Of a stretch of 64,000 nt of DNA, positions 1 to 64,000 are shown one piece after another (position 1 is the first letter of the stretch; every line of letters begins with the position of its first letter). The notes beneath the pieces are model-generated. The model did no database searches. It saw only the letters and a list, made by a program, of their open reading frames with translations, and was not told the DNA's origin. The stretch spans positions 608,001-672,000 of the forward strand of contig CAVZDU010000001.1 of NCBI GenBank assembly GCA_963774265.1, in the 5' to 3' direction. Position numbers and translations under genes: made by a program. This stretch comes from an uncultured Chloroflexia bacterium. GTDB taxonomy: Bacteria; Chloroflexota; Anaerolineae; CG2-30-64-16.

Positions 1-26
1 CATGAAGGTATTGTATACCAACACAT

Positions 27-80
27 GAAAACCTCCGAGGTCGTGCCAACCTTCGGTTGGCCTGAGACTTCGGAGGTTTC
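27..80. repeat. REP-like nested palindrome, family A copy 1
   Basis: aaacctccgaggtc...gacttcggaggttt outer inverted repeat around inner hairpin gccaacc-ttc-ggttggc; near-identical copy at 7942-7992, partial copy at 357-393. Confidence 0.85.
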
Positions 81-92
81 CCCCGGACTTTG

Positions 93-108
93 TGGCATAA
101 TAGCCGTT
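93..108 (+). promoter_or_regulatory. extended -10 promoter, probably leaderless
   Basis: TG-G-CATAAT (93-101), then 7 nt, then ATG at 109; no Shine-Dalgarno. Confidence 0.55.
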
Positions 109-351
109 ATGTCGTCTGACCGCGGAGAACCTCGCCCGCCCACCGACACCCGGGCCGATCGCCAACGTCTGGACCGTAATCTCGCGCTCGCGGTGGTGGT
201 GTTCCTGGTTGGTGTCGGTGGAACTGCCATCGCGTTGGTCTATGGTGGCGGTGCGGCTGTGCTTGGTTTGACCTGCCTGGGTGCAGGCGCCGGCATCTTC
301 GGACTGCTCTGGCTGATCCTGACGTTGATCGAGCGTTGGACGAACCGTTAG
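109..351 (+). CDS. small two-TM membrane protein, hypothetical
   Basis: ORF 25..351; the 5' part is repeat-derived, so the start is placed at ATG 109; two long hydrophobic segments. Confidence 0.65.
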   Translation: MSSDRGEPRPPTDTRADRQRLDRNLALAVVVFLVGVGGTAIALVYGGGAAVLGLTCLGAGAGIFGLLWLILTLIERWTNR

Positions 352-356
352 CGCGA

Positions 357-393
357 GAAACCTCCGAGGTCGTCCTTGCGGGACTGAGGTTTT
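357..393. repeat. degenerate copy of palindrome family A
   Basis: aaacctccgaggtcgt identical to copy 1, closed by gaggttt; lies between convergent genes. Confidence 0.65.
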
Positions 394-404
394 TGTGTGC
401 GCCA

Positions 405-749
405 TCACCCGCCCACAAGTTTGACCTTGTACCCCATCTGGTGCAGCTTCTCTGCCACCTTGTCGCGTTGGTCGCCCTGGATCTCGAACTCGGTCTCTTT
501 GATCGTGCCGCCCGTGCCACACGTGTTCTTGAGCGTGGTCAGCAACTCCTTAAGGGTGGCGGGCGTATGTTGCAGGCCGTAAATCACGGTGACGGTCTTG
601 CCGGCCCGGCCCTTGCGGTCACGCTTGACGTAGGCCGTCTGCTGTTTCGGAGCCAGATCGATGGCGTGGCAGACGCACGGCGAGCGGCCGCAGCGCGGGC
701 ACAATTCGACGGCGTCGGGATCAGTAGAGTATACGATTCGCGGGGACAT
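405..749 (-). CDS. yciH: SUI1/eIF1-family translation initiation factor YciH
   Basis: VYSTD N-terminus, RKGRAGKTVT, CGTGGT, IQGD motifs. Confidence 0.92.
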   Translation of the reverse strand: MSPRIVYSTDPDAVELCPRCGRSPCVCHAIDLAPKQQTAYVKRDRKGRAGKTVTVIYGLQHTPATLKELLTTLKNTCGTGGTIKETEFEIQGDQRDKVAEKLHQMGYKVKLVGG

Positions 750-828
750 TGCTGGACCTCTTGGCGTGGTTAGCAGGCTGTGCTACAATAGCGACATAAC
801 CGCTGATATGGGCGGAGCCAATTGTACC

Positions 829-1195
829 ATGAAAACGGAGGACACCCTGGAAGGTCTCGACCTGGCACATGCGATTGTCGGCAAACTGGAGCAACACCAG
901 GCATCCGATATTGTCCTGATGGACCTGCGCGATATTACGCCGTTGGCCGACTTTTTTGTGATTTGCTCGACCGACTCCGAGCGGCAGGCCCGCACGCTGC
1001 AGGAAATCCTGCTCGAAGATCTCGAAGAAAGAGATGCAGGCGCGGCCACTGTCGGCCGAAGGCGAGGCCGCGTCAGGCTGGATCCTCATCGACTATAACT
1101 GGGTCGTCGTCCACATCTTTTCGCGTGAGGCTCGCGCCTTCTACCGGCTTGAGGAGCTTTGGAAGGCTGCGCCGGTGATGCTGAAGATACAGTAG
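829..1195 (+). CDS. rsfS: ribosome silencing factor RsfS (iojap); one frameshift near 1030
   Basis: [19 protein letters not shown], then [23 protein letters not shown] in the shifted frame; stop TAG 1193-1195. Confidence 0.9.
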
Positions 1196-1222
1196 TCTTT
1201 GATTGCCGGCTGAAGATCGGAG

Positions 1223-1262
1223 AATTGCGGCGTCACGTCTATGCAGGCGTGACGCCGCAATT
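1223..1262. terminator. bidirectional terminator-like hairpin
   Basis: 15-bp perfect inverted repeat aattgcggcgtcacg/cgtgacgccgcaatt between convergent rsfS and ndk. Confidence 0.7.
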
Positions 1263-1315
1263 ATTTACCCCTGGTGGTGCTTTGGTCCTGCGAAGGCCCC
1301 CGCGCAAATGCGCTA

Positions 1316-2050
1316 CTAACCTCGCTCTTCGTTGATCAGATACTTGGCTGCGACGGCTCCGACGGTGCAAGGAGACGGCTGCCCCGCGGCCAGCAGACGC
1401 AGCGCCTCCAGATCGGAGGTCCAGGCGATATCGCCGGGCGCCAGCAGGCAAACGGCGCCCGGTTCGAACGCTGCGGAGAGCCGGCCGTCCTTGAAATAAT
1501 AGAGGGAATCGCTCATCGCGGTGGGATAGGCTTGCATGAGCGGCGGGACGTCATTGGGCTTGAACCAAAGCTTGATTTCTCGTTCCGCCTCAGGCGGCGT
1601 TGCCGAGGCGTGGATGAGGTTGTCCATCCGTTCGCTGATCACGTTGCCCGCGGCATCTTTGATGGGCACCAGCGTGCCCAGGGCGCGGATGCACCCCGGC
1701 TTCTTTTCCCGAGCGACCAGTGGGTTCGTCGGTCCCGCGATGTCGCGGATTTTTTGGACCGCGTTCGGGCCCTGGTAGGCGAACGCGATCACCCGGCGCT
1801 TCTCAGGCTCATTCGGGTAGTGCTCCAGGCCCATGATGTAATTGAGCAGCGGCGGATAGAAGGGTTTACCCCGGTGTTCGGCGTAGTGCTCCTCGGCGAG
1901 CAACGGACTCACGTTGACGATCTTCGCGGCGGCAAAGCGCAGGCCGCTGTGGACTTCGGATAGCAGCGAAAGCACATATCCGGTCAATGAGTTCTTTAGG
2001 GCGTCCGGTTTGATCAGCACAAGCGTTTGTTCGAGCTCTTTGCCGTCCAT
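1316..2050 (-). CDS. ndk: nucleoside-diphosphate kinase with C-terminal extension
   Basis: EQTLVLIKPD, AEEHYAEHRGKPFY, GPTNP, PGCIR, NLIHASA (catalytic His). Confidence 0.9.
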   Translation of the reverse strand: MDGKELEQTLVLIKPDALKNSLTGYVLSLLSEVHSGLRFAAAKIVNVSPLLAEEHYAEHRGKPFYPPLLNYIMGLEHYPNEPEKRRVIAFAYQGPNAVQKIRDIAGPTNPLVAREKKPGCIRALGTLVPIKDAAGNVISERMDNLIHASATPPEAEREIKLWFKPNDVPPLMQAYPTAMSDSLYYFKDGRLSAAFEPGAVCLLAPGDIAWTSDLEALRLLAAGQPSPCTVGAVAAKYLINEERG

Positions 2051-2177
2051 GGGTTCTCCTTGTTTGGATTAATGACAATGGTGCGTTCCGCTGATCCTAC
2101 CTTGGTTCGTGGATAGCCGAGAGATTGAGAGTATAGCGTCAATGGCGTGCAGTACAAAGCAATAGGTCGAAGTCCGA

Positions 2178-3120
2178 TCATAAGGCGCTCAGGACGGACT
2201 CTACCTTTTTGTCGAGTTGGGGACCTAACTGCAATACCTGCTGACCAGAACCGAATGCCTTCGAAAAGTCAGCCGTTAACATTCTCACGGTTCTTTTGTG
2301 CGTCAACGCACGAATGGAACTGAAAGGCACGGCAGGGCCGAGCGCATAAGCCATGACTGACATAACGCCCTTACCAGGCCGCGCTCGCTTGGGGCACGCC
2401 GCCAACCAGCTTCTCAAATTGTAGGTACACACGGTCTGGCACAATGAAGTAATGGCCCAGGTGGCAAAGATTTGACGTACTGGCCACAGCGCCCTTGAGA
2501 ATAAGTTGCGGAATGAGTCTCTTCCAGACGTTGGCCCAATTCATCCCATGATTGGAATCCGGTATCTGCGGCAACTCATCTCGATATGCTTCCCAATTCG
2601 CGGAGTAGTTGCCCGTGGTGTCGATGCTTTGAACTTCGCAGGGAATAATCGATGCAAGCCTCTGATCCGTTATGCGTGCGAATACCCAGTCTAGGTTCAA
2701 TTTGACGGCGTCATTATTGTCTAGCTTGACTTCGCTCCCGGAATTCTGCCCCAGCATGACCACATAATCGTTAGGCAATCTCTTGCTCTGCTTGCGTTGC
2801 GAGTACTCGTCAGCCGTGTAAGTAGGTAAGGCAACTCCAGTAGCATCTCTTACAACGCCTTTCAGCGCGAAGTAGTGACCTGCATAGAGGCGCTGAGCGC
2901 ATGCGATCACTTCTTCATCAATGTTCCTTGTTTTGTTGTGGACGCTACAAGTTCCGTATACCTCAACCACTCCTCCGCCTCTTGGATGAGAGTGTTTGAT
3001 GCAGGTGTTGCCGACAAAGGGGCACTTTCGGCTCTTCCATTGCTTGCGCGCGGGTTCAGACGTGTCATCGGGTGCATAACCGAATATTTCTGCTAGATCA
3101 TTCCCTTTGGCTCTGGCCAT
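2178..3120 (-). CDS. NotI-family restriction endonuclease; frameshift near 2375
   Basis: AEIFG, CPF-x4-C, GTCSV, IACAQR (four Cys), EVQSIDTTGNY, MNWANVWKRLIPQLILKG; C-terminus continues in ORF 2178..2444. Confidence 0.78.
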
Positions 3121-5232
3121 GTGCCTCCCCGCTTTTTCTGTTACGTACTATCAGACGGTTCCATACCTCTCGAATCTCTGCAGGCGAGGCATCACCGCTT
3201 AAGAGACTACCAAGGGCTTCACCACATGTCAGGCAGAATTTCTCACTATCGCCCGTATCTATGGCCGTCGGCTGGCTCCATCTGTTCCAAGCCGTGTCGC
3301 CATCAATACCAAAAACAAGAATAGCATCATGTCGGATAGCATTGAGATTGCTAATGTGAACGGACACGGGATTCTCAGAGATGACAACATATACATTGAT
3401 TAGCTGGAATCGTGCCTGTTTTAGAGTGATTGTCAACTCTGCCCAGGCGTTTGGATCCCAGTGATGAAAGGTAAATACCATACGACCTACATCGCGCTTC
3501 AAGACTCGGCCACATTCTTCAAATATCCCCCCTAGTACCCTAATGAAGCCAGTGTCGCCGTTTGAAGCTGACGTAGCTACAGCGCTCAGGTCATGATCAT
3601 ATGACCAGTCTGCCTCGTGTGGTAGCATCCTCGCTAACCACACTCGAAAGAATCTGGCCAGGTCGCTGTATTGCACATTGTCGTAATACGGAGGATCCGT
3701 GACAATGAAGTCTATGGCCCCATCGTTGATGGGCAGCGAACGAGAATCACCCTGAATGAGCCAAAAGCGCTGAGCAGAGTTTTGGAGTTCGCCGAGCTCA
3801 GTTACCTCAACACCGGAGTCTTGTTCGCCGCATATTCTGACGAGTGCACCGCCCGCTCCAGGTTGCCGCTCTATGGGCGCCACGGCCCATCGTCGACCGC
3901 GTTCTATCCGATCGTGGAAGAGTTGTTGTAGGTTGCCGGAAGACCGCTTGGAGCCGATGGGATTGTTTTCTGTGGCTGTATATGGAAACGAATAGGCATG
4001 CAGCGCGAAGACGTGTCGAATCGCTCCTGGTCGGTTACTACTTGCTCCTTTGTAACCGCAGAGCATACTATTGAACTCGAGCGACGTCGACAACAAAAGG
4101 GCGAGATTTAGTCTAAGCGTTCCTTCCATGGTAGCAAGCGCCCTTATTCCCGCATCAAGGAACAACAATTGACGAGAAGAGAAAACGTCCAGATACGAGC
4201 TAATGCCATGAGTCAGGAGATCTCTGGACTTTGGTCCCCGCTCGATGACAAAGTCAGAAGTATCGCCGAGGTCAAGACTAATCCGTGCGTCATCCGCGGC
4301 TCGAATCTTGGCTAGGTCAGCATCAACCGGCGACTGCAGACGCGAACCGTGTTCGGAGCAGTGCGCGAAGATCGCAATCGGTATATACCTCGCATAGAAA
4401 GGAATGGTGAGAAGCTCTCGATAGGTCTTGCGGCATTTTTCGCACTTGATCTGGCTCTTAGTGATCAAGCGCGGTTCATCGCATCGCCGGAGCAATCACA
4501 TGGTATGTCGGATATGCTCCAGCATTGCGGACAGATGCGATAAGTTTTCTTTCCTTCATGCCGTAATTCATACTGATCAATTTGGACTACTTCGCCGCAG
4601 TCACATTCCTTGCGCAGGCCGGACAGCGTGTAGAGTGCCTCCGCTTTATTGCCGCATTTAGGGCATTCTGTCTCGAAGTAGTCACGGAGGGATTCGCGAA
4701 TGCTATCAAAAAACGCATCAAAGTGGGTCTGCAGGTCATGCAATTCTACCGCGGAAAGTGAAGCTCGAACCTGGACGATTGGGATTGGATCAATGTCGGC
4801 ACCAACTACATTTGCACCCAACCTAATGGCTTCATGCAGTGTTGTGCCGCCCCCCATCATGGGGTCTAGCACGATCTTTCCGGTGAGTCCGCCGGCCGCG
4901 TAGTAATCTCGCTGGTCCCTATTCTCGACCAAGTGCTTGAGCAATGTACGGAATGTGCTGCCGCAACGCCGGGCCCACCACTTGTGGAGGTAGGTGTTGG
5001 GGCGATAAAGATGCTTATTGTAGGATTCAAGTTCCGCTAGACGATTAGCTAGTTCGACGTCGAAATGATCGTCTATCGGATAACCCGAATAGGACTCGGC
5101 AGAGGGTGGGTCAAACAGGAAGTGCATCTGAAGATTGGAGTCAATTCTCGCAACGGGCTCATGTACGGACGTAGCATCAGTTGCATCAGCAGACAGATCA
5201 TGAGCTTCAGTAAAGGAATTCTCGTTGATCAC
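3098..5232 (-). CDS. DNA amino-methyltransferase (m6A/m4C), DUF1156-like N-terminus, Cys-rich insert; frameshift near 4480
   Basis: LHKWWARR, motif I VLDPMMGGGTT, motif IV TDPPYYD, multiple CxxC; split across ORFs 4465..5232 and 3098..4495. Confidence 0.85.
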
Positions 5233-5425
5233 AAAGTCACCGTAGCCGCTTCTCTTATTCTACTGGTGTATGGCTGGACGAACGCCACTCTTCTAAACGA
5301 TACCGGCCATTATAGCTTTCCCGGACTATCGGGGCAAACCAGTCCGTCTTACCGGACACTGAACCTAGAAGTCGCTCCAACTTAACGGACACGTATTCCT
5401 TTCACCGAAAAACACCGGCTTCCCG

Positions 5426-6469
5426 CTAGTCGTGCTGCAGTTGGTGCACTCTTCGCACCCCGGCCATCAGCCTCTCCAATGATGGCTCCGGCCACCTGGA
5501 CGCGCCGATCGGGTCCGCTCCTGGCTCGGCGTCGCCCAGCAGTGCGCGGCACGTGTCCGCAACGCCATGCGCCAGCACGGTCAGGTCGTAGCCTCCCTCC
5601 AAAACCACCACCAGCCGGCCGCCGCACAACCTCTCGGCCAGGCCGACCACTCCCGTGGCAAGCTGCCAATAGCCCGCCAGCGAGAGATGTAGCCCGGCGA
5701 GCGGGTCTCGCCAGTGCCCATCGTAGCCCGCAGATACAAGGATTAACTCGGGCTGGAAGCGTTCGGCCAGGGGGTTGACTGCCTCACCGAACAGCCGGCT
5801 GAATCCCGCGTCACCGGTGCCCGTGGGCAGCGGGAAATTGACCGTGTAGCCGCTGCCCGCGCCTGCGCCGGCCTCACGCCAGTCGCCCGTGCCGGGATAG
5901 TGGGGGTATTGATGGGTGGACATGAAGAGAACGTTGGGCGAGTCGTAGAAGATGTCCTGCGTGCCATTGCCGTGGTGGACGTCCCAGTCGAAGATAAGAA
6001 CGCGGCGGAGGCCGAACTCGTCCAGCGCAGCCTGCGCCGCGGCCGCGATGTTGTTGAAGAGGCAGAAGCCCATGCCGCGCCGGCGTTCGGCGTGATGCCC
6101 GGGCGGACGGACGAGCGCGATGCCATTGCGGAGTGCGCCAGTCAACACGCCGCGCGTCAACTCGACCGTGCCTCCGGCTGCCAACATGGCCGCATCATAC
6201 GAACGGCTGACCAGGTATGTGTCAGTGTCAAGGTAGCCGCCGCCCCGCACACAGATCTCGCGCACTCTATTGACGTAATCCCGATCGTGCACGCGGTCAA
6301 GCAGCTTGGAGTCGATCGGTTGCGGCGTAATGGGCTGCATTCGCTGCCACACGCCAACGTTAACCAGCTCCGCTACAATGCGCTGCAGTCGCGTAGCGCT
6401 CTCCGGATGCCCGGGCAGGTCGTGCTCCAGGAAGAGCGGATCGTAAAGGACGCCCGTAGCCGCCGTCAA
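5426..6469 (-). CDS. histone deacetylase family (AcuC/AphA-like) protein
   Basis: HPE, RPPGHHA, GFCLFNN, DWDVHHGNGTQ, SAGYD, LEGGY. Confidence 0.93.
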   Translation of the reverse strand: MTAATGVLYDPLFLEHDLPGHPESATRLQRIVAELVNVGVWQRMQPITPQPIDSKLLDRVHDRDYVNRVREICVRGGGYLDTDTYLVSRSYDAAMLAAGGTVELTRGVLTGALRNGIALVRPPGHHAERRRGMGFCLFNNIAAAAQAALDEFGLRRVLIFDWDVHHGNGTQDIFYDSPNVLFMSTHQYPHYPGTGDWREAGAGAGSGYTVNFPLPTGTGDAGFSRLFGEAVNPLAERFQPELILVSAGYDGHWRDPLAGLHLSLAGYWQLATGVVGLAERLCGGRLVVVLEGGYDLTVLAHGVADTCRALLGDAEPGADPIGASRWPEPSLERLMAGVRRVHQLQHD

Positions 6470-6470
6470 A

Positions 6471-6929
6471 TCACGGCTCCGGGCTGAAATACCACATCCA
6501 CTTGCTGCCGCGCATCTCCTTGATGATGTGTCCTGTGGTCAGAACACCCAGCGCGCGTAACCCCACGTCGCCGCGCTCGCTGACCACCAGGTGGCTGATG
6601 GACCGCTCCACCATGATCTTGATGGCATCTTGCAGCAGCATGTCCGGCGGGATCGCGATCACCTTGCTGCTCATGACGTCCCGCGCCTTGAGCCCTTTGT
6701 GATCCTGTCCGAAGAACGGGATGAGATCCAATTGGCTGATGGTGCCCAGGGCTTCCTCGTCCGGCCCGGTGACCACCAAGACCCGGACATTGGTGTCCAC
6801 GATGATGCGGATTACTTCGTCGAGGGGCGTGCTTGGCTTGCACCCGATCACGCCCTTGTGCATGACGCTGCCCACGTGGACTTCTTGCTTCGGGGCGGCG
6901 TCACCGGTCAGGCTTTCAGTTGACATCAT
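6471..6929 (-). CDS. CBS-pair protein
   Basis: two CBS repeats ([10 protein letters not shown]; [16 protein letters not shown]). Confidence 0.85.
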
Positions 6930-7068
6930 CCACCTCCCTGATGGTCGTGCCGGTGCAGGATCTCAAATCGCGCGCACGCTGTCGCCAGGCGCAAAATCAA
7001 TGGTGCGCGCACGCTCATATTAGCACCGGCACGGGGTCGTGTAAAGGGGTTTTGGTGCGTTCGCCGCG

Positions 7069-8530
7069 TCAGCCCATCTTGTAAGCGGCCAGGGTGCGCT
7101 CGCGAGCCAGCGCGTGGTCCACGATGGGCGCGGGGTAGTCCTTGCCGATGACCATCCCCGCGAGCCGCTGCACCTCGGTCGGCGTCGGTCCACGGAGCGT
7201 GAATGGTCTTGTTGGGCACACGGGTCAGCTCAGGCACCCATCGGCGAATGGTCGTAGCTTCTGGATCGAACTTCTCGCCCTGCAACACGGGGTTGAACAC
7301 ACGGAAGTAGGGCGCTGCATCGGTCCCCACGCCCGCGGTCCATTGCCACCCGCCGTTATTGGCTGCCGGGTCGCCATCCACCAGGTGCTGCATGAAGAAC
7401 CGTTCACCCCAGCGCCAATCGATCAGCAGATCTTTGACCAGGAACGAGGCCACGATCATGCGGCCGCGGTTGTGCATCCATCCGAGTTGCACGAGCTGTC
7501 GCATGGACGCGTCGATCACCGGGTAGCCTGTCCGTCCTTCGCACCACGCCGCGAATTCTGCGCGATCGTTCCGCCAGCGGATGCCGCGCAGACTGGCCTG
7601 GAATTCCTGGCCGAGAACTGTGGGGAAATGATAGAGGACAGACTGGTAGAATTCGCGCCAGATCAGTTCGTTGAGCCAGGTCTCGGCGCCCTTTCGTGCC
7701 TCTGTATTTGGGGCATTGTCAACCGCATGACGGGCCGCCACAGCCGCACGCAGCGCCGAGACCATGCCGAACCTTAGATAGGGCGAAAGCTGTGAGGTCC
7801 CGTCCAGGTCCATGCGATTGCGCACCTCTCCATACTGGCTGATAGGCGCATCTTCGCCTTCTGCGAACGCACGCAGTCGGCGCAGCGCTTCGGCCTCGCC
7901 AGGCGGAAAGGGCACGACTGGGGGCAGCACGGCCGAGTGCAAGACCTTCGAGGTCTCAGGCCAACCGAAGGTTGGCACGACCTCGAAGGTCTGGTTAGAG
8001 AGGGACGCCACGTCGGGTGGCGGCGCCAGTCTTTCTGGTACCGGCATCAGGTCCCCGGGCGCAGGGAGTGGCAGCGACTTCCAGGCTCGGCTGAAGGGGG
8101 TATAGACGGTATAGCCTGTTCCGTCTGCCTTGCGGATCGCGTCGTATGGCCTGGCGGTGATGCCCTGGGTCAGGGTCAGGGGGACGCGCCCCGCCACAGC
8201 CGCATCGCGCTGCCGCGCATAGGGCCACGGATCGCCCTCCGCGAACACGGCAGACGCGCCGGTCTCCGCACAGAGCTGCGCCAACACCTCTGCCGGCTCA
8301 CCGCGACGGAGGATGAGCCGGCTGCCCCGTGCCCGCAGATCTGCGTCGAGCGCCGTTAGCCCTCCGAAGAGGAACGCCACGCGTTTTTCGCTGACGTCAC
8401 CGGCCTCGAGCAGTTTGGGGTCCAGCACGAAGACAGGGATGACCGGGGCTCCATGTGCCAGCGCCGCCTGCAGCGCGTAGTTGTCGTGCAGCCGCAAATC
8501 GCGGCGTGTCCACCAGATGGTCGGGGGCAT
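7069..8530 (-). CDS. phrB: deoxyribodipyrimidine photolyase; frameshift near 7190
   Basis: [47 protein letters not shown]; true C-terminus [14 protein letters not shown] ends at 7069. Confidence 0.93.
7942..7992. repeat. palindrome family A copy 2, in frame inside the photolyase gene
   Basis: 14-bp perfect inverted repeat agaccttcgaggtc/gacctcgaaggtct around gccaacc-gaa-ggttggc; 51 bp, encoding [16 protein letters not shown]. Confidence 0.88.
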
Positions 8531-8725
8531 GGGTCACTCCTTGTCGCCTGCGGTCTGCCCGCGAGGCGGCGCAACGATGATAAATTATACCCCATCAAGC
8601 CCTCAGCGCGTTTCGAGAGATCGGCCTGTGTCAAACAATCTACCCCGGCGCGTTGTCACCCGTCCCCAGCCGGGTGTATACTCCGGACGACAGGAGTTGA
8701 GACCATAACTGGTGTGGGAGTTGAC

Positions 8726-9172
8726 ATGAGCGAGGCGGGACGAGATCCCCTTTCCGAGTACGACCCACCACCTGGGTTGGTGGCTCTGGGTGCGCGCGTC
8801 GAAGTGGAGTTGATCTCGCACGATGGCGAGGCCGAGCTTCTTGCATTCGATATCGTGCAGGAGCAAGCCGCGGACTTTGACGCCGGCTTTCTCGCTATCA
8901 GCACGCCGCTGGCGCGCGCCATCGTAGGTCGGCCTGCCGGGTCGGAAGTGCCTTATCACATGGGCGACGTAGTGAAGGTGCGCATCCTCTCCATTGCGCG
9001 CAGCCAGCGCAAGGCTGACCGTGATGCTGCGGCTGAGCGCGAGGCAAGCACGCGTGAAGCCGTGCAGCGCGCCAAGACCGACGACACGATCCAATTGGCG
9101 TTGACCTTCAGCTCTAAGTGGGGTGACTATGACCCAACGCCTCTGGAGCGCGATGGGGACGCACAAGGATGA
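8726..9172 (+). CDS. GreA/GreB C-terminal-domain-like protein
   Basis: VALGARVEV..AISTPLARAIVG..G..V..VRILSI pattern; no N-terminal coiled coil. Confidence 0.7.
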   Translation: MSEAGRDPLSEYDPPPGLVALGARVEVELISHDGEAELLAFDIVQEQAADFDAGFLAISTPLARAIVGRPAGSEVPYHMGDVVKVRILSIARSQRKADRDAAAEREASTREAVQRAKTDDTIQLALTFSSKWGDYDPTPLERDGDAQG

Positions 9173-9972
9173 CAGTCACGATTCGCCATCTCCACACACC
9201 TGCAGATGCGACCGCTGCCGTCGAACTGCAGCGCGCCATTTGGGGCGGTGATGAGGTCGCCGGTCACGTGCTGCTGACCGCGGCGCACAACGGCGGGCTG
9301 CTGGCTGGAGCGTTCGTCGCGGATCGGCTGGCAGGATTCGTCTGGAGCTTCCTGGGTTTAGACGAGCGCGTGCATCCGCCTCGGCTCAAGCACTGCTCGC
9401 ACATGCTTGGCGTTCATCCCGATTACCGCAACCAGGGTCTCGGTTTTGCGCTCAAGCGTTTTCAATGGGACTACGTGGCCGGTCAGGGGATCGAACTCAT
9501 CACGTGGACCTTCGATCCTCTGCTGGCTCCCAACGCGCATCTCAACATGGCGCGTCTCGGGGCAGTGTGCAACACCTACATGGAGGACGCCTACGGGCCG
9601 CTCGATGATGACCTCAACGCTGGCCTGCCGTCCGATCGACTGCAGGTCGACCTGTGGGTGAATGCGCAGCGCGTCCGTGCTGCTATGCGGGAAGGGCTGC
9701 CGCCGCGGGTGCTGCCACAGGCTGCTCTCTGGATCAACCCGCTGAACCCGCTTCCAGGCACGTCTGGATTGTCCGCCTGGGTCGCAGTGGCGATTCCGCT
9801 CGACTTCGGGAGGGTGAAAGCTGCGGACGGCGGCGTAGCCGCGGCGTGGCGCAGGGGCACGCGGCTCGTGTTCAAGTCCCTGTTTGGACAGGGCTACATG
9901 GTCGTAGATTTCCTGCGGCAGCCAACCTGCGGCTGCTATTTGCTGGCGCACGATCCCGATCCATCGCTCTGA
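9169..9972 (+). CDS. GNAT acyltransferase, likely D-amino-acid N-succinyltransferase family
   Basis: HSHMLGV-like CSHMLGVHPDYRNQGLG, WTFDPL, NAHLN, SDRL; directly upstream of NSAR/OSBS. Confidence 0.8.
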   Translation: MTVTIRHLHTPADATAAVELQRAIWGGDEVAGHVLLTAAHNGGLLAGAFVADRLAGFVWSFLGLDERVHPPRLKHCSHMLGVHPDYRNQGLGFALKRFQWDYVAGQGIELITWTFDPLLAPNAHLNMARLGAVCNTYMEDAYGPLDDDLNAGLPSDRLQVDLWVNAQRVRAAMREGLPPRVLPQAALWINPLNPLPGTSGLSAWVAVAIPLDFGRVKAADGGVAAAWRRGTRLVFKSLFGQGYMVVDFLRQPTCGCYLLAHDPDPSL

Positions 9973-9998
9973 CCCAGGTCATTTTAGAAGGACCTCCC

Positions 9999-11110
9999 AT
10001 GCGCATCGAACAGATCACCCTCCATCATCTTCGCATGCCCTTGGTGGCGCCGTTCGAGACCTCGTTCGGCCGTATCACCGATCGGGAGTGCATCCTGATC
10101 CTGATTGCGTCCGAAGGTTTGATCGGCTACGGTGAATGCACGGCTGATCGCAACCCCGGCTACGCCTACGAAACGACTGGGACCGCCTGGCACATCCTGA
10201 ACGATTTCCTATGCCCCGCGATTTTGGGGCAGGATGTCGCCGGTCCGGCGGATTATCGGGGGCGCGTTGCGGGTGTGCGCGGGCATCCGATGGCCAAGGC
10301 CGGCTTGGAGATGGCGCTGTGGGATTTGCTCGGCAAACGCGAAGGGCGGTCATTGCAGGACTTGCTCGGTGGGAGCCGCGAACGCGTGGATGTGGGTGTG
10401 TCAGTCGGGCTCCAGGCATCGCCTCAGGCGCTGGTCGGGACGATCGACCGCTACCTGGAGCAAGGGTACCGGCGCATCAAGATCAAGATCAAGCCGGGTC
10501 GGGACGTGGAGGATGCCCGCACAGTGCGGTCAGCATTCCCTGATATTCGGCTGCAGGTCGACGCGAACTCGGCCTACACACTCGAAACCGCTGGCGTGCT
10601 GGCGCCTCTCGACGACCTGGACCTGCTCCTGATCGAGCAGCCGCTCTCGGAGGACGACATCTGGGATCACCGCCAGCTTCAGGCTCGGCTGCGCACGCCG
10701 ATTTGCCTGGACGAGAGCATCCTGACCGCTCGCCACGCGCGCCAGGCGATCGAGATGGGGGCGTGCCGGGTGATCAACATCAAGGCCGGCCGCGTCGGAG
10801 GGCTGGCCGAGGCTGTCGCGGTGCACGACGTCTGCCGCGTTCGCGATATCCCCGTTTGGTGCGGCGGAATGCTCGAGACGGGCGTCGGCCGCGCCGCGAA
10901 CCTTGCGCTCGCCAGTCTGCCGGGCTTCACCTTGCCCGGCGACATCTCGGCCTCAGATCGTTACTACCGCGCGACATCACCCGCGAGCGTTTTGCGCTCA
11001 ACGACGATAGCACCATCACGGTCCCGCGGGGCGTGGGCCTGGGGGTGGAGCTGGACATGACAGCCGTGCGTGATTTTGCGCTGCGTTCGACCGTGCTGGG
11101 CCCCGCGTAG
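9999..11110 (+). CDS. menC: N-succinylamino-acid racemase / o-succinylbenzoate synthase (enolase superfamily); frameshift near 10970
   Basis: PFETSFG, KIKIKPG, VDAN, IEQPL, CLDES, NIKAGRVGG, WCGGMLE, PGDISAS. Confidence 0.88.
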
Positions 11111-11138
11111 GCCGGGGGCGCATGGGTGAAGGGTGTGA

Positions 11139-11153
11139 AGGTGCCCGGCACCT
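11139..11153. repeat. short palindrome aggtgcc-c-ggcacct
   Basis: between convergent genes; gtgcc/ggcac core shared with 43294-43326. Confidence 0.45.
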
Positions 11154-11172
11154 CTGGGTCGTCTCCTTGCTG

Positions 11173-12225
11173 TCAATCAAACAACCGCTCGAATGGAATT
11201 TCGACCTTCGCCTCTTCGGTGATCACCCGGCATAACATTCGCAGCAGCGGAAGTTCGTGCTTGCCGATGCGCCCCTGTCGCTCCCACTCGGGCAGCACCT
11301 GGGCCATCTGCTTGACGATGTACGCGCCTTCCAGCGTCTCCCCGACCATCTCGAGCACCGCCTCGGTGTAGGTGAGCCCGGCGCCGAGCAGCCGGCCCAA
11401 GCGGATCGTCCTTCCTCCCACGCAGGTCACGTACTGGTCGCCCACGCCCGGCAGCCACGGCACATTTTCGATGCCGCCGCCGAGCAGGTCAACGACGCGC
11501 GACATCTCTCGCGCGCTCGCGCCAAACAGCGCAGCCGCCAGGTTGTGCATGGATGCGCCGGCATTGTCCGGCCCACCATCGAGGTCGAGCCGGCCCGTGG
11601 CCATACCGATGGCGATCGTATAGGCGTTTTTCAGTGCGGCGCAGGTTTCCACGCCTACAATATCGGTCGAGGTCCAAATGTGGTAGTAATTGGTCGCGAA
11701 AGTGGCGCGCAGGCGGCTCAGCGCAGGAGCATCCCGGCCCGTGAAAACCACACAACTTTGCCGCCGCCCGGCGAGCTCACCAGCGATGCAAGGCCCGGCA
11801 ATGGCCGACAGGGTGACCTGATCGCGGATCTTCTCAGGCAATTCGTCGCGCAGCAGGTCGGGCAGGATGCGCAACCCGCCGTTTGCGCCCGCCTCCAGTC
11901 CCTTGGTGACCGCGAGGATCGTCGCGCCCGGCCACAGGACTGGGCCGAGTGTGCGCGCGATCCAGTGCACGCCCGGTGAACTCACGCCGCTGACGATGAC
12001 ATCCGCGCCATCCAATGCCTTCGGCAGCTCCTCGAGGTAGTACGGCGTTACCCTGCTCGGCAGGCGCCGCCGCAGCTTTGGGTGGTAGCCACTGTCGAGG
12101 CACGAGCGAATGATCGCCGCATCCAGGTGCGTGCCGACCAATCGCACGTCGTGGCCGTTATCTGCCAACGGCCACGTGACCGCCGTGCCCATGAGCCCCG
12201 CGCCGAGGATCGTAATAATTGCCAT
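11173..12225 (-). CDS. NAD(P)H-dependent glycerol-3-phosphate dehydrogenase-family protein (divergent GpsA-like)
   Basis: GAGLMG, VTKGLE, AGPCIAGE, GVETCAALKN, VGDQYVTC, LEG. Confidence 0.8.
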   Translation of the reverse strand: MAIITILGAGLMGTAVTWPLADNGHDVRLVGTHLDAAIIRSCLDSGYHPKLRRRLPSRVTPYYLEELPKALDGADVIVSGVSSPGVHWIARTLGPVLWPGATILAVTKGLEAGANGGLRILPDLLRDELPEKIRDQVTLSAIAGPCIAGELAGRRQSCVVFTGRDAPALSRLRATFATNYYHIWTSTDIVGVETCAALKNAYTIAIGMATGRLDLDGGPDNAGASMHNLAAALFGASAREMSRVVDLLGGGIENVPWLPGVGDQYVTCVGGRTIRLGRLLGAGLTYTEAVLEMVGETLEGAYIVKQMAQVLPEWERQGRIGKHELPLLRMLCRVITEEAKVEIPFERLFD

Positions 12226-12253
12226 GCTTGCCCGCTCCGTAATGTATGATCTT

Positions 12254-12577
12254 TTACGACACGTTTGCGCTGAGCACCTCCTCTGAGATAAAGAACTGTG
12301 GTTCCGAGATTCGCTCCAGCGACACGGCCAGTTCTGCCTGGTATGTCGGGTCGAAGAACGACTTTTCGAAGGTTGCCATGTCGGGGAAGTATGCCTCGGT
12401 CATGTACCGATAGGTCGTCTCCGCCTCCGGCCAACCTCGCCGTATCACGTAGAAGTCACTCTTAATGAGTCCAGGCATCGCCATATTGTCGCGCTGGTGC
12501 TCAGTCGTGCGCCAGTTGAGAAACGCCTCATGGTCCGCACCCGGAGGCAACGTGTAAATCACCGTCAGCTTGATCAT
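12254..12577 (-). CDS. EthD-like dimeric alpha-beta barrel protein
   Basis: MIKLTVIY..AFLNW..H..MPGL..YRYMTEAYF pattern. Confidence 0.65.
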   Translation of the reverse strand: MIKLTVIYTLPPGADHEAFLNWRTTEHQRDNMAMPGLIKSDFYVIRRGWPEAETTYRYMTEAYFPDMATFEKSFFDPTYQAELAVSLERISEPQFFISEEVLSANVS

Positions 12578-14346
12578 CTGGTCCTCTCCTTATGTTGACT
12601 TACTCGCTGTGCCCGCAAGACCACCGTGGCCGCGCGATCGACGGTCCCATTGCTCCGATCTACCACCACCCCATAGAGCCGTGCAGCGTCCTCGGATGAC
12701 AGCAAGTCCGCCCGCAAGTCCGTTTCCACCAGGTCGATGTCTCGCTCCAGTGGATCACCGTAGCCGCCGCCTACTCCCGTGACGAGGCGGGCTACATCCC
12801 CACGCGCCAGCGGGTAACGCGCCAATTTACCGCGCCATATGACCGGCTCTTCTACTCCCAACTTTTTCACGGCTACACCGTTGGGCGAGCCTTCCATCCC
12901 CTCGGCATCCCCCCACGGTGGATAGCGGTGCCGGCCGAATGTAGTCGTCAATGTCGCGCTTTCGCACAACACCCGGTACTCGCGCACCAGTCCGAATCCA
13001 CCCCGGTGCCTTCCTGCACCTGCGGGCGCGGTGTTAAACTCATATCGCTCCACAAGCAGCGGGTAGCGTCCCTCACATACCTCGACGGGCATGACATATG
13101 TCTCCCCATCGCCGACGGGCACCATGGCGCTCGTGCCATCGCGCGTCGCAGTCGCGCCCCAGCCACCGGCCTGTGGTTCAACCATGATGAAGGTCTTCCC
13201 GTCCTCGTCCTGGCCGCTGATAATGGTGCCGCACACGCTCAGGTGATGTCCCGCGCTCAGCCGATCGGGCAGCGCCGGGAAGAGCGCGCGCCAGATCAAG
13301 TCCACCGCGTAGGCGCCTGTCTCCCAATACGTCGACACTGGCGCGGGGCGGCGGGCAGTGAAGATCGTCCCCTCGGGACAGACCACCTGAAGTGGACGGA
13401 ACCATCCCTCATTCACGGGCGCTTGCGGGTCTGTAATTGCCTTGAACATGGTGCGGCAGGCTGAGTGTAGTCGGGTGCGGGTGCAGTTCACCGGCCCGCG
13501 CACCTGCTGCGCTGAGCCCGTGTAATCCGCGATGAATGCATCCGGCGTGATGTGCACGTTAACGCATACGTAGATTGGATCAGCGCTCAGCCCGTCGTCG
13601 TCGATCCACTCCTCGGCGAAGTATGATCCATGCGGCAACTCCGCCAATGCTTGCCGTGCGAGTTGTTCGCCGTGCTCCAGGATAGTTGCCACGCTCTCCC
13701 GGAATGCTGCCAAGCCATAGCGTTGGCAGATTTCGATCACTCGGCGTTCACCGCTGCGCAAGCTGGCAACACCGGCATAGAGGTCGCCCAGCGTCCGCTC
13801 CGGCGTCCGAACGTTCGCCGCAATCAGGTCGATGAGGCTATCGATCGGTCGCCCCCCTTCGTAGAGTCGGATTGCGGGGAACTGCAACCCCTCCTGGTAA
13901 ATCTCTGTGCTATCGGTGGTCCAACTCCCCGCGGCCATCCCGCCCACCTCGGTCCAGTGCGCCTTGTTTACACTGAAGGCCACGATCTGATTCTCGACGA
14001 AGATGGGCGCAATCAAAGCCACATCCGAGAGGTGGTTGCCGCCACCGATGAAAGGATCATTCGTCATGAAGATGTCGCCCGGCGCCATCCGGTCGAGCGA
14101 GTGCTTCTCCACGATCGCCTTAACTGCAAATGTCAGAGTTCCCAGGAATCCCGGCACCCCATTAGCTTGCGCGATGAGGTCGCCCACCGGGTCCGTCAGC
14201 GCACATGCGTAGTCCAGCACCTCGTAGATAATGGGGCTCTGGCTGCTGCGGCCCAGGGTGATAAAGCTCTCCTCCGCGGCCGCAATGAGCTGTTCCCGGA
14301 TGATCTCAATGGTGAACGGATCCGTCTTCACTTCAGCAGACCCCAC
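12574..14346 (-). CDS. hyuB: hydantoinase B / oxoprolinase subunit (copy 2)
   Basis: DPFTIEII, SPIIYEVLD, NDPF.GGNHLSD, HWTEVGG, EIYQEG, GGGYGDP. Confidence 0.9.
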   Translation of the reverse strand: MGSAEVKTDPFTIEIIREQLIAAAEESFITLGRSSQSPIIYEVLDYACALTDPVGDLIAQANGVPGFLGTLTFAVKAIVEKHSLDRMAPGDIFMTNDPFIGGGNHLSDVALIAPIFVENQIVAFSVNKAHWTEVGGMAAGSWTTDSTEIYQEGLQFPAIRLYEGGRPIDSLIDLIAANVRTPERTLGDLYAGVASLRSGERRVIEICQRYGLAAFRESVATILEHGEQLARQALAELPHGSYFAEEWIDDDGLSADPIYVCVNVHITPDAFIADYTGSAQQVRGPVNCTRTRLHSACRTMFKAITDPQAPVNEGWFRPLQVVCPEGTIFTARRPAPVSTYWETGAYAVDLIWRALFPALPDRLSAGHHLSVCGTIISGQDEDGKTFIMVEPQAGGWGATATRDGTSAMVPVGDGETYVMPVEVCEGRYPLLVERYEFNTAPAGAGRHRGGFGLVREYRVLCESATLTTTFGRHRYPPWGDAEGMEGSPNGVAVKKLGVEEPVIWRGKLARYPLARGDVARLVTGVGGGYGDPLERDIDLVETDLRADLLSSEDAARLYGVVVDRSNGTVDRAATVVLRAQRVSQHKERTR

Positions 14347-15068
14347 ATATCCACCTCATGCTGCGGCGGCGCTTCGCTGCCCCAACGCCGGCTCGGGTGC
14401 CAGCCAAAGCGCGCGGCTGTGTCGGCGAGCATCTCCGCGTATTTAAATGGCGCCAGCACCGCGTCGATCACGGGCACCCCCAATGTGTCCTGCATTTGCC
14501 GATGGAACCCGTACTCCGCAGTACAGCCCAGAATCAGCACCTCAGCGCCATCTTCTTCCACGGCCTTGCGTCCCTCTGTCAACAGCCGACTGCAAGTCCG
14601 CTGGTGATCCGCCTGGAAATCATGGACACCCAGGTCCAATGGCCGCATAGAGGCTAGCTGATGGCTGTGGCCGTACAAGCGAACATTTTCGCTCATCTTT
14701 GGGATCCATTTGCGGCGGCCCACCAGCACTGAGAAGCGATTGCCCAGATTGCTCGCGATGGCTGTAGCGGATTGGCACGGTGCGGTTACGATGGCGCGGC
14801 CCGACACCTCGCGTGCCTCGCGCAAACCGACGTCGTAAAAGCAGCCGATCACGACCGCGTCATGTGTGCTGGCCGCCTTATAGGTCAGCCGCACGATGTC
14901 CGCCACCACCAGGCCTTCGTACGCGTGGTACTCCAGGTGTTGTGGTCGCCCTGCCGGCAGCGAGATCACGTCCACCTGGCAGTCGGATCGTGCAGCCGCC
15001 GAGAGCATCTTTTGCGTGTCGGCGTCGAACAATGTCGCGCCCACTGGGTTAATCCACAGGATACGCAT
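14328..15068 (-). CDS. hydantoin racemase (Asp/Glu/hydantoin racemase family)
   Basis: MRILWINP, IGCFYD, ILGCT (two catalytic Cys), VPVID. Confidence 0.88.
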   Translation of the reverse strand: MRILWINPVGATLFDADTQKMLSAAARSDCQVDVISLPAGRPQHLEYHAYEGLVVADIVRLTYKAASTHDAVVIGCFYDVGLREAREVSGRAIVTAPCQSATAIASNLGNRFSVLVGRRKWIPKMSENVRLYGHSHQLASMRPLDLGVHDFQADHQRTCSRLLTEGRKAVEEDGAEVLILGCTAEYGFHRQMQDTLGVPVIDAVLAPFKYAEMLADTAARFGWHPSRRWGSEAPPQHEVDMWGLLK

Positions 15069-15091
15069 CGTGGCTCCTCCGTCCGCGTCGC

Positions 15092-17136
15092 TCAAGCAGG
15101 TTCGATATGCAGGAAACCGTAACCGTCACGGCGTATGTGCTGGCCCGGGAAGACCACGGTTGTTGATGCTGGCTCCTCAATTACCAGTGGGCCCTCCAAC
15201 GCGACGTCGAGAGGCAAGAGATCGCGTTCATAGATTGCCGCGTCCTGGAAACCCAACTCGTCGAAGTTCACCCGCCGCACCCCCTTGTGCGCAGCCGCCA
15301 GGCTCATCTCCCCTCCCGGCACTTGCCGCAGTGCCGGCTTATGGACTCCTCCCCAAGCCGTCAGATGGCAGTTGACGAACTCCACCGGCGACGAGAGCCG
15401 GAAGGCGTAGGTGTGCTCGTGCTCAGCATGGAAGCGCTGCTCGATCTCTGTCATCGCATCCGCAGTGATAACACCACCGGGCAACATCACCTTCACCGTA
15501 TGCTCCTGCCCCAGATAGCGCATGTCGGCGAAGCGTTGGAATACCAATGTTGCGAGCGTTCCGCCCTGGGCGACCAGGTCTCGTGCGGCCTGCGCCTCCA
15601 GGGCGGTATAGATGGCTTCGATATGCTCCGGTGCGATGTGGTCGGTTCGAGTTACGTGCGTTCGAATAATGTCCTGACGAAGGTCCGTCATAAGCATGCC
15701 CCACGCCGAAAAAACGGAGGCATTGGGTGGGATGACCACCTTCCTAACACGCAGCTCGCGCATCAGTGCGGCCGCGTGCATCGCGCCGCCGCCGCCGAAT
15801 GCGACCAACACGAAATCCCGCGGGTCGTACCCCCTTCGCACCGATACCAGTTTGAGCGCGTTAATCATGCTCGCGTCCGCCAATCGGATCACGCCCATAG
15901 CCATGTCTTCCACACTGATCCGAAACGCTGCTGCGAGCGGCGCGAGTGCATCTCGCGCTTTGTCAACGTCCAACGGGATTTCACCGCCCAGAAAGTAGGC
16001 TGGGTTAATGCGCCCGCGATCACATTGGCGTCGGTCACGGTTGGTTGCGTGCCACCCCAGTTGTAGCAAGCAGGACCAGGGTCCGCGCCCGCGCTCACCG
16101 GGCCGACGCGCAGCGCGCCCGCCTTGTCGATCCAGGCGATGGATCCGCCGCCTGCACCGATCTCCACAATATCCACAGTAGGAACGAGGATGGGATATCC
16201 GGCGAAGAATGGCGTGTGGCCAATCTTGTAGCTGGTGGTGATCCGGGGGACGCCGCTTTCGATTAGCGAGGTTTTTGCCGTGGTGCCACCGATGTCCAAC
16301 GAGATAACGTTCGGTTCGCCCAACGACTCGCCGATGACTGCAGCGCCAATGACGCCAGCCACGGGTCCGGACTCCACGAGCTTTATTGGCGTTCGGCGGG
16401 CGTCGTCGAAAGTGGTGTTCCCGCCATTCGACTGCATTGCGTGGTAGACCCGGGACATGCCTGCCTTGGACAGGTTAGCTTCCAGGTTGTTGAGGTAGCC
16501 CGCTGCCACGGGCAAGACGTAGCTGTTCAGTACAGCCGTGTTAGTGCGTTCGTACTCGCGCCACTCCTGGGTGATCTCATGTGATAGAGTCACATGCAAG
16601 TCCGGCGCCAGCTCGGCAATGATTTGGCCGCACGCTTGCTCGTGAGCCGGATTGGCGTACGAGTGAAGGAAGCACACGGCGATAGCTGCCACACCCTCCG
16701 CCCGGCACGCCTCTACCGCGGCTCGCACACCTGCGCCATCGAGCGGCACGAGCTCTTCGCCCTGTGCGTTCACCCGTCCGGCCACCTCAAACCGCAGGCG
16801 TCTGGGGACGAACGGCGCCGGTTTGGAGTATTGCAGGTTATAGATGTCGGGGCGATTGGCGCGGCCGATTTCCAGGACATCTCGAAAGCCCTGCGTCGTG
16901 ATAAGTGCGGTCACCGCTCCCTTACGTTCCGTCAGCGCATTGATGATAACCGTGGAACCGTGGACGAAGAAGCTTGTGTCCGCGATGCGGATGCCTGCTT
17001 TACGAAGCGTCTCCATCACGCCCATCGCGAAGTCTCTGGGCGTGGTGGATGCCTTGGCAACCCCCGCCATCCCGGTCGTTTCATCGAGAAAGGCAAGATC
17101 GGAAAAAGTTCCGCCTACGTCGCTGGCTACCCGCAT
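15092..17136 (-). CDS. hyuA: hydantoinase A / oxoprolinase ATP-binding subunit (copy 2); frameshift near 16015
   Basis: DVGGTFSD, HGST, REYERTNT, ESGP, DIGGTT, GAGGGSIA, AFGGGG. Confidence 0.9.
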
Positions 17137-17154
17137 CGCAGTTTCCTCCCGGCC

Positions 17155-18823
17155 TTACCCGCGCGACCCCAGGCCGTATAGCCTCTCCGCCTGCTCTTGG
17201 GTAATGTACCCGTTCTTCACGTCTTCCTTCACCAGCGCAATGTCGCGTTCCATCGGGTTACCCCAGCCCGCTCCGGTCGCAGTCATGACGCGGATGATGT
17301 CGTCCGTGTTGAGCGTCAGCCCACTGACCACCGAGTAGCGTTCCATCTGTCCATTGGCTCTCACAATCTGAATGTGATTCCCCGAGCCCGGTTGGCCGCC
17401 CAACAGCGGCCAGGGCGGAATCCTGTCGCGGGTGTAAGCGACTGTGAGCCAGGCATTGTCGGACTTGATTCGGTAGTCGATGCGCACCCCCTTGCCGCCA
17501 CGATGCTTGCCGGCGCCGCCCTCTTCGTCGTGGAAACTGAGATAATCGACGGTGACGCCATAGCGCGCTTCGGCCACCTCCGCCGGGCAGTTATACGTTT
17601 CGCCGTGCAATCCGCAGAATTGGCCCGAGTTGCCATCGGACACCGGGGACCCGCCCCATCCACCCAGCTCGGGCTCGATTACGGCATACGCACGGCCCGT
17701 GTCGGGATGGACGCCGCCGAACAGCGTGCCGGCCACCGAGGAGAAGCTGCCGGCAGGTAGCCGGTCTGGCATATTTTCAGCCAGGCACCGCCAGATCAGG
17801 TCGTGCAGTCGGATGGTCAGCTCATAATAGATGCCCATCGCCGCAGGAAAGATCGGATCGAACACCGAGCCGCGCCGCGTGAATACTCTGAGCGGTCGGA
17901 ACGTGCCGCCGTTGGCGATGCGCTCGGGCGATGTCACGCCCTTGAATGCGATCTGGCAGGCCACCACGCAATCATCGCGGCTCATGTTGAATGGGCCCTT
18001 GTCCTGATCGGGATTGTCCTGCAAGTCCACGATGAACTGGTCATCGGTGATCTCCACGGTGACATTGTAGAAGACCCCGCTGTCCTGCTCTTCCGACGAG
18101 GCGATACTTGCCCTTCTGGAGCCGGCGCAGCGCGGCCAGGCTGACTTTCTCACCGTAGTCCAGATATTCCTCGACCGCAGCCAGGAACACGTCTTTGCCG
18201 TACTTGTGCACGATCTCCAGCACTCGGCGTTCTCCTACGCGGATCGAGGCCACGCCTGCCCACAGATCTCCGGTCAGGAAATCCGGCATGCGGCAATTGG
18301 ACGTCAGAATATCGAACACCGATCGGATTGGCTGACCGCGCGAGATGAGCTTGATGCCTGGCAGAATCATGCCTTCCTGGAAGATCTCGCTCGCGTTGGT
18401 CGACATGCTGCCCGGCACCATCCCGCCTACGTCGTTCCAGTGCGCGATATTCGCGGTCCACGCGACCAGATCACTGCCATCGAACACCGGCATCACCAGG
18501 ACGACATCGTTCAGGTGGGTGACCCCGCCGTGATATGGATCATTCGTTATGAAAACATCTCCAGGCTCGATTTCACCCGCTTTGGGGTACTTTTCCAGCA
18601 CAGCCTTGACCGTTTTATCCAGCACGCCTACGAAAGCAGGAATGCCTGCACCTGACCCGGCCAGCTCGCCGTTCCGGTCGGTGATGCCGGTGCCCATATC
18701 AAGCACTTCGTAGATGATTGCGCTCATGGCGGTTCGGCGCATCGCGGCGAACATCTCATCGGCCGCTGCCTGCAGCGAGTTCTGGATGATTTCAATGGTG
18801 ATTGGATCGAATTTCGCGTTCAT
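17155..18823 (-). CDS. hyuB: hydantoinase B / oxoprolinase subunit (copy 1); frameshift near 18100
   Basis: DPITIEII, NDPYHGGVTHLND, HWNDVGG, EIFQEG, GAGWGNP. Confidence 0.9.
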
Positions 18824-18835
18824 GGTGTCCTCCCC

Positions 18836-20887
18836 TCACTGAGCAGACGCGATACAGTAGTTGCCGTAATCATCGATGTAGCAGGACAGGGCGGGCGGAA
18901 TGACCACGGTCGTGCCCGACTCCTCGATGATCGCTGGACCGTTGAAACGCATGCCAGGTCCCAGTAGATCGCCATCATAGAGCGTTGCCGTATGAATGCC
19001 AGCGTCGGCAAAGTCCACCTCACGGTGACCCTTGACCGCCTCCTCGGTCGTATGACCGTTCGCCGGCACCTTCTGCGGGTTGAGCTTGTCCACTTCGGCG
19101 ATTGCGATGAGATGGTAGCACACCAGCTCCACGGGCGCGGTCAGGCGATACGTGTACTCTCGCTCGTAGTTGCTATGGAAATACTCCAGGATACTCACCA
19201 GCCGCTCGGCCGTGATCTCGCCTGCAGGCAGCTCGATCTCGGTGGAGTGCTCTTGATTCTGGTAGCGGCACCGGCCGTAACGTAGGAAGTGCACGCGTGA
19301 TCGGTCGATGTCTTCGGCCTCGAATTCCTGATACGCCTTCTCCTCGAGTGCATCCAACGTCGCATTGATCTGCGCAGCTGATTCCGGCGTGGTCATCTCC
19401 ACGATTTGGGTTTGCAGATAGTCGCGGCGTAGGTCGCTGAGCAACATACCCCATGCAGAGAAGACGCCCGACTGCTTTGGGATAATCACCTTCCTGATGC
19501 CCAGTTCCTTGGCCAGCGCTGCCGCGTGCATACCGCCACCGCCCCCAAATGCGACCAGCGTAAAGTCGCGCGGGTCGTGCCCTCGGTTGACCGAGATGAG
19601 TTTGATGGCATTCACCATGTTATTGTTCGCGATGCGGAGGATGCCGCGCGCAGCTTCCTGCCGGCTCGTGCTCAATGTTGTGGCTAACCTGTCTAGTGCG
19701 ATATCCACCGCGGCCATGTCGGCCACGATGGTGCCGCCGCAGAAGTAGTTCGGATTGATGCAGCCGAGCGCGAGGTTGGCATCCGTTGTGGTCGCTTCCG
19801 TCCCGCCCGCGCCGTAAGATACCGGCCCAGGAACTGCGCCTGCGCTCTGTGGTCCTACGTGCAATCGGTGAAACGCATCCACCCACGCGATAGATCCACC
19901 GCCATTACCAATTTCCACCAGGTCAACTACGGGCACCATTACCGGGTAGCCAGCCGACGTCTCTGTATGCTCGACCAGGTAGTTTGTGTTGAGCTTGACG
20001 TGCCCGCCGGTAATCAACCCACACTTGGCCGTCGTGCCACCGATGTCGATAGCAATCACATCCGGCTCACCGATCAGGCGCCCCAGCGCGGCTGCACCCC
20101 AGATACCGCTGGCCGGTCCCGATTCGATCATTGTGATCGGGATCTGCCGGGCGTTTTTCACGGTATCCACACCGCAGTTGGACTGCATGATGTAAGGGGT
20201 GCACCGCATGCCGGACTGCTCCAGGCGGTTGGTCAGGTCATCCAGGTAACGGTGCGCGATAGGCTGGACGTACGCGGACAACACCGCAGTGTTGGTGCGT
20301 TCGTACTCCCGCCACTCGCGCGTGATTTGATGCGATGCAACCACCGATGCTTCAGGCCATAGAGCTTTCACCTGAGCCAGTGCTTCTTCTTCATGGGCAG
20401 GATTAGCGTAGGAATTGAGGAAACAAATGGCGACTGCCTCGACGCCATCGGCCTGGAAATCAGCGAGGATCGCCGGCAGCACCGATAGGTCGAGCGGGCT
20501 TGTCTCGACGCCCTTGTAGTTGATACGGCCCGGCAGCTCGCGGCGCAGATAGCGCGGCACGATGGGCTTCGGTTTGCGGTACTCCAGGTTGAAGTAGTCG
20601 GGGCGGTTGCCGCGGCCAATCTCCAACACATCGCGGAAGCCTTCGCTCGTCAAGAGCGCCGCCTTGGCACCCTTCCGCTCAGTGATGGCGTTGATGACGA
20701 TTGTCGTGCCGTGCACAAAGGACACGAAATCCTGGGGGCGGATGTGGCTGGCGTCGATGACATCCATCACGCCCTTTTCGAACTGGCCGGGCGTCGTGTG
20801 GCTCTTCGCCGTGCCCACAACCCCGTCTGATGTCACGTACACGAGGTCCGTGAAGGTTCCTCCGATATCGGTGGCAACCCTGAGCAT
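18836..20887 (-). CDS. hyuA: hydantoinase A / oxoprolinase ATP-binding subunit (copy 1)
   Basis: DIGGTFTD, HGTT, REYERTNT, ESGP, DIGGTT, AFGGGG. Confidence 0.92.
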   Translation of the reverse strand: MLRVATDIGGTFTDLVYVTSDGVVGTAKSHTTPGQFEKGVMDVIDASHIRPQDFVSFVHGTTIVINAITERKGAKAALLTSEGFRDVLEIGRGNRPDYFNLEYRKPKPIVPRYLRRELPGRINYKGVETSPLDLSVLPAILADFQADGVEAVAICFLNSYANPAHEEEALAQVKALWPEASVVASHQITREWREYERTNTAVLSAYVQPIAHRYLDDLTNRLEQSGMRCTPYIMQSNCGVDTVKNARQIPITMIESGPASGIWGAAALGRLIGEPDVIAIDIGGTTAKCGLITGGHVKLNTNYLVEHTETSAGYPVMVPVVDLVEIGNGGGSIAWVDAFHRLHVGPQSAGAVPGPVSYGAGGTEATTTDANLALGCINPNYFCGGTIVADMAAVDIALDRLATTLSTSRQEAARGILRIANNNMVNAIKLISVNRGHDPRDFTLVAFGGGGGMHAAALAKELGIRKVIIPKQSGVFSAWGMLLSDLRRDYLQTQIVEMTTPESAAQINATLDALEEKAYQEFEAEDIDRSRVHFLRYGRCRYQNQEHSTEIELPAGEITAERLVSILEYFHSNYEREYTYRLTAPVELVCYHLIAIAEVDKLNPQKVPANGHTTEEAVKGHREVDFADAGIHTATLYDGDLLGPGMRFNGPAIIEESGTTVVIPPALSCYIDDYGNYCIASAQ

Positions 20888-20901
20888 AAGCCTTCCTCCG
20901 A

Positions 20902-21913
20902 TCAAATGGTTTGAAGTGTGGTTGACTGTGTGAAAAGATGGCAACGGACTATGTGGTCCCTGCCTGCCTGGACCATCACTGGGTCCACGGTCGTACAGAC
21001 ATCCATCTTCATGGGACAGCGGGTGTGGAAGCTGCAACCGGACGGTATGTTTACAGGGCTTGGAATCTCGCCCGTGGAGATGATTTTCTTCGGTTTGAAC
21101 TGCTCCTCCATCTCAGAGATGACCGGGATGGCACTTAGCAGCATTTGCGTGTACGGGTGCAGCGGATTGCGGAAGAAATCGATCGTTTCCGCGATTTCGC
21201 AGATTCGACCCAAGTACATAATTGCCACCCGCGACGCCACGTTGCGCATCAGGCTCAAGTCGTGGGTGATGAAGAGATATGACAGGTTGAATTCCCGCTG
21301 CAACTGCATCAGCAGATTGATGATTTTGCCCTGGATGGACACGTCCAGGGCTGACGTCGGCTCGTCCAAAATGACGAAGCGTGGGCTGGTAGCCAGTGCG
21401 CGGGCGATCGAGACCATCTGCTTTTCGCCGCCACCCAGCATCTGCGGATACTTGTACATCGTGTCCGGTGCCAGCCCCACCTCTTCCAGCAGCCGGATCG
21501 ACTCTTCCAGCCGGTTGACGTCGGGCCGGTGTAGCCGCAACGGTACTTCCAGAAGTTGTTTGACGCTGTGTCGCGGGTTCAACGAGGAACCAGGATCCTG
21601 GAAGACAATCTGAATTCCCTTGCGGAGCGCCATGGGGCGCACTTTGGCCGCGAACAGACTCCTGTCCCTGGAACGCGATCGTTCCTTCGGTCGGCCGGTA
21701 CATGCCAATGGTGGTATACGCCACCGTGCTCTTGCCCGAGCCAGATTCGCCGACCAGGCCGAACGTCTCTCCCTCGCGCACCGCAAACGAGATGCCCTCG
21801 ACTGCTTTGACGGTGATCGGCTCTCGTTTCGCCGTACCTTTGTGTCCGATCACGAAATACTTCTTGAGATTGTTGACAGTCAGGATGTCGGGAGCTACAA
21901 CGTCCATCTTCAT
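20902..21913 (-). CDS. oligopeptide-family ABC ATPase (DppF/OppF-like); frameshifted near 21660
   Basis: GESGSGKST, QIVFQDP, LGGGEKQ, LDEPTSALD, HPYT, C-terminal CSFHTRCP. Confidence 0.88.
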
Positions 21914-22904
21914 GATCCCTTGTCCTTATAGAGGAAGCAAGCCACATGGTGGCCGTCGCTCATCTGGTAAAAGGACGGCTTCTCCGTCCGGCAGATGTCC
22001 ATTACATGGGGACACCGGGGATGGAAGCGGCAACCCGGTGGTGGCGCCAGATAGTTCGGGATTCGACCCGGTATGCCGTCGGAGACTCCACCGCCCGTCA
22101 GCCGTGGGACTGCTTCCATCAGTCCCCGGGTGTACGGGTGCAGTGGATTCTCAAACAGTTCGCGGCGTAACGGCCTCTTCGACCATGTTCCCAGCGTACA
22201 TGACGTACACGCCGATCGGTCATCTCGCGCACGATGCCCAGGGTGTGAGTGATCAGGATGATTGAAGTGTTCTTCTCCAGCACCAGCCGCCGCAGCAAGC
22301 GCAGAACTTGATCCTGGATGGTTACATCCAATGATGTCCCCGGCTCATCAGCGATCAGTAGTTTCGGCTGCGTGGCTAGCGCCATGCCGATGCACACACG
22401 TTGCCGCATGCCTCCGCTGAGTTGGACAGGGTACGCCTTCAGAAGTCGCGCCGGGTCGGCCAATGCCACCTCTTCCAACGCAGCAAGGGACCGGCTTTGA
22501 ATGTTGGTTAGCGAAAGATCCTGGCGCCCGACCGATGCGCGGATCACCGCCTCCAGTTGTTGCCCCACAGTGAACACCGGGTTCAGCGCCGCCGTCGGGT
22601 CCTGGAAGATCATCGAAACACCCTTGCCGCGCACCTGCTGGAGTTCGGACGAATTCAATCGTAGGACGTCTCTACCCTCGAACATGATCTGACCGTTCGG
22701 GATCTGCGCGGGAGGCATGGGCAACACGCGTAGGATTGCCTTCATGGTGGTGGTTTTGCCACAGCCTGTCTCGCCCACAAGCCCCACGCGCTCGCCCGCA
22801 TGCATGACGAAATTGACGCCATCCAGCACGCGCAGGCGACCACCGTAGACCTTAAATTGCACATGCAGGTTCTTTATCTCTAGTAGAGGGCGATTGGCGC
22901 TCAT
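21910..22904 (-). CDS. oligopeptide-family ABC ATPase (DppD/OppD-like); frameshifted near 22120-22210
   Basis: [35 protein letters not shown]. Confidence 0.88.
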
Positions 22905-22905
22905 G

Positions 22906-23835
22906 TCAGCTCCTCTCGGATGCAAGCATGTCGCGCATGCCATCGCCCATCAAATTGAATGCAAGGACGACTACGACAATGGCCAGTGCGGGGAAGACGG
23001 CGATCCACCATTGGTCCGGAAGGTACCGTGCGCCATCCGCAATCATGGTGCCCAGGCTGGGCTCTGGGGGTTGAACACCCAGGCCGACAAAGCTCAACAT
23101 AGAGCCGATAATAATCACCCAGGCGATATCGATGCTCATTTTAGTCAGCACAGGCGACAGCGTGTTCGGTAGAATCTCCCGGAAGATGATGTGCGACGAA
23201 CTGGCGCCGGTAACCTCGGCTGCGGTGACGAAATATTCATTGCGCAAGGTCACCGCCAGTCCATAAACCAGGCGCGTGTACCAGGGCCACCACATTAGCG
23301 ACACGGCGAGCATTCCATTCCAAAGGTTCGGTTTCAGCACCGAGGCGACCGCCAGCGCCAGGATCAAGGGCGGTACAGCCAGGAAGATATCTGTCGTGCG
23401 CATAATAACCGTGTCGATCCAGGTGCCGTGGTGGTAACCGGCCAGCAGACCCAGCAAAACACCGGGTGGCACCACTAGCGTTAAAACTACAACACCCATC
23501 AGCAGCGATGACCGAAGACCGAAAACGATTCGCGTGAGGATATCGCGGCCGATTTGATCCGTGCCGAAGATATATTGAAGATTTGGAGGCAGTTTGGCGT
23601 GGGCAAAGTCTGTAAAGGGACCGGCGTGTTTTGGATAGGGTGTGACTACTGGCGCAAGGGTTGCAAGGAGAACCAACAGCACAACTGCGACCAGCCCGGC
23701 GATGGATAGTGGATTCCGGGAGAATTTGTACCAGGACCGGCCGCGGCCTTCGCGCCGCGACTGGCGTTCAAGCTGTTTGATTTGCTCAGCCGTAAGCCTG
23801 CCGGGCAACGCACCGGCGGTCATATCTTCGGCCAT
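22906..23835 (-). CDS. peptide/nickel ABC permease (DppC-like)
   Basis: FGTDQIGRD, EYFVTAA..G EAA loop, LSFVGLG. Confidence 0.9.
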   Translation of the reverse strand: MAEDMTAGALPGRLTAEQIKQLERQSRREGRGRSWYKFSRNPLSIAGLVAVVLLVLLATLAPVVTPYPKHAGPFTDFAHAKLPPNLQYIFGTDQIGRDILTRIVFGLRSSLLMGVVVLTLVVPPGVLLGLLAGYHHGTWIDTVIMRTTDIFLAVPPLILALAVASVLKPNLWNGMLAVSLMWWPWYTRLVYGLAVTLRNEYFVTAAEVTGASSSHIIFREILPNTLSPVLTKMSIDIAWVIIIGSMLSFVGLGVQPPEPSLGTMIADGARYLPDQWWIAVFPALAIVVVVLAFNLMGDGMRDMLASERS

Positions 23836-23837
23836 CG

Positions 23838-24866
23838 CTATTCACTCCTTGCGGCGCGCAGCCGGATGCGCGGATCCAGATACGCCACGACGATGTCAAC
23901 GATAATGTTCACCACTACGAATACGAAACCGAGGACCAGGATGACGGCTGAGATTGCATTTAGATCCTTGTTTAGCATTGAGGTCATGCCGTAGCGAGCC
24001 ATCCCAGGCCAGTTGAAGATCAGCTCCACCAGGAATGCCACGCCCAACGTGGCTGCAATGTCCAGGCCAAGGATCGAGACGGTAGGGATGAGCGAGGGCT
24101 TGAGCAAGAAACGGTTCATCACAATTCGCTCAGGGATGCCCAGCCCACGCGCAGCCGCAATGTAATCCTTCTCAAGATTGTCTGCCATGGAGGAGCGCGT
24201 AATGCGCGCCTCCTGCGCAATCGACCCCATGGCCAGAGCCAGAGCCGGCAGGACCATATGCTTGAGTGCGTTTGCGAACGTAGCCAACTTGCCAGCGAGC
24301 AACGCATCTACAGTGATCATCCCAGTGACCAGGGGTGGCACCACGATTTGATCATCCAGCCGCCCGATGATTGGGAACCATTTGAGGACAAACCCAAATA
24401 ACAACACAAAGAGGATGGCAAAAACGAACGAGGGCGTGACGATGCCAGCATATGAGAGGACGCGCACGAGGTTGTCTATCCATGTGTCTTTGTAGCGCGC
24501 TGACAGGATGCCCAGTCCGATACCACCAACTGCGGCCATCACACCCGAAAATAGTACCAGCTCAAGCGAGGCGGGCAGGAATTCCTTGATATCTGTGGTC
24601 ACTGGCCGCTGAGTTACCAAGGATAAACCGAAATCGCCCTGGACCGCATCCACGACCCAATATCCGTATTGCACATAGATAGGATCGTTCAGGTGCATTT
24701 GATCGCGGATGCGATCCACCACCCACTGAGGAGCACGCGCACCCACGGCCATGCGAGCCGGATCACCCGGCATGAGGCGCGCAATAATGAAGATGACAAT
24801 GGAAAGTCCTACCAGTACATACACTGAGTGTAGCAGGCGACGGATCAGGAATCGTGTCATGGACAT
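23838..24866 (-). CDS. peptide/nickel ABC permease (DppB-like)
   Basis: PGDPA, GDFGLS, DYIAAARGLG, ELIFNWPG. Confidence 0.9.
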   Translation of the reverse strand: MSMTRFLIRRLLHSVYVLVGLSIVIFIIARLMPGDPARMAVGARAPQWVVDRIRDQMHLNDPIYVQYGYWVVDAVQGDFGLSLVTQRPVTTDIKEFLPASLELVLFSGVMAAVGGIGLGILSARYKDTWIDNLVRVLSYAGIVTPSFVFAILFVLLFGFVLKWFPIIGRLDDQIVVPPLVTGMITVDALLAGKLATFANALKHMVLPALALAMGSIAQEARITRSSMADNLEKDYIAAARGLGIPERIVMNRFLLKPSLIPTVSILGLDIAATLGVAFLVELIFNWPGMARYGMTSMLNKDLNAISAVILVLGFVFVVVNIIVDIVVAYLDPRIRLRAARSE

Positions 24867-24890
24867 ATGCTGTTAGCCTTTCGCGCCGGG

Positions 24891-24927
24891 CCTCCCGTCT
24901 CCCGCAATGTGAAGGGGAGACGGGAGG
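24891..24927. terminator. intercistronic hairpin after the substrate-binding protein gene
   Basis: 13-bp perfect inverted repeat cctcccgtctccc/gggagacgggagg; typical position for an mRNA-stabilising or attenuating stem. Confidence 0.6.
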
Positions 24928-24942
24928 ATAACACCTTAGCTT

Positions 24943-26676
24943 CTACTGGCAGGTGACTCCGATGTGCGCCGCGTAGAACCAGTAGGCCTGCAGGTTGCTG
25001 GCCTCACCTCGGCTGGCCGGCCAGTCGACGCAATCACGGTAGGCGTGCTTTTCCACCTGATCGTAGATCCAGACCGACGGGGCCAACTCCACCAACTTCT
25101 CTTGGATCGTGGCGTACTTGGCGTATCGTTCCTGGTCGTCGATTGTGGCCAGGGCGTCGTCGATAGCTGCGTCGAGTTCCTTATCCTGCAGCCACTCGTT
25201 CTGCTGCCACGTGCCGGTCGTGCTTGAGTGATACCGCTGCTTAATCATCAAGCCAGCCTCCGGCAAGTCGGACGACACGTAGATGGTCGCAATGGATGGA
25301 GCAGTCTCCAGCTTGCTCGTGTTCTCCACAAGGCTCAGCCAGGGCACCTTCACCACTTCTACCTTGATGCCGATTTCGGCCATGTTAGCCTGGAAGAGCA
25401 GAGCCCACTTCTCTTCATCTGGCACTTCTGCCACCCAGTTGACGTCCAGCGGGTACTTGTCGATCTCATTGGCGTACTTGCACTGTGCTAGCTCGGCCTT
25501 TGCTTTATCCAGGTCGCGCTTGTAAACCAGTACATTCGGGTTGTGCCCGGCCAGTGTCGCCGGCACCGGGCCGACCATCTGCTTCGTGCCAGGCCACTCC
25601 AGCCCGACGGCGGCATCATAGTCGAACGCCCACAGGATCGCCTTGCGGCAATGAATGTCATCGGTCGGCGCCTTCTTGGTGTTCACCATGTAGTAGAAGG
25701 ACGTGAGCCCGGGCAGCGCAGCGATCTTGACGCCAGATATCTTCTCCAGCGCCTGATAGGCCTCGAAAGACTGCCACTGATCCGAGACCTCGAGCTGCTT
25801 GTTCTCCATCAGGCTGCGGATGGTGACGGCTTCAGTTGTGCCGATGAAGCGCACCTCTGCCGGTGCGTTGGGATGGAATTCACCCCACCAATCGGGATTC
25901 TTTTCCATGAGCAGGTATTGTTCCAGCGGAAATTCCTTCACCTTGTACGGTCCGGATCCCGCGTCGTGAGTCTGTAGCCACTCTTTACCATAGTCGCCAT
26001 TGTCACCGTACGGCCCATCGGCTTTGGTGTTGGTGCGCACGGTCGCTTCGCTGGCGATGTACAGGCGGACCAGGCTGCCCAGGAACAGAGCCGACGCCTT
26101 TTTAAGCTTGAATACCACAGTACTGTCGTCCGGCGCGGTAATCGTTTCGACATCCGGAGTCACCAAATACGCGAAGCCTTCTCCGATGGTCTTCAGGCGA
26201 TCGAAGCTGTAGACTACGTCGCTGGCCTTCAGAGCGGTGCCATCATGGAACTTGACGTCGTTGCGCAGTTTGAAGGTGTAGGTAAGTCCGTCTGGCGAGA
26301 TATCCCACGACTCCGCCACCCACGGATCGACTCCGCCTTTCGCGTTCGGGAAGATCAGCGTGTCGTAGAGATTCGCTATTGAGGTGGATCCGGCGTAGTC
26401 GTTGCCGACAGCCGGATCAATGCGGTTGGGCCACGAGAACGTTACGCGCAGTTGGCCCCCTCCAGAGGGAACAGCCGCGGCTGGCGCTTCGGTCGGTTTG
26501 GCTTCCGGGGCAGTGGTCGGTGCAGGGGCCTGTGTGGCCGCGGCCGAGGGGGCTTCAGTCGCAGCCGGGGCTGGGGCTGAAGTGGCAGGCGCGGGCGCAG
26601 CCGGCGTGCCGCACTGTGTGAGGAGCAACGTCATCACAACCAGTACGGGCAGAACAACTAGAGTCTTGATTTTCAT
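24943..26676 (-). CDS. ABC substrate-binding lipoprotein, family 5
   Basis: lipobox LLTQC, Pro/Ala/Thr linker, YTFKLR..VKFHDG, GSGPY. Confidence 0.92.
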   Translation of the reverse strand: MKIKTLVVLPVLVVMTLLLTQCGTPAAPAPATSAPAPAATEAPSAAATQAPAPTTAPEAKPTEAPAAAVPSGGGQLRVTFSWPNRIDPAVGNDYAGSTSIANLYDTLIFPNAKGGVDPWVAESWDISPDGLTYTFKLRNDVKFHDGTALKASDVVYSFDRLKTIGEGFAYLVTPDVETITAPDDSTVVFKLKKASALFLGSLVRLYIASEATVRTNTKADGPYGDNGDYGKEWLQTHDAGSGPYKVKEFPLEQYLLMEKNPDWWGEFHPNAPAEVRFIGTTEAVTIRSLMENKQLEVSDQWQSFEAYQALEKISGVKIAALPGLTSFYYMVNTKKAPTDDIHCRKAILWAFDYDAAVGLEWPGTKQMVGPVPATLAGHNPNVLVYKRDLDKAKAELAQCKYANEIDKYPLDVNWVAEVPDEEKWALLFQANMAEIGIKVEVVKVPWLSLVENTSKLETAPSIATIYVSSDLPEAGLMIKQRYHSSTTGTWQQNEWLQDKELDAAIDDALATIDDQERYAKYATIQEKLVELAPSVWIYDQVEKHAYRDCVDWPASRGEASNLQAYWFYAAHIGVTCQ

Positions 26677-26814
26677 CTTCTTCGCTCCTTCTGGTCTTGA
26701 TTGCGGACATACCAACAGGTAAGAAGTAACCGGTGCATGTAGCACTCCCAGGACCACCTCCATTCTTCAGCCGGCGTCAGGCCGGATCATTTTTGCTCCC
26801 GCGCAGCGTCACCT

Positions 26815-27363
26815 CTACCGTTCGAGCGGTCCGGTCACGCTGCTCCAGATGAACGCGCAGACCTCCCGAAACTCGTTGCTCCACGTGTGGGGTTGGGCGG
26901 CATCGTAATGAAGGCTATCGCCTTCTGTGAGAGTAAAACACTCGTTGCCGACGTCGACGAGTAATTGGCCCGATAGGACAAACAGTAACTCCTCTCCGGG
27001 GTGGGTCGGAAGAAGTCCCGAGCTTCCCCCAGCCGGTGTCAGCACATGCCTCACGACGAGCCTTGCGTTGCCATTGGGTGTCAGGAGGCGCTCCGGTATG
27101 CGTCCCGGATTGCCCTTATCCCCGTCGCGATCCTCCAGACGGACAACATGGGCGGCTTCTGACGCCATCTCAAAGAAAGCGCGCAAATGGACGCTTAGCG
27201 CGCCTGCAATGACTGTTAGCGTCGGCAGGGACGGGGTCGTCTTATCGCGCTCAACTTGTGACAGGTAACTGGTCGAGAGACCACAGCGATCAGCCAGTTC
27301 TGCCAGTGTCAGTTTTTGTTCCGTGCGCAACGCTCTGATGCGTGCGCCGATACTCTGGGTCAC
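26815..27363 (-). CDS. XRE-HTH + cupin transcriptional regulator
   Basis: IGARIRALR..LSQVER..PSL; HPGEE..GDS..HTW. Confidence 0.88.
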   Translation of the reverse strand: MTQSIGARIRALRTEQKLTLAELADRCGLSTSYLSQVERDKTTPSLPTLTVIAGALSVHLRAFFEMASEAAHVVRLEDRDGDKGNPGRIPERLLTPNGNARLVVRHVLTPAGGSSGLLPTHPGEELLFVLSGQLLVDVGNECFTLTEGDSLHYDAAQPHTWSNEFREVCAFIWSSVTGPLER

Positions 27364-27438
27364 AGCTCAGTTGTCCATCAAAGCTAGGTTTGTTTCGGGG
27401 AAAAGGCGGCGGGTCTTTGGCGCCTGTTCCTGCGAGGA

Positions 27439-28002
27439 TCAAAAGATCGAAGGCGTGATCAAGCTGAGGAGAACAACGGGCTGGCTGCTGCGGTTCTCCA
27501 ACCGGTGCTTGGTGGTGGATTTGAAGTATGCGCTGTCGCCCGGATACAGATCATAGAATCCATCGCCGATCCAGATGCGGAGGGCGCCTTCCATGATGTA
27601 GAAGAACTCCTCCCCGGGATGTGCTCGGGCCTCGTCTGTCGGCAAGGCCTGGCTGGCCGGTGTGATTGCCATCTTGAATGCCGCAAGTCCCGCGTAAGGG
27701 AACTTGCCGGATAGAAGTGAGTATGTCGCGGCAGAGCCTTCGAAGCGAAAGGTCTCTCGATTATCATGCCGCACGAGCTTTGTCGGCTGAACATCGTCGC
27801 GAAACAGGTCTATGACCTGCACGCCGAGGGCCTGTGCGATGGCCTGGAGTGTGGTGATGGAGGGGACGGCTTTGTTCCGCTCTACCTGCGACAGGAATCC
27901 TGACGTACAACCGCTTCTCTCGGCAACCTGGTCGAGAGTCAACCCGAGTTTGGCCCGCAAGTCCTTGATCGTTTTGCCGATCACCTGGATTGTGGTATCC
28001 AT
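27439..28002 (-). CDS. XRE-HTH + cupin transcriptional regulator (paralog)
   Basis: IGKTIKDLR..LSQVER..PSI; HPGEE..GDS..HRL. Confidence 0.88.
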   Translation of the reverse strand: MDTTIQVIGKTIKDLRAKLGLTLDQVAERSGCTSGFLSQVERNKAVPSITTLQAIAQALGVQVIDLFRDDVQPTKLVRHDNRETFRFEGSAATYSLLSGKFPYAGLAAFKMAITPASQALPTDEARAHPGEEFFYIMEGALRIWIGDGFYDLYPGDSAYFKSTTKHRLENRSSQPVVLLSLITPSIF

Positions 28003-28009
28003 AAAGAAG

Positions 28010-28038
28010 TTTATAGCACCACTTCAATTCCATGTCAA
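28010..28038 (-). promoter_or_regulatory. sigma70 promoter, probably leaderless
   Basis: minus strand TTGACA (28038-28033), 17 nt, TATAAA (28015-28010), 7 nt, ATG at 28002. Confidence 0.65.
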
Positions 28039-28116
28039 TAGTGATTTTTCGAGATGGGTTTTGTCCAGCCGCCCACCGAAGAAGGTCATCCCTCTGCCCT
28101 AACCCTATGGAGTGTA

Positions 28117-29346
28117 TTACCCCCGACCCGCGCCAACCCCAGCGATTTTTCCCGTCACCCACGCCCACAGGAAATTATACCCGCCAATCGGACCGAAGGC
28201 GTCGAGCATCTCGCCGCAGAAGTGCAGCCCCGGTGCAACCCGGCTCTCCAGCGTGGCCGGATCGACCTCGCCGAGTGGCACGCCGCCGCCGGTGACTTCC
28301 GCGACGCGATATCCCTCGTGGCCGGACCACGGCAGCGCGTAGTGCGTCAAGGCATCGATCAGCCGCTGGCGGTTTTCGCGTCGCAACTGACCAAGTTTCA
28401 CGCCGGTCAGATTGAGCTCGGCCAGCAGGAGGATGGCCAGTCGCTCGGGAAGATGCTGGCGCAAGACTGCGATCACAAAACCTGATCCCCCGCGTAGCGC
28501 CTCATCCCATCCCCCAGCGTCCAGGGTTGACCACTGAATGGAGACTACCGGCCGCGGTCCGCCAACAAAGGTGGACCGCGCAGCCACGTGAGAGATGTTC
28601 AATACGGCCGGGCCGCTGTAGCCGCGGTGTGTGAACAGGAAGCCGTCGCGATACGAAAGCTGGCCCTTGCCGTTCGGATGAGGCGCACTGATCCTGGCCG
28701 TAAGAGATACGCCCGCCAACTCCTTGTGTGCGTTATTGTTGGTGGTGAGCGGGGTCAACGCAGGGTAGGTTGGGATCAGCATGTGGCCAAGCGCCAGCGC
28801 CATGCGTAATCCCTCCCCGTCACTGCCTGTGCTCGGCACCGACAGGCCGCCGGTCGCCACGATCACCCGCCCGGCCGCAAGTGTCTCCCCTGATTCCAGC
28901 CGCACCAGCCAGTGGTCGCCCGCGGCCTCGACCGCGGTTGACCGGGCATGGAGTCGCAACGCGACGCCCCCGGCTTGGGCGGCCCCAAGCAAGGCATCCA
29001 GCACCGTACCCGCCCGGTTGGTGACGGGAAACAGCTTGCCGCTTTCCTCCTCGAGTGCCAGGGGCACGGCCAGGTCATCCTCGAAGAACCTGCGAACCTG
29101 CGCCAGCGGCCATGCGGCGAGGATCTTCCGCAGGGTGTTTGGCGAGCCGTCGGTGTGGTACTCGGCCGGTGAGATGCGCGACGGCAGGACATTGCACCGG
29201 CCGCCGCCACTGATAAGTATCTTTTGCCCTGGCTTGTCGGTGGCTTCCAATAGAATGACCGGCCGCGGTCCGCGGCCAGCCCAGATGGCGGCGGTCAACC
29301 CGGCCGCGCCGGCGCCGATAATGACAATGGGAAGCTGGTCCATCAT
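28117..29346 (-). CDS. HI0933/YhiN/BaiN-family flavoprotein
   Basis: GAGAAG, KILISGGGRCN, ATGGLS, LFTHRGYSGP, VTGGGV, GGYNF. Confidence 0.92.
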   Translation of the reverse strand: MMDQLPIVIIGAGAAGLTAAIWAGRGPRPVILLEATDKPGQKILISGGGRCNVLPSRISPAEYHTDGSPNTLRKILAAWPLAQVRRFFEDDLAVPLALEEESGKLFPVTNRAGTVLDALLGAAQAGGVALRLHARSTAVEAAGDHWLVRLESGETLAAGRVIVATGGLSVPSTGSDGEGLRMALALGHMLIPTYPALTPLTTNNNAHKELAGVSLTARISAPHPNGKGQLSYRDGFLFTHRGYSGPAVLNISHVAARSTFVGGPRPVVSIQWSTLDAGGWDEALRGGSGFVIAVLRQHLPERLAILLLAELNLTGVKLGQLRRENRQRLIDALTHYALPWSGHEGYRVAEVTGGGVPLGEVDPATLESRVAPGLHFCGEMLDAFGPIGGYNFLWAWVTGKIAGVGAGRG

Positions 29347-30503
29347 CTCCCTTCGAGCGCGAGGTCGATCTCATCGCGCACGGTTTCATCAGTCTCAGCC
29401 GCAAGTGCCACGTGCAGCGCATCTGTCGCAGGGGCGCCGCCCAGCCGTCCCAGCGCCCACGCGGCGTGCGCTCGCACCAGGGGTTCGGTATCATGCAAGA
29501 GTGGGAGCAGGTGGGGGATCATGGCGGCGTCACCCGAATTGCCCGCTGCAACGCACGCATTGCGCACCAGCCCGCGGCGCTTTGCACGCAGGATCGGAGT
29601 GCCCTTGAAGGCCGTGTGAAACGCCGCTTCGTCCAGCGCCAGTAGTTTAACCAGCGGAATCGCCCCCTTCTCAGCCCCGGCGGGGTTTGGAACCCGCAAT
29701 CCGGCCATCGTGGCCTCCGGCGCAGCCCTGTTGTACGGACAAACTGCCTGGCATACGTCGCAGCCGAACACCCAATCCCCTACGAGCGGCCGCATATCTC
29801 GGGGGATCGGCCCGCGCAGCTCGATGGTCAGGTACGAGATGCAGCGCCGCGCGTCCAGGACGTGATCCGCAACGAAGGCCTTCGTGGGGCAAGCGTCGAG
29901 GCAGCGCGTGCAACTCCCGCAGCCGGCGAAGGAAGGCTGGCCCCCTTTGTGAGTCACCGCGCTCGCGAGCCTGGCCTCCAGTTCTTCGGGCACGAGCAAC
30001 GCCGCGACAAATGTCCAAGACCCCAGGCCGGGAGTGATCAGGCACGTGTTGCGCCCGGTGAATCCCAGCCCCGCCTGCTCCGCAAAATCCCGTTCGAGCA
30101 GTGGGGCCGAGTCAACGCATGCCTTCCCGAGTGACTCGCGGCCAGTTTGTTCTCGCAGGAGCGCGTCGAGCTTGAATAGCTGTGCCTTGATGACAGGGTG
30201 GTAGTCAACCGACCATGCGTAGCTGGCTATCCTTCCGTAAGTCCCCTCAGACCACGCAATGGGTGAGGCCGGCCGCGCGTAGTTGGCGAGAAGGACGATC
30301 ATGCTGGTCGCATCGGGCGCAAGAAGCTGTGGAGCCAGGCGCAAGGCTGCCCGCTGGGCCATGTACGCCATCTCGCCGTGGTAACCCGCTTCGAGCCACG
30401 CCCGATACGCGTCTCCAGTGCGCGGCACAGGGAGGGGCAGGGTCGCCGCCAGATCGAACCCCAGGGTCAGGGCGTAGCCAAGCGCTTCATCAGCCAGTGT
30501 CAT
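29343..30503 (-). CDS. queG: epoxyqueuosine reductase
   Basis: YHGEMAYM, VDSAPLLER, CGSCTRCLDACPT, CISYLTIE, GCDVCQAVCP, C-terminal HEAT repeats. Confidence 0.93.
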   Translation of the reverse strand: MTLADEALGYALTLGFDLAATLPLPVPRTGDAYRAWLEAGYHGEMAYMAQRAALRLAPQLLAPDATSMIVLLANYARPASPIAWSEGTYGRIASYAWSVDYHPVIKAQLFKLDALLREQTGRESLGKACVDSAPLLERDFAEQAGLGFTGRNTCLITPGLGSWTFVAALLVPEELEARLASAVTHKGGQPSFAGCGSCTRCLDACPTKAFVADHVLDARRCISYLTIELRGPIPRDMRPLVGDWVFGCDVCQAVCPYNRAAPEATMAGLRVPNPAGAEKGAIPLVKLLALDEAAFHTAFKGTPILRAKRRGLVRNACVAAGNSGDAAMIPHLLPLLHDTEPLVRAHAAWALGRLGGAPATDALHVALAAETDETVRDEIDLALEGR

Positions 30504-30510
30504 CGTTGTG

Positions 30511-30519
30511 ATTATAGCA
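30511..30519 (-). promoter_or_regulatory. extended -10 promoter for queG, probably leaderless
   Basis: minus strand TG-C-TATAAT, 7 nt, ATG at 30503. Confidence 0.6.
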
Positions 30520-30611
30520 GCCGCCGCGATAACCGTAAACCGCCCCTTTACTTTGCCCTGGTGCACGCTATAATTGCTTCATATCGGCATCCATAAGAAA
30601 AAGGGAATCCT

Positions 30612-31139
30612 ATGAACAAACGTCTCACTCCTGCAATGATCGGCCTTTTGGCCGTCCTGATTGCATTGACCGCGGTCTTCACACTGCTGATTCGGGTTCC
30701 CACCCCAGCGCGCGGTTACGTGAATCTCTCTGATGTCGCGATCACCTTTGCCGGGCTGGCGTTCGGCCCCTGGGTCGGTGCGATCGCAGGCGGTGTCGGC
30801 ACCGCGCTGGCTGATCTGCTCGGCGGGTTTGCGCCTTACGCACCCATCAGCCTGGTCGCACATGGTCTCCAGGGCCTGCTGGTCGGGTTGATCGGTCACC
30901 GCCAGCGCAGCGTGCCCCGTATGATCCTCGCCTGGTTGGCCGGCGCGGTCGCTATGTTGGCCGGTTATCTCCTGGGGGGCGCCCTCTACGTCGGTCTGCC
31001 GACCGCGCTTCTGGAGGTCCCTCTCAATGCATTCCAGACTATCGTTGGAGCCCTTGTGGGCATCCCACTGGTGTTCGCCGTGCGCAGGGCTTATCCGGCG
31101 GTGGATCGCCTGGGTCAGCGGCAGACGTGGACCGAGTAG
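30612..31139 (+). CDS. ECF transporter S component
   Basis: GYVNLSD..FGPWVGAIAGGVGTALADLLGG..HGLQG; about six TM segments. Confidence 0.88.
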   Translation: MNKRLTPAMIGLLAVLIALTAVFTLLIRVPTPARGYVNLSDVAITFAGLAFGPWVGAIAGGVGTALADLLGGFAPYAPISLVAHGLQGLLVGLIGHRQRSVPRMILAWLAGAVAMLAGYLLGGALYVGLPTALLEVPLNAFQTIVGALVGIPLVFAVRRAYPAVDRLGQRQTWTE

Positions 31140-31963
31140 CAGCAGCCGAAGCAAGCGCGCGAACGATGGTCGAGGTGCGCGACCTGACCTTCGCATATGG
31201 CGATGGGTTGCCGGTGTTCGACAACTTTTCGTGGGCCGTTCAAACTGGTGAGGCGTGGGCCCTGATCGGTCCGTCGGGCTGCGGCAAGAGCACCCTGCTT
31301 TATCTGATCGCCGGCCTGCGCCAGCCCAAAGGGGGCCGCATCCTCGTGGACGGCCATCCCGTGCCGCGGCCGCGCGCCAGCACAGGCCTGATCCTGCAAG
31401 ACTACGGTCTATTGCCCTGGGCGACAGTCTGGGAGAACGTGGCACTGCCGATGCGCCTGGGTCAGTTCTATCGGGGTAAGGGTGATGAAGGGGACCCTGA
31501 GCGCCCCTACCCGCGCACTGATATCGTGCCGGAGCAGGTCGACGAATGGCTCGCGCGCCTGGGCATCGCGGATCAGCGCAGCAAGTATCCCGGGCAGCTC
31601 AGCGGGGGGCAGCGCCAGCGCGCCGCAATTGCGCGCAGCCTCCTCCAGCAGCCGAACCTGCTGCTCATGGACGAACCGTTTTCATCCCTCGACGCGGTCA
31701 CGCGCGAGGATCTCCAGCTCCTCACCGCTGAGCTGCGAGAAGAGACAGGGGTCACGACACTGGTGGTGACTCACACCATCGAAGAGGCCGCGTTTCTCGG
31801 CCGCCGCATCCTGGTCCTGAATAAGCCGCCCAACGCCCGGCCGCGCATCGTGGACAATGCGGGTGCAGGCGACCCGGCCTATCGCGGCCAACCCGCGTTC
31901 TGGGCCAAGGTGGCCGAGCTGCGCGCGCTGCTCGGTGCAGAGGCCGGCGAGAGGAGCGCGTGA
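31127..31963 (+). CDS. NitT/TauT-family ABC ATPase
   Basis: GPSGCGKST, LLPWATV..NV, LSGGQRQR, LMDEPFSSLD, VTH. Confidence 0.9.
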   Translation: MDRVAAAEASARTMVEVRDLTFAYGDGLPVFDNFSWAVQTGEAWALIGPSGCGKSTLLYLIAGLRQPKGGRILVDGHPVPRPRASTGLILQDYGLLPWATVWENVALPMRLGQFYRGKGDEGDPERPYPRTDIVPEQVDEWLARLGIADQRSKYPGQLSGGQRQRAAIARSLLQQPNLLLMDEPFSSLDAVTREDLQLLTAELREETGVTTLVVTHTIEEAAFLGRRILVLNKPPNARPRIVDNAGAGDPAYRGQPAFWAKVAELRALLGAEAGERSA

Positions 31964-32709
31964 TGCGGCGCCGCGATCTCCTGCTCGGCTCTCTCGCCCT
32001 GCTGATCGTGTGGCAGTTGCTGAGTTGGCTCCTGCGCACCGAGACGTTCCCGGGTCCGTGGGCGACCGCCCAGGCGTTCGTGGCCGCAATCCCGCGCGGC
32101 CTGGCGCGGCACTTTTTGGTGAGCGGCTATCGCGTGATAGCGGGCATCGCCCTCGCCATGCTGGCGGGAGTGCCCTCGGGACTCATGCTAGGCCAAAGTC
32201 CGGCGCTCAACCGTTTCTTCTCGCCCATCCTCTACATCACCTACCCCATCCCCAAGATCGTGTTCCTGCCCGTGATCCTCTTACTGTTCGGCATCGGCGA
32301 CACGAGCAAAATCGTCATCATCTTCCTGATCCTGTTCTTCCAGATCTTGGTGGTCGTGCGTGACCAGGCGGCCGCGCTGCGGCCCGAGCTGATCTACTCG
32401 GTCCGTTCGCTCGGTGCGGGCCGCCGGGCCCTTTTCCGGTTCGTCTACCTGCCCGCCACAGTGCCTGCCGCGCTCACTGCCCTGCGCGTGAGTATCGGTA
32501 CAGCCGTGGCGGTGCTTTTCTTTGCCGAGACGTTTGCGACCACGGCCGGCCTCGGCTACTATATCATCGTTGACAGTTGGGGCCGGTTGGCCTATGCGGA
32601 CATGTATGCTGGCGTCGCGGCCCTGAGCTTGTTGGGCTTGTTGCTCTATTTTTTGGTCGATCGAGTGGAGCGGTGGTTGGCTCCGTGGATGTTCCTGACT
32701 GACGCGTAG
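31960..32709 (+). CDS. NitT/TauT-family ABC permease
   Basis: YPIPKI..P, GIGDTSK, RSLGA EAA loop, GLGY. Confidence 0.88.
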   Translation: MMRRRDLLLGSLALLIVWQLLSWLLRTETFPGPWATAQAFVAAIPRGLARHFLVSGYRVIAGIALAMLAGVPSGLMLGQSPALNRFFSPILYITYPIPKIVFLPVILLLFGIGDTSKIVIIFLILFFQILVVVRDQAAALRPELIYSVRSLGAGRRALFRFVYLPATVPAALTALRVSIGTAVAVLFFAETFATTAGLGYYIIVDSWGRLAYADMYAGVAALSLLGLLLYFLVDRVERWLAPWMFLTDA

Positions 32710-33438
32710 ATGGGTGAGACTGTGGCTGATCCGAATACGGTCCTGCCTCCTCCTGAGGAGAAACGCTCGTACGTCCGGCAGATGTTTACGGATATCGCGC
32801 CTCGGTACGACTTGATGAACCGTTTGATGACGTTTGGCCGCGACCAGGTGTGGCGGCGGACCGTCGTGCGGCTCTGCAACTTGCCGCGTGGCGGCAGGCT
32901 CCTCGATGTCGCGACCGGCACCGGTGACATCGGTTACGAGGCGCTCAAACAGGACGCGACGACCCGCGTGGTGGGCATGGACCTGACGCGTGAAATGATG
33001 GTGCGGGGACGGGGTAAGGTGGCCGGCTTATCGTTCCCGTTTGCCGAGGGTGACGCCCTTGCGCTGCCCTTCGGCGATGACATGTTTGACGCGGCCACAT
33101 CGGGCTTCATGATGCGCAATGTGACCGACATCCGTCGTGCATTTCAGGAGCAGATGCGTGTGGTCAAGCCAGGCGGTCGCGTGATCTGTCTGGAGATCAC
33201 CTTGCCGAACACGCCGGTGTTTGGCGCGTTGTTTCGCCTCTATTTCTTCAAGATCGTGCCATTCGTCGGTGGGATCATCAGTGGTCAGCGGTCCGCCTAC
33301 ACTTACCTTCCGCATTCGGCGCTCAAATTTCCGCGGCCGGCTGAGCTTGCGCGTATCATGACGTCAGCCGGGCTGCGCGACGTGCGTTACCGCCTCGCCA
33401 TGTTGGGCACGGTAGCGGTGCACTGGGGGACCAAATGA
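32710..33438 (+). CDS. menG: UbiE/MenG quinone C-methyltransferase
   Basis: FTDIAPRYDLMN, LDVATGTGD, GDALALPF, RVVKPGG, AYTYLPHS. Confidence 0.88.
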   Translation: MGETVADPNTVLPPPEEKRSYVRQMFTDIAPRYDLMNRLMTFGRDQVWRRTVVRLCNLPRGGRLLDVATGTGDIGYEALKQDATTRVVGMDLTREMMVRGRGKVAGLSFPFAEGDALALPFGDDMFDAATSGFMMRNVTDIRRAFQEQMRVVKPGGRVICLEITLPNTPVFGALFRLYFFKIVPFVGGIISGQRSAYTYLPHSALKFPRPAELARIMTSAGLRDVRYRLAMLGTVAVHWGTK

Positions 33439-34028
33439 AGCGCTTGATTATCGCCATGTCCGGTGCGTCCGGCCAGATCTACGGCATCCGGCTCCTCGAA
33501 GTACTCAAGGAGGCGCCGGAGATCGAGACGCATCTGGTGATGAGCCAGGCCGCGCGCATGACGATCGTCCAGGAGACCGACTACGATCCGCGTGATGTCG
33601 AGGCGCTTGCCACCGTCTCCTATCGGCCGGGTGACATCGGCGCGGCCATCGCCAGCGGTTCGTATGAGACCGCGGGAATGATCGTCGCGCCTTGCAGCAT
33701 CAAGAGCCTGTCTTCGATTGCGAATAGCATTGGGGATGATCTCATCACCCGCGCCGCCGATGTGCAGATGAAGGAGGGCCGGCCCGTGGTGCTCATGGTG
33801 CGCGAGACGCCGCTGCACCTGGGACATTTGGAGCAGATGGCCCAGGCCGCGCGTATCGGTTACATCATTTTTCCCCCTGTTCCCGCCTTTTACGGCCGCC
33901 CCAAAACGCTGGATGACCTGGTCAATGGCACCGTTGGCCGGGTCCTGGCACGCATCGGGTTCGACAATGACCTCTACACCCGTTGGCTCGGCATGCGAGA
34001 AGCCTCAAAGCAAATATTTCATAGTTGA
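33435..34028 (+). CDS. ubiX: flavin prenyltransferase
   Basis: SGASG, IASGS, APCSIKSL, RAADV..KE, RETPL, PPVPAFY. Confidence 0.93.
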   Translation: MKRLIIAMSGASGQIYGIRLLEVLKEAPEIETHLVMSQAARMTIVQETDYDPRDVEALATVSYRPGDIGAAIASGSYETAGMIVAPCSIKSLSSIANSIGDDLITRAADVQMKEGRPVVLMVRETPLHLGHLEQMAQAARIGYIIFPPVPAFYGRPKTLDDLVNGTVGRVLARIGFDNDLYTRWLGMREASKQIFHS

Positions 34029-34053
34029 CAATCTCCTCATTATCCAGTATATA
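34025..34053 (+). promoter_or_regulatory. sigma70 promoter
   Basis: TTGACA, 17 nt, TATATA upstream of the 34119 gene. Confidence 0.55.
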
Positions 34054-34118
34054 GTATATAACTTTCGCCGAAATCGTTGCGAAGGAGACCTCATAACGCG
34101 CATGCGGAGGGTATCGCC

Positions 34119-35354
34119 ATGGCAACACGGAACAGTGGAAAATCCAGTGCAGGCCGCAACGGCGTCGGCAGCCCGGCCAGCGTCACCCCGGTTAGCGAAG
34201 CACAGGTCGACATCGATGCAGAGCTTGCAGCATTATTGGAAAGTGAGACGATTGCAGCGGAAACACCTGAACACGGCGCCCTCCCGAAGGACGAGAAGGT
34301 CCCTGCGGTGGGTGCGACGGGAGCAGACGATGTGCGAGACGTCAGGGCCCCCTTCGGGAGTCAGGCCGTTTCCTCCTCCGGCGCTGGCAGCTATCTCTCA
34401 ACGCTGCCGGAACGTCCGTTGCCGGTCACGCGGCGTTTTGGAGCCATTATTATGGACGCACCCGTGCGATCGACGAGCGGTACAGAGATCGCAACCGGCC
34501 TCCCCGACCCCCGGACGGTGCCGCCGGGGCCTGGCAAGGAGACAGAGGAGAACACTCCCCTGCCTGCCGTCGTCATCCGCACTGAGGACCAGAAGTCGAG
34601 CGTCATCAAGCGGCTGGACACGGTGCGCGATACGGAATGGCAGCGGAAATTCCACGCGCAGATCGACCAGCTCTACAAGCAGCTATCTGAGGAATACAGC
34701 ACACCGCCGGATATCGCCCAGAAGTTGCTGGGCATGCTCCGCGAGGCGCGTCAGTTGATGATCGATACGCCCGAGGAGTTTGGCAATGCGGAGTACCGGG
34801 TGATGCAGGTGGCAACCTCGATCGCACGCCGCCGTCAGAGCCGCAGCCAGGCTCGTTTCTTTGGTCCCTGGTTGTTCCTGTATCTGTCGTTTTGGCTTGC
34901 GGTTTTCGTCGCCGGGTTGCTGTTCGCCAACCAGGTGACCGACTATGTGCGCCTGTGGAGCCGGATTTCCGAGCCGCAGTTAGCAAATCTGGACCCCATC
35001 TTCAATACGATGCTCTGGGGCGGCATCGGCGGTGTAGTTGGCGCTATGTACGCGTTGTGGTACCACATCGCGGACCGGCAAGACTTCGACAAGCACTACA
35101 GCATGTGGTATCACGTGCAGCCACTGATGGGGTTGGTGCTCGGCGCGATCACCTTCCTGATTCTGGCAGGTGGGTTCCTGGTCGTCCAGGTCAACCTGGC
35201 AGATGCCAACGCCAGCACCGGCGCACGCCTCATCCCCTACCTGGTCGCAGTGCTTGCCGGGTTCAAGCAGGATTTCGTCTACGAACAGCTTGAGCGCGTC
35301 GTTTCGATTTTCGCGCCCGGCTCGGCAAAGACGGAGTCTTCGGAAATGAAGTAA
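34119..35354 (+). CDS. hypothetical membrane protein (disordered N-terminus, helical middle, about four C-terminal TM segments)
   Basis: long ORF with SD ggagg; GGIGGVVGA..QPLMG..VAVLAGF. Confidence 0.75.
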   Translation: MATRNSGKSSAGRNGVGSPASVTPVSEAQVDIDAELAALLESETIAAETPEHGALPKDEKVPAVGATGADDVRDVRAPFGSQAVSSSGAGSYLSTLPERPLPVTRRFGAIIMDAPVRSTSGTEIATGLPDPRTVPPGPGKETEENTPLPAVVIRTEDQKSSVIKRLDTVRDTEWQRKFHAQIDQLYKQLSEEYSTPPDIAQKLLGMLREARQLMIDTPEEFGNAEYRVMQVATSIARRRQSRSQARFFGPWLFLYLSFWLAVFVAGLLFANQVTDYVRLWSRISEPQLANLDPIFNTMLWGGIGGVVGAMYALWYHIADRQDFDKHYSMWYHVQPLMGLVLGAITFLILAGGFLVVQVNLADANASTGARLIPYLVAVLAGFKQDFVYEQLERVVSIFAPGSAKTESSEMK

Positions 35355-35359
35355 CTCCT

Positions 35360-35431
35360 ACCACGAAGACATCAAGACACCAAGTCCACCAAGAAGTCCA
35401 GTGGTGCTTCGTGTCCTGGAGTCTTCGTGGT
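35360..35431. repeat. long imperfect palindrome built from 8-nt acac(g/c)aag units
   Basis: accacgaagac...gtcttcgtggt; about 25-bp imperfect arms between convergent genes. Confidence 0.7.
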
Positions 35432-35802
35432 TAATCCTCGTCCCAGATGACCTCGGTCACGGAATACGCGGGTGCGCAAGTGACGATGAGCACCAGGTCC
35501 TCCGGTCCATCGGCCCACACCTTGTGCCGCTGCCCGGGCCGAATAATGACCGTGTCCCCTGGCTGTACAGCCCGCGTCTCGTCGTCCACGCGAATCCGGC
35601 CCGCGCCCGATCGCACGAAATACACCTCATCCGCCACAGTGTGGTGGTGTTCGACGGTCGACATGCCGGCCGGGTGGGTGATGATCGCCAGGCTGTGGCT
35701 GTTCAGCCCGGTGCTCCGGCCGCCTACTTCTCGTATGCGCGCCCCATCCGCGCCGACAAACTCGGGCACGTCCGCCTGGCTTCGAAATACACCCGCGCTC
35801 AT
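35431..35802 (-). CDS. cupin-domain protein
   Basis: [22 protein letters not shown]; start overlaps the murA stop. Confidence 0.85.
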
Positions 35803-37085
35803 ATCTGCACACGTGTTATCTGCGCGCCCAGCGCCTGGAGCTTGTGGTCGATGTCCTGATAACCCCGGTCGATCTGGCCCACGTTGGCGATGGTGCTCTC
35901 TCCGCGAGCCGCCAGAGCGGCGATCAACAGGGCCATCCCCGCGCGGATGTCGGGGCTGGAAAGCTCCTGACCATGCAGCGGTGATGGGCCGACAATGACC
36001 GCCCGGTGCGGGTCGCACAGGATGATTTTTGCACCCATGCCGATGAGCTTATCCACGAAGTAGAGCCTGCTCTCGAACATCTTCTCGTGCAACAGAATGG
36101 TGCCGTGCGCCTGGGTGGCCACGATGAGAGCGATGCTCATCAGGTCCGCGGGGAACTGCGGCCACGGTGCGTCGTCGATCTTGGGCACCGCGCCACCCAG
36201 GTCCTCGCGGATCGACAGGTCCTGCTCGTCTGCGACAATGAGGGTGTCACCCTCAACGCGCAAGCGCACCCCCAGCCGCTCCCGGAACGTCCAGTTGATC
36301 ATGCGCATGTGCTCCGGCACAATGCCATGTATGCGGATCTCGCCGCGCGTGACTGCACCCAGGCCGAGGAAGCTGCCCACCTCGAGGTAATCGGGTGAAA
36401 TGGTGAAGTCGCCGCCGCCCAGCCGGTCCACACCGTGGATGATGATGGCGTTCGTGCCTACGCCATCGATGTGGGCGCCGATGCAGTTGAGCATGTTGCA
36501 CAGGTCCTGCACATGTGGTTCACACGCCGCGTTGCGGATGATCGTAACACCCTTGGCCAGCACAGCCGCCATGACTGCATTCTCGGTGCCGGTGACGCTG
36601 GCCTCATCCAGCATGATGTCTGCCCCGAGCAGGCCACCGGGCGCGCGCATGGTGAAGTCCTTGGTATTGAAGTCGACTTCGGCGCCCAGCGACTGCAGCG
36701 CCAGCATGTGCGTGTCGACCCGGCGTCTGCCGATGCGGTCACCGCCGGGGATTGGCAAGACGGCCTGCCCGAACCTCCCGAGCAGCGGCCCGGCCAGAAG
36801 CATCGAGCCGCGGATTTGTTGAAACAGCTCGGGCCTCGGCCGTTCAAACCGCGCATTTTCCGCGCACAGACGCACCGTTGCGCCTTCGTCTTTCACCGTC
36901 ACGCCCATGTCCGCAAGCAACTGGAGCATGGTGCCCACGTCGCCGATGCGCGGCACGTTCCGCAGGATAACTTCACCTTCGGTCAGGAACACGGCGGCCA
37001 GGAGAGGCAGGGCCGCGTTCTTGTTGCCTGCCGGCGTCACGTCGCCGGCCAGGGGATGTCCGCCCTCGATGACGAATTTCTCCAT
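35799..37085 (-). CDS. murA: UDP-N-acetylglucosamine 1-carboxyvinyltransferase
   Basis: [44 protein letters not shown]. Confidence 0.95.
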
Positions 37086-37096
37086 GGGTTGCTCCT

Positions 37097-37870
37097 TTAG
37101 CTGATCCACAATCTAAGCTGCGCACCGGCGCGTACACCGAGGAGCTGGGCTGCATTGCCTTCACGGACGGCGATCTCCGCGGTGCCGTTGCTGCTGATGA
37201 CGAAGAGTAGTTCCCCGGGTTCTGTCGTGGCGTAGGCCTGGCTGGGCCCTGAGATGCGTTCGCCGCCCACCTCGCAGGTCCAGATCGCATCGCCGAACCA
37301 GCTGGCTGGGATATTGCTGATCAGGTTGCCGAAGCGGTCTACGTGGATGACGTGTCCATGAATCTCGCCGTTCCCCAATCGGCCGGCCATCAGCCGTGGA
37401 CGGCGCACAGGGTCATCGATGCGTGTGCCAAGCTGCGCCGGGCCCACGCCACGAGCTCGATGTGCGGCGACAGGCGCGAAGATGTCGCGGCCGTGAAATG
37501 TACGGCTGATCTCAGGCAGCCAGAAAGCGGATCGATCGAGCGCCCAGGCCTGCGCGCCGGGTTCGTTCAGGACAAACGAGAAGATGCCGTTGTCGGGCCC
37601 GACAAAGGACGCTCGCGCTATGGTGACCAGCAGGGGGCGCCGATCGCTTCCAACGCCCGGGTCCACGATGACCAGGTGCACTGTGCCGTCCGGAAAGAAG
37701 GGGACCGCGCTCCTGAGCGTGTACGCGGCCTCATCGATGTCTTGCGGGGGGATGTCGTGGCCCAAGTCCACCAGTTGCGCGTCGGGCGCGATGCCGAGAA
37801 TGACGCCCTTCATGATGCCCACGTAAGGGTCCAGCAGACCGAAGTCACTCGTCAGGGTGATGATCGTCAT
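37097..37870 (-). CDS. SAM hydroxide adenosyltransferase / chlorinase family (DUF62)
   Basis: [35 protein letters not shown]. Confidence 0.92.
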
Positions 37871-37999
37871 AGCTTAAACAGGATTATACCATTTCGTTTT
37901 TGCGTCGTCAATCCGCCATTTCTGAGCCTCCGGATCAAACATGCGTGCTATCCCGGGGCCGATAAAGCGCAGCCGAAGTTTAAGAAATCACAGGAGTTA

Positions 38000-38015
38000 T
38001 GGTAAAATAGTTCGG
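38000..38015 (+). promoter_or_regulatory. extended -10 promoter, probably leaderless
   Basis: TG-G-TAAAAT (38000-38008), 7 nt, ATG at 38016. Confidence 0.55.
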
Positions 38016-39138
38016 ATGAAAGCTAGAGCGATTCCGCGCACCGGTATTATCGATGCAATGGCAACAGGCCTGAACGAAGCCGCGCGGCGGCCATGGCTGT
38101 GGATTGTACCGTTCCTGGTGGACCTGGCCCTGTGGCTGGCGCCGAAGTTTTCGATTGCTGTGTTGACCGAGCAACTGATGTCGGCTTGGAAAGCGATGTT
38201 GCCGCTGGTCTATACCGCGGATCAAATGGCTCGCGTCCAAGAGGGCATCGACTTGGTGCAGACGGGTATGATCGAGGTGGGCAAGAGCATCAACCTGGGC
38301 GCTGTGTTGACAGCCGGCTGGCTTGCGCCGCCGAGTGCACTGGCCTCGATGCAGTCCACGCGCTGATTTGTTGATCAGCGACGCGGTGCTTGCTCCGCTC
38401 AGTTTGGGATTCCAGGTCAAGCCCCTCGATCCCTCACCATGGCAGGGCAACGCGCTTCAGGTCGGTTCGGTTCTCGGCGTCGTCGCTATTGTCATTGTGC
38501 TGTGGATCATCGGCCACCTCTTGACGGCGCTGTATTTTCGCATCATCGCACACAGCCAGCCAAGGGGACAGACGGCCGAGGCGTACGGCGCGTTACCTGC
38601 ATCCCGGCAGCCGGTGGCGGAAAGCCAGAGGAGATTGCTCGACGGTTGGCTGCCTTTGGCCGGTCGTTTTGCAGTCGTAAGCCTGTTTGCCTCGGTTGTG
38701 ACGTTTTTCTTGCGGATCCCGTTGGCGCTGGTCACGGCGTTGGCGGTTTTCTCGAACAGCGCCGTCGCGCAGGTCCTGTTCATGCTGACGGGTGGCATCA
38801 CCTTGTGGTTGACTACGTGGTTTTTGAGTGCGCTATACTTTGTCGGCGATGCCCTGGCCTTCGAACATCAGCCCTTGTCGGTCAGTCTGGCGCAGAGTCT
38901 CATCCTGGCGCGGAGCAATGGTTTCAGGGTGTTGGCCCTGGCGACGGTGGTTAATCTGTTGATGCTTGGGGCACGCGGAGTGTGGGGACTCGTTGGCAGC
39001 AACCCCGCCGGCGCGGTGTTGGCGATCATCATCAACAGTTACCTTGCGACGGCCATGGTCATCGGTATTTATGCCTATTATAAGGACATCCGCCGGCACT
39101 GGCAGGCTGCCCAGGTGAGCCGGCAGGTAAGCAAGTAA
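38016..39138 (+). CDS. hypothetical multi-TM membrane protein; frameshift near 38360
   Basis: two abutting hydrophobic ORFs (37941..38366 and 38323..39138) that read as one protein. Confidence 0.65.
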
Positions 39139-39159
39139 GGAAAATCCAGGAGTTCTAAC

Positions 39160-41179
<2,020 letters not shown>

Positions 41180-41422
41180 TAGACCTGACTCCCTGCCCCA
41201 CCCCTCCTCCATCACCGGCCTGTATTCGGTCCACAAGCACCAGTGTCATGAAGAGTGAAATGATCTGGCAAGCGTCTCGTTAGCGAGCTCGCCGATCAGC
41301 CTGAACGACTACCCTAAGCGTTGGGCTGGCCACGCAGCTACACCAACATGACGCATGTCATAGCCAAGCCCGTGGAGCAGTAGTATAAATATGCAGTAAT
41401 CTCTATATAGAGGGCTCCGCAT

Positions 41423-41773
41423 ATGGATACATATCACAACCAGGCCAAATTGCTGAAGCTGCTGGCGCATCCCATGCGCCTGCAAATTCTTAGACAGGTG
41501 CGCCGCTCGGACGAGTGCGTCTGTCACCTGTCAGCCGTCCTCGACAAGCCCCAACCCTACGTTTCCCAACAGCTCGCCATCCTGCGCGAAGCCGGTCTGA
41601 TCGTCGACCACAGAGACGGCACCAACGTTTTCTACGGGCTGGACGGCGGGAGCTGCGCGCAAATGCTTAACGAAGTCCTCAGCGCACTGTTCGTCGATGA
41701 TGGGACTGACCTGTCACCCGTACACGAGCGGGTCGCGGGCTGCTGTTGTCCCAAGTGCCTCGCTGAGTCTTGA
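41423..41773 (+). CDS. arsR: ArsR/SmtB-family regulator
   Basis: LAHPMRLQIL, ECVCHL, SQQLAILREAGLI; C-terminal CCCPKC. Confidence 0.9.
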   Translation: MDTYHNQAKLLKLLAHPMRLQILRQVRRSDECVCHLSAVLDKPQPYVSQQLAILREAGLIVDHRDGTNVFYGLDGGSCAQMLNEVLSALFVDDGTDLSPVHERVAGCCCPKCLAES

Positions 41774-41836
41774 TCGCCTGGCATCCGTATGATGTCAGCT
41801 CTCACCATTCTGTTTATACCCAAGGAGATTTCACCC

Positions 41837-42097
41837 ATGGCCCTGCACATCAAAATCCTCGGTGGCGGCTGCGCCAACTGCGACCGGCTCGCGCAGAACA
41901 CCAAACAGGCCGTCGCCCAACTGGGCGTTGAGGCCACCTTCGAGAAGAGCGGCGACTACGCGGAATACGAGCGCTACGGACTGCTCGCTACGCCCGGGCT
42001 CGTCGCGAACGACCGGCTTCTCAGTGGCGGCCGCGTGCCCTCGCCGGCGCAAATCGTCACGCTCCTGGCCAACGTCCTAGCCGCTGAAACGGAATAG
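41837..42097 (+). CDS. small thioredoxin-fold redox protein (MTH895-like)
   Basis: IKILGGGCANC..TPGL..GRVPS. Confidence 0.88.
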   Translation: MALHIKILGGGCANCDRLAQNTKQAVAQLGVEATFEKSGDYAEYERYGLLATPGLVANDRLLSGGRVPSPAQIVTLLANVLAAETE

Positions 42098-42133
42098 ACG
42101 CACTCATTTAGACAGACAAGGAGATTCTTTCCC

Positions 42134-43282
42134 ATGTCGCACTCCGCTGAAGCCACCATTGCCCCTGTCGCACCAAAACGACTCTCGACGCTGGATCGTT
42201 TCCTGACCCTGTGGATTTTCCTCGCAATGGCCGTCGGCGTCGCCATCGGCTACCTGATTCCCGGCGTGGAAGCCTTCATCAATCGCTTCCAGGTCGGCTC
42301 CACCAACATCCCGATCGCCATCGGTCTGATCCTGATGATGTACCCGCCCTTCGCCAAGGTGAAGTATGAGCGGCTGCCCGAGGTCTTTCGCAACGTCAAG
42401 GTGCTGGGCATCTCGCTGCTGCAGAACTGGATCATCGGCCCGATCCTTATGTTCGTGTTGGCCATTGTTTTCCTGCGCAACTTCCCTGAATACATGATCG
42501 GCCTCATCCTGATCGGCCTGGCCCGCTGCATCGCGATGGTCATCGTCTGGAATGAGCTGGCCAAGGGTGACACCGAATACGCGGCCGGGCTCGTGGCGTT
42601 CAACAGCGTGTTCCAGGTGCTCTTCTACAGCGTCTATGCGTACATCTTTATCACCGTGCTGCCGCAAGCGCTCGGCCTGGAGAGCGCAGTGGTCAAGATC
42701 AGCATCGGCGAACTGGCCAAGACCGTCTTTATCTACCTGGGAATCCCCATGATCGCCGGTTTCGCCTCGCGCTTCTTCCTGCTGCGCGTGAAGGGACGGG
42801 AATGGTACGAGAAGAAGTTCATTCCGCGCATCAGCCCACTCACGCTGATCGCCCTGCTGTTCACGATCCTGGTGATGTTCAGCCTGAAGGGCAATCTGAT
42901 CGTGCAGCTCCCGTTGGATGTGGTGCGTATCGCGATCCCGTTGGTGATCTACTTCGTGATCATGTTCCTGGTCAGCTTCTGGATCGGCCACCGTGCGGGC
43001 GCGGACTACCGCATGACCACCACCATGGCCTTCACAGCGGCCAGCAACAACTTTGAACTTGCGATTGCTGTGGCAGTCGCCGTATTCGGCATCGGATCGG
43101 GCGTGGCGTTCGCTGCGGTCATCGGTCCGCTGATCGAGGTGCCGGTGATGATCGGGCTGGTCAACGTCGCGTTCGCGCTCCAGCGGCGGTGGTTCAAGCA
43201 TGAGCTGGTCACTGCACCCACGGGTCTGGTCGCTGCGGCTGAAGAGGCCTGCCTGCCACCGGTCAAGGCTAAGGGCTCTTGA
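42134..43282 (+). CDS. acr3: ACR3-family arsenite efflux permease
   Basis: [49 protein letters not shown]. Confidence 0.95.
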
Positions 43283-43293
43283 AAACAAGTCCT

Positions 43294-43326
43294 ACGTGCC
43301 TGGCGTTTCGCAAACGCCAGGCACGT
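43294..43326. repeat. perfect 15-bp hairpin (REP-like or terminator)
   Basis: acgtgcctggcgttt-cgc-aaacgccaggcacgt just after the acr3 stop. Confidence 0.7.
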
Positions 43327-43614
43327 GAGCGAGGTTGAGCATGCCGAGCACCGTGGGCCTGGGCCAGGCCATCCGAGAGGCGGCAGCCGGCCAGTATGTC
43401 ACTGCCCCCTGGCGCTGGACTTCGCGTCGGTGAGCAACGTGGCGCCCCACACACCCGACATGGCCGCCGAGATGCTGTGGGGCGGTGCGGCCTGGGCAGC
43501 CAGCTTCCCGGATCGTGCTGTGTCCTTGATCGGGTTCGCTGACGGATGGAAATCGAGTACGCTCGCCGTGGCGGAGCTCCCGAGGCTTCAATCCCGACCT
43601 GCGAGGAGTGCATC

Positions 43615-44160
43615 ATGCTGATTGAGCACTATGATGTGGAAATCTTCACGCCGCCCTGCGAGCCGGGCGCAGAACGTTTCTCAGCGCGCGCCCGATTGCT
43701 GATCGACATCTCGGAGGCGCTACCCTATCTCAATGCCACGTTGCGTGGGGCAGTGTACACCCAAGCGGCCGCCGCGCTGACCTGGAAGAAGGGCGGCCAC
43801 AACATCGCCTTCCACGCCTACGAGATCGCCACCAGCAACGTGGAAGACCGCGACGCGGCCATCGCCGAGCTCGAGGGCCTGGTGGACCTGGTCAATCGCA
43901 CGTGGGAGCGCCGCGCCGAGATCACGCCCGACCACGCCCTGCACCAGAGACCCACGGCTATGGCACTGTACAAGCTGCTGCCGGGCACCAATTGCCGGCT
44001 ATGCGGCCAGCCCTCTTGCTGGAACTTTGGCCTGAAGTTAGCCGCGGCTCAGGTCGAGCTGGCCACGTGCCCGCCGCTGGGTGAGCCGGCCTACGCCGAA
44101 CGGCTGGCCGCGTTGGTGGCGCTGCTCGTGCCAATGCCGGCCATCGGGCCCCGGGACTAA
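43615..44160 (+). CDS. (Fe-S)-binding protein with C-terminal CxxCxxxxC..CP domain
   Basis: LPGTNCRLCGQPSC..CPPL; N-terminal PC..ALPYLNA. Confidence 0.82.
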   Translation: MLIEHYDVEIFTPPCEPGAERFSARARLLIDISEALPYLNATLRGAVYTQAAAALTWKKGGHNIAFHAYEIATSNVEDRDAAIAELEGLVDLVNRTWERRAEITPDHALHQRPTAMALYKLLPGTNCRLCGQPSCWNFGLKLAAAQVELATCPPLGEPAYAERLAALVALLVPMPAIGPRD

Positions 44161-44200
44161 CATCACAGGTCGAGAAAGGCTCACGACAGAGGTAAGCATC

Positions 44201-45137
44201 ATGCCAGCACATGAAGACAGCACCATTGGTCGGCGTTTTCTCATCTCTATCGGCGTCACCATCGCCATTCTCATCGTCGAAATCATCGGCGGCTACTGGA
44301 CGGGCAGCCTGGCGTTGCTCTCAGATGCGGCCCACGTCTTCATGGACGTCTTCGCGCTGGTTCTGAGCTACCTCGCACTACGGCTCTCCGCGTTGCCCGC
44401 CGACGACCGCCACACCTACGGCTTCCACCGCCTGGAAGTGCTTGGCCGCGCTCGTCAACGGTATCACACTCGGTGCGATCGCCATCGGCATCTTCTCCGA
44501 ATCCTGGCAGCGCTGGCAAAACCCGCAGCCGGTAAAAAGCCTTGAGATGCTGGTCATCGCCGCCATCGGCCTGATCTGCAATCTGATCGTGATCTTCGTA
44601 CTCGGCGGCCACGGCCACCATCGCGAGGCGCACGACCATGAACACGAGCGCGAGGATCTGAACGTCCGCAGCGCGTTCCTGCATGTTGTCGGCGACGCGG
44701 TCTCTTCGGTGGGCGTCATCTTGGCAGCAGGCATCATCTGGACCACCGGCTGGCAATGGGTTGACCCCCTGGTCAGCGTGCTCATCGGGGTTCTGATCCT
44801 GATCAGTTCCTGGCGCGTGCTCAGAGGCTCCCTGCACATCCTGGTTGAGGGGGTCCCCGAAGGGCTGTCACTGGCGAAAATCAGCCAAAGCATGGCCGAG
44901 GCGCCCGGCGTGCAGGACGTGCACGATCTGCACGTCTGGAATCTGTGCTCAGGGCATATTGCCCTGAGCGCCCACGTCGTCGTAAGTGATCAAAGCCTGG
45001 GCCAGGCGCAGACCTTGCTGGACGATCTCATAAGCCACCTGAAGGCCGGCTTTGGCATTGAGCACACCACCATCCAGTTCGAATGCGCCAGTTGCGGGCA
45101 TGGTCGCATGGTCTGCGGCAACGGCAATCATTCGTAA
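44201..45137 (+). CDS. czcD: cation diffusion facilitator (CzcD/ZitB-like); frameshift near 44440
   Basis: SLALLSDAAH, TYGFHRLE, His-rich loop, NVRSAFLHVVGD, HDLHVW, HTTIQ. Confidence 0.88.
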
Positions 45138-45199
45138 CCGGGAGGATTCATAGTATGACCGGGCTCATAGCACGACTTGCATATCCGAAGGAGATCGCA

Positions 45200-45651
45200 G
45201 TGAGCAGCGAATTTCTTGAAACCACAGTTGATAAATTCATCTTCCGCGTGAAGGTCGGCTACCTCTACAGCGAGGCCGGCGTCTGGGTAGCCTATGAGTC
45301 GGCGCAGGGCACGGCCCGCGTCGGCCTAACCGACTTTCGCCAGCAGGCCAGCGGCGATGTCGCGTTCGTGGAGCTGCCCGCAGTCGGCGCCCAAGCTGGA
45401 GGCCGGCGACGATCTGGCCAACATCGAGACCATCAAGGTCGACCTGGCCGTGCCTGCGCCGCTCAGCGGCGAGGTTGTGGCCGTCAACGAGGCGTTGGGC
45501 GACGCACCGCGAGCTGATCAACCAGGAGCCGTACGGCGCGGGCTGGTTGGTCGAGCTGAAGCCGGAACACTGGCCGGTCGAGGGCTTGCTGGATGCGCCC
45601 GCGTACCTGGCCGTGATGCAGGCGCAAGCCGAAGCGGAGGCGGCCAAATGA
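45200..45651 (+). CDS. stand-alone GcvH-like lipoyl-carrier protein; frameshifts near 45390 and 45510
   Basis: VWV..ARVGLTDF.Q..GDVAFVELP..IETIK(lipoyl Lys)..APLSGEVVAVNEAL..LINQEPYGAGWL. Confidence 0.85.
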
Positions 45652-46063
45652 GCGAGCGCGTGATCATTGTGCCGTGCAGCGGCATCGGCAAGACGTATGG
45701 CACGGTGACGCGCGAGGCGGCCTATCTGGTGACCGAGGAGCTGCGGCCAGAGACAACCACCATCGTGCCGCTCTCGCTGCTGGTGCTGGGCGACGAAGAG
45801 GCGCGGGCGGCCGTGCAGGACGCCCGGGTGATCACCATGGATGGCTGCAAGCTGGCCTGCGCCACGCTCAACGTGCGCCAGGCGGGCGGCGACGGTAGCC
45901 AAGGAGTTCACCGTGCTGGACTTCTTCCGGCGCAACAAAGCCCTGAAGCCCCAGGGCATCAGCCGAGCTGAACGACGGCGGCCAAGCCCTGGCCCGCGCG
46001 CTGGCGGACGAAGTCGCCCAAACAGCCGATGAATTGATCGCGGGAGGCGTTGAACATGCCTAA
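45648..46063 (+). CDS. DGC-domain (putative zinc-binding) protein 1; frameshifted
   Basis: VPCSG..ITMDGCKLACA; ATGA overlap with the gcvH-like stop. Confidence 0.8.
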
Positions 46064-46802
46064 TCTACCGCAACGCAAAGTCGGCATCGTGGCCTGCTCG
46101 GGCGAGGAGTTGCCGGCGGGCACCGTCACCCGCCTGGCCGCGCTCAAGGTGCTGGAGGAGCTGCGGCCCAGCGAGACCGTCACCATCTGCCTGCCGCTCT
46201 TCCTGGCCGGCGGCGAAGGGGATCGCGCCTTCGCCAAGTTCTACCCCACCATCGCCGTGGACGGCTGCGAGAAGCGCTGCGCGGCGCGCGCCACCGAGCT
46301 GTACAGCAACAAGCCGGCGGCCAGCATCGTGGTGGACGACATCCTGGCGCAGCACAACCTGCCGGCGCCACAGGGGCTGCGCCGGCTGTCGCCGGAGAGC
46401 CAGCCCGTCGTGGACGCCCTGGCCGACGCGATCGCCGCCGAAGTCGATCATCTGATGGCCGTGCGCTGGAGCCGGACCGAGGGCGCGATCCTGGAGGCGG
46501 CGCCCGCGGCCCAGGAAGCTGTCAGCACCTCGGCCTGCGCCTGCGGCTCGGGCATCCCGGTGACCACTGTGCAAGTGGCCGGCCGCGCGGTGCAAATCAT
46601 GGCCCTGGAGCCGATCCTGGAGCTGGCCTACAACCAGGGCTTGCGCGCCGATGGCGCCCTGCCCAGCCGGTACCGCCAGATCCTGCAGACCGTGCAGGTC
46701 TACAACACCGTGCCGGCCGGCGAGGAAGACCAGTACGCGCAGGCGCTTGATCTGGCCTGGCACGCCTACTGCGAGCAGCGCGAGGCGCAGAATCATGGCT
46801 AA
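46056..46802 (+). CDS. DGC-domain protein 2 with C-terminal CACGSG-containing extension
   Basis: VACSG..TICLP..AVDGCEKRCA; overlaps both neighbours. Confidence 0.82.
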   Translation: MPNLPQRKVGIVACSGEELPAGTVTRLAALKVLEELRPSETVTICLPLFLAGGEGDRAFAKFYPTIAVDGCEKRCAARATELYSNKPAASIVVDDILAQHNLPAPQGLRRLSPESQPVVDALADAIAAEVDHLMAVRWSRTEGAILEAAPAAQEAVSTSACACGSGIPVTTVQVAGRAVQIMALEPILELAYNQGLRADGALPSRYRQILQTVQVYNTVPAGEEDQYAQALDLAWHAYCEQREAQNHG

Positions 46803-47254
46803 GACCGCAACCTACACCACCGAAGTCACCTGGCGCGGGCGATCACTGGGGCCATATCGTGATGGGCAACGGCCCGCAGATGGCCTTTTCCGCGCCGCCC
46901 GACGCCTACGGCCAGGCCGGCGTGTTGACCCCCGAGGATGCCTTCGTCGCGGCGGCCAACACCTGCGTCATGATGATGTTCCTCTGGGCCTGCGAGCGGT
47001 TCAAGATCGACCTGGTGGACTACCGCTGCCGCACCGAGGGCACCAAGAAGATCGAGCTGGATCGCACCGAGATCTTCACCCACCTGCGTTTCTGGCCCGA
47101 GATCACCGTGCGGGCCGATGCCGACGGGGACGCGGCCAGCACCGAGAAGCGCGTGCGCAAGGCGCTGGCCTCGGCGCAGAAGTACAGCCTGGTGGCCAAC
47201 TCGGTCAAGAGCGAGATCAGCATCGAACCACAGATCACGGTGCAGGAAAAGTAG
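46795..47254 (+). CDS. OsmC/Ohr-like protein; frameshift near 46845
   Basis: YTTEVTW, FSAPP..G..TPEDAFVAAANTC, KYSLVANSVKS. Confidence 0.82.
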
Positions 47255-47258
47255 TATC

Positions 47259-47405
47259 ATGTTGAGCATCAAAGTATTGGGGCCCGGTTGCGCGAACTGT
47301 TTCATTATGGAAGGCCTCGCGACGGCTGCCGTGCAAGTCCTGACAGACCAGCTTGAGCAATTCGCTCTGGGAGGAAGACCGTGTCCAAGGTATCAGTGGT
47401 GCTAG
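47259..47405 (+). pseudogene. truncated second thioredoxin-fold protein
   Basis: MLSIKVLGPGCANC resembles the 41837 gene but lacks the TPGL..GRVP half. Confidence 0.6.
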
Positions 47406-47554
47406 ATGACCAGGAACAGCAGGAGCTGCAGATGATCCTGACCGATGGGGATGGTGTGGCTGCGCTCCGCTACCTGAAGGAAGTGCTCTGGACCCAGGTG
47501 CAAGCGGTGCGCCGCAAAGAGTTGCGCAGCCACCTGGAAGCAGGCCGGTCGTAG
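47381..47554 (+). CDS. 57-aa hypothetical protein (below the ORF-track cutoff)
   Basis: SD ggagga, GTG start, helical VSVVLDDQEQQELQMILTDGD..ALRYLKE, TAG 47552-47554. Confidence 0.6.
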   Translation: MSKVSVVLDDQEQQELQMILTDGDGVAALRYLKEVLWTQVQAVRRKELRSHLEAGRS

Positions 47555-47790
47555 GAACGGGACGCTTCGTGATTCAATTTGCCGAGTCTATCCGCAAGAA
47601 TCACCGGACGATCATTATCGTCGTCGTAAGCACCCCAGGCAGATGACGTAGCTTCTACACCGCTGACCTGTGCATGGACTGCGAGGAAAATGGCCACAAC
47701 TGAGGGCAGCTTGACCTTCAGGATCGATGAGGCAGGACGGCTGGAGTTCCCCACCTGCGGGGGCTGCCTGCGGGCACGAGGGGTTTTCCG

Positions 47791-48369
47791 ATGTCCCTGA
47801 CCACCGAGCATCTTGTGGGTGCGATCAGCTTGATTCGCTCCCTGCCTTGCCTGGCCGATCCCGGTAAGATCATCGTCATCGGCGAAACTGACGCGCCTCT
47901 GGACGGTGTGCTGCCGCTCCTGAACGCGATCCTGCCCAACGTCGTCAGCTACCATCCGTTCAGCGGCGTGATGACCCTGCGCCGGCGGCCCGGGCTAATC
48001 ACGCTCTACCCGGACAAGGTGATGATCACGCAGGTGGCGGACGTCGAAGAGGGACTGGCCCTGCTGGCGGCCGTGCGCGATCTGCTCAACCGTACCTGGG
48101 CCCGTCGGGATGAGATCCAACCCAGGCCGCAAGGACGCCGTGTGCCGCGACCGCTGGACGTTTATGAGCTGCTGCCGCGCACCAATTGCCGGGCGTGCGG
48201 CGAGGCGACCTGCATGGCCTTCGCGTTCGGCCTGCTGGAGGGCCGCCATCAGCCGGAGGAGTGCCCATCCTTGGCCGATCCGGCCTACATCGCGCAGCGC
48301 CGGGCGCTGGCCGATATGCTGTCCGATGCGGGGGACAGCGCAGCCGGGCCAAACCTAAACGCGCTGTGA
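47791..48369 (+). CDS. (Fe-S)-binding protein, paralog of 43615
   Basis: LPCLADP..VLPLLNA..LPRTNCRACGEATCMAFA..CPSL. Confidence 0.82.
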   Translation: MSLTTEHLVGAISLIRSLPCLADPGKIIVIGETDAPLDGVLPLLNAILPNVVSYHPFSGVMTLRRRPGLITLYPDKVMITQVADVEEGLALLAAVRDLLNRTWARRDEIQPRPQGRRVPRPLDVYELLPRTNCRACGEATCMAFAFGLLEGRHQPEECPSLADPAYIAQRRALADMLSDAGDSAAGPNLNAL

Positions 48370-48540
48370 AAACGAGCCGTGCCAACGTGTCGGGCAGGAC
48401 TACAAGGAAATCACTCGACCCTCGCTCACGAACGCGCAGGCAGAGATTGCGCAAGGCGCTCGAATGCAGCGGACAGGCACACAATGTGCTCCCGCTACTG
48501 TCTTCCGAGGGTCCGCTTCGCCAGGAAAGGAGCCAGCACG

Positions 48541-49210
48541 ATGTCAGTGATCACTGTTTCCAGAGAATTCGGCAGTGTGGGCGATGACTTCGGTGAGAGA
48601 ATCGCCCAAGCGTTGGGGTACCACTGCGTATGCAAGGAGGAAATTGTTGCCCTGCTCAGCCAGTACGGCATGGTTGAGTTCGATCGGGAGTATGAAACCC
48701 GACCGGGTTTTTGGGAAGGTCTCAATTCGCTTCGCGATCAGCGCCGCAGCGAAATGGTGGGCATGCTCAACCAGGTTGTGCAAGCTGTGGCGCAGCATGG
48801 CAACGTGGTGATCCAGGGGCGCAGCGGTTTTGCGGTCTTAGCGGACTATGCCGATGTGCTTCATGTGCGGTTGCAGGCGCCTCTTACGGTTCGGATCGAG
48901 CGCGTGGCGGCGCAGCAGGAGATGACAGCCGAGCAGGCAGCGGCGGTCGTGAAAGAGCGCGATCGGGTGCGGACGGCTTTTGTGGAGAACTTCTACGGCG
49001 TGCCGTGGGGCGCCATCCATGCCTTTGATCTGGTTATCGACACCGGCAAGATTTCTCCCGACCTCGGCAAGACCTGGGTGGTCGACGCGGCGAAAGCATC
49101 AGCACACAGTCCAGCAACACGGCAAACCGTCTACCCGCTCGATAGAGGTGGATGCCGTCTTGGCGAAGGCGGTTTCCGAGGTGCTTCACTGCACGGCGAC
49201 GCATAGCTAA
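48541..49210 (+). CDS. cytidylate-kinase-like family protein; frameshift near the C-terminus
   Basis: VITVSREFGSVG, NVVIQGR, LHVRLQAP..R, FDLVIDT. Confidence 0.82.
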
Positions 49211-49484
49211 CAACGCCGGCAGCGGTGTTTTTTGCACACACACTTCAGCGCCGGTTGAACCAATAACTCACCGGATTGGTTAGAATTGCCTGAGCGGAGG
49301 GTTGAGATCACCGTTGCGCCCGTTGACCGCCATCCTGATTGACGCGCTGCGCGCTGTGCCGGGCCTGCCTCCCGAAATCGCGAGACTGCAGGCGAATGAT
49401 GTGCGCTGCCAGACTGTTGTCGCCCTGACGCCGGCCTCATGGTTTAGGAAGAGGTAGATGCGCCTGGCAAGGAGGTGTACCGAG

Positions 49485-49915
49485 ATGGCTAAGAAGCGCG
49501 TGCTGTTTTTATGCACCGGCAATTCCTGCTCGTTCCCAGATGGCTGAGGCCATCGTCAATGTCCGGCTGGGCGAATCATGGGAAGCCTATAGTGCGGGCA
49601 CCCAGCCGGCCGGGTATGTTCACCCGCTGGCCGTGCGCGTCTTGCGTGAGATCGGTATTCGAGCATGAAGGACGCTCCAAGCGTGCGGACGAATTCCGGG
49701 ACATGCCGTTCGATCTGGTCGTGACCGTCTGCGACGATGCCGCCGAGAACTGCCCGGTGTGGCTGGGAAGGGGGCGGCGGGTGCACCTCGGCTTTCCTGA
49801 TCCCGCAAAGGCGACGGGGAGTGAGGAAGAGGTGCTGGTCGTCTTCCGCCAGGTGCGCGACGATATTGCGGTGCGGATGAACGAGCTGCTTTCGCGTGAG
49901 AATCTGGGGACTTGA
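49485..49915 (+). CDS. arsC: arsenate reductase, thioredoxin-coupled LMW-PTP type; frameshifted
   Basis: [37 protein letters not shown]. Confidence 0.88.
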
Positions 49916-49951
49916 CAAATCACGACTTATATCGTATATATACGATATAAG
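49912..49951 (+). promoter_or_regulatory. sigma70 promoter overlapped by a 26-bp perfect palindrome (ArsR-type operator)
   Basis: TTGACA at 49912-49917; cttatatcgtatatatacgatataag at 49926-49951. Confidence 0.78.
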
Positions 49952-49952
49952 G

Positions 49953-50366
49953 ATGGTGGTGAGATGGAGGTCATCGCATTGCAGGGACCGGCGGAGCGCA
50001 ACCGACGAAGCGCGCCTGGTGCAGATGCTGAAGGCGCTGGGTAATCCGGTTCGTTTTCGCATCATGCAGACGCTGGCCGAGCGCCAGGTGTGCATCACGC
50101 AGGAGATTGTCGAAACGACGCCGCTCGCACAGTCCACGGTCAGTCAGCATCTAAAGGTGCTGCGCGAGGCCGGGCTGATCGAGGGCGAGTTCGAAGGACC
50201 CGCGACCTGCTACTGCCTGAGCGAGACGGGCGTGCGCTGGCTGAAGGAACAGATCGAGAGCTGGCTGCCCGGATGCTGTCAGCCAGGCTCGCGGTTTGAG
50301 CCGGTTGAGATCGAGCCGGCGCGTGGCGGAGGTGACCAGGACGCCGCACGTGACTGCTGTGACTGA
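49953..50366 (+). CDS. arsR: second ArsR/SmtB-family regulator (start uncertain)
   Basis: KALGNPVRFRI, QSTVSQHLKVLREAGLI, C-terminal GCC and DCCD. Confidence 0.88.
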   Translation: MVVRWRSSHCRDRRSATDEARLVQMLKALGNPVRFRIMQTLAERQVCITQEIVETTPLAQSTVSQHLKVLREAGLIEGEFEGPATCYCLSETGVRWLKEQIESWLPGCCQPGSRFEPVEIEPARGGGDQDAARDCCD

Positions 50367-50390
50367 GAGGCGTCTCTTTTTTGCGGTTGA

Positions 50391-50410
50391 TCATCGTAAT
50401 TTTACGATGA
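50391..50410. promoter_or_regulatory. second operator, upstream of arsM
   Basis: tcatcgtaa-tt-ttacgatga; same ATCGTA-N4-TACGAT core as 49931-49946. Confidence 0.72.
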
Positions 50411-50440
50411 AATTCGATTCAGAATCATGGAGAGTGTAGG

Positions 50441-51881
50441 ATGAGCATGACTCAGGCATCGGCCGAGTATTTCGAGCGGGTGGCGGGCGAGTGGGACAGC
50501 CTGCGGACCGGTTATTTTGGGGAGGCCGTGCGCGACGCGGCGATCGCACGGGCGTACCTGCGGCCAGAGATGGTCGTGGCGGACGTCGGTTCGGGCACGG
50601 GGTTCATGGCTGCGGGTCTCGCGCCGCTGGTTGCGAAAGTATATGCGGTCGACGGCTCGGCCGCCATGCTGGAGGTCGGCCGGCAGAATCTGGGCGGCTT
50701 CGGCAACGTCGAGCAACGGCTGGCCGACGGCGCGCGCGTTGCCGTTCGACGACGCGAGTCTCGACGCGGTCTTCGCGAACATGTATCTGCATCACTGCCC
50801 TGACCCCCAGGCGGCCATCGTTGAAATGGTGCGTGTGCTGAAACCCGGCGGCCGGCTGGTGATCACGGACCTGGATCAGCACGAGCATGCCTGGATGCGC
50901 GAGGAGATGGCCGACTCTGGCTAGGCTTCGAGCGCGGCAGCGTGAAGGACTGGCTGCGGGCGGCGGGCCTGGTGAACGTGATCGTCGATCGGCACCGGCG
51001 AGTCCTGCAGCTCGACCTCGCAGAGCGATCCCGCAGCGGACGCGGCGGCCGACATCAGCATCTTCGTGGCGACGGGCAGCCGCCGGGTGAGCGGCGCGAC
51101 GCGACGCCGTGCAGTCCAGCTACGGTGCGCTGGCGGTCAACGGCGGCTGCTGCGGCTCGCGGCTGCGGTCGCAGAGCAGTTGCTGCTCGCCGTCATCGAA
51201 TGCGATGGAGCTGGTCGAGGCCGGACACGGCCGGATGTGGTCCTGTGGGATACGGGATACACTGCCGAGCAGATCGCCCTGGTGCCTGCGGAAGCTGCGA
51301 ACCTGTCTTTGGGCTGCGGGAACCCGACCGCGATGGCTTCACTGCGGCCGGGCGAGACGGTCCTGGACATCGGCAGCGGCGCGGGGATCGACGCCTTCTA
51401 TCGCCGCCCGGCGTGTGGGCGAGCAGGGCCGGGTGATCGGGCTGGACATGACGCCGTCCATGATCGAGCGCGCGCGGCGATCCGCGGAAGCAGCCGGGCT
51501 GACGCAGGTGGACTTCCGGTTGGGACAGGCGGAAGCGATGCCGGTGGAAGACGGTATCGTGGACGTGATCCTGTCGAACTGCGTTATCAACCTGGTGGAG
51601 GACAAGGGCCGGGTCTTCGAAGAAGCCTATCGGGTGTTGAAGCCGGGCGGCCGGTTGAGCATCAGTGACATGGTGACCGCCGGGCCGCTGCCCATGAGCT
51701 TGCGGAGCGATCCACAGATGTGGGCAGGGTGCATCAACGGTGCGCTGCCCGGAGCGCGAGTATCTGGACCTGGTGCGGCAGGCGGGCTTCGTTGACGTTG
51801 TAGGGCAAGCGAAGCTTGAGTGGGGGTGAGCTGGCGGGCGTGGAGGTCTACAGCCTGGCCCTGTCAGCCAGAAAAGCATAA
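50441..51881 (+). CDS. arsM: arsenite methyltransferase with an extra N-terminal SAM-MTase domain; several frameshifts
   Basis: N domain DVGSGTG, LHH.PDP, LKPGG; C domain [30 protein letters not shown]. Confidence 0.82.
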
Positions 51882-52013
51882 CCCGCGCGGGGCTCCAGGC
51901 CTGGAGTGCCCGTCCGACGGTGAACCGACCAGATACTACGGCAGCGCCCCATGAACGGGACTGGAATGCGCGTTGGACGCCCCAGCCCCATTGATCGGGC
52001 GCTGCCTGTACCC

Positions 52014-52042
52014 TTGACAAGTCATGGTAGTCACACTAAAAT
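52014..52042 (+). promoter_or_regulatory. sigma70 promoter
   Basis: TTGACA, 17 nt, TAAAAT. Confidence 0.7.
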
Positions 52043-52160
52043 CCGTGATAGAAAGCGCGATGGCATTGCGGCGTCCCCACATGACAGCACCACCTCGCGC
52101 TCTTTCCTCAGTATGCGATCACGAGAGCAGCCCAACACACCACAATGAGGGTTGTGCCAG

Positions 52161-54491
52161 ATGACACAGGCCGAATTCCGCACCGCCAGGATCGTCGTGC
52201 TGATCCTGTATCTGGCGGTCGCAACCGCGTACAGCCTCGTGAACCCGGCCTTTGAGAGCCCGGATGAGCTGCTTCACTTCGACTATGTTGAATCGCTGTT
52301 GCGTACAGGCCACCTGCCGGTTGCGGTCCTTGGAACTGGTCCGCGTGAAGCGATGCTCACCGAACACTTCCAGGCGCCTCTGTATTACGCTGGCGGTGCG
52401 CTCCTCACAGCCTGGCTTCCGCCGGGACGCCCGGCGTCCGAGGTGATCGAGCGCAACCCGTTCTGGGCATGGCGCATCGGTGAGGTCGGCGTTGACAACA
52501 AGAGCCAGTTTCTTCACGGCCCCGAGCAGGACTTCCCCTGGGTTGGCCTCTGGCTGAGGCTGCACTTGCTCCGGTTCCTTTCGATCCTCGTGGGACTGAT
52601 CGCCGTCTGGCAGACAGGCGAATTTGCTCTCCTGCTTTGGCCGCGGCGTTATGAAACTGCACTGCTGGCGACAGGATTCGTTGCTCTCCTGCCGCAGTTC
52701 GTTTACCTGTCCAGCTCCGTCACCAATGATGTCGCGGTTGTGGCTCTCAGCGCTCTCTCCGCGGTGGCGCTCGGACGACTCCTGCGTTCGCTCTCCCGGA
52801 AATCCATCGATGCGCGCGGCGCGCTCTGGTTAGGACTCCTCTTGGGCTGTGGGGTCCTGGCCGAAGTCAGCCTGTTGTCAGCGGGCGCCGTGGCTTTGGG
52901 CATCTTGTTTCTGTATCTGTTCGTCAACAGGCGTTCGACACCCCGCCCATCGTGGAGCAACCTGGGCCTGGCGGGACTGACCGCAGGGGCCATCGCTGTT
53001 CCGTACCTTGTGCGCAACTGGCTGGTCTACGGAGAGGCCACGGGTCTCAGGCGAATGGACGAAATCTGGGGCCGCAGGGAGCCGCCCCTGACGCTGCAGG
53101 AAACGTTGCGGGAGGTGCCCAACATGTGGACCTCCTTCTGGGGTCGCTTTGGTTACGGACAGATACCGGTCCCAAATGCGATCTACCTGGCCTGTCTGAT
53201 CGTGACCGTGATCGCGCTGGTTGGGCTGACCCTGGGCATGGTCGGACAGGCCCGCACGCTCTCGCTCTCTTCAAAATGGCCGCAGGCCATCCCGTGGCGC
53301 GACGGCAGGATCTGGCTGTTTGTTTATGCCGTCCTGCTGGCGATAACATTAATTGTCGCGCTCCTCAGGTACGCCGGGATCAGCCCGACGGGGTCATTTG
53401 GCCGTGAGTCATTCGCGGCCCTGCCGGCTGATGCAGTCCTGCTCGCCGCGGGTTGGACCGAAGTCGTCGCCGCTGCCCGACGGCGGGCTGTTGCACTATC
53501 TGTGTCATTCCTGATGCTCGTATTCAGCCTCTGGACGCTGGTGGCCATCCTGCGGCCCGCCTATGTGCTGCCCACGCGGGCGTTCGCGACTTCGGGCGGG
53601 CCGATCACTCCGCCTTCGGCGCAAGCCGGCTTGCGCCTGGGCGATGTGGCGACCCTGAGCAAGGTCACGCTCCTCAACCCGACCCTTGCGCCGGGTGAAG
53701 ATGCCCTGGTGGAAGTCGAATGGTTGCCGCTGCGAAGGACAGCTACGCCTTTGATCTTTTTCGCGCGCCTGGTGAGCCCGGACAACAAGCTGCTGGGCGA
53801 CAGGGATTCTTATCCCGGCTTGGGCCGGATCAGCACGACCTTCTGGAAACCTGGCGAGGTCTTCACGGATATCTATCGAGTGCCCGTGGACGAGAACGCG
53901 GCGCGCGAGGCTTCACCGGCGCAGGTCCGGGTGTGGGTAGGTCTCTACGATCGGGCGGCAGATACGATCCTGCCGGCTGTGGACTGGCCGTCAGGTAATT
54001 CAGTCGCCGGGATTGTGGCAGAGGGCAGGTTGCCCGCGGATCGAAGGCAGGGGGACAAGGAGCCAAGCCCCGCACCGGCCAGGTTCGGGGATAACCTTGA
54101 ATTGTCCGCCGCGCATTTCCCCGCCACCTTGCAGCCGGGCGCCACCGTGCCGATCACACTGGAATGGACTGTCTTGAACCCACCCCCGTACGACTGCAAG
54201 CTGTTCATCCACCTGGCGCCAATAGATCAGGTCAGGTCAGTGGCGCAGGTCGATGAGCCAATCATGCGAGACCGCTATCCGAGACGTCTGTGGGCCTCAG
54301 GAGAGAAACTCGAGGACACCCATCGGATCGATATCCCGGCAACGCTGGCGCCAGGGACCTACCGGTTCCTGGTCGGGATCTACCGCGAGGAGCCAGGATG
54401 GCCGCGCTTGCCCGTAATGACCGCGGCCGGCCGTGTGCCGGAAGACGCCTACGTGCTGGGCACCGTGCAGGTAGTTGGCGCACCGCGGTGA
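52161..54491 (+). CDS. GT-C (ArnT/PMT-like) membrane glycosyltransferase with C-terminal extracellular beta domains
   Basis: FESPDE..H, QAPLYY, SSVTND, SFWGRFG; many TM segments. Confidence 0.78.
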   Translation: MTQAEFRTARIVVLILYLAVATAYSLVNPAFESPDELLHFDYVESLLRTGHLPVAVLGTGPREAMLTEHFQAPLYYAGGALLTAWLPPGRPASEVIERNPFWAWRIGEVGVDNKSQFLHGPEQDFPWVGLWLRLHLLRFLSILVGLIAVWQTGEFALLLWPRRYETALLATGFVALLPQFVYLSSSVTNDVAVVALSALSAVALGRLLRSLSRKSIDARGALWLGLLLGCGVLAEVSLLSAGAVALGILFLYLFVNRRSTPRPSWSNLGLAGLTAGAIAVPYLVRNWLVYGEATGLRRMDEIWGRREPPLTLQETLREVPNMWTSFWGRFGYGQIPVPNAIYLACLIVTVIALVGLTLGMVGQARTLSLSSKWPQAIPWRDGRIWLFVYAVLLAITLIVALLRYAGISPTGSFGRESFAALPADAVLLAAGWTEVVAAARRRAVALSVSFLMLVFSLWTLVAILRPAYVLPTRAFATSGGPITPPSAQAGLRLGDVATLSKVTLLNPTLAPGEDALVEVEWLPLRRTATPLIFFARLVSPDNKLLGDRDSYPGLGRISTTFWKPGEVFTDIYRVPVDENAAREASPAQVRVWVGLYDRAADTILPAVDWPSGNSVAGIVAEGRLPADRRQGDKEPSPAPARFGDNLELSAAHFPATLQPGATVPITLEWTVLNPPPYDCKLFIHLAPIDQVRSVAQVDEPIMRDRYPRRLWASGEKLEDTHRIDIPATLAPGTYRFLVGIYREEPGWPRLPVMTAAGRVPEDAYVLGTVQVVGAPR

Positions 54492-54511
54492 GCTTCTCAG
54501 TGGTCGCCGCG

Positions 54512-54546
54512 AACCTGCAACCTGCAACCCGTAACCTGCAACCGTA
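54512..54546. repeat. heptamer tandem repeat (AACCTGC), five units
   Basis: aacctgc aacctgc aacccgt aacctgc aaccgta. Confidence 0.75.
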
Positions 54547-54554
54547 GGTAAACC

Positions 54555-55886
54555 ATGCCCATCAATCCGCTCCAGCACATCGCCATGCTCAGCGTCCACA
54601 CCTGTCCCCTCGCCACCCTGGGCGGCAAGGAGACGGGTGGCATGAACGTCTACGTGCGCGAGCTCGCGCGGGAGTTAGGAAACCGCGGGCTCGCCGTGGA
54701 CGTGTTCACGCGCTCCCAGGATGAAAACATCAAGCGCATCAGCACGCGGCTCGGCAATGCAGTGCGCGTCATCCACCTGCCAGCCGGTCCGGAGCGGCCT
54801 TACAACAAGAACGAAATCTACAACCACCTGCCCGAGTTCGTCGATGGTGTGCGCCGTTTCGCCGCCGTGGAGGGCATCACCTACGATGTCCTCCACAGCC
54901 ATTACTGGCTCTCGGGCCTCGCGGCGCATGACCTGCGCGAATCGTGGGGCGCGCCCATCGTCCACATGTTTCACACCCTGGCCGAGCTGAAGAACCAGGT
55001 CGCTGCGACCCCGGCTGAGTTGGAGCCGCCCTTGCGCAGCGGATGCGAAGGGGAGATCATGCGCTTTGCCGACGCCATCATCGCGGCCACGACCCTGGAA
55101 CGGGATCAGATGGCTGGCCTTTATGGCGCCGACCCCGCCAGCATTCACATCGTACCGCCTGGCGTCGACCTGGATTTGTTCCGGCCCATCCCATGCAAGG
55201 AGGCGCGCGCTGCCATCGGCATCCCACCCGAGCACCAGATGGTCCTCTTCGTCGGTCGCATCCAGCCGATCAAGGGGATCGACACATTGATTCGCGCGCT
55301 GGCGGTGTTGCTGCGCAAGGAGCCGCACCTTGCTGGCAAGCTGTGCGTGGTCATCATCGGCGGCGCGGGCGATCCCGCGGCGGACGGCGAGTTGGCGCGG
55401 CTCCAGGCGTTGGAGCAGGAGCTCGGCATCGACGACCTCGTCACCTTCCTGGGCTCGCGCGACCAGGACACCCTGGTTAACTACTACAACGCGGCCATGA
55501 TCGTGGTCGTTCCATCGCACTACGAGTCATTCGGCATGGTCGCACTGGAGGCGATGGCCTGCGGCACGCCGGTGATTGCGTCGGACGTCGGCGGGCTGTC
55601 GCTCAACATCGCCGATGGGTTCAACGGTTACCTGGTGCCCAAGGGCGATGTGGGCGAGCTGGCCTACAAGATGGAGTTGCTGCTGGAGCACGACACGCTG
55701 CGCAGCCAGTTGGGCAGTCAGGCGTGCCAGTGGGCTCAGCGTTTCTCCTGGCAGACCATCGCCGACGAGACCCTCGCGGTCTACGCCCATGCGATGGGGC
55801 GGCCCGAGTCGGACCTCAGCCCCTATCTGTCTGCGCGCAGGGGTGGGCAGGCGCAGCTGCCGGACGTGGAGCGCGAATGTCCCTGA
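54555..55886 (+). CDS. GT4 glycosyltransferase, MshA (D-inositol-3-phosphate glycosyltransferase)-like
   Basis: SVHTCPL..GGMNVYV, HSHYWLSG, FHTLA..KN, FVGRIQPIKG, ESFGMVALEA. Confidence 0.85.
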   Translation: MPINPLQHIAMLSVHTCPLATLGGKETGGMNVYVRELARELGNRGLAVDVFTRSQDENIKRISTRLGNAVRVIHLPAGPERPYNKNEIYNHLPEFVDGVRRFAAVEGITYDVLHSHYWLSGLAAHDLRESWGAPIVHMFHTLAELKNQVAATPAELEPPLRSGCEGEIMRFADAIIAATTLERDQMAGLYGADPASIHIVPPGVDLDLFRPIPCKEARAAIGIPPEHQMVLFVGRIQPIKGIDTLIRALAVLLRKEPHLAGKLCVVIIGGAGDPAADGELARLQALEQELGIDDLVTFLGSRDQDTLVNYYNAAMIVVVPSHYESFGMVALEAMACGTPVIASDVGGLSLNIADGFNGYLVPKGDVGELAYKMELLLEHDTLRSQLGSQACQWAQRFSWQTIADETLAVYAHAMGRPESDLSPYLSARRGGQAQLPDVERECP

Positions 55887-56527
55887 AAGCGGTGATCTTC
55901 GATTTTGGGGGTGTGTTGGTCCGCACCCGCAGCCAGGACCTGCGGTCGCGGTGGGAGCATCGGCTGGGACTGGCCCCCGGGGAAGCCTCTGACATTGTCT
56001 TCGGCGGCGAAAGCGGCATGGCCGCCCAGCACGGCCACATCACAGATGAGAGGCACTGGCGCTGGGTCGCGCAGCGGCTGGACTTGGGCCCCGAGGACCT
56101 CGCCGCGTTTCGGCACGACTTCTTTGCGGAGGACAGCCTCGACACGGAACTGCTGGCCTACGTAGATCGCCTGCACGGCGCGGGATATCACCTCGGCCTG
56201 CTCAGCAACATGGCCGACAACGCTCGGGTGATTTTCGGCGAGAAGTACGAGATCCTGTCCCACTTCGACAGTGTGACGATCTCATCCGAGGAAGGGATCA
56301 TGAAACCTGACGCGGCTATTTTTGAGATCGCGTTGGCGCGTGCGGGGGTCGACCCTGGCGAGGCGGTCTTTGTGGATGATTTCGTGGCCAATGTTGAAGG
56401 CGCACGCCGGGTGGGGATGCTGGGCATCCACTTCCGGGACACGAAGCAGGCGGTGGCCGAGCTGGCTGCGCTGACCGGGGTAGATTTCCAGGGTGTCCTG
56501 CGCCGCTACGACACAAGCCGCTGTTGA
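55877..56527 (+). CDS. HAD-superfamily phosphatase (YihX-like)
   Basis: IFDFGGVL, LLSN, KPD, FVDD. Confidence 0.9.
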   Translation: MSLKAVIFDFGGVLVRTRSQDLRSRWEHRLGLAPGEASDIVFGGESGMAAQHGHITDERHWRWVAQRLDLGPEDLAAFRHDFFAEDSLDTELLAYVDRLHGAGYHLGLLSNMADNARVIFGEKYEILSHFDSVTISSEEGIMKPDAAIFEIALARAGVDPGEAVFVDDFVANVEGARRVGMLGIHFRDTKQAVAELAALTGVDFQGVLRRYDTSRC

Positions 56528-57159
56528 TTCGTGGCTGGCGAACGTCCCGGGCCTGCTCCCCTGCGTTTGCGCCAGTTGATCAAAAAACGACGCACGAAGC
56601 CAAGCCGGGCCAGCAGTCCCAATCCGATGATCCCGCCCCAGATCAGCGGCTCCCGTATGTCGGATTTCACCGCCCACGCATAGTGGACGATGACCAGTCC
56701 GCCTGCTCCGTACACCAGGCGGTGCAGCGTCCGCCACGCCTTGCCCAGCCGCTTCTGCCAGCCCTTTGTAGACGTCAGGGCCAACGGCATGAGGATCAGC
56801 AGGGCCGCCAAACCCACGAAGATGTATCTTTTGCCTGCCACGTCGGCCCACAGGAGCCTGAGGTTGAGGCCATAATCCAGCCCGATGAACGTCAGGAAGT
56901 GCAGGGCCGCGTAACCGAACGCGTACAGTCCCAGCGGCCGCCGCCAGCGCACGGGGCGCGCCCAGCCGGTGATCGTATTGAGCGGCGTGCACCACAGCGA
57001 GAGCACCAGCAGGATCAAGGCGGCCTTTCCCGTGCGTTGCTCGATATCCTGGATAGGATTGACCGACAGCCGCCCCGTGGCCGCGTCAAACAATAGCCAC
57101 GCGATCGGGATGAGCGCAGCCGCATGGATCACTGCCTGCCAAACCCGGACCTTGCGCAT
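56506..57159 (-). CDS. msrQ: methionine sulfoxide reductase heme subunit
   Basis: NPIQ..TG, RRPLGLYAF.YA.LH, LALTS, WRTLHRLVY. Confidence 0.92.
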   Translation of the reverse strand: MRKVRVWQAVIHAAALIPIAWLLFDAATGRLSVNPIQDIEQRTGKAALILLVLSLWCTPLNTITGWARPVRWRRPLGLYAFGYAALHFLTFIGLDYGLNLRLLWADVAGKRYIFVGLAALLILMPLALTSTKGWQKRLGKAWRTLHRLVYGAGGLVIVHYAWAVKSDIREPLIWGGIIGLGLLARLGFVRRFLINWRKRRGAGPGRSPATNQQRLVS

Positions 57160-58160
57160 CAGTAGTTGGCCTGCAGGTCCATCCCCGTGTACAGGCTCGC
57201 CACCTGTTCGGTGTAGCCGTTGAACATCAGCGTCTCGCGGCGCCCACCCTCTCCGATGCGTCGCTCGGACGCCTGCGACCAGCGCGGATGCGCTACATCG
57301 GGATTGACGTTGGCATAGAAGCCATATTCGTTCGGAGCCGCAGTCATCCATAACGATCTGGGCATTTCGGCAACAAGGTCGATCTTGACAATGGATTTAA
57401 TGCTCTTGAACCCATACTTCCACGGGACGACCAGGCGAATCGGCGCACCGTTTTGTGGAAGCAGCACCTTCCCATAGAGTCCCACCGACAAGATCGCGAG
57501 ATCATTCATCGCCTCATCGAGGCGTAAGCCCTCGACGTAGGGCCATTGATACCACCCGGACCGTTGGCCGGGCATGCGCTCGGCGTCGAGCAGCGTCTCA
57601 AAGCGTACGTACTTCGCGTCGCCGGTCGGCTCGACCTCCTTGAGCAGCTTTGCCAGCGGGAAGCCCAGCCACGGGATGACCATCGACCACGCTTCCACGC
57701 AACGCAGCCGGTAAATCCGTTCCTCGGGTGTGAACCTGCCCATCAGGTCCTCGACGGCATAGGTCTTGGGCTTATTGACCAGTCCGCCCACTGCCAGCGT
57801 CCACGGCGACGTCACGAAGCCGGTGGCGTTTTTCGCAGGGTCGTCTTTGCCCATGCCGAACTCGTAGAAGTTGTTGTAGGTGGTCACCGCCTCGTACGAA
57901 GTGAGGCCGTCGCCCAACTCGTCTTTAGCGCTGCTCGCCTTTGGCTCAGCCTGGGGGAGAGGCGTCGAGCCCTCCGTAGGAAGTGGTGTGTTGCTGTTGC
58001 GCGTCGCTGCTGCGGCTGACGTAGCGGCAGGCTGTGGTGGAGCACACCCACTCAAAGCCAGCGCGCCGGCTGCCATGGCTGCACCTTTCATGAACTGCCG
58101 CCGGTTCAGAAAAACCCATTCGGGGGTGATCTCGGATGATGGAATAACCGGTAACTTCAT
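57159..58160 (-). CDS. msrP: methionine sulfoxide reductase molybdopterin subunit
   Basis: SEITP, Tat motif [44 protein letters not shown]. Confidence 0.95.
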
Positions 58161-58310
58161 ATCATTGCACTCCTTGCCATTATGTATCATAAGCTACGAT
58201 AATGAATCCTGCCTTAAGAGAGTATTACGGGCACGTTAGGCGGTCTGTAAGCCACTTCCCCCCAATGGCGACAGGTTCCGTGTGGTAGAATGGCGGGCGG
58301 GGGTGACAAC

Positions 58311-59285
58311 GTGCGCAAATGGTTCGGTTGGCTCATCGGAGCTGCGATCGGCGGGGGCGCGGGACTGGCGCTTTACGCGCATCGCGTGGAACACGCGCGC
58401 GTCTCACTCGATCGCTTCACGGTTACCATCGACAAGCCAGGCATACCCGTGGCGGGGCTGACCATCCTCCACCTCTCTGACTTTCACTTCCGCGCTGTCG
58501 ATTCTGTGCAGGAGGTGCGTCTTGCCAGGCTCCGGGCGCTGCTCGCCGGCGAACACTACGATATCGTGGCCTTCACGGGCGACCTCATCCATGACCGCGC
58601 CGGCGCCATGCGTGCATTAGTCTTTCTGGCCGAATTGCAGCCCTCGCTCGGCGCGTTCTCGGTGCCCGGCAATCGTGACTACTGGGAGTCGAGCTTCAAG
58701 GCAGTCTTTGCCACACCCGATGAACGCCGGGGCCTGTCGACTGGGGGCCGGTTGCGTCTGACAGTTCGCAAAATACGGCGGACGCTGCGCATGTTTGCTG
58801 GCAACCAGCGTGCCGCCCTGCGGTTTCGCGCCAATGATGTCCTGGCGATGCACGAGGCGCTCCGGCTACAAGGGGTCGAACCGCTCGTCAACAGGGCCGT
58901 GAACATTATCGGAAAGGGCTGTGATCTGTGGCTGGCTGGCGTTGACGATCTCACGCAGGGTCAGCCCGACCTGGTTTCGGCCCTTGCTCCTGTGCCGCCA
59001 AACGCGCCGCTCGTGCTCCTGGCCCACAATCCCGATATCTGGTTGGACGAAAGTGCCCGGCGCGTCGATCTGATCTTATCCGGGCACACGCACGGGGGGC
59101 AACTCCGGCTCCCGATTTTGGGCGCGTGGTATCGGCAGGGCACGCACCTCAGCCGGCGCCAGGCGGCTGGATGGTTCGAAGGGGATGGTAGGCGCATGTT
59201 TGTGAGTCGCGGCCTGGGCGAAAGCTTTCCGTTTAGGCTGGGCGCGCAGCCCCAGGCAGCGTTGATCCGGCTCGTACGGGCGTAA
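58311..59285 (+). CDS. calcineurin-like metallophosphoesterase (YkuE-like), GNRD variant
   Basis: HLSDFH, TGDL, PGNRD, LAHNPD, SGHTHGGQ, SRGLG. Confidence 0.88.
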   Translation: MRKWFGWLIGAAIGGGAGLALYAHRVEHARVSLDRFTVTIDKPGIPVAGLTILHLSDFHFRAVDSVQEVRLARLRALLAGEHYDIVAFTGDLIHDRAGAMRALVFLAELQPSLGAFSVPGNRDYWESSFKAVFATPDERRGLSTGGRLRLTVRKIRRTLRMFAGNQRAALRFRANDVLAMHEALRLQGVEPLVNRAVNIIGKGCDLWLAGVDDLTQGQPDLVSALAPVPPNAPLVLLAHNPDIWLDESARRVDLILSGHTHGGQLRLPILGAWYRQGTHLSRRQAAGWFEGDGRRMFVSRGLGESFPFRLGAQPQAALIRLVRA

Positions 59286-59297
59286 CGGGGAAATCTC

Positions 59298-60281
59298 TTG
59301 AAACGTTGGATTCTTGGCGGCCTCCTGGGAGCCATCAGCGCGGGCGGCATGGCCCTTCTTTATGCGATGACGGTCGAGCGCGAACGCGTTCAACTGGATC
59401 GATTCACCGTGCGGTTGGATTCGAAGCGCCTGCCGCCGAATGGGCTCACGATCCTGCACTTGTCGGACTTCCATTTCAAGGCGGATGGCCGGGTTCAGGC
59501 GCGCAAAGTCGCCCATCTGCAAACACTGCTGGCACGCGAGCACTTCGACGTAGTCGCACTGACCGGCGACCTCATCCACGACATCGGCGGGCTGCCCGGG
59601 GCGATGGCCTTGATCGAATCGCTATGTCCGTGTTTGGGGCTCTATTTCGTGCCGGGCAATCATGATTACGCCGAGTATACGCCTTGGGGCGTGTTCGGTC
59701 ACACGTGGCGCGAGAACGCTCAGGGGGATGCGAGCGCGCGCGACCTGCGGCACGCAATTAGCGCGTTGCTGGACTTCGTCGGCAAAGTAGCTCGTAACGA
59801 CCTGGTTCGCATGCCGGTGTGCTTCAATGACGTGCCCGCCATGCTGGAGGCGTTGTCAACCTTGGGTGTCCAACCGCTGGTAAACACATCGACGCGGCTG
59901 TCGGTTGATGGCGTGGATGTCTGGTTCGCCGGCGTGGACGATGAGTTGGAAGGTCAGTCCGACCTGGCCGCGGCCCTGGGGGACATCCCGCTGGCCGCAC
60001 CCCTGGTGCTGCTGGCGCACAACCCGGACATTTGGCTCCAGGACGGCGTGGATCGGGCGGACCTCGTCTTATCCGGCCACACGCACGGAGGACAGATCCA
60101 GCTGCCGATTATAGGGGCCGTCCATACGCAGGGCACGCACCTGCGGCGCAGTCAGCCCGCCGGCTGGTTTGAGCGCGGGCGATCCAGGATGTTCGTGAGC
60201 CGTGGACTGGGGGAGAGCATTCCGCTTCGCTTTCGAGCGCGTCCGCAGGTGGCCCTGATGCACTTGATAGGCTCAAAGTAA
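59298..60281 (+). CDS. calcineurin-like metallophosphoesterase (tandem paralog)
   Basis: HLSDFH, TGDL, PGNHD, LAHNPD, SGHTHGGQ, SRGLG. Confidence 0.9.
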   Translation: MKRWILGGLLGAISAGGMALLYAMTVERERVQLDRFTVRLDSKRLPPNGLTILHLSDFHFKADGRVQARKVAHLQTLLAREHFDVVALTGDLIHDIGGLPGAMALIESLCPCLGLYFVPGNHDYAEYTPWGVFGHTWRENAQGDASARDLRHAISALLDFVGKVARNDLVRMPVCFNDVPAMLEALSTLGVQPLVNTSTRLSVDGVDVWFAGVDDELEGQSDLAAALGDIPLAAPLVLLAHNPDIWLQDGVDRADLVLSGHTHGGQIQLPIIGAVHTQGTHLRRSQPAGWFERGRSRMFVSRGLGESIPLRFRARPQVALMHLIGSK

Positions 60282-60321
60282 CGACTTCAGTCTCCCTCGT
60301 TTCAGCAACTGAAGTCGTTAC
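60278..60321. repeat. REP-like inverted repeat
   Basis: gtaacgacttcagt/actgaagtcgttac 14-bp perfect arms; the left arm contains the TAA stop of the upstream gene. Confidence 0.72.
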
Positions 60322-60360
60322 GATATGACCAAGTAGTCCTGTAGCGGACGCCTGTCAGGG

Positions 60361-62142
60361 TCACGCGTCCTCAGACCGCCAGAGCGCGGGTGGCCGCTCG
60401 TAGACCAGCCCTCGCTTGGTGTCCATCACGATATGCATTCCATCCTCGAATGGGCCGATCCCCTCGGTAACGCCCACTACGGCCGGGAGGCCCATCTCCA
60501 GTGCAATCAACCGGCAGTGTGAGTTAGCGCCGGTGTCTGCTGTGATCAGCCCTGCCGAACGATGTAAGGCTGGCAGGAATGTGCGATCCGTTCGGTCCGT
60601 GACAATGATCTCATCCGGCTCGATCGCGATATCGGAGGGCACAGGCGAGGCCAATCGCCGCACCCGTCCGATCACCTTGCGGTCGCCCAGGCCCAGGCCA
60701 TGGGCCAGGATGCACTCGATCAAGTGGATCTTCATCAGGTTGGTGGTCCCGCCGCCACCCTCGACCGATCCGCCGGTTACCACCAGCACATCACCCTCTC
60801 TGACATAACCGGCTTTCTGGGCCGCCTCCACCGCGTCAGCAATGACCGCATCTGTGTTCGCGCCCCGGTGCGAGAGGAGAGGATAGACGCCCCAGAAGAG
60901 CACAAGCTCACGCTGTGCAAAGGGATTGGGCGTAACGGCAATGATAGGGCAGGGCGGCCGGAACCGCGATACCGAACGGGCCGTTGAGCCGGATACTGTC
61001 GGCGTAATGATGGCTGCCGCGCTCAGGTCCAGGGCCGTTTCAACTGATGCGTGTGACACCGCCTCGGCGAATGTGCGTCCGGCTTTGGCCGAGAATTCCT
61101 TGTGGCTCACCTTGAATTGCGCCGCCTCCGCTTCCTGGGCAATGCGCACCATCGTTTGCACGGCCTGCAGGGGATACTTGCCCGATGCGGTCTCGCCCGA
61201 CAACATGATCGCATCGGATCCGTCCAATATCGCGTTCGCGACGTCGGAGGCCTCTGCACGCGTGGGCCGCGGGTTGCGGATCATAGAATCCAGCATCTGT
61301 GTGGCAGTGATGACCGGTTTGCCGACCGCGTTGCATTTAGCAATGATCGTCTTCTGCAGCATGGGCACGGCCTCAGGCGATATTTCGATGCCCAGGTCCC
61401 CGCGCGCGACCATGATGCCGTCCGATGCAGTGATAATCTCGTCGATATTATTGATCGCCTCGGGTTTTTCGATCTTTGAGATTACAGGGGTCTGACGACC
61501 GAAGGCCGACAGTTGGCGGATGTTGGCTTTGAGTTCCCAGACTTCTTGGGCCGAGCGGACGAATGACAGCGCGATCCAGTCGATTCCCTGGTCGATGGCA
61601 AATGCCAGGTTCTCCCGGTCTTTGTCGGTGATGGCTGGAATGCTGAGCGCCGCGCGGGGAAGATTGAGGCCCTTGTTCGAGTTGAGCACTCCGTCGACAC
61701 TCACGCGAGTGATGATCTCGGTCCCCTGCACCTCCGTAACGACGACCTCCAGCAGTCCGTCGTCAATGAGAATGCGGTCGCCCGCAGCCACGACCTTCGG
61801 CAGGTGCTCGTACTGCACTGGCACGCGACCGGGTTCGCCGACGATGTCGTCCGTCGTCATCACCAACGTCTCGCCTGCTTTGAGGGGAACGCCTCCATCC
61901 TGCATTTTGCCGACTCTTAGCTTTGGCCCCTGGAGGTCACCCAAAATGGCCACCGCTTTATCGGCTTGTGCAGCGGCCTCTCGAATTCGCTGGATCGACT
62001 CGGCATGCGTAGCCTGGTCGCCGTGCGAAAAATTGATCCGGGCCACATCCATGCCTGCCCGAATGAGCTGGGCTAGCTGCTCTGGTTCCCGGCTGGCAGG
62101 TCCGATCGTGCAAACGATTTTTGTGCGCAAGAGTGACAGCAT
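60361..62142 (-). CDS. pyk: pyruvate kinase with C-terminal PEP-utiliser mobile domain
   Basis: TKIVCTIGP, RINFSHG, DLQGPK, MVARGDLG, ATQML, PTRAEASD, MLSGETA. Confidence 0.96.
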   Translation of the reverse strand: MLSLLRTKIVCTIGPASREPEQLAQLIRAGMDVARINFSHGDQATHAESIQRIREAAAQADKAVAILGDLQGPKLRVGKMQDGGVPLKAGETLVMTTDDIVGEPGRVPVQYEHLPKVVAAGDRILIDDGLLEVVVTEVQGTEIITRVSVDGVLNSNKGLNLPRAALSIPAITDKDRENLAFAIDQGIDWIALSFVRSAQEVWELKANIRQLSAFGRQTPVISKIEKPEAINNIDEIITASDGIMVARGDLGIEISPEAVPMLQKTIIAKCNAVGKPVITATQMLDSMIRNPRPTRAEASDVANAILDGSDAIMLSGETASGKYPLQAVQTMVRIAQEAEAAQFKVSHKEFSAKAGRTFAEAVSHASVETALDLSAAAIITPTVSGSTARSVSRFRPPCPIIAVTPNPFAQRELVLFWGVYPLLSHRGANTDAVIADAVEAAQKAGYVREGDVLVVTGGSVEGGGGTTNLMKIHLIECILAHGLGLGDRKVIGRVRRLASPVPSDIAIEPDEIIVTDRTDRTFLPALHRSAGLITADTGANSHCRLIALEMGLPAVVGVTEGIGPFEDGMHIVMDTKRGLVYERPPALWRSEDA

Positions 62143-62162
62143 TCTTCCTTCTCCTTATACAT

Positions 62163-63179
62163 TCACGACTGCTGATCTGTTTGCCCTTCTGATGCCTCAG
62201 CGGATGGAGGTGGGGGGGACGGCGGAGGAGGCTCGGGTGACTCCGTCGCAGCATCCACTGCAGCACTGATTGCGCGTGCGATCATCTTCACAAAACGGCT
62301 CAGGCTGCGGCCGCCGAATTTGTCGGCCAGATCCGCAGCAACCTCCCGATCCGGGGGCATCTCGCCGTAGCGCTCCTTGAGTCGTTCCCGGTGGTACGCA
62401 ACCCAGAGATATAGGTCCGCTTCCGTTCGTTGAGGAAATCCCTTCAGGCCCCCGCTCTCTTCGATGCCTTGAATGACGGGTAAGTACACAGTGTCGTACC
62501 AACTTGCCGCGGCCTCTGCCAGCGTCGGTTCGCGACCCCATTGCAACCCTAAATAGTAACGGTGGACCTCGATGTGCTCTAGCAGGATGCTGTACCGCCC
62601 CGGCTCCGTGAGCTCGATTTTCTGCTCTGGTCGGGTATCGTCGAGTTGCGTCTGTCTCAAAAACTGCGCATATTCGACCTTGATGATCAGGTTGTCGACA
62701 TCTGTCTCCGGTGTCAGCGGGACTACGATCGGTATTTCCGTCACGCGTGCCTCAATCAAATCCAGTCCATTGGCGTGCGCGACAGACACCCGGTGGTTGC
62801 CATCCCGGACGAAATAGACCTCGCCGATCTGGTACACATCGATCGGCGGCAGGTTGCGTAGTTCGTTCATCGCGACATCAAGACGCTTCCAACGCTCGGC
62901 GTTCGCGCCTTCGAGAGGGAGGAACGCCCGATCGAAATCGTGATAACGGCCAACGCTGCCGATAATGCGCGAAATCTCGATTATCTGGGTGCCCCGATCG
63001 ATCTCGGACCGTCCGCGCATGAGTTCGTGCACCTGATCGAATGACAACAGCGTCTCGTCAGGCTTCTGACTGAACAAACGCAACAAATGCCTGATCAGCG
63101 ACCTTGATTCCGCACGCTGGTATCTTTCAGCCGCGAGCGCCGCTGAGTAAGGCAGTGTACGCGAAAGCTCATCATCCAT
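62163..63179 (-). CDS. ParB-like / DUF4032-type hypothetical protein
   Basis: IIGSVGRYHDFD, LPPIDVY..YFVRDGNHRVSVA, TEADLYLWV. Confidence 0.7.
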   Translation of the reverse strand: MDDELSRTLPYSAALAAERYQRAESRSLIRHLLRLFSQKPDETLLSFDQVHELMRGRSEIDRGTQIIEISRIIGSVGRYHDFDRAFLPLEGANAERWKRLDVAMNELRNLPPIDVYQIGEVYFVRDGNHRVSVAHANGLDLIEARVTEIPIVVPLTPETDVDNLIIKVEYAQFLRQTQLDDTRPEQKIELTEPGRYSILLEHIEVHRYYLGLQWGREPTLAEAAASWYDTVYLPVIQGIEESGGLKGFPQRTEADLYLWVAYHRERLKERYGEMPPDREVAADLADKFGGRSLSRFVKMIARAISAAVDAATESPEPPPPSPPPPSAEASEGQTDQQS

Positions 63180-63215
63180 AATACATGACTCTCTTCCCAA
63201 GTGGGACGGTCTTTT

Positions 63216-63950
63216 CTACAGCCCCAGGTGATGAAGGAAGTAGGGCATCTGTCGCCGCCACCAGGGCCAGTCGTGACTGACATCGTGACCCCACACGTCG
63301 ATCCACAATGGCACACCCTTGGCGTCCAGAATACTCTTCAGCGCACTGGCGTCGGCCAGCATATCTTCATCCCACGGGCCCTGTCCGGCGCAGATGATGA
63401 TATGGCTGCTTCGGTAAAGCTCAAGGAACCACGGGTCGGATAGGTCCCGAAGATAAGAGAGCGGAGTGTTGAAGTAGATGTTTTCGTCCGCCGCATCGCC
63501 GACGAACATGCGCAGTTGCAGGAGCCCACTGAGGCAGATCAGCGTGTCGAAGACGTCGGGATGGCGAAAGAAGAAGTTCGCACAGTGGTAACCGCCCATA
63601 CTGCAGCCGGTGGTGCCGAATCTCCCGTCCCAGCCGCGATTGCGGATGAAGGGTGCTACCTCCTCGACGATGTACCGGTCATAATCGTTATGGCGGCGGG
63701 CACGCTCGCCGGGAGGTGCGTTCCAGTTACACCAGGATTCATTGTCGATGCTGTCGACGGTCACAAGCGTCACGCGGCCGGCATCGATGGATGGCCGGCA
63801 GGCCTCGACCATTCCGAAGTCCTCGTACTCAAAGAACCTGCCACCTTGGGTCGGAAAGACGACGATCGGCTTGCCCCCGTGCCCATAGACTTTCAATTCC
63901 ATGTCGTGACCGAGGCTCGGGCTCCACCACTTGTGGTATTCGATGTTCAT
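63216..63950 (-). CDS. esterase family alpha/beta hydrolase
   Basis: YGHGG.P..VFP, GCSMGG nucleophile elbow, HDWPWW. Confidence 0.88.
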   Translation of the reverse strand: MNIEYHKWWSPSLGHDMELKVYGHGGKPIVVFPTQGGRFFEYEDFGMVEACRPSIDAGRVTLVTVDSIDNESWCNWNAPPGERARRHNDYDRYIVEEVAPFIRNRGWDGRFGTTGCSMGGYHCANFFFRHPDVFDTLICLSGLLQLRMFVGDAADENIYFNTPLSYLRDLSDPWFLELYRSSHIIICAGQGPWDEDMLADASALKSILDAKGVPLWIDVWGHDVSHDWPWWRRQMPYFLHHLGL

Positions 63951-64000
63951 GCCGTCTCCAGAATGAAGTGAGCCGCCGCGAGCATTTCGTCGCAGTCGGG

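Follow-up and report, generated by a model that had tools for sequence, protein, structure and literature searches.

A conserved cassette of GcvH-like, DGC and OsmC-like genes in ArsR-controlled arsenic operons of Chloroflexota and some other uncultured bacteria

Gene content and reading frames of the locus

The window, by which we mean the whole 64,000-nucleotide stretch of DNA that was analysed, spans C1:608001-672000 of the genome of an uncultured Chloroflexia bacterium and carries a co-directional run of genes with short gaps, in the order arsR-trx-acr3-FeS-CDF-GcvHL-DGC1-DGC2-OsmC (Table 1). An ArsR/SmtB repressor and an arsenite efflux gene are found together in this one co-directional cluster, the arrangement that marks an ArsR-controlled ars operon. 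The repressor, ArsR1, has the motif ECVCHL in helix 3 and CCCPKC at its C-terminus. Genes of the FeS1-type family were found in 19 of 80 related loci. Among the genes further downstream, arsC is in frame only in its C-terminal half, where the TIGR02691 match spans model positions 70-128, and arsM is split over two ORFs that overlap in different frames. A search for sigma-70-like promoters gave none, and terminator-like sites numbered 5 against 3.8 expected, none of them useful.

Table 1. Features of the gene run and positions of the single-base insertions in the cassette, in window coordinates.
Feature	Position	Strand	Evidence and remarks
ArsR-family repressor (ArsR1)	41423..41773	+	Pfam HTH_5, 51 bits; heads the co-directional gene run
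MTH895/ArsE-family small thioredoxin-like protein with CxxC	41789..42097	+	NCBIfam TIGR00412.2, 72.3 bits (cut-off 62)
ACR3 arsenite efflux transporter	42134..43282	+	NCBIfam TIGR00832, 461.6 bits (cut-off 282.8)
FeS1, about 200 aa, C-terminal PF04060 "putative Fe-S cluster" domain	43546..44160	+	Pfam FeS, 31.1 bits
CDF cation efflux protein	44189..45137	+	Pfam Cation_efflux and ZT_dimer; two ORFs in different frames
GcvH-like lipoyl-carrier paralogue (GcvHL)	45155..45651	+	Pfam GCV_H on all three pieces; start codon uncertain
GcvHL insertions	near 45391-45395 and 45506-45510
DGC1, 137-aa DGC-domain protein	45648..46060	+	Pfam DGC, 42.1 bits
DGC1 insertions	near 45891-45893 and 45961-45966
DGC2, intact 248-aa two-domain protein	46056..46802	+	Pfam DGC, 57.1 bits
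OsmC-fold protein (OsmC-like)	46795..47254	+	Pfam OsmC, 46.3 bits
OsmC-like insertion	near 46852
Second MTH895/ArsE-type thioredoxin, remnant	47259..47360	+	Thioredoxin_3 and TIGR00412, weak matches
FeS2, second PF04060 Fe-S-domain protein (context)	47791..48369	+	Pfam FeS, 47.6 bits
pI258-type ArsC and second ArsR (context)	49511..50366	+	TIGR02691, 59.4 bits (ArsC); NF033788, 71.5 bits (ArsR)
Arsenite methyltransferase ArsM, frameshift-split (context)	51066..51795	+	NCBIfam NF008823, 67 and 184.9 bits

The last four genes of the run, referred to here as the cassette, had been described in a sequence-only reading of the window as four translationally coupled genes. The Pfam order GCV_H, DGC, DGC, OsmC, Thioredoxin_3 and the overlaps between genes bear out the arrangement: the stop of GcvHL (45651) overlaps the start of DGC1 (45648), the stop of DGC1 (46060) overlaps the start of DGC2 (46050/46056), and the stop of DGC2 (46802) overlaps the start of the OsmC-like gene (46795). 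These overlaps are also present in an intact relative, locus L019. What did not stand is the integrity of the genes, three of the four being broken in the window. The thioredoxin remnant that the same reading had placed downstream was recovered by tblastn, which matched residues 1-31 of 34 only; the N-terminal 31-34 residues, including the CxxC motif, match relatives, and beyond them the sequence diverges from L019 and L021. Across the thioredoxin sequences compared, CxxC is present in 60 of 60.

GcvHL spans three reading frames, DGC1 three and the OsmC-like gene two, leaving DGC2 as the sole intact cassette ORF in the window. DNA alignment with two intact relatives placed five single-base insertions within 2.1 kb, and contigs from public sequencing runs, which are independent and represent relatives only, had one base fewer at the first four insertion sites among the matches listed. 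If the insertions are real, the window copy of the cassette is dead, and a decaying pseudogene cluster in this genome would make the window uninformative about the working system. The density of frame-breaking insertions, their absence from relatives and public contigs, and the truncation of the downstream thioredoxin would all suit such decay, as would the failure to find the exact stretch of the window in public sequencing runs, where the best share of words was 0.15. Splits of the same type, however, affect the essential gyrB (39160-41090), the CDF gene (frameshift near 44440), arsM and arsC, and the genome of 5.5 Mb lies in 10 contigs yet reaches only 84% completeness, which makes assembly indel error the likelier cause. 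In addition, the pieces of the broken cassette genes contain no internal stop codons or other damage, and dN/dS against L019 is 0.10-0.19 with the frameshifted genes included. The five cassette insertions are probably assembly errors, and we regard genuine decay as very unlikely. Contigs of relatives also occur in two RNA libraries, a presence that does not demonstrate transcription or induction.

Conservation and genomic context of the cassette

Very probably the cassette forms the core of a conserved accessory module that belongs to ArsR-controlled arsenic operons, both in Chloroflexota and in certain other uncultured bacteria. The sequence-only reading had made its proposal of a new system depend on the gene order being kept elsewhere, and it is: GcvHL, DGC1, DGC2 and OsmC follow one another in the same order on one strand in 67 of the 70 genome loci with enough flanking sequence, and the same order was found in 39/39 metagenome loci with enough flank and in 14 of 15 loci of relatives. 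The best 80 of 346 genome matches were all from Chloroflexota, and DGC2 was present in only 8 of 401 genomes that sampled this phylum evenly. One divergent cluster includes a protein from a candidate division TA06 bacterium; a metagenome scan with the TA06 protein alone as the query gave no matches, and a second scan, with an alignment as the query, returned matching contigs.

Where the cassette is flanked by 5 kb or more on each side, 42 of 44 genome loci had an ArsR-family match, which in 38 of the 44 lay no more than 3 kb from it. Metagenome loci flanked by 3 kb or more on each side had ArsR in 12 of 12 cases and Acr3, ArsC, ArsA or ArsD in 9 of 12. For background, the entire genome from which the window was taken contains just 2 and 4 sites that match the same ArsR queries. 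These figures agree with the enrichment beside arsR and acr3 that had been proposed as a check; 17 of the 44 long genome loci had Acr3 or ArsC, which adds to the arsenic link, although so low a count also weighs against the relay favored below. Also frequent among the neighbors were ArsA/D, ArsE-type thioredoxins and AhpD-like proteins, with an Lpd-like reductase in some loci. The CxC of helix 3 is common to 77 of 83 distinct cassette-adjacent ArsR proteins. CxC-type ArsR sites occur in Cd/Pb sensors too, so arsenic is not proven as the inducer. That the four-gene unit is a conserved module of ars operons is very likely. Literature searches found no published description of the cassette, in line with the sequence-only reading, which knew of none.

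The four core proteins

Profile searches identified GcvHL as a member of the GcvH family: Pfam GCV_H matched its three window pieces with 26.9, 29.9 and 24.4 bits and the intact orthologue with 104.5 bits, and the GcvHL profile matched 14 solved GcvH chains, the best with 122 bits. The lipoyl lysine, retained according to the first description of the locus, is indeed found in the window protein within IETIK, and the E, T and K of the E-T-x-K lipoyl-lysine motif are invariant in 127/127 distinct GcvHL sequences, a pattern that fits the lipoylation proposed below. GcvHL scored below the NCBIfam equivalog cut-offs for GcvH (TIGR00527, 103.9 vs 115.85; NF002270, 107.2 vs 117). A phylogeny against true GcvH had been suggested as a way to tell the two apart, and in our tree the cassette proteins form a group of their own, which a branch with support 84/83 separates from the housekeeping GcvH copies of the genomes that encode them.

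In the genome studied here, the housekeeping copy (156 bits) adjoins GDC-P and GCV_T on contig C2. No match of this genome to GCV_T, GDC-P, BPL_LplA_LipB or LipA fell in the window, and the nearest Lpd-like match is outside it at C1:693899, so that the reported absence of gcvP, gcvT, lpd and lipoate ligase from the window is upheld. The absence of lipoate ligase and synthase from the window counts against a lipoyl relay; elsewhere, the genome encodes LipA, two BPL_LplA_LipB genes and three Lpd-like genes. In 7/80 + 7/80 loci the gene immediately upstream of the cassette is Lpd-like, and linkage in only 14 of 160 loci likewise counts against such a relay. AhpD-like genes of the CMD family follow the cassette in 23/80 and 12/80 loci.

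Both DGC proteins exceeded the Pfam DGC cut-off of 27 bits, DGC1 with 42.1 and 51.5 bits and DGC2 with 57.1 and 56.5 bits, and the D-G-C motif is invariant in the DGC proteins of the cassette. We know of no function for this domain family, and among 14 model genomes searched the domain was found only in Methanosarcina acetivorans. Conserved in DGC1 are C10 (134/136) and both C67 and C71 (136/136), and the second canonical Cys position is occupied by Ser in 115, Ala in 20 and Pro in 1 of the 136 sequences. DGC2 has an N-terminal DGC domain with four Cys and a C-terminal domain with an invariant CxC, and each of its six Cys is found in 154 or more of 155 sequences.

An AF2 model of DGC2 (pLDDT 81.7) predicts a flavodoxin-like alpha/beta fold for the DGC domain, with a Cys at the end of strand 1. 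In a Foldseek search of the PDB this model matched nothing at E <= 0.001; a VIA-align wide search returned generic flavodoxin-like matches only, the best being the uncharacterised protein 3pu6_A (Z 8.7), and the C-terminal domain folded alone (pLDDT 78) had a best structural match of Z 5.5. The DGC fold is for these reasons left with no informative structural relative among the structures searched. The DGC1 profile found nothing at E <= 10 among PDB sequences.

Co-folding of DGC1 with DGC2 scored 0.54 (best of 3 controls, 0.00). Of 80 solved complexes 58 passed the mark, as did 2 of 110 mismatches, and a passing score no higher than 0.60 came from only 7 of those 80 complexes and from both passing mismatches. 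Runs agreed in at least 90% of contacts, and partner pLDDT was 86. These predictions weakly suggest that DGC1 and DGC2 may pair. Some proteins combine a pair of DGC domains, or link DGC2 to Thioredoxin_3, and may be read-through products of frameshifted assemblies. A 421/433-aa ORF in genome G011 (locus L022) was considered as a fusion and rejected, as it is read-through of a frameshifted DGC1.

The OsmC-like protein matched Pfam OsmC (window copy, 46.3 bits; orthologue, 41.2 bits) and has PDB relatives 2onf and 2d7v. Five of its residues, C57, C78, S131, H17 and E47, are each present in 129/129 sequences. C57 and E47 match what we take to be the usual arrangement of the fold, a peroxidatic Cys on the central helix with a Glu ten residues earlier. 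At the position of the canonical C-terminal resolving Cys, where 2onf and 2d7v have Cys, there is Ser in all 129 OsmC-like sequences, and known OsmC chemistry is not simply transferable to this protein given that loss, which the sequence-only reading had overlooked.

A possible dithiol relay and its alternatives

On the evidence of its sequences and gene neighborhoods, the cassette is most likely an ArsR-switched lipoyl-dithiol relay or arsenic-thiol handling module. We put the probability that this conserved ars module works as an arsenite-induced dithiol relay at roughly one half. For the path of the electrons, the binding of arsenic and what the DGC proteins do in the cassette we infer the following scheme, which is tentative in its exact wording, a little short of even odds. 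GcvHL would be lipoylated by the cell's ordinary lipoate machinery, and its lipoyl arm would be reduced by a dihydrolipoamide dehydrogenase, which in some loci may be the one encoded directly upstream and in this genome would be encoded elsewhere. The dihydrolipoyl arm could then serve the Cys sites of three fixed partners, DGC1, DGC2 and the OsmC-like protein, these sites being the three plus six conserved Cys of the DGC1/DGC2 pair and Cys57/Cys78 of the OsmC-like protein with its missing resolving Cys. The small ArsE-type thioredoxin and, where present, the AhpD-like protein may act as further thiol-disulfide shuttles. The net effect might be that arsenic-reactive thiols are kept reduced, or that As(III) or methyl-As(III) is bound and then passed toward Acr3.

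Dihydrolipoyl groups are the textbook link to arsenic toxicity, and lipoyl carriers are a classical target of arsenite. It is doubtful that this cofactor has been recruited against its own poison, with a dihydrolipoyl arm that itself captures As(III) or methyl-As(III) and passes it through a DGC1/DGC2 heterocomplex and the two-Cys OsmC-fold protein to Acr3. If so, the cassette would be the first metalloid chaperone built on a lipoyl group and would give a DGC domain its first function.

Several known systems share parts of this scheme. A peroxide-reducing chain of Lpd (L protein), lipoylated H protein and OsmC was reportedly described by Nyvltova et al. in 2016 from the hydrogenosome of Trichomonas vaginalis, and Cussiol et al. 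are said to have described lipoyl-dependent Ohr/OsmC in 2010. Like that chain, the cassette pairs a GcvH-family carrier with an OsmC-fold thiol protein, has an Lpd-like reductase directly upstream in the minority of loci counted above, and keeps its carrier separate from the glycine cleavage genes. Unlike it, the cassette has two invariant DGC proteins between carrier and OsmC, an OsmC-like protein in which the resolving Cys is gone and Cys78 and His17 are newly invariant, and ArsR-type control among ars neighbors.

In Mycobacterium tuberculosis, a relay runs from Lpd through the lipoyl protein DlaT/SucB and AhpD to AhpC. The resemblance here is that a lipoyl protein would reduce a CxxC protein of the AhpD/CMD family; the cassette differs in having no AhpC and in using as carrier a free H-protein paralogue rather than an E2 subunit, and in the window no CMD gene adjoins the cassette. 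Canonical ars operons (ArsR, Acr3/ArsB, ArsC, ArsD/ArsA, ArsM, ArsP, ArsE-type thioredoxin) are the setting in which the cassette lies, and it shares with them an ArsR at the head with CxC and C-terminal Cys sites as well as an ArsE-family thioredoxin, whereas its four core proteins belong to no named Ars family. Pseudodesulfovibrio mercurii ND132 has an ArsR5-ArsP-ArsE-DGC operon for which a preprint states upregulation by As in RNA-seq (bioRxiv 10.1101/2022.10.17.512643). It resembles the cassette in combining a PF08859 DGC protein, an ArsE-type thioredoxin and ArsR; it differs in its single DGC gene and ArsP permease partner, with no GcvH-like or OsmC-like gene.

The joining of Lpd-like and AhpD-like genes to the cassette in part of the loci, and the invariance of Glu47 and Cys57 in the OsmC fold, might instead reflect a plain lipoyl-dependent peroxide defence of the Lpd/H-protein/OsmC type, co-regulated with arsenic genes on account of the oxidative stress that arsenite causes, and with the DGC proteins as accessories. 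A precedent comes from Hyphomicrobium, where a preprint takes a GcvH-like gene adjoining osmC as the proposed electron donor of a peroxidase pair and cites the Trichomonas OsmC/H/L system (bioRxiv 10.64898/2026.10.01.755906). Such a simple donor-peroxidase pair would have no need of two invariant DGC genes in its midst, and it sits poorly with the consistent replacement of the resolving Cys by Ser and the new invariant residues found instead. The adjoining regulator, moreover, is of the ArsR type in nearly all long loci and not of an oxidative-stress kind, and we consider peroxide defence an unlikely purpose for the cassette. Many of its carriers are presumably anaerobes. A different possibility starts from the Cys counts: S3 sites are the usual ligands of As(III), the Cys that DGC1 retains number exactly three, and those of the OsmC-like protein form a pair. 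With Acr3 adjacent in many loci, and other DGC genes sitting with ArsE-type thioredoxins and ArsP or SBF-type transporters, the proteins might form a non-catalytic trap and chaperone for As(III) or methyl-As(III), a decoy, as the sequence-only reading had suggested, that shields housekeeping lipoyl enzymes and hands the metalloid to Acr3. Stoichiometric trapping would be costly, though, and the four Cys of the DGC domain might just as well bind Zn or an Fe-S cluster; with a thioredoxin, an AhpD-like protein and Lpd suggesting redox turnover over mere binding, this too seems improbable.

It is far less probable that the cassette is a lipoyl-driven reductase of arsenate or pentavalent organoarsenicals, in which DGC1 would resemble an ArsC of the LMW-PTP type, work by a three-Cys cascade and be recycled by GcvHL or thioredoxin. 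The predicted fold, the placement of its Cys and the three invariant Cys of DGC1 are compatible with this, many cassette loci contain no ArsC in the stretch covered, and two LMW-PTP arsenate reductases were among the structural matches (2l17, Z 6.7, rmsd 3.1, 101 aligned; 1y1l, Z 6.3, rmsd 2.9, 98 aligned). However, Z scores of 6.3-6.7 are within the stated noise range of the tool and stand among dozens of unrelated flavodoxin-like folds, neither DGC1 nor DGC2 matched the LMWPc or ArsC families, and the CX5R phosphate loop of LMW-PTP-type arsenate reductases is absent, its place being taken by CSGIGKT in DGC1 and CSGEE in DGC2. The window also already encodes a pI258-type ArsC.

A lipoyl carrier fixed in arsenic operons together with two DGC proteins would point to an unstudied branch of arsenic defence in bacteria that are widespread in sediment and wastewater. 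Under the dithiol relay that we favor, the cassette would supply the first functional context for the DGC domain (PF08859) and would give a testable role to an OsmC variant that is unable to use the known two-Cys mechanism. One carrier of the cassette, Ornatilinea apprima P3M-1 (locus L114), is in culture, which makes the question directly testable.

Layout of the cassette and quality of the assembly

Three-frame translation of 45080-47420, combined with Pfam and NCBIfam scans, resolved genes for a GcvH-like lipoyl-carrier paralogue (GcvHL), two DGC-domain proteins (DGC1 and DGC2) and an OsmC-like protein, with a truncated ArsE-type thioredoxin downstream. The sequence-only reading had described a lipoyl-carrier/DGC/DGC/OsmC module inside an arsenic-resistance island; its layout stands, including the overlapping stops and starts along the four genes, but it had overlooked five frameshifts. 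The cassette ends a co-directional gene run with short gaps, in the order ArsR, ArsE-type thioredoxin, ACR3 (461.6 bits; cut-off, 282.8), PF04060 Fe-S-domain protein, CDF transporter and cassette. Found 3' of it were a second Fe-S-domain protein, a CMP-kinase-like gene, a pI258-type arsC, a second arsR and arsM, and this gene set is an arsenic island.

Features of the window and of related loci. Positions are those of the window unless a contig (C1, which carries the window) or a locus with the cassette or its relatives (L-numbers) is named; the five plus-strand entries come from three-frame translation and Pfam/NCBIfam scans.
Feature	Location	Strand
gyrB	39160-41090	
Candidate operator	41383-41430	
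ArsR (arsR1), head of run	41423-41773	
PF04060 protein	43546-44160	
CDF transporter gene	44189-45137	
GcvH-like gene (GcvHL)	45155-45651	+
DGC1, 137-aa DGC-domain gene	45648-46060	+
DGC2, 248-aa DGC-domain gene	46056-46802	+
OsmC-fold gene	46795-47254	+
MTH895/ArsE-type thioredoxin, first 31-34 codons only	47259-47360	+
PF04060 protein	47791-48369	
First methyltransferase gene	50441-50924	
Second methyltransferase gene	51066-51795	
Lpd-like gene and lipA	C1:693899-696329	
Lpd-like gene upstream of GcvHL	L089 162-1586; L151, L160, L176, L187, L195, L207, L214	
PF04060-type protein between DGC2 and OsmC	L139 7698-8186; L143 862-1374	
Second GcvH-like gene	L148 5208-5654; L159 4681-5118	
Second DGC module	L019 224-2003; L061, L116, L140, L179	

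In the window the CDF gene (Cation_efflux plus ZT_dimer), frameshifted near 44440, separates the Fe-S protein gene from GcvHL; none of the related loci examined showed it at this position. A candidate operator, a 24-nt imperfect inverted repeat (71% complementary) within AT-rich sequence, spans the arsR1 start. Frameshifts also divide both methyltransferase genes, of which the second encodes an arsenite methyltransferase (NF008823; its two pieces score 184.9 and 67 bits).

Three frames are needed to read the GcvH-like gene, three for DGC1 and two for the OsmC-like gene, and aligning the DNA with that of L019 and L021, two relatives in which the genes are intact, located five single-base insertions. 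At no fewer than four of these sites (45395, 45506, 45891-45893 and 45961-45964), contigs of independent public runs have one base fewer. This exact stretch was found in none of the public sequencing runs (best share of words, 0.15). Likewise, two +1 shifts split gyrB over three frames, and the CDF gene, arsM and arsC are also split; taken with a completeness of only 84% in 10 contigs, this suggests that indel errors were left uncorrected throughout the assembly. The five insertions are probably assembly errors; the rival explanation, decay of the window's copy, must be weighed against frameshifted gene pieces that contain no internal stops and cassette genes with dN/dS of 0.10-0.19 relative to L019. 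Because of the assembly quality the window is a poor exemplar of the cassette, and its proteins were studied through intact orthologues to avoid joining pieces.

Conservation and genomic neighbours

DGC2 had 5956 relatives at E <= 0.001 among 8000 candidates scored, with a patchy distribution in related genomes (14 of 41 relatives, the window's own genome included) and presence in 8 of 401 genomes sampled evenly from the phylum. The order GcvHL-DGC1-DGC2-OsmC-thioredoxin was kept in 14 of 15 loci from relatives, the exception, L032, lacking a GcvH match. Searching species-representative genomes yielded 346 relatives, and the 80 best loci, every one with a Chloroflexota name, include the isolate Ornatilinea apprima P3M-1. 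Among these 80, GcvHL and DGC1 were each present in 73 of the 74 loci with enough upstream DNA (at L105, the sole DGC1 miss, the gene lies just beyond the distance limit used), OsmC in 74 of the 75 with enough downstream DNA (all except L082), and the whole core in order in 67 of the 70 with enough flank on both sides. A second set, of 80 more divergent metagenome loci, came from a search alignment headed by a protein of candidate division TA06, the one TA06 member found; it kept the whole core in order in 39/39 loci with enough flank. The gene order proposed from the window is indeed conserved elsewhere. Two metagenome loci also encode, upstream of the cassette, another GcvH-like protein that is more distant (28-29% identity).

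The association with ars genes also extends beyond the window. Of the 44 genome loci flanked by 5 kb or more on each side, 42 had an ArsR-family match (within 3 kb in 38), 37 a small downstream thioredoxin, 17 Acr3 or ArsC, and 14 a PF04060 protein; among the metagenome loci flanked by 3 kb or more on each side, ArsR was present in all 12 and Acr3, ArsC, ArsA or ArsD in 9. As a control, the two ArsR queries were run at equal threshold against the complete 5.5-Mb genome of the window, where they matched at 2 and 4 sites. Unbiased clustering of all ORFs in the 80 genome loci, followed by Pfam, ranked the neighbours as thioredoxin (68), ArsR (64), CMD/AhpD-like (23), PF04060 (19), radical SAM/SPASM (15), Acr3 and ArsC (14 each), TauE (11), ArsD (8), and ArsA, PIG-L and FmdE (7 each). 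An Lpd-like pyridine-nucleotide disulfide oxidoreductase, a flavoprotein disulfide reductase, was found in 7/80 genome loci, always directly upstream of GcvHL, a position that it also holds in 7/80 metagenome loci.

Of 83 distinct cassette-adjacent ArsR proteins, 77 have a CxC in helix 3 and 63 at least two Cys in the C-terminal tail, sites that we take to resemble the As(III) sites of R773 and Acidithiobacillus ArsR; such sites occur in Cd/Pb sensors too. The PF04060 domain ('putative Fe-S cluster') sits at the C-terminus of proteins of ~200 aa, and in two metagenome loci a protein of this type is encoded between DGC2 and OsmC.

Proteins of the cassette

GcvHL is a true GCV_H-fold protein (Pfam 104.5 bits; 122 bits to the solved Thermus GcvH) with a lipoyl-lysine motif invariant in 127/127 sequences, and scores below both NCBIfam GcvH cut-offs. 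It is the fourth GcvH paralogue of its genome, in which a 156-bit copy adjoins gcvP and gcvT on another contig. A tree set GcvHL on its own side of a branch (support 84/83), as sister to the housekeeping GcvH of the same genomes. LipA, two BPL_LplA_LipB genes and three Lpd-like genes are encoded elsewhere in the genome, making lipoylation and reduction of GcvHL feasible. Outside the window, ~39 kb downstream of the cassette, an Lpd-like gene adjoins lipA (371.8 bits).

DGC1 retains three Cys and never has one at the fourth canonical position, and DGC2 keeps four plus an invariant CxC in its C-terminal domain. These are the only DGC genes in the window's genome, and among 14 model genomes searched only Methanosarcina acetivorans has the domain. 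Solved structures gave no match to the DGC1 profile by sequence; the DGC2 model (pLDDT 81.7) has a flavodoxin-like N-terminal domain, and no informative solved structural relative was found for that domain model or for the C-terminal domain. Co-folding weakly supported a DGC1/DGC2 pairing (0.54 against 0.00 for the best control), at a level, <= 0.60, where by the tool's calibration most passes are wrong except for pairings that were already likely. A 50% representative library contained proteins with two DGC domains, DGC2 plus Thioredoxin_3, and DGC2 plus OsmC (26 bits, below cut-off); these joined proteins (P0130, P0155, P0162, P0252, P0258, P0267 and P0191) may be genuine fusions or may result from reading through frameshifts in the assemblies. 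An apparent fusion in L022 proved an artefact of a frameshifted assembly.

The OsmC-like protein retains Cys57 and Glu47 and has an invariant His17 and a new invariant Cys78. In 129/129 sequences Ser stands where the solved relatives 2onf and 2d7v carry the second Cys, which, with Cys78 and His17, indicates that it is not a standard two-Cys OsmC/Ohr.

A proposed lipoyl-fed thiol relay and its rivals

The cassette is most likely an ArsR-switched thiol-disulfide relay fed by a dihydrolipoyl arm, of which we infer the steps from lipoylation onward. Three features together favour this reading: a fixed set in which a lipoyl carrier is joined by two Cys-cluster proteins, an OsmC-fold protein with two Cys and a mini-thioredoxin with CxxC; the occasional Lpd-like and AhpD-like genes; and ArsR at the head of the unit. 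ArsR would turn the unit on and off, and the dihydrolipoyl arm of GcvHL would feed a relay that might either keep arsenic-sensitive thiols reduced or bind As(III) or methyl-As(III) and pass it on.

The nearest known systems are the Lpd/H-protein/OsmC peroxide chain and the mycobacterial Lpd-DlaT-AhpD-AhpC relay, and plain peroxide defence is a rival, to be set against the recurrent ArsR and the unusual OsmC-like protein. A non-catalytic trap could draw on the same Cys clusters and must accommodate the occasional Lpd-like reductases; a lipoyl-driven arsenate reductase would share the dihydrolipoyl arm, in an island that encodes arsC. All three seem less likely than a thiol relay built on a lipoyl protein and taken up by ars operons along with two functionally uncharacterised partners, which is the most likely reading of the cassette. 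In one preprint, a GcvH-like gene adjoining osmC in Hyphomicrobium is described as a probable donor-acceptor pair (bioRxiv 10.64898/2026.10.01.755906). Literature searches found no paper describing the four-gene cassette or tying GcvH-like proteins to ars operons. What the earlier interpretation said of conservation, of the tie to ars genes and of novelty is supported, and its mechanism stays a proposal.

An As-induced ArsR-ArsP-ArsE operon includes a single DGC gene, termed 'unknown function' in its description (bioRxiv 10.1101/2022.10.17.512643). The ars islands of relatives also carry a second DGC module, made up of a small thioredoxin, a 131-aa DGC protein (78 bits) and an SBF/BASS-family transporter, which recalls the ArsP-ArsE-DGC operon of P. 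mercurii ND132.
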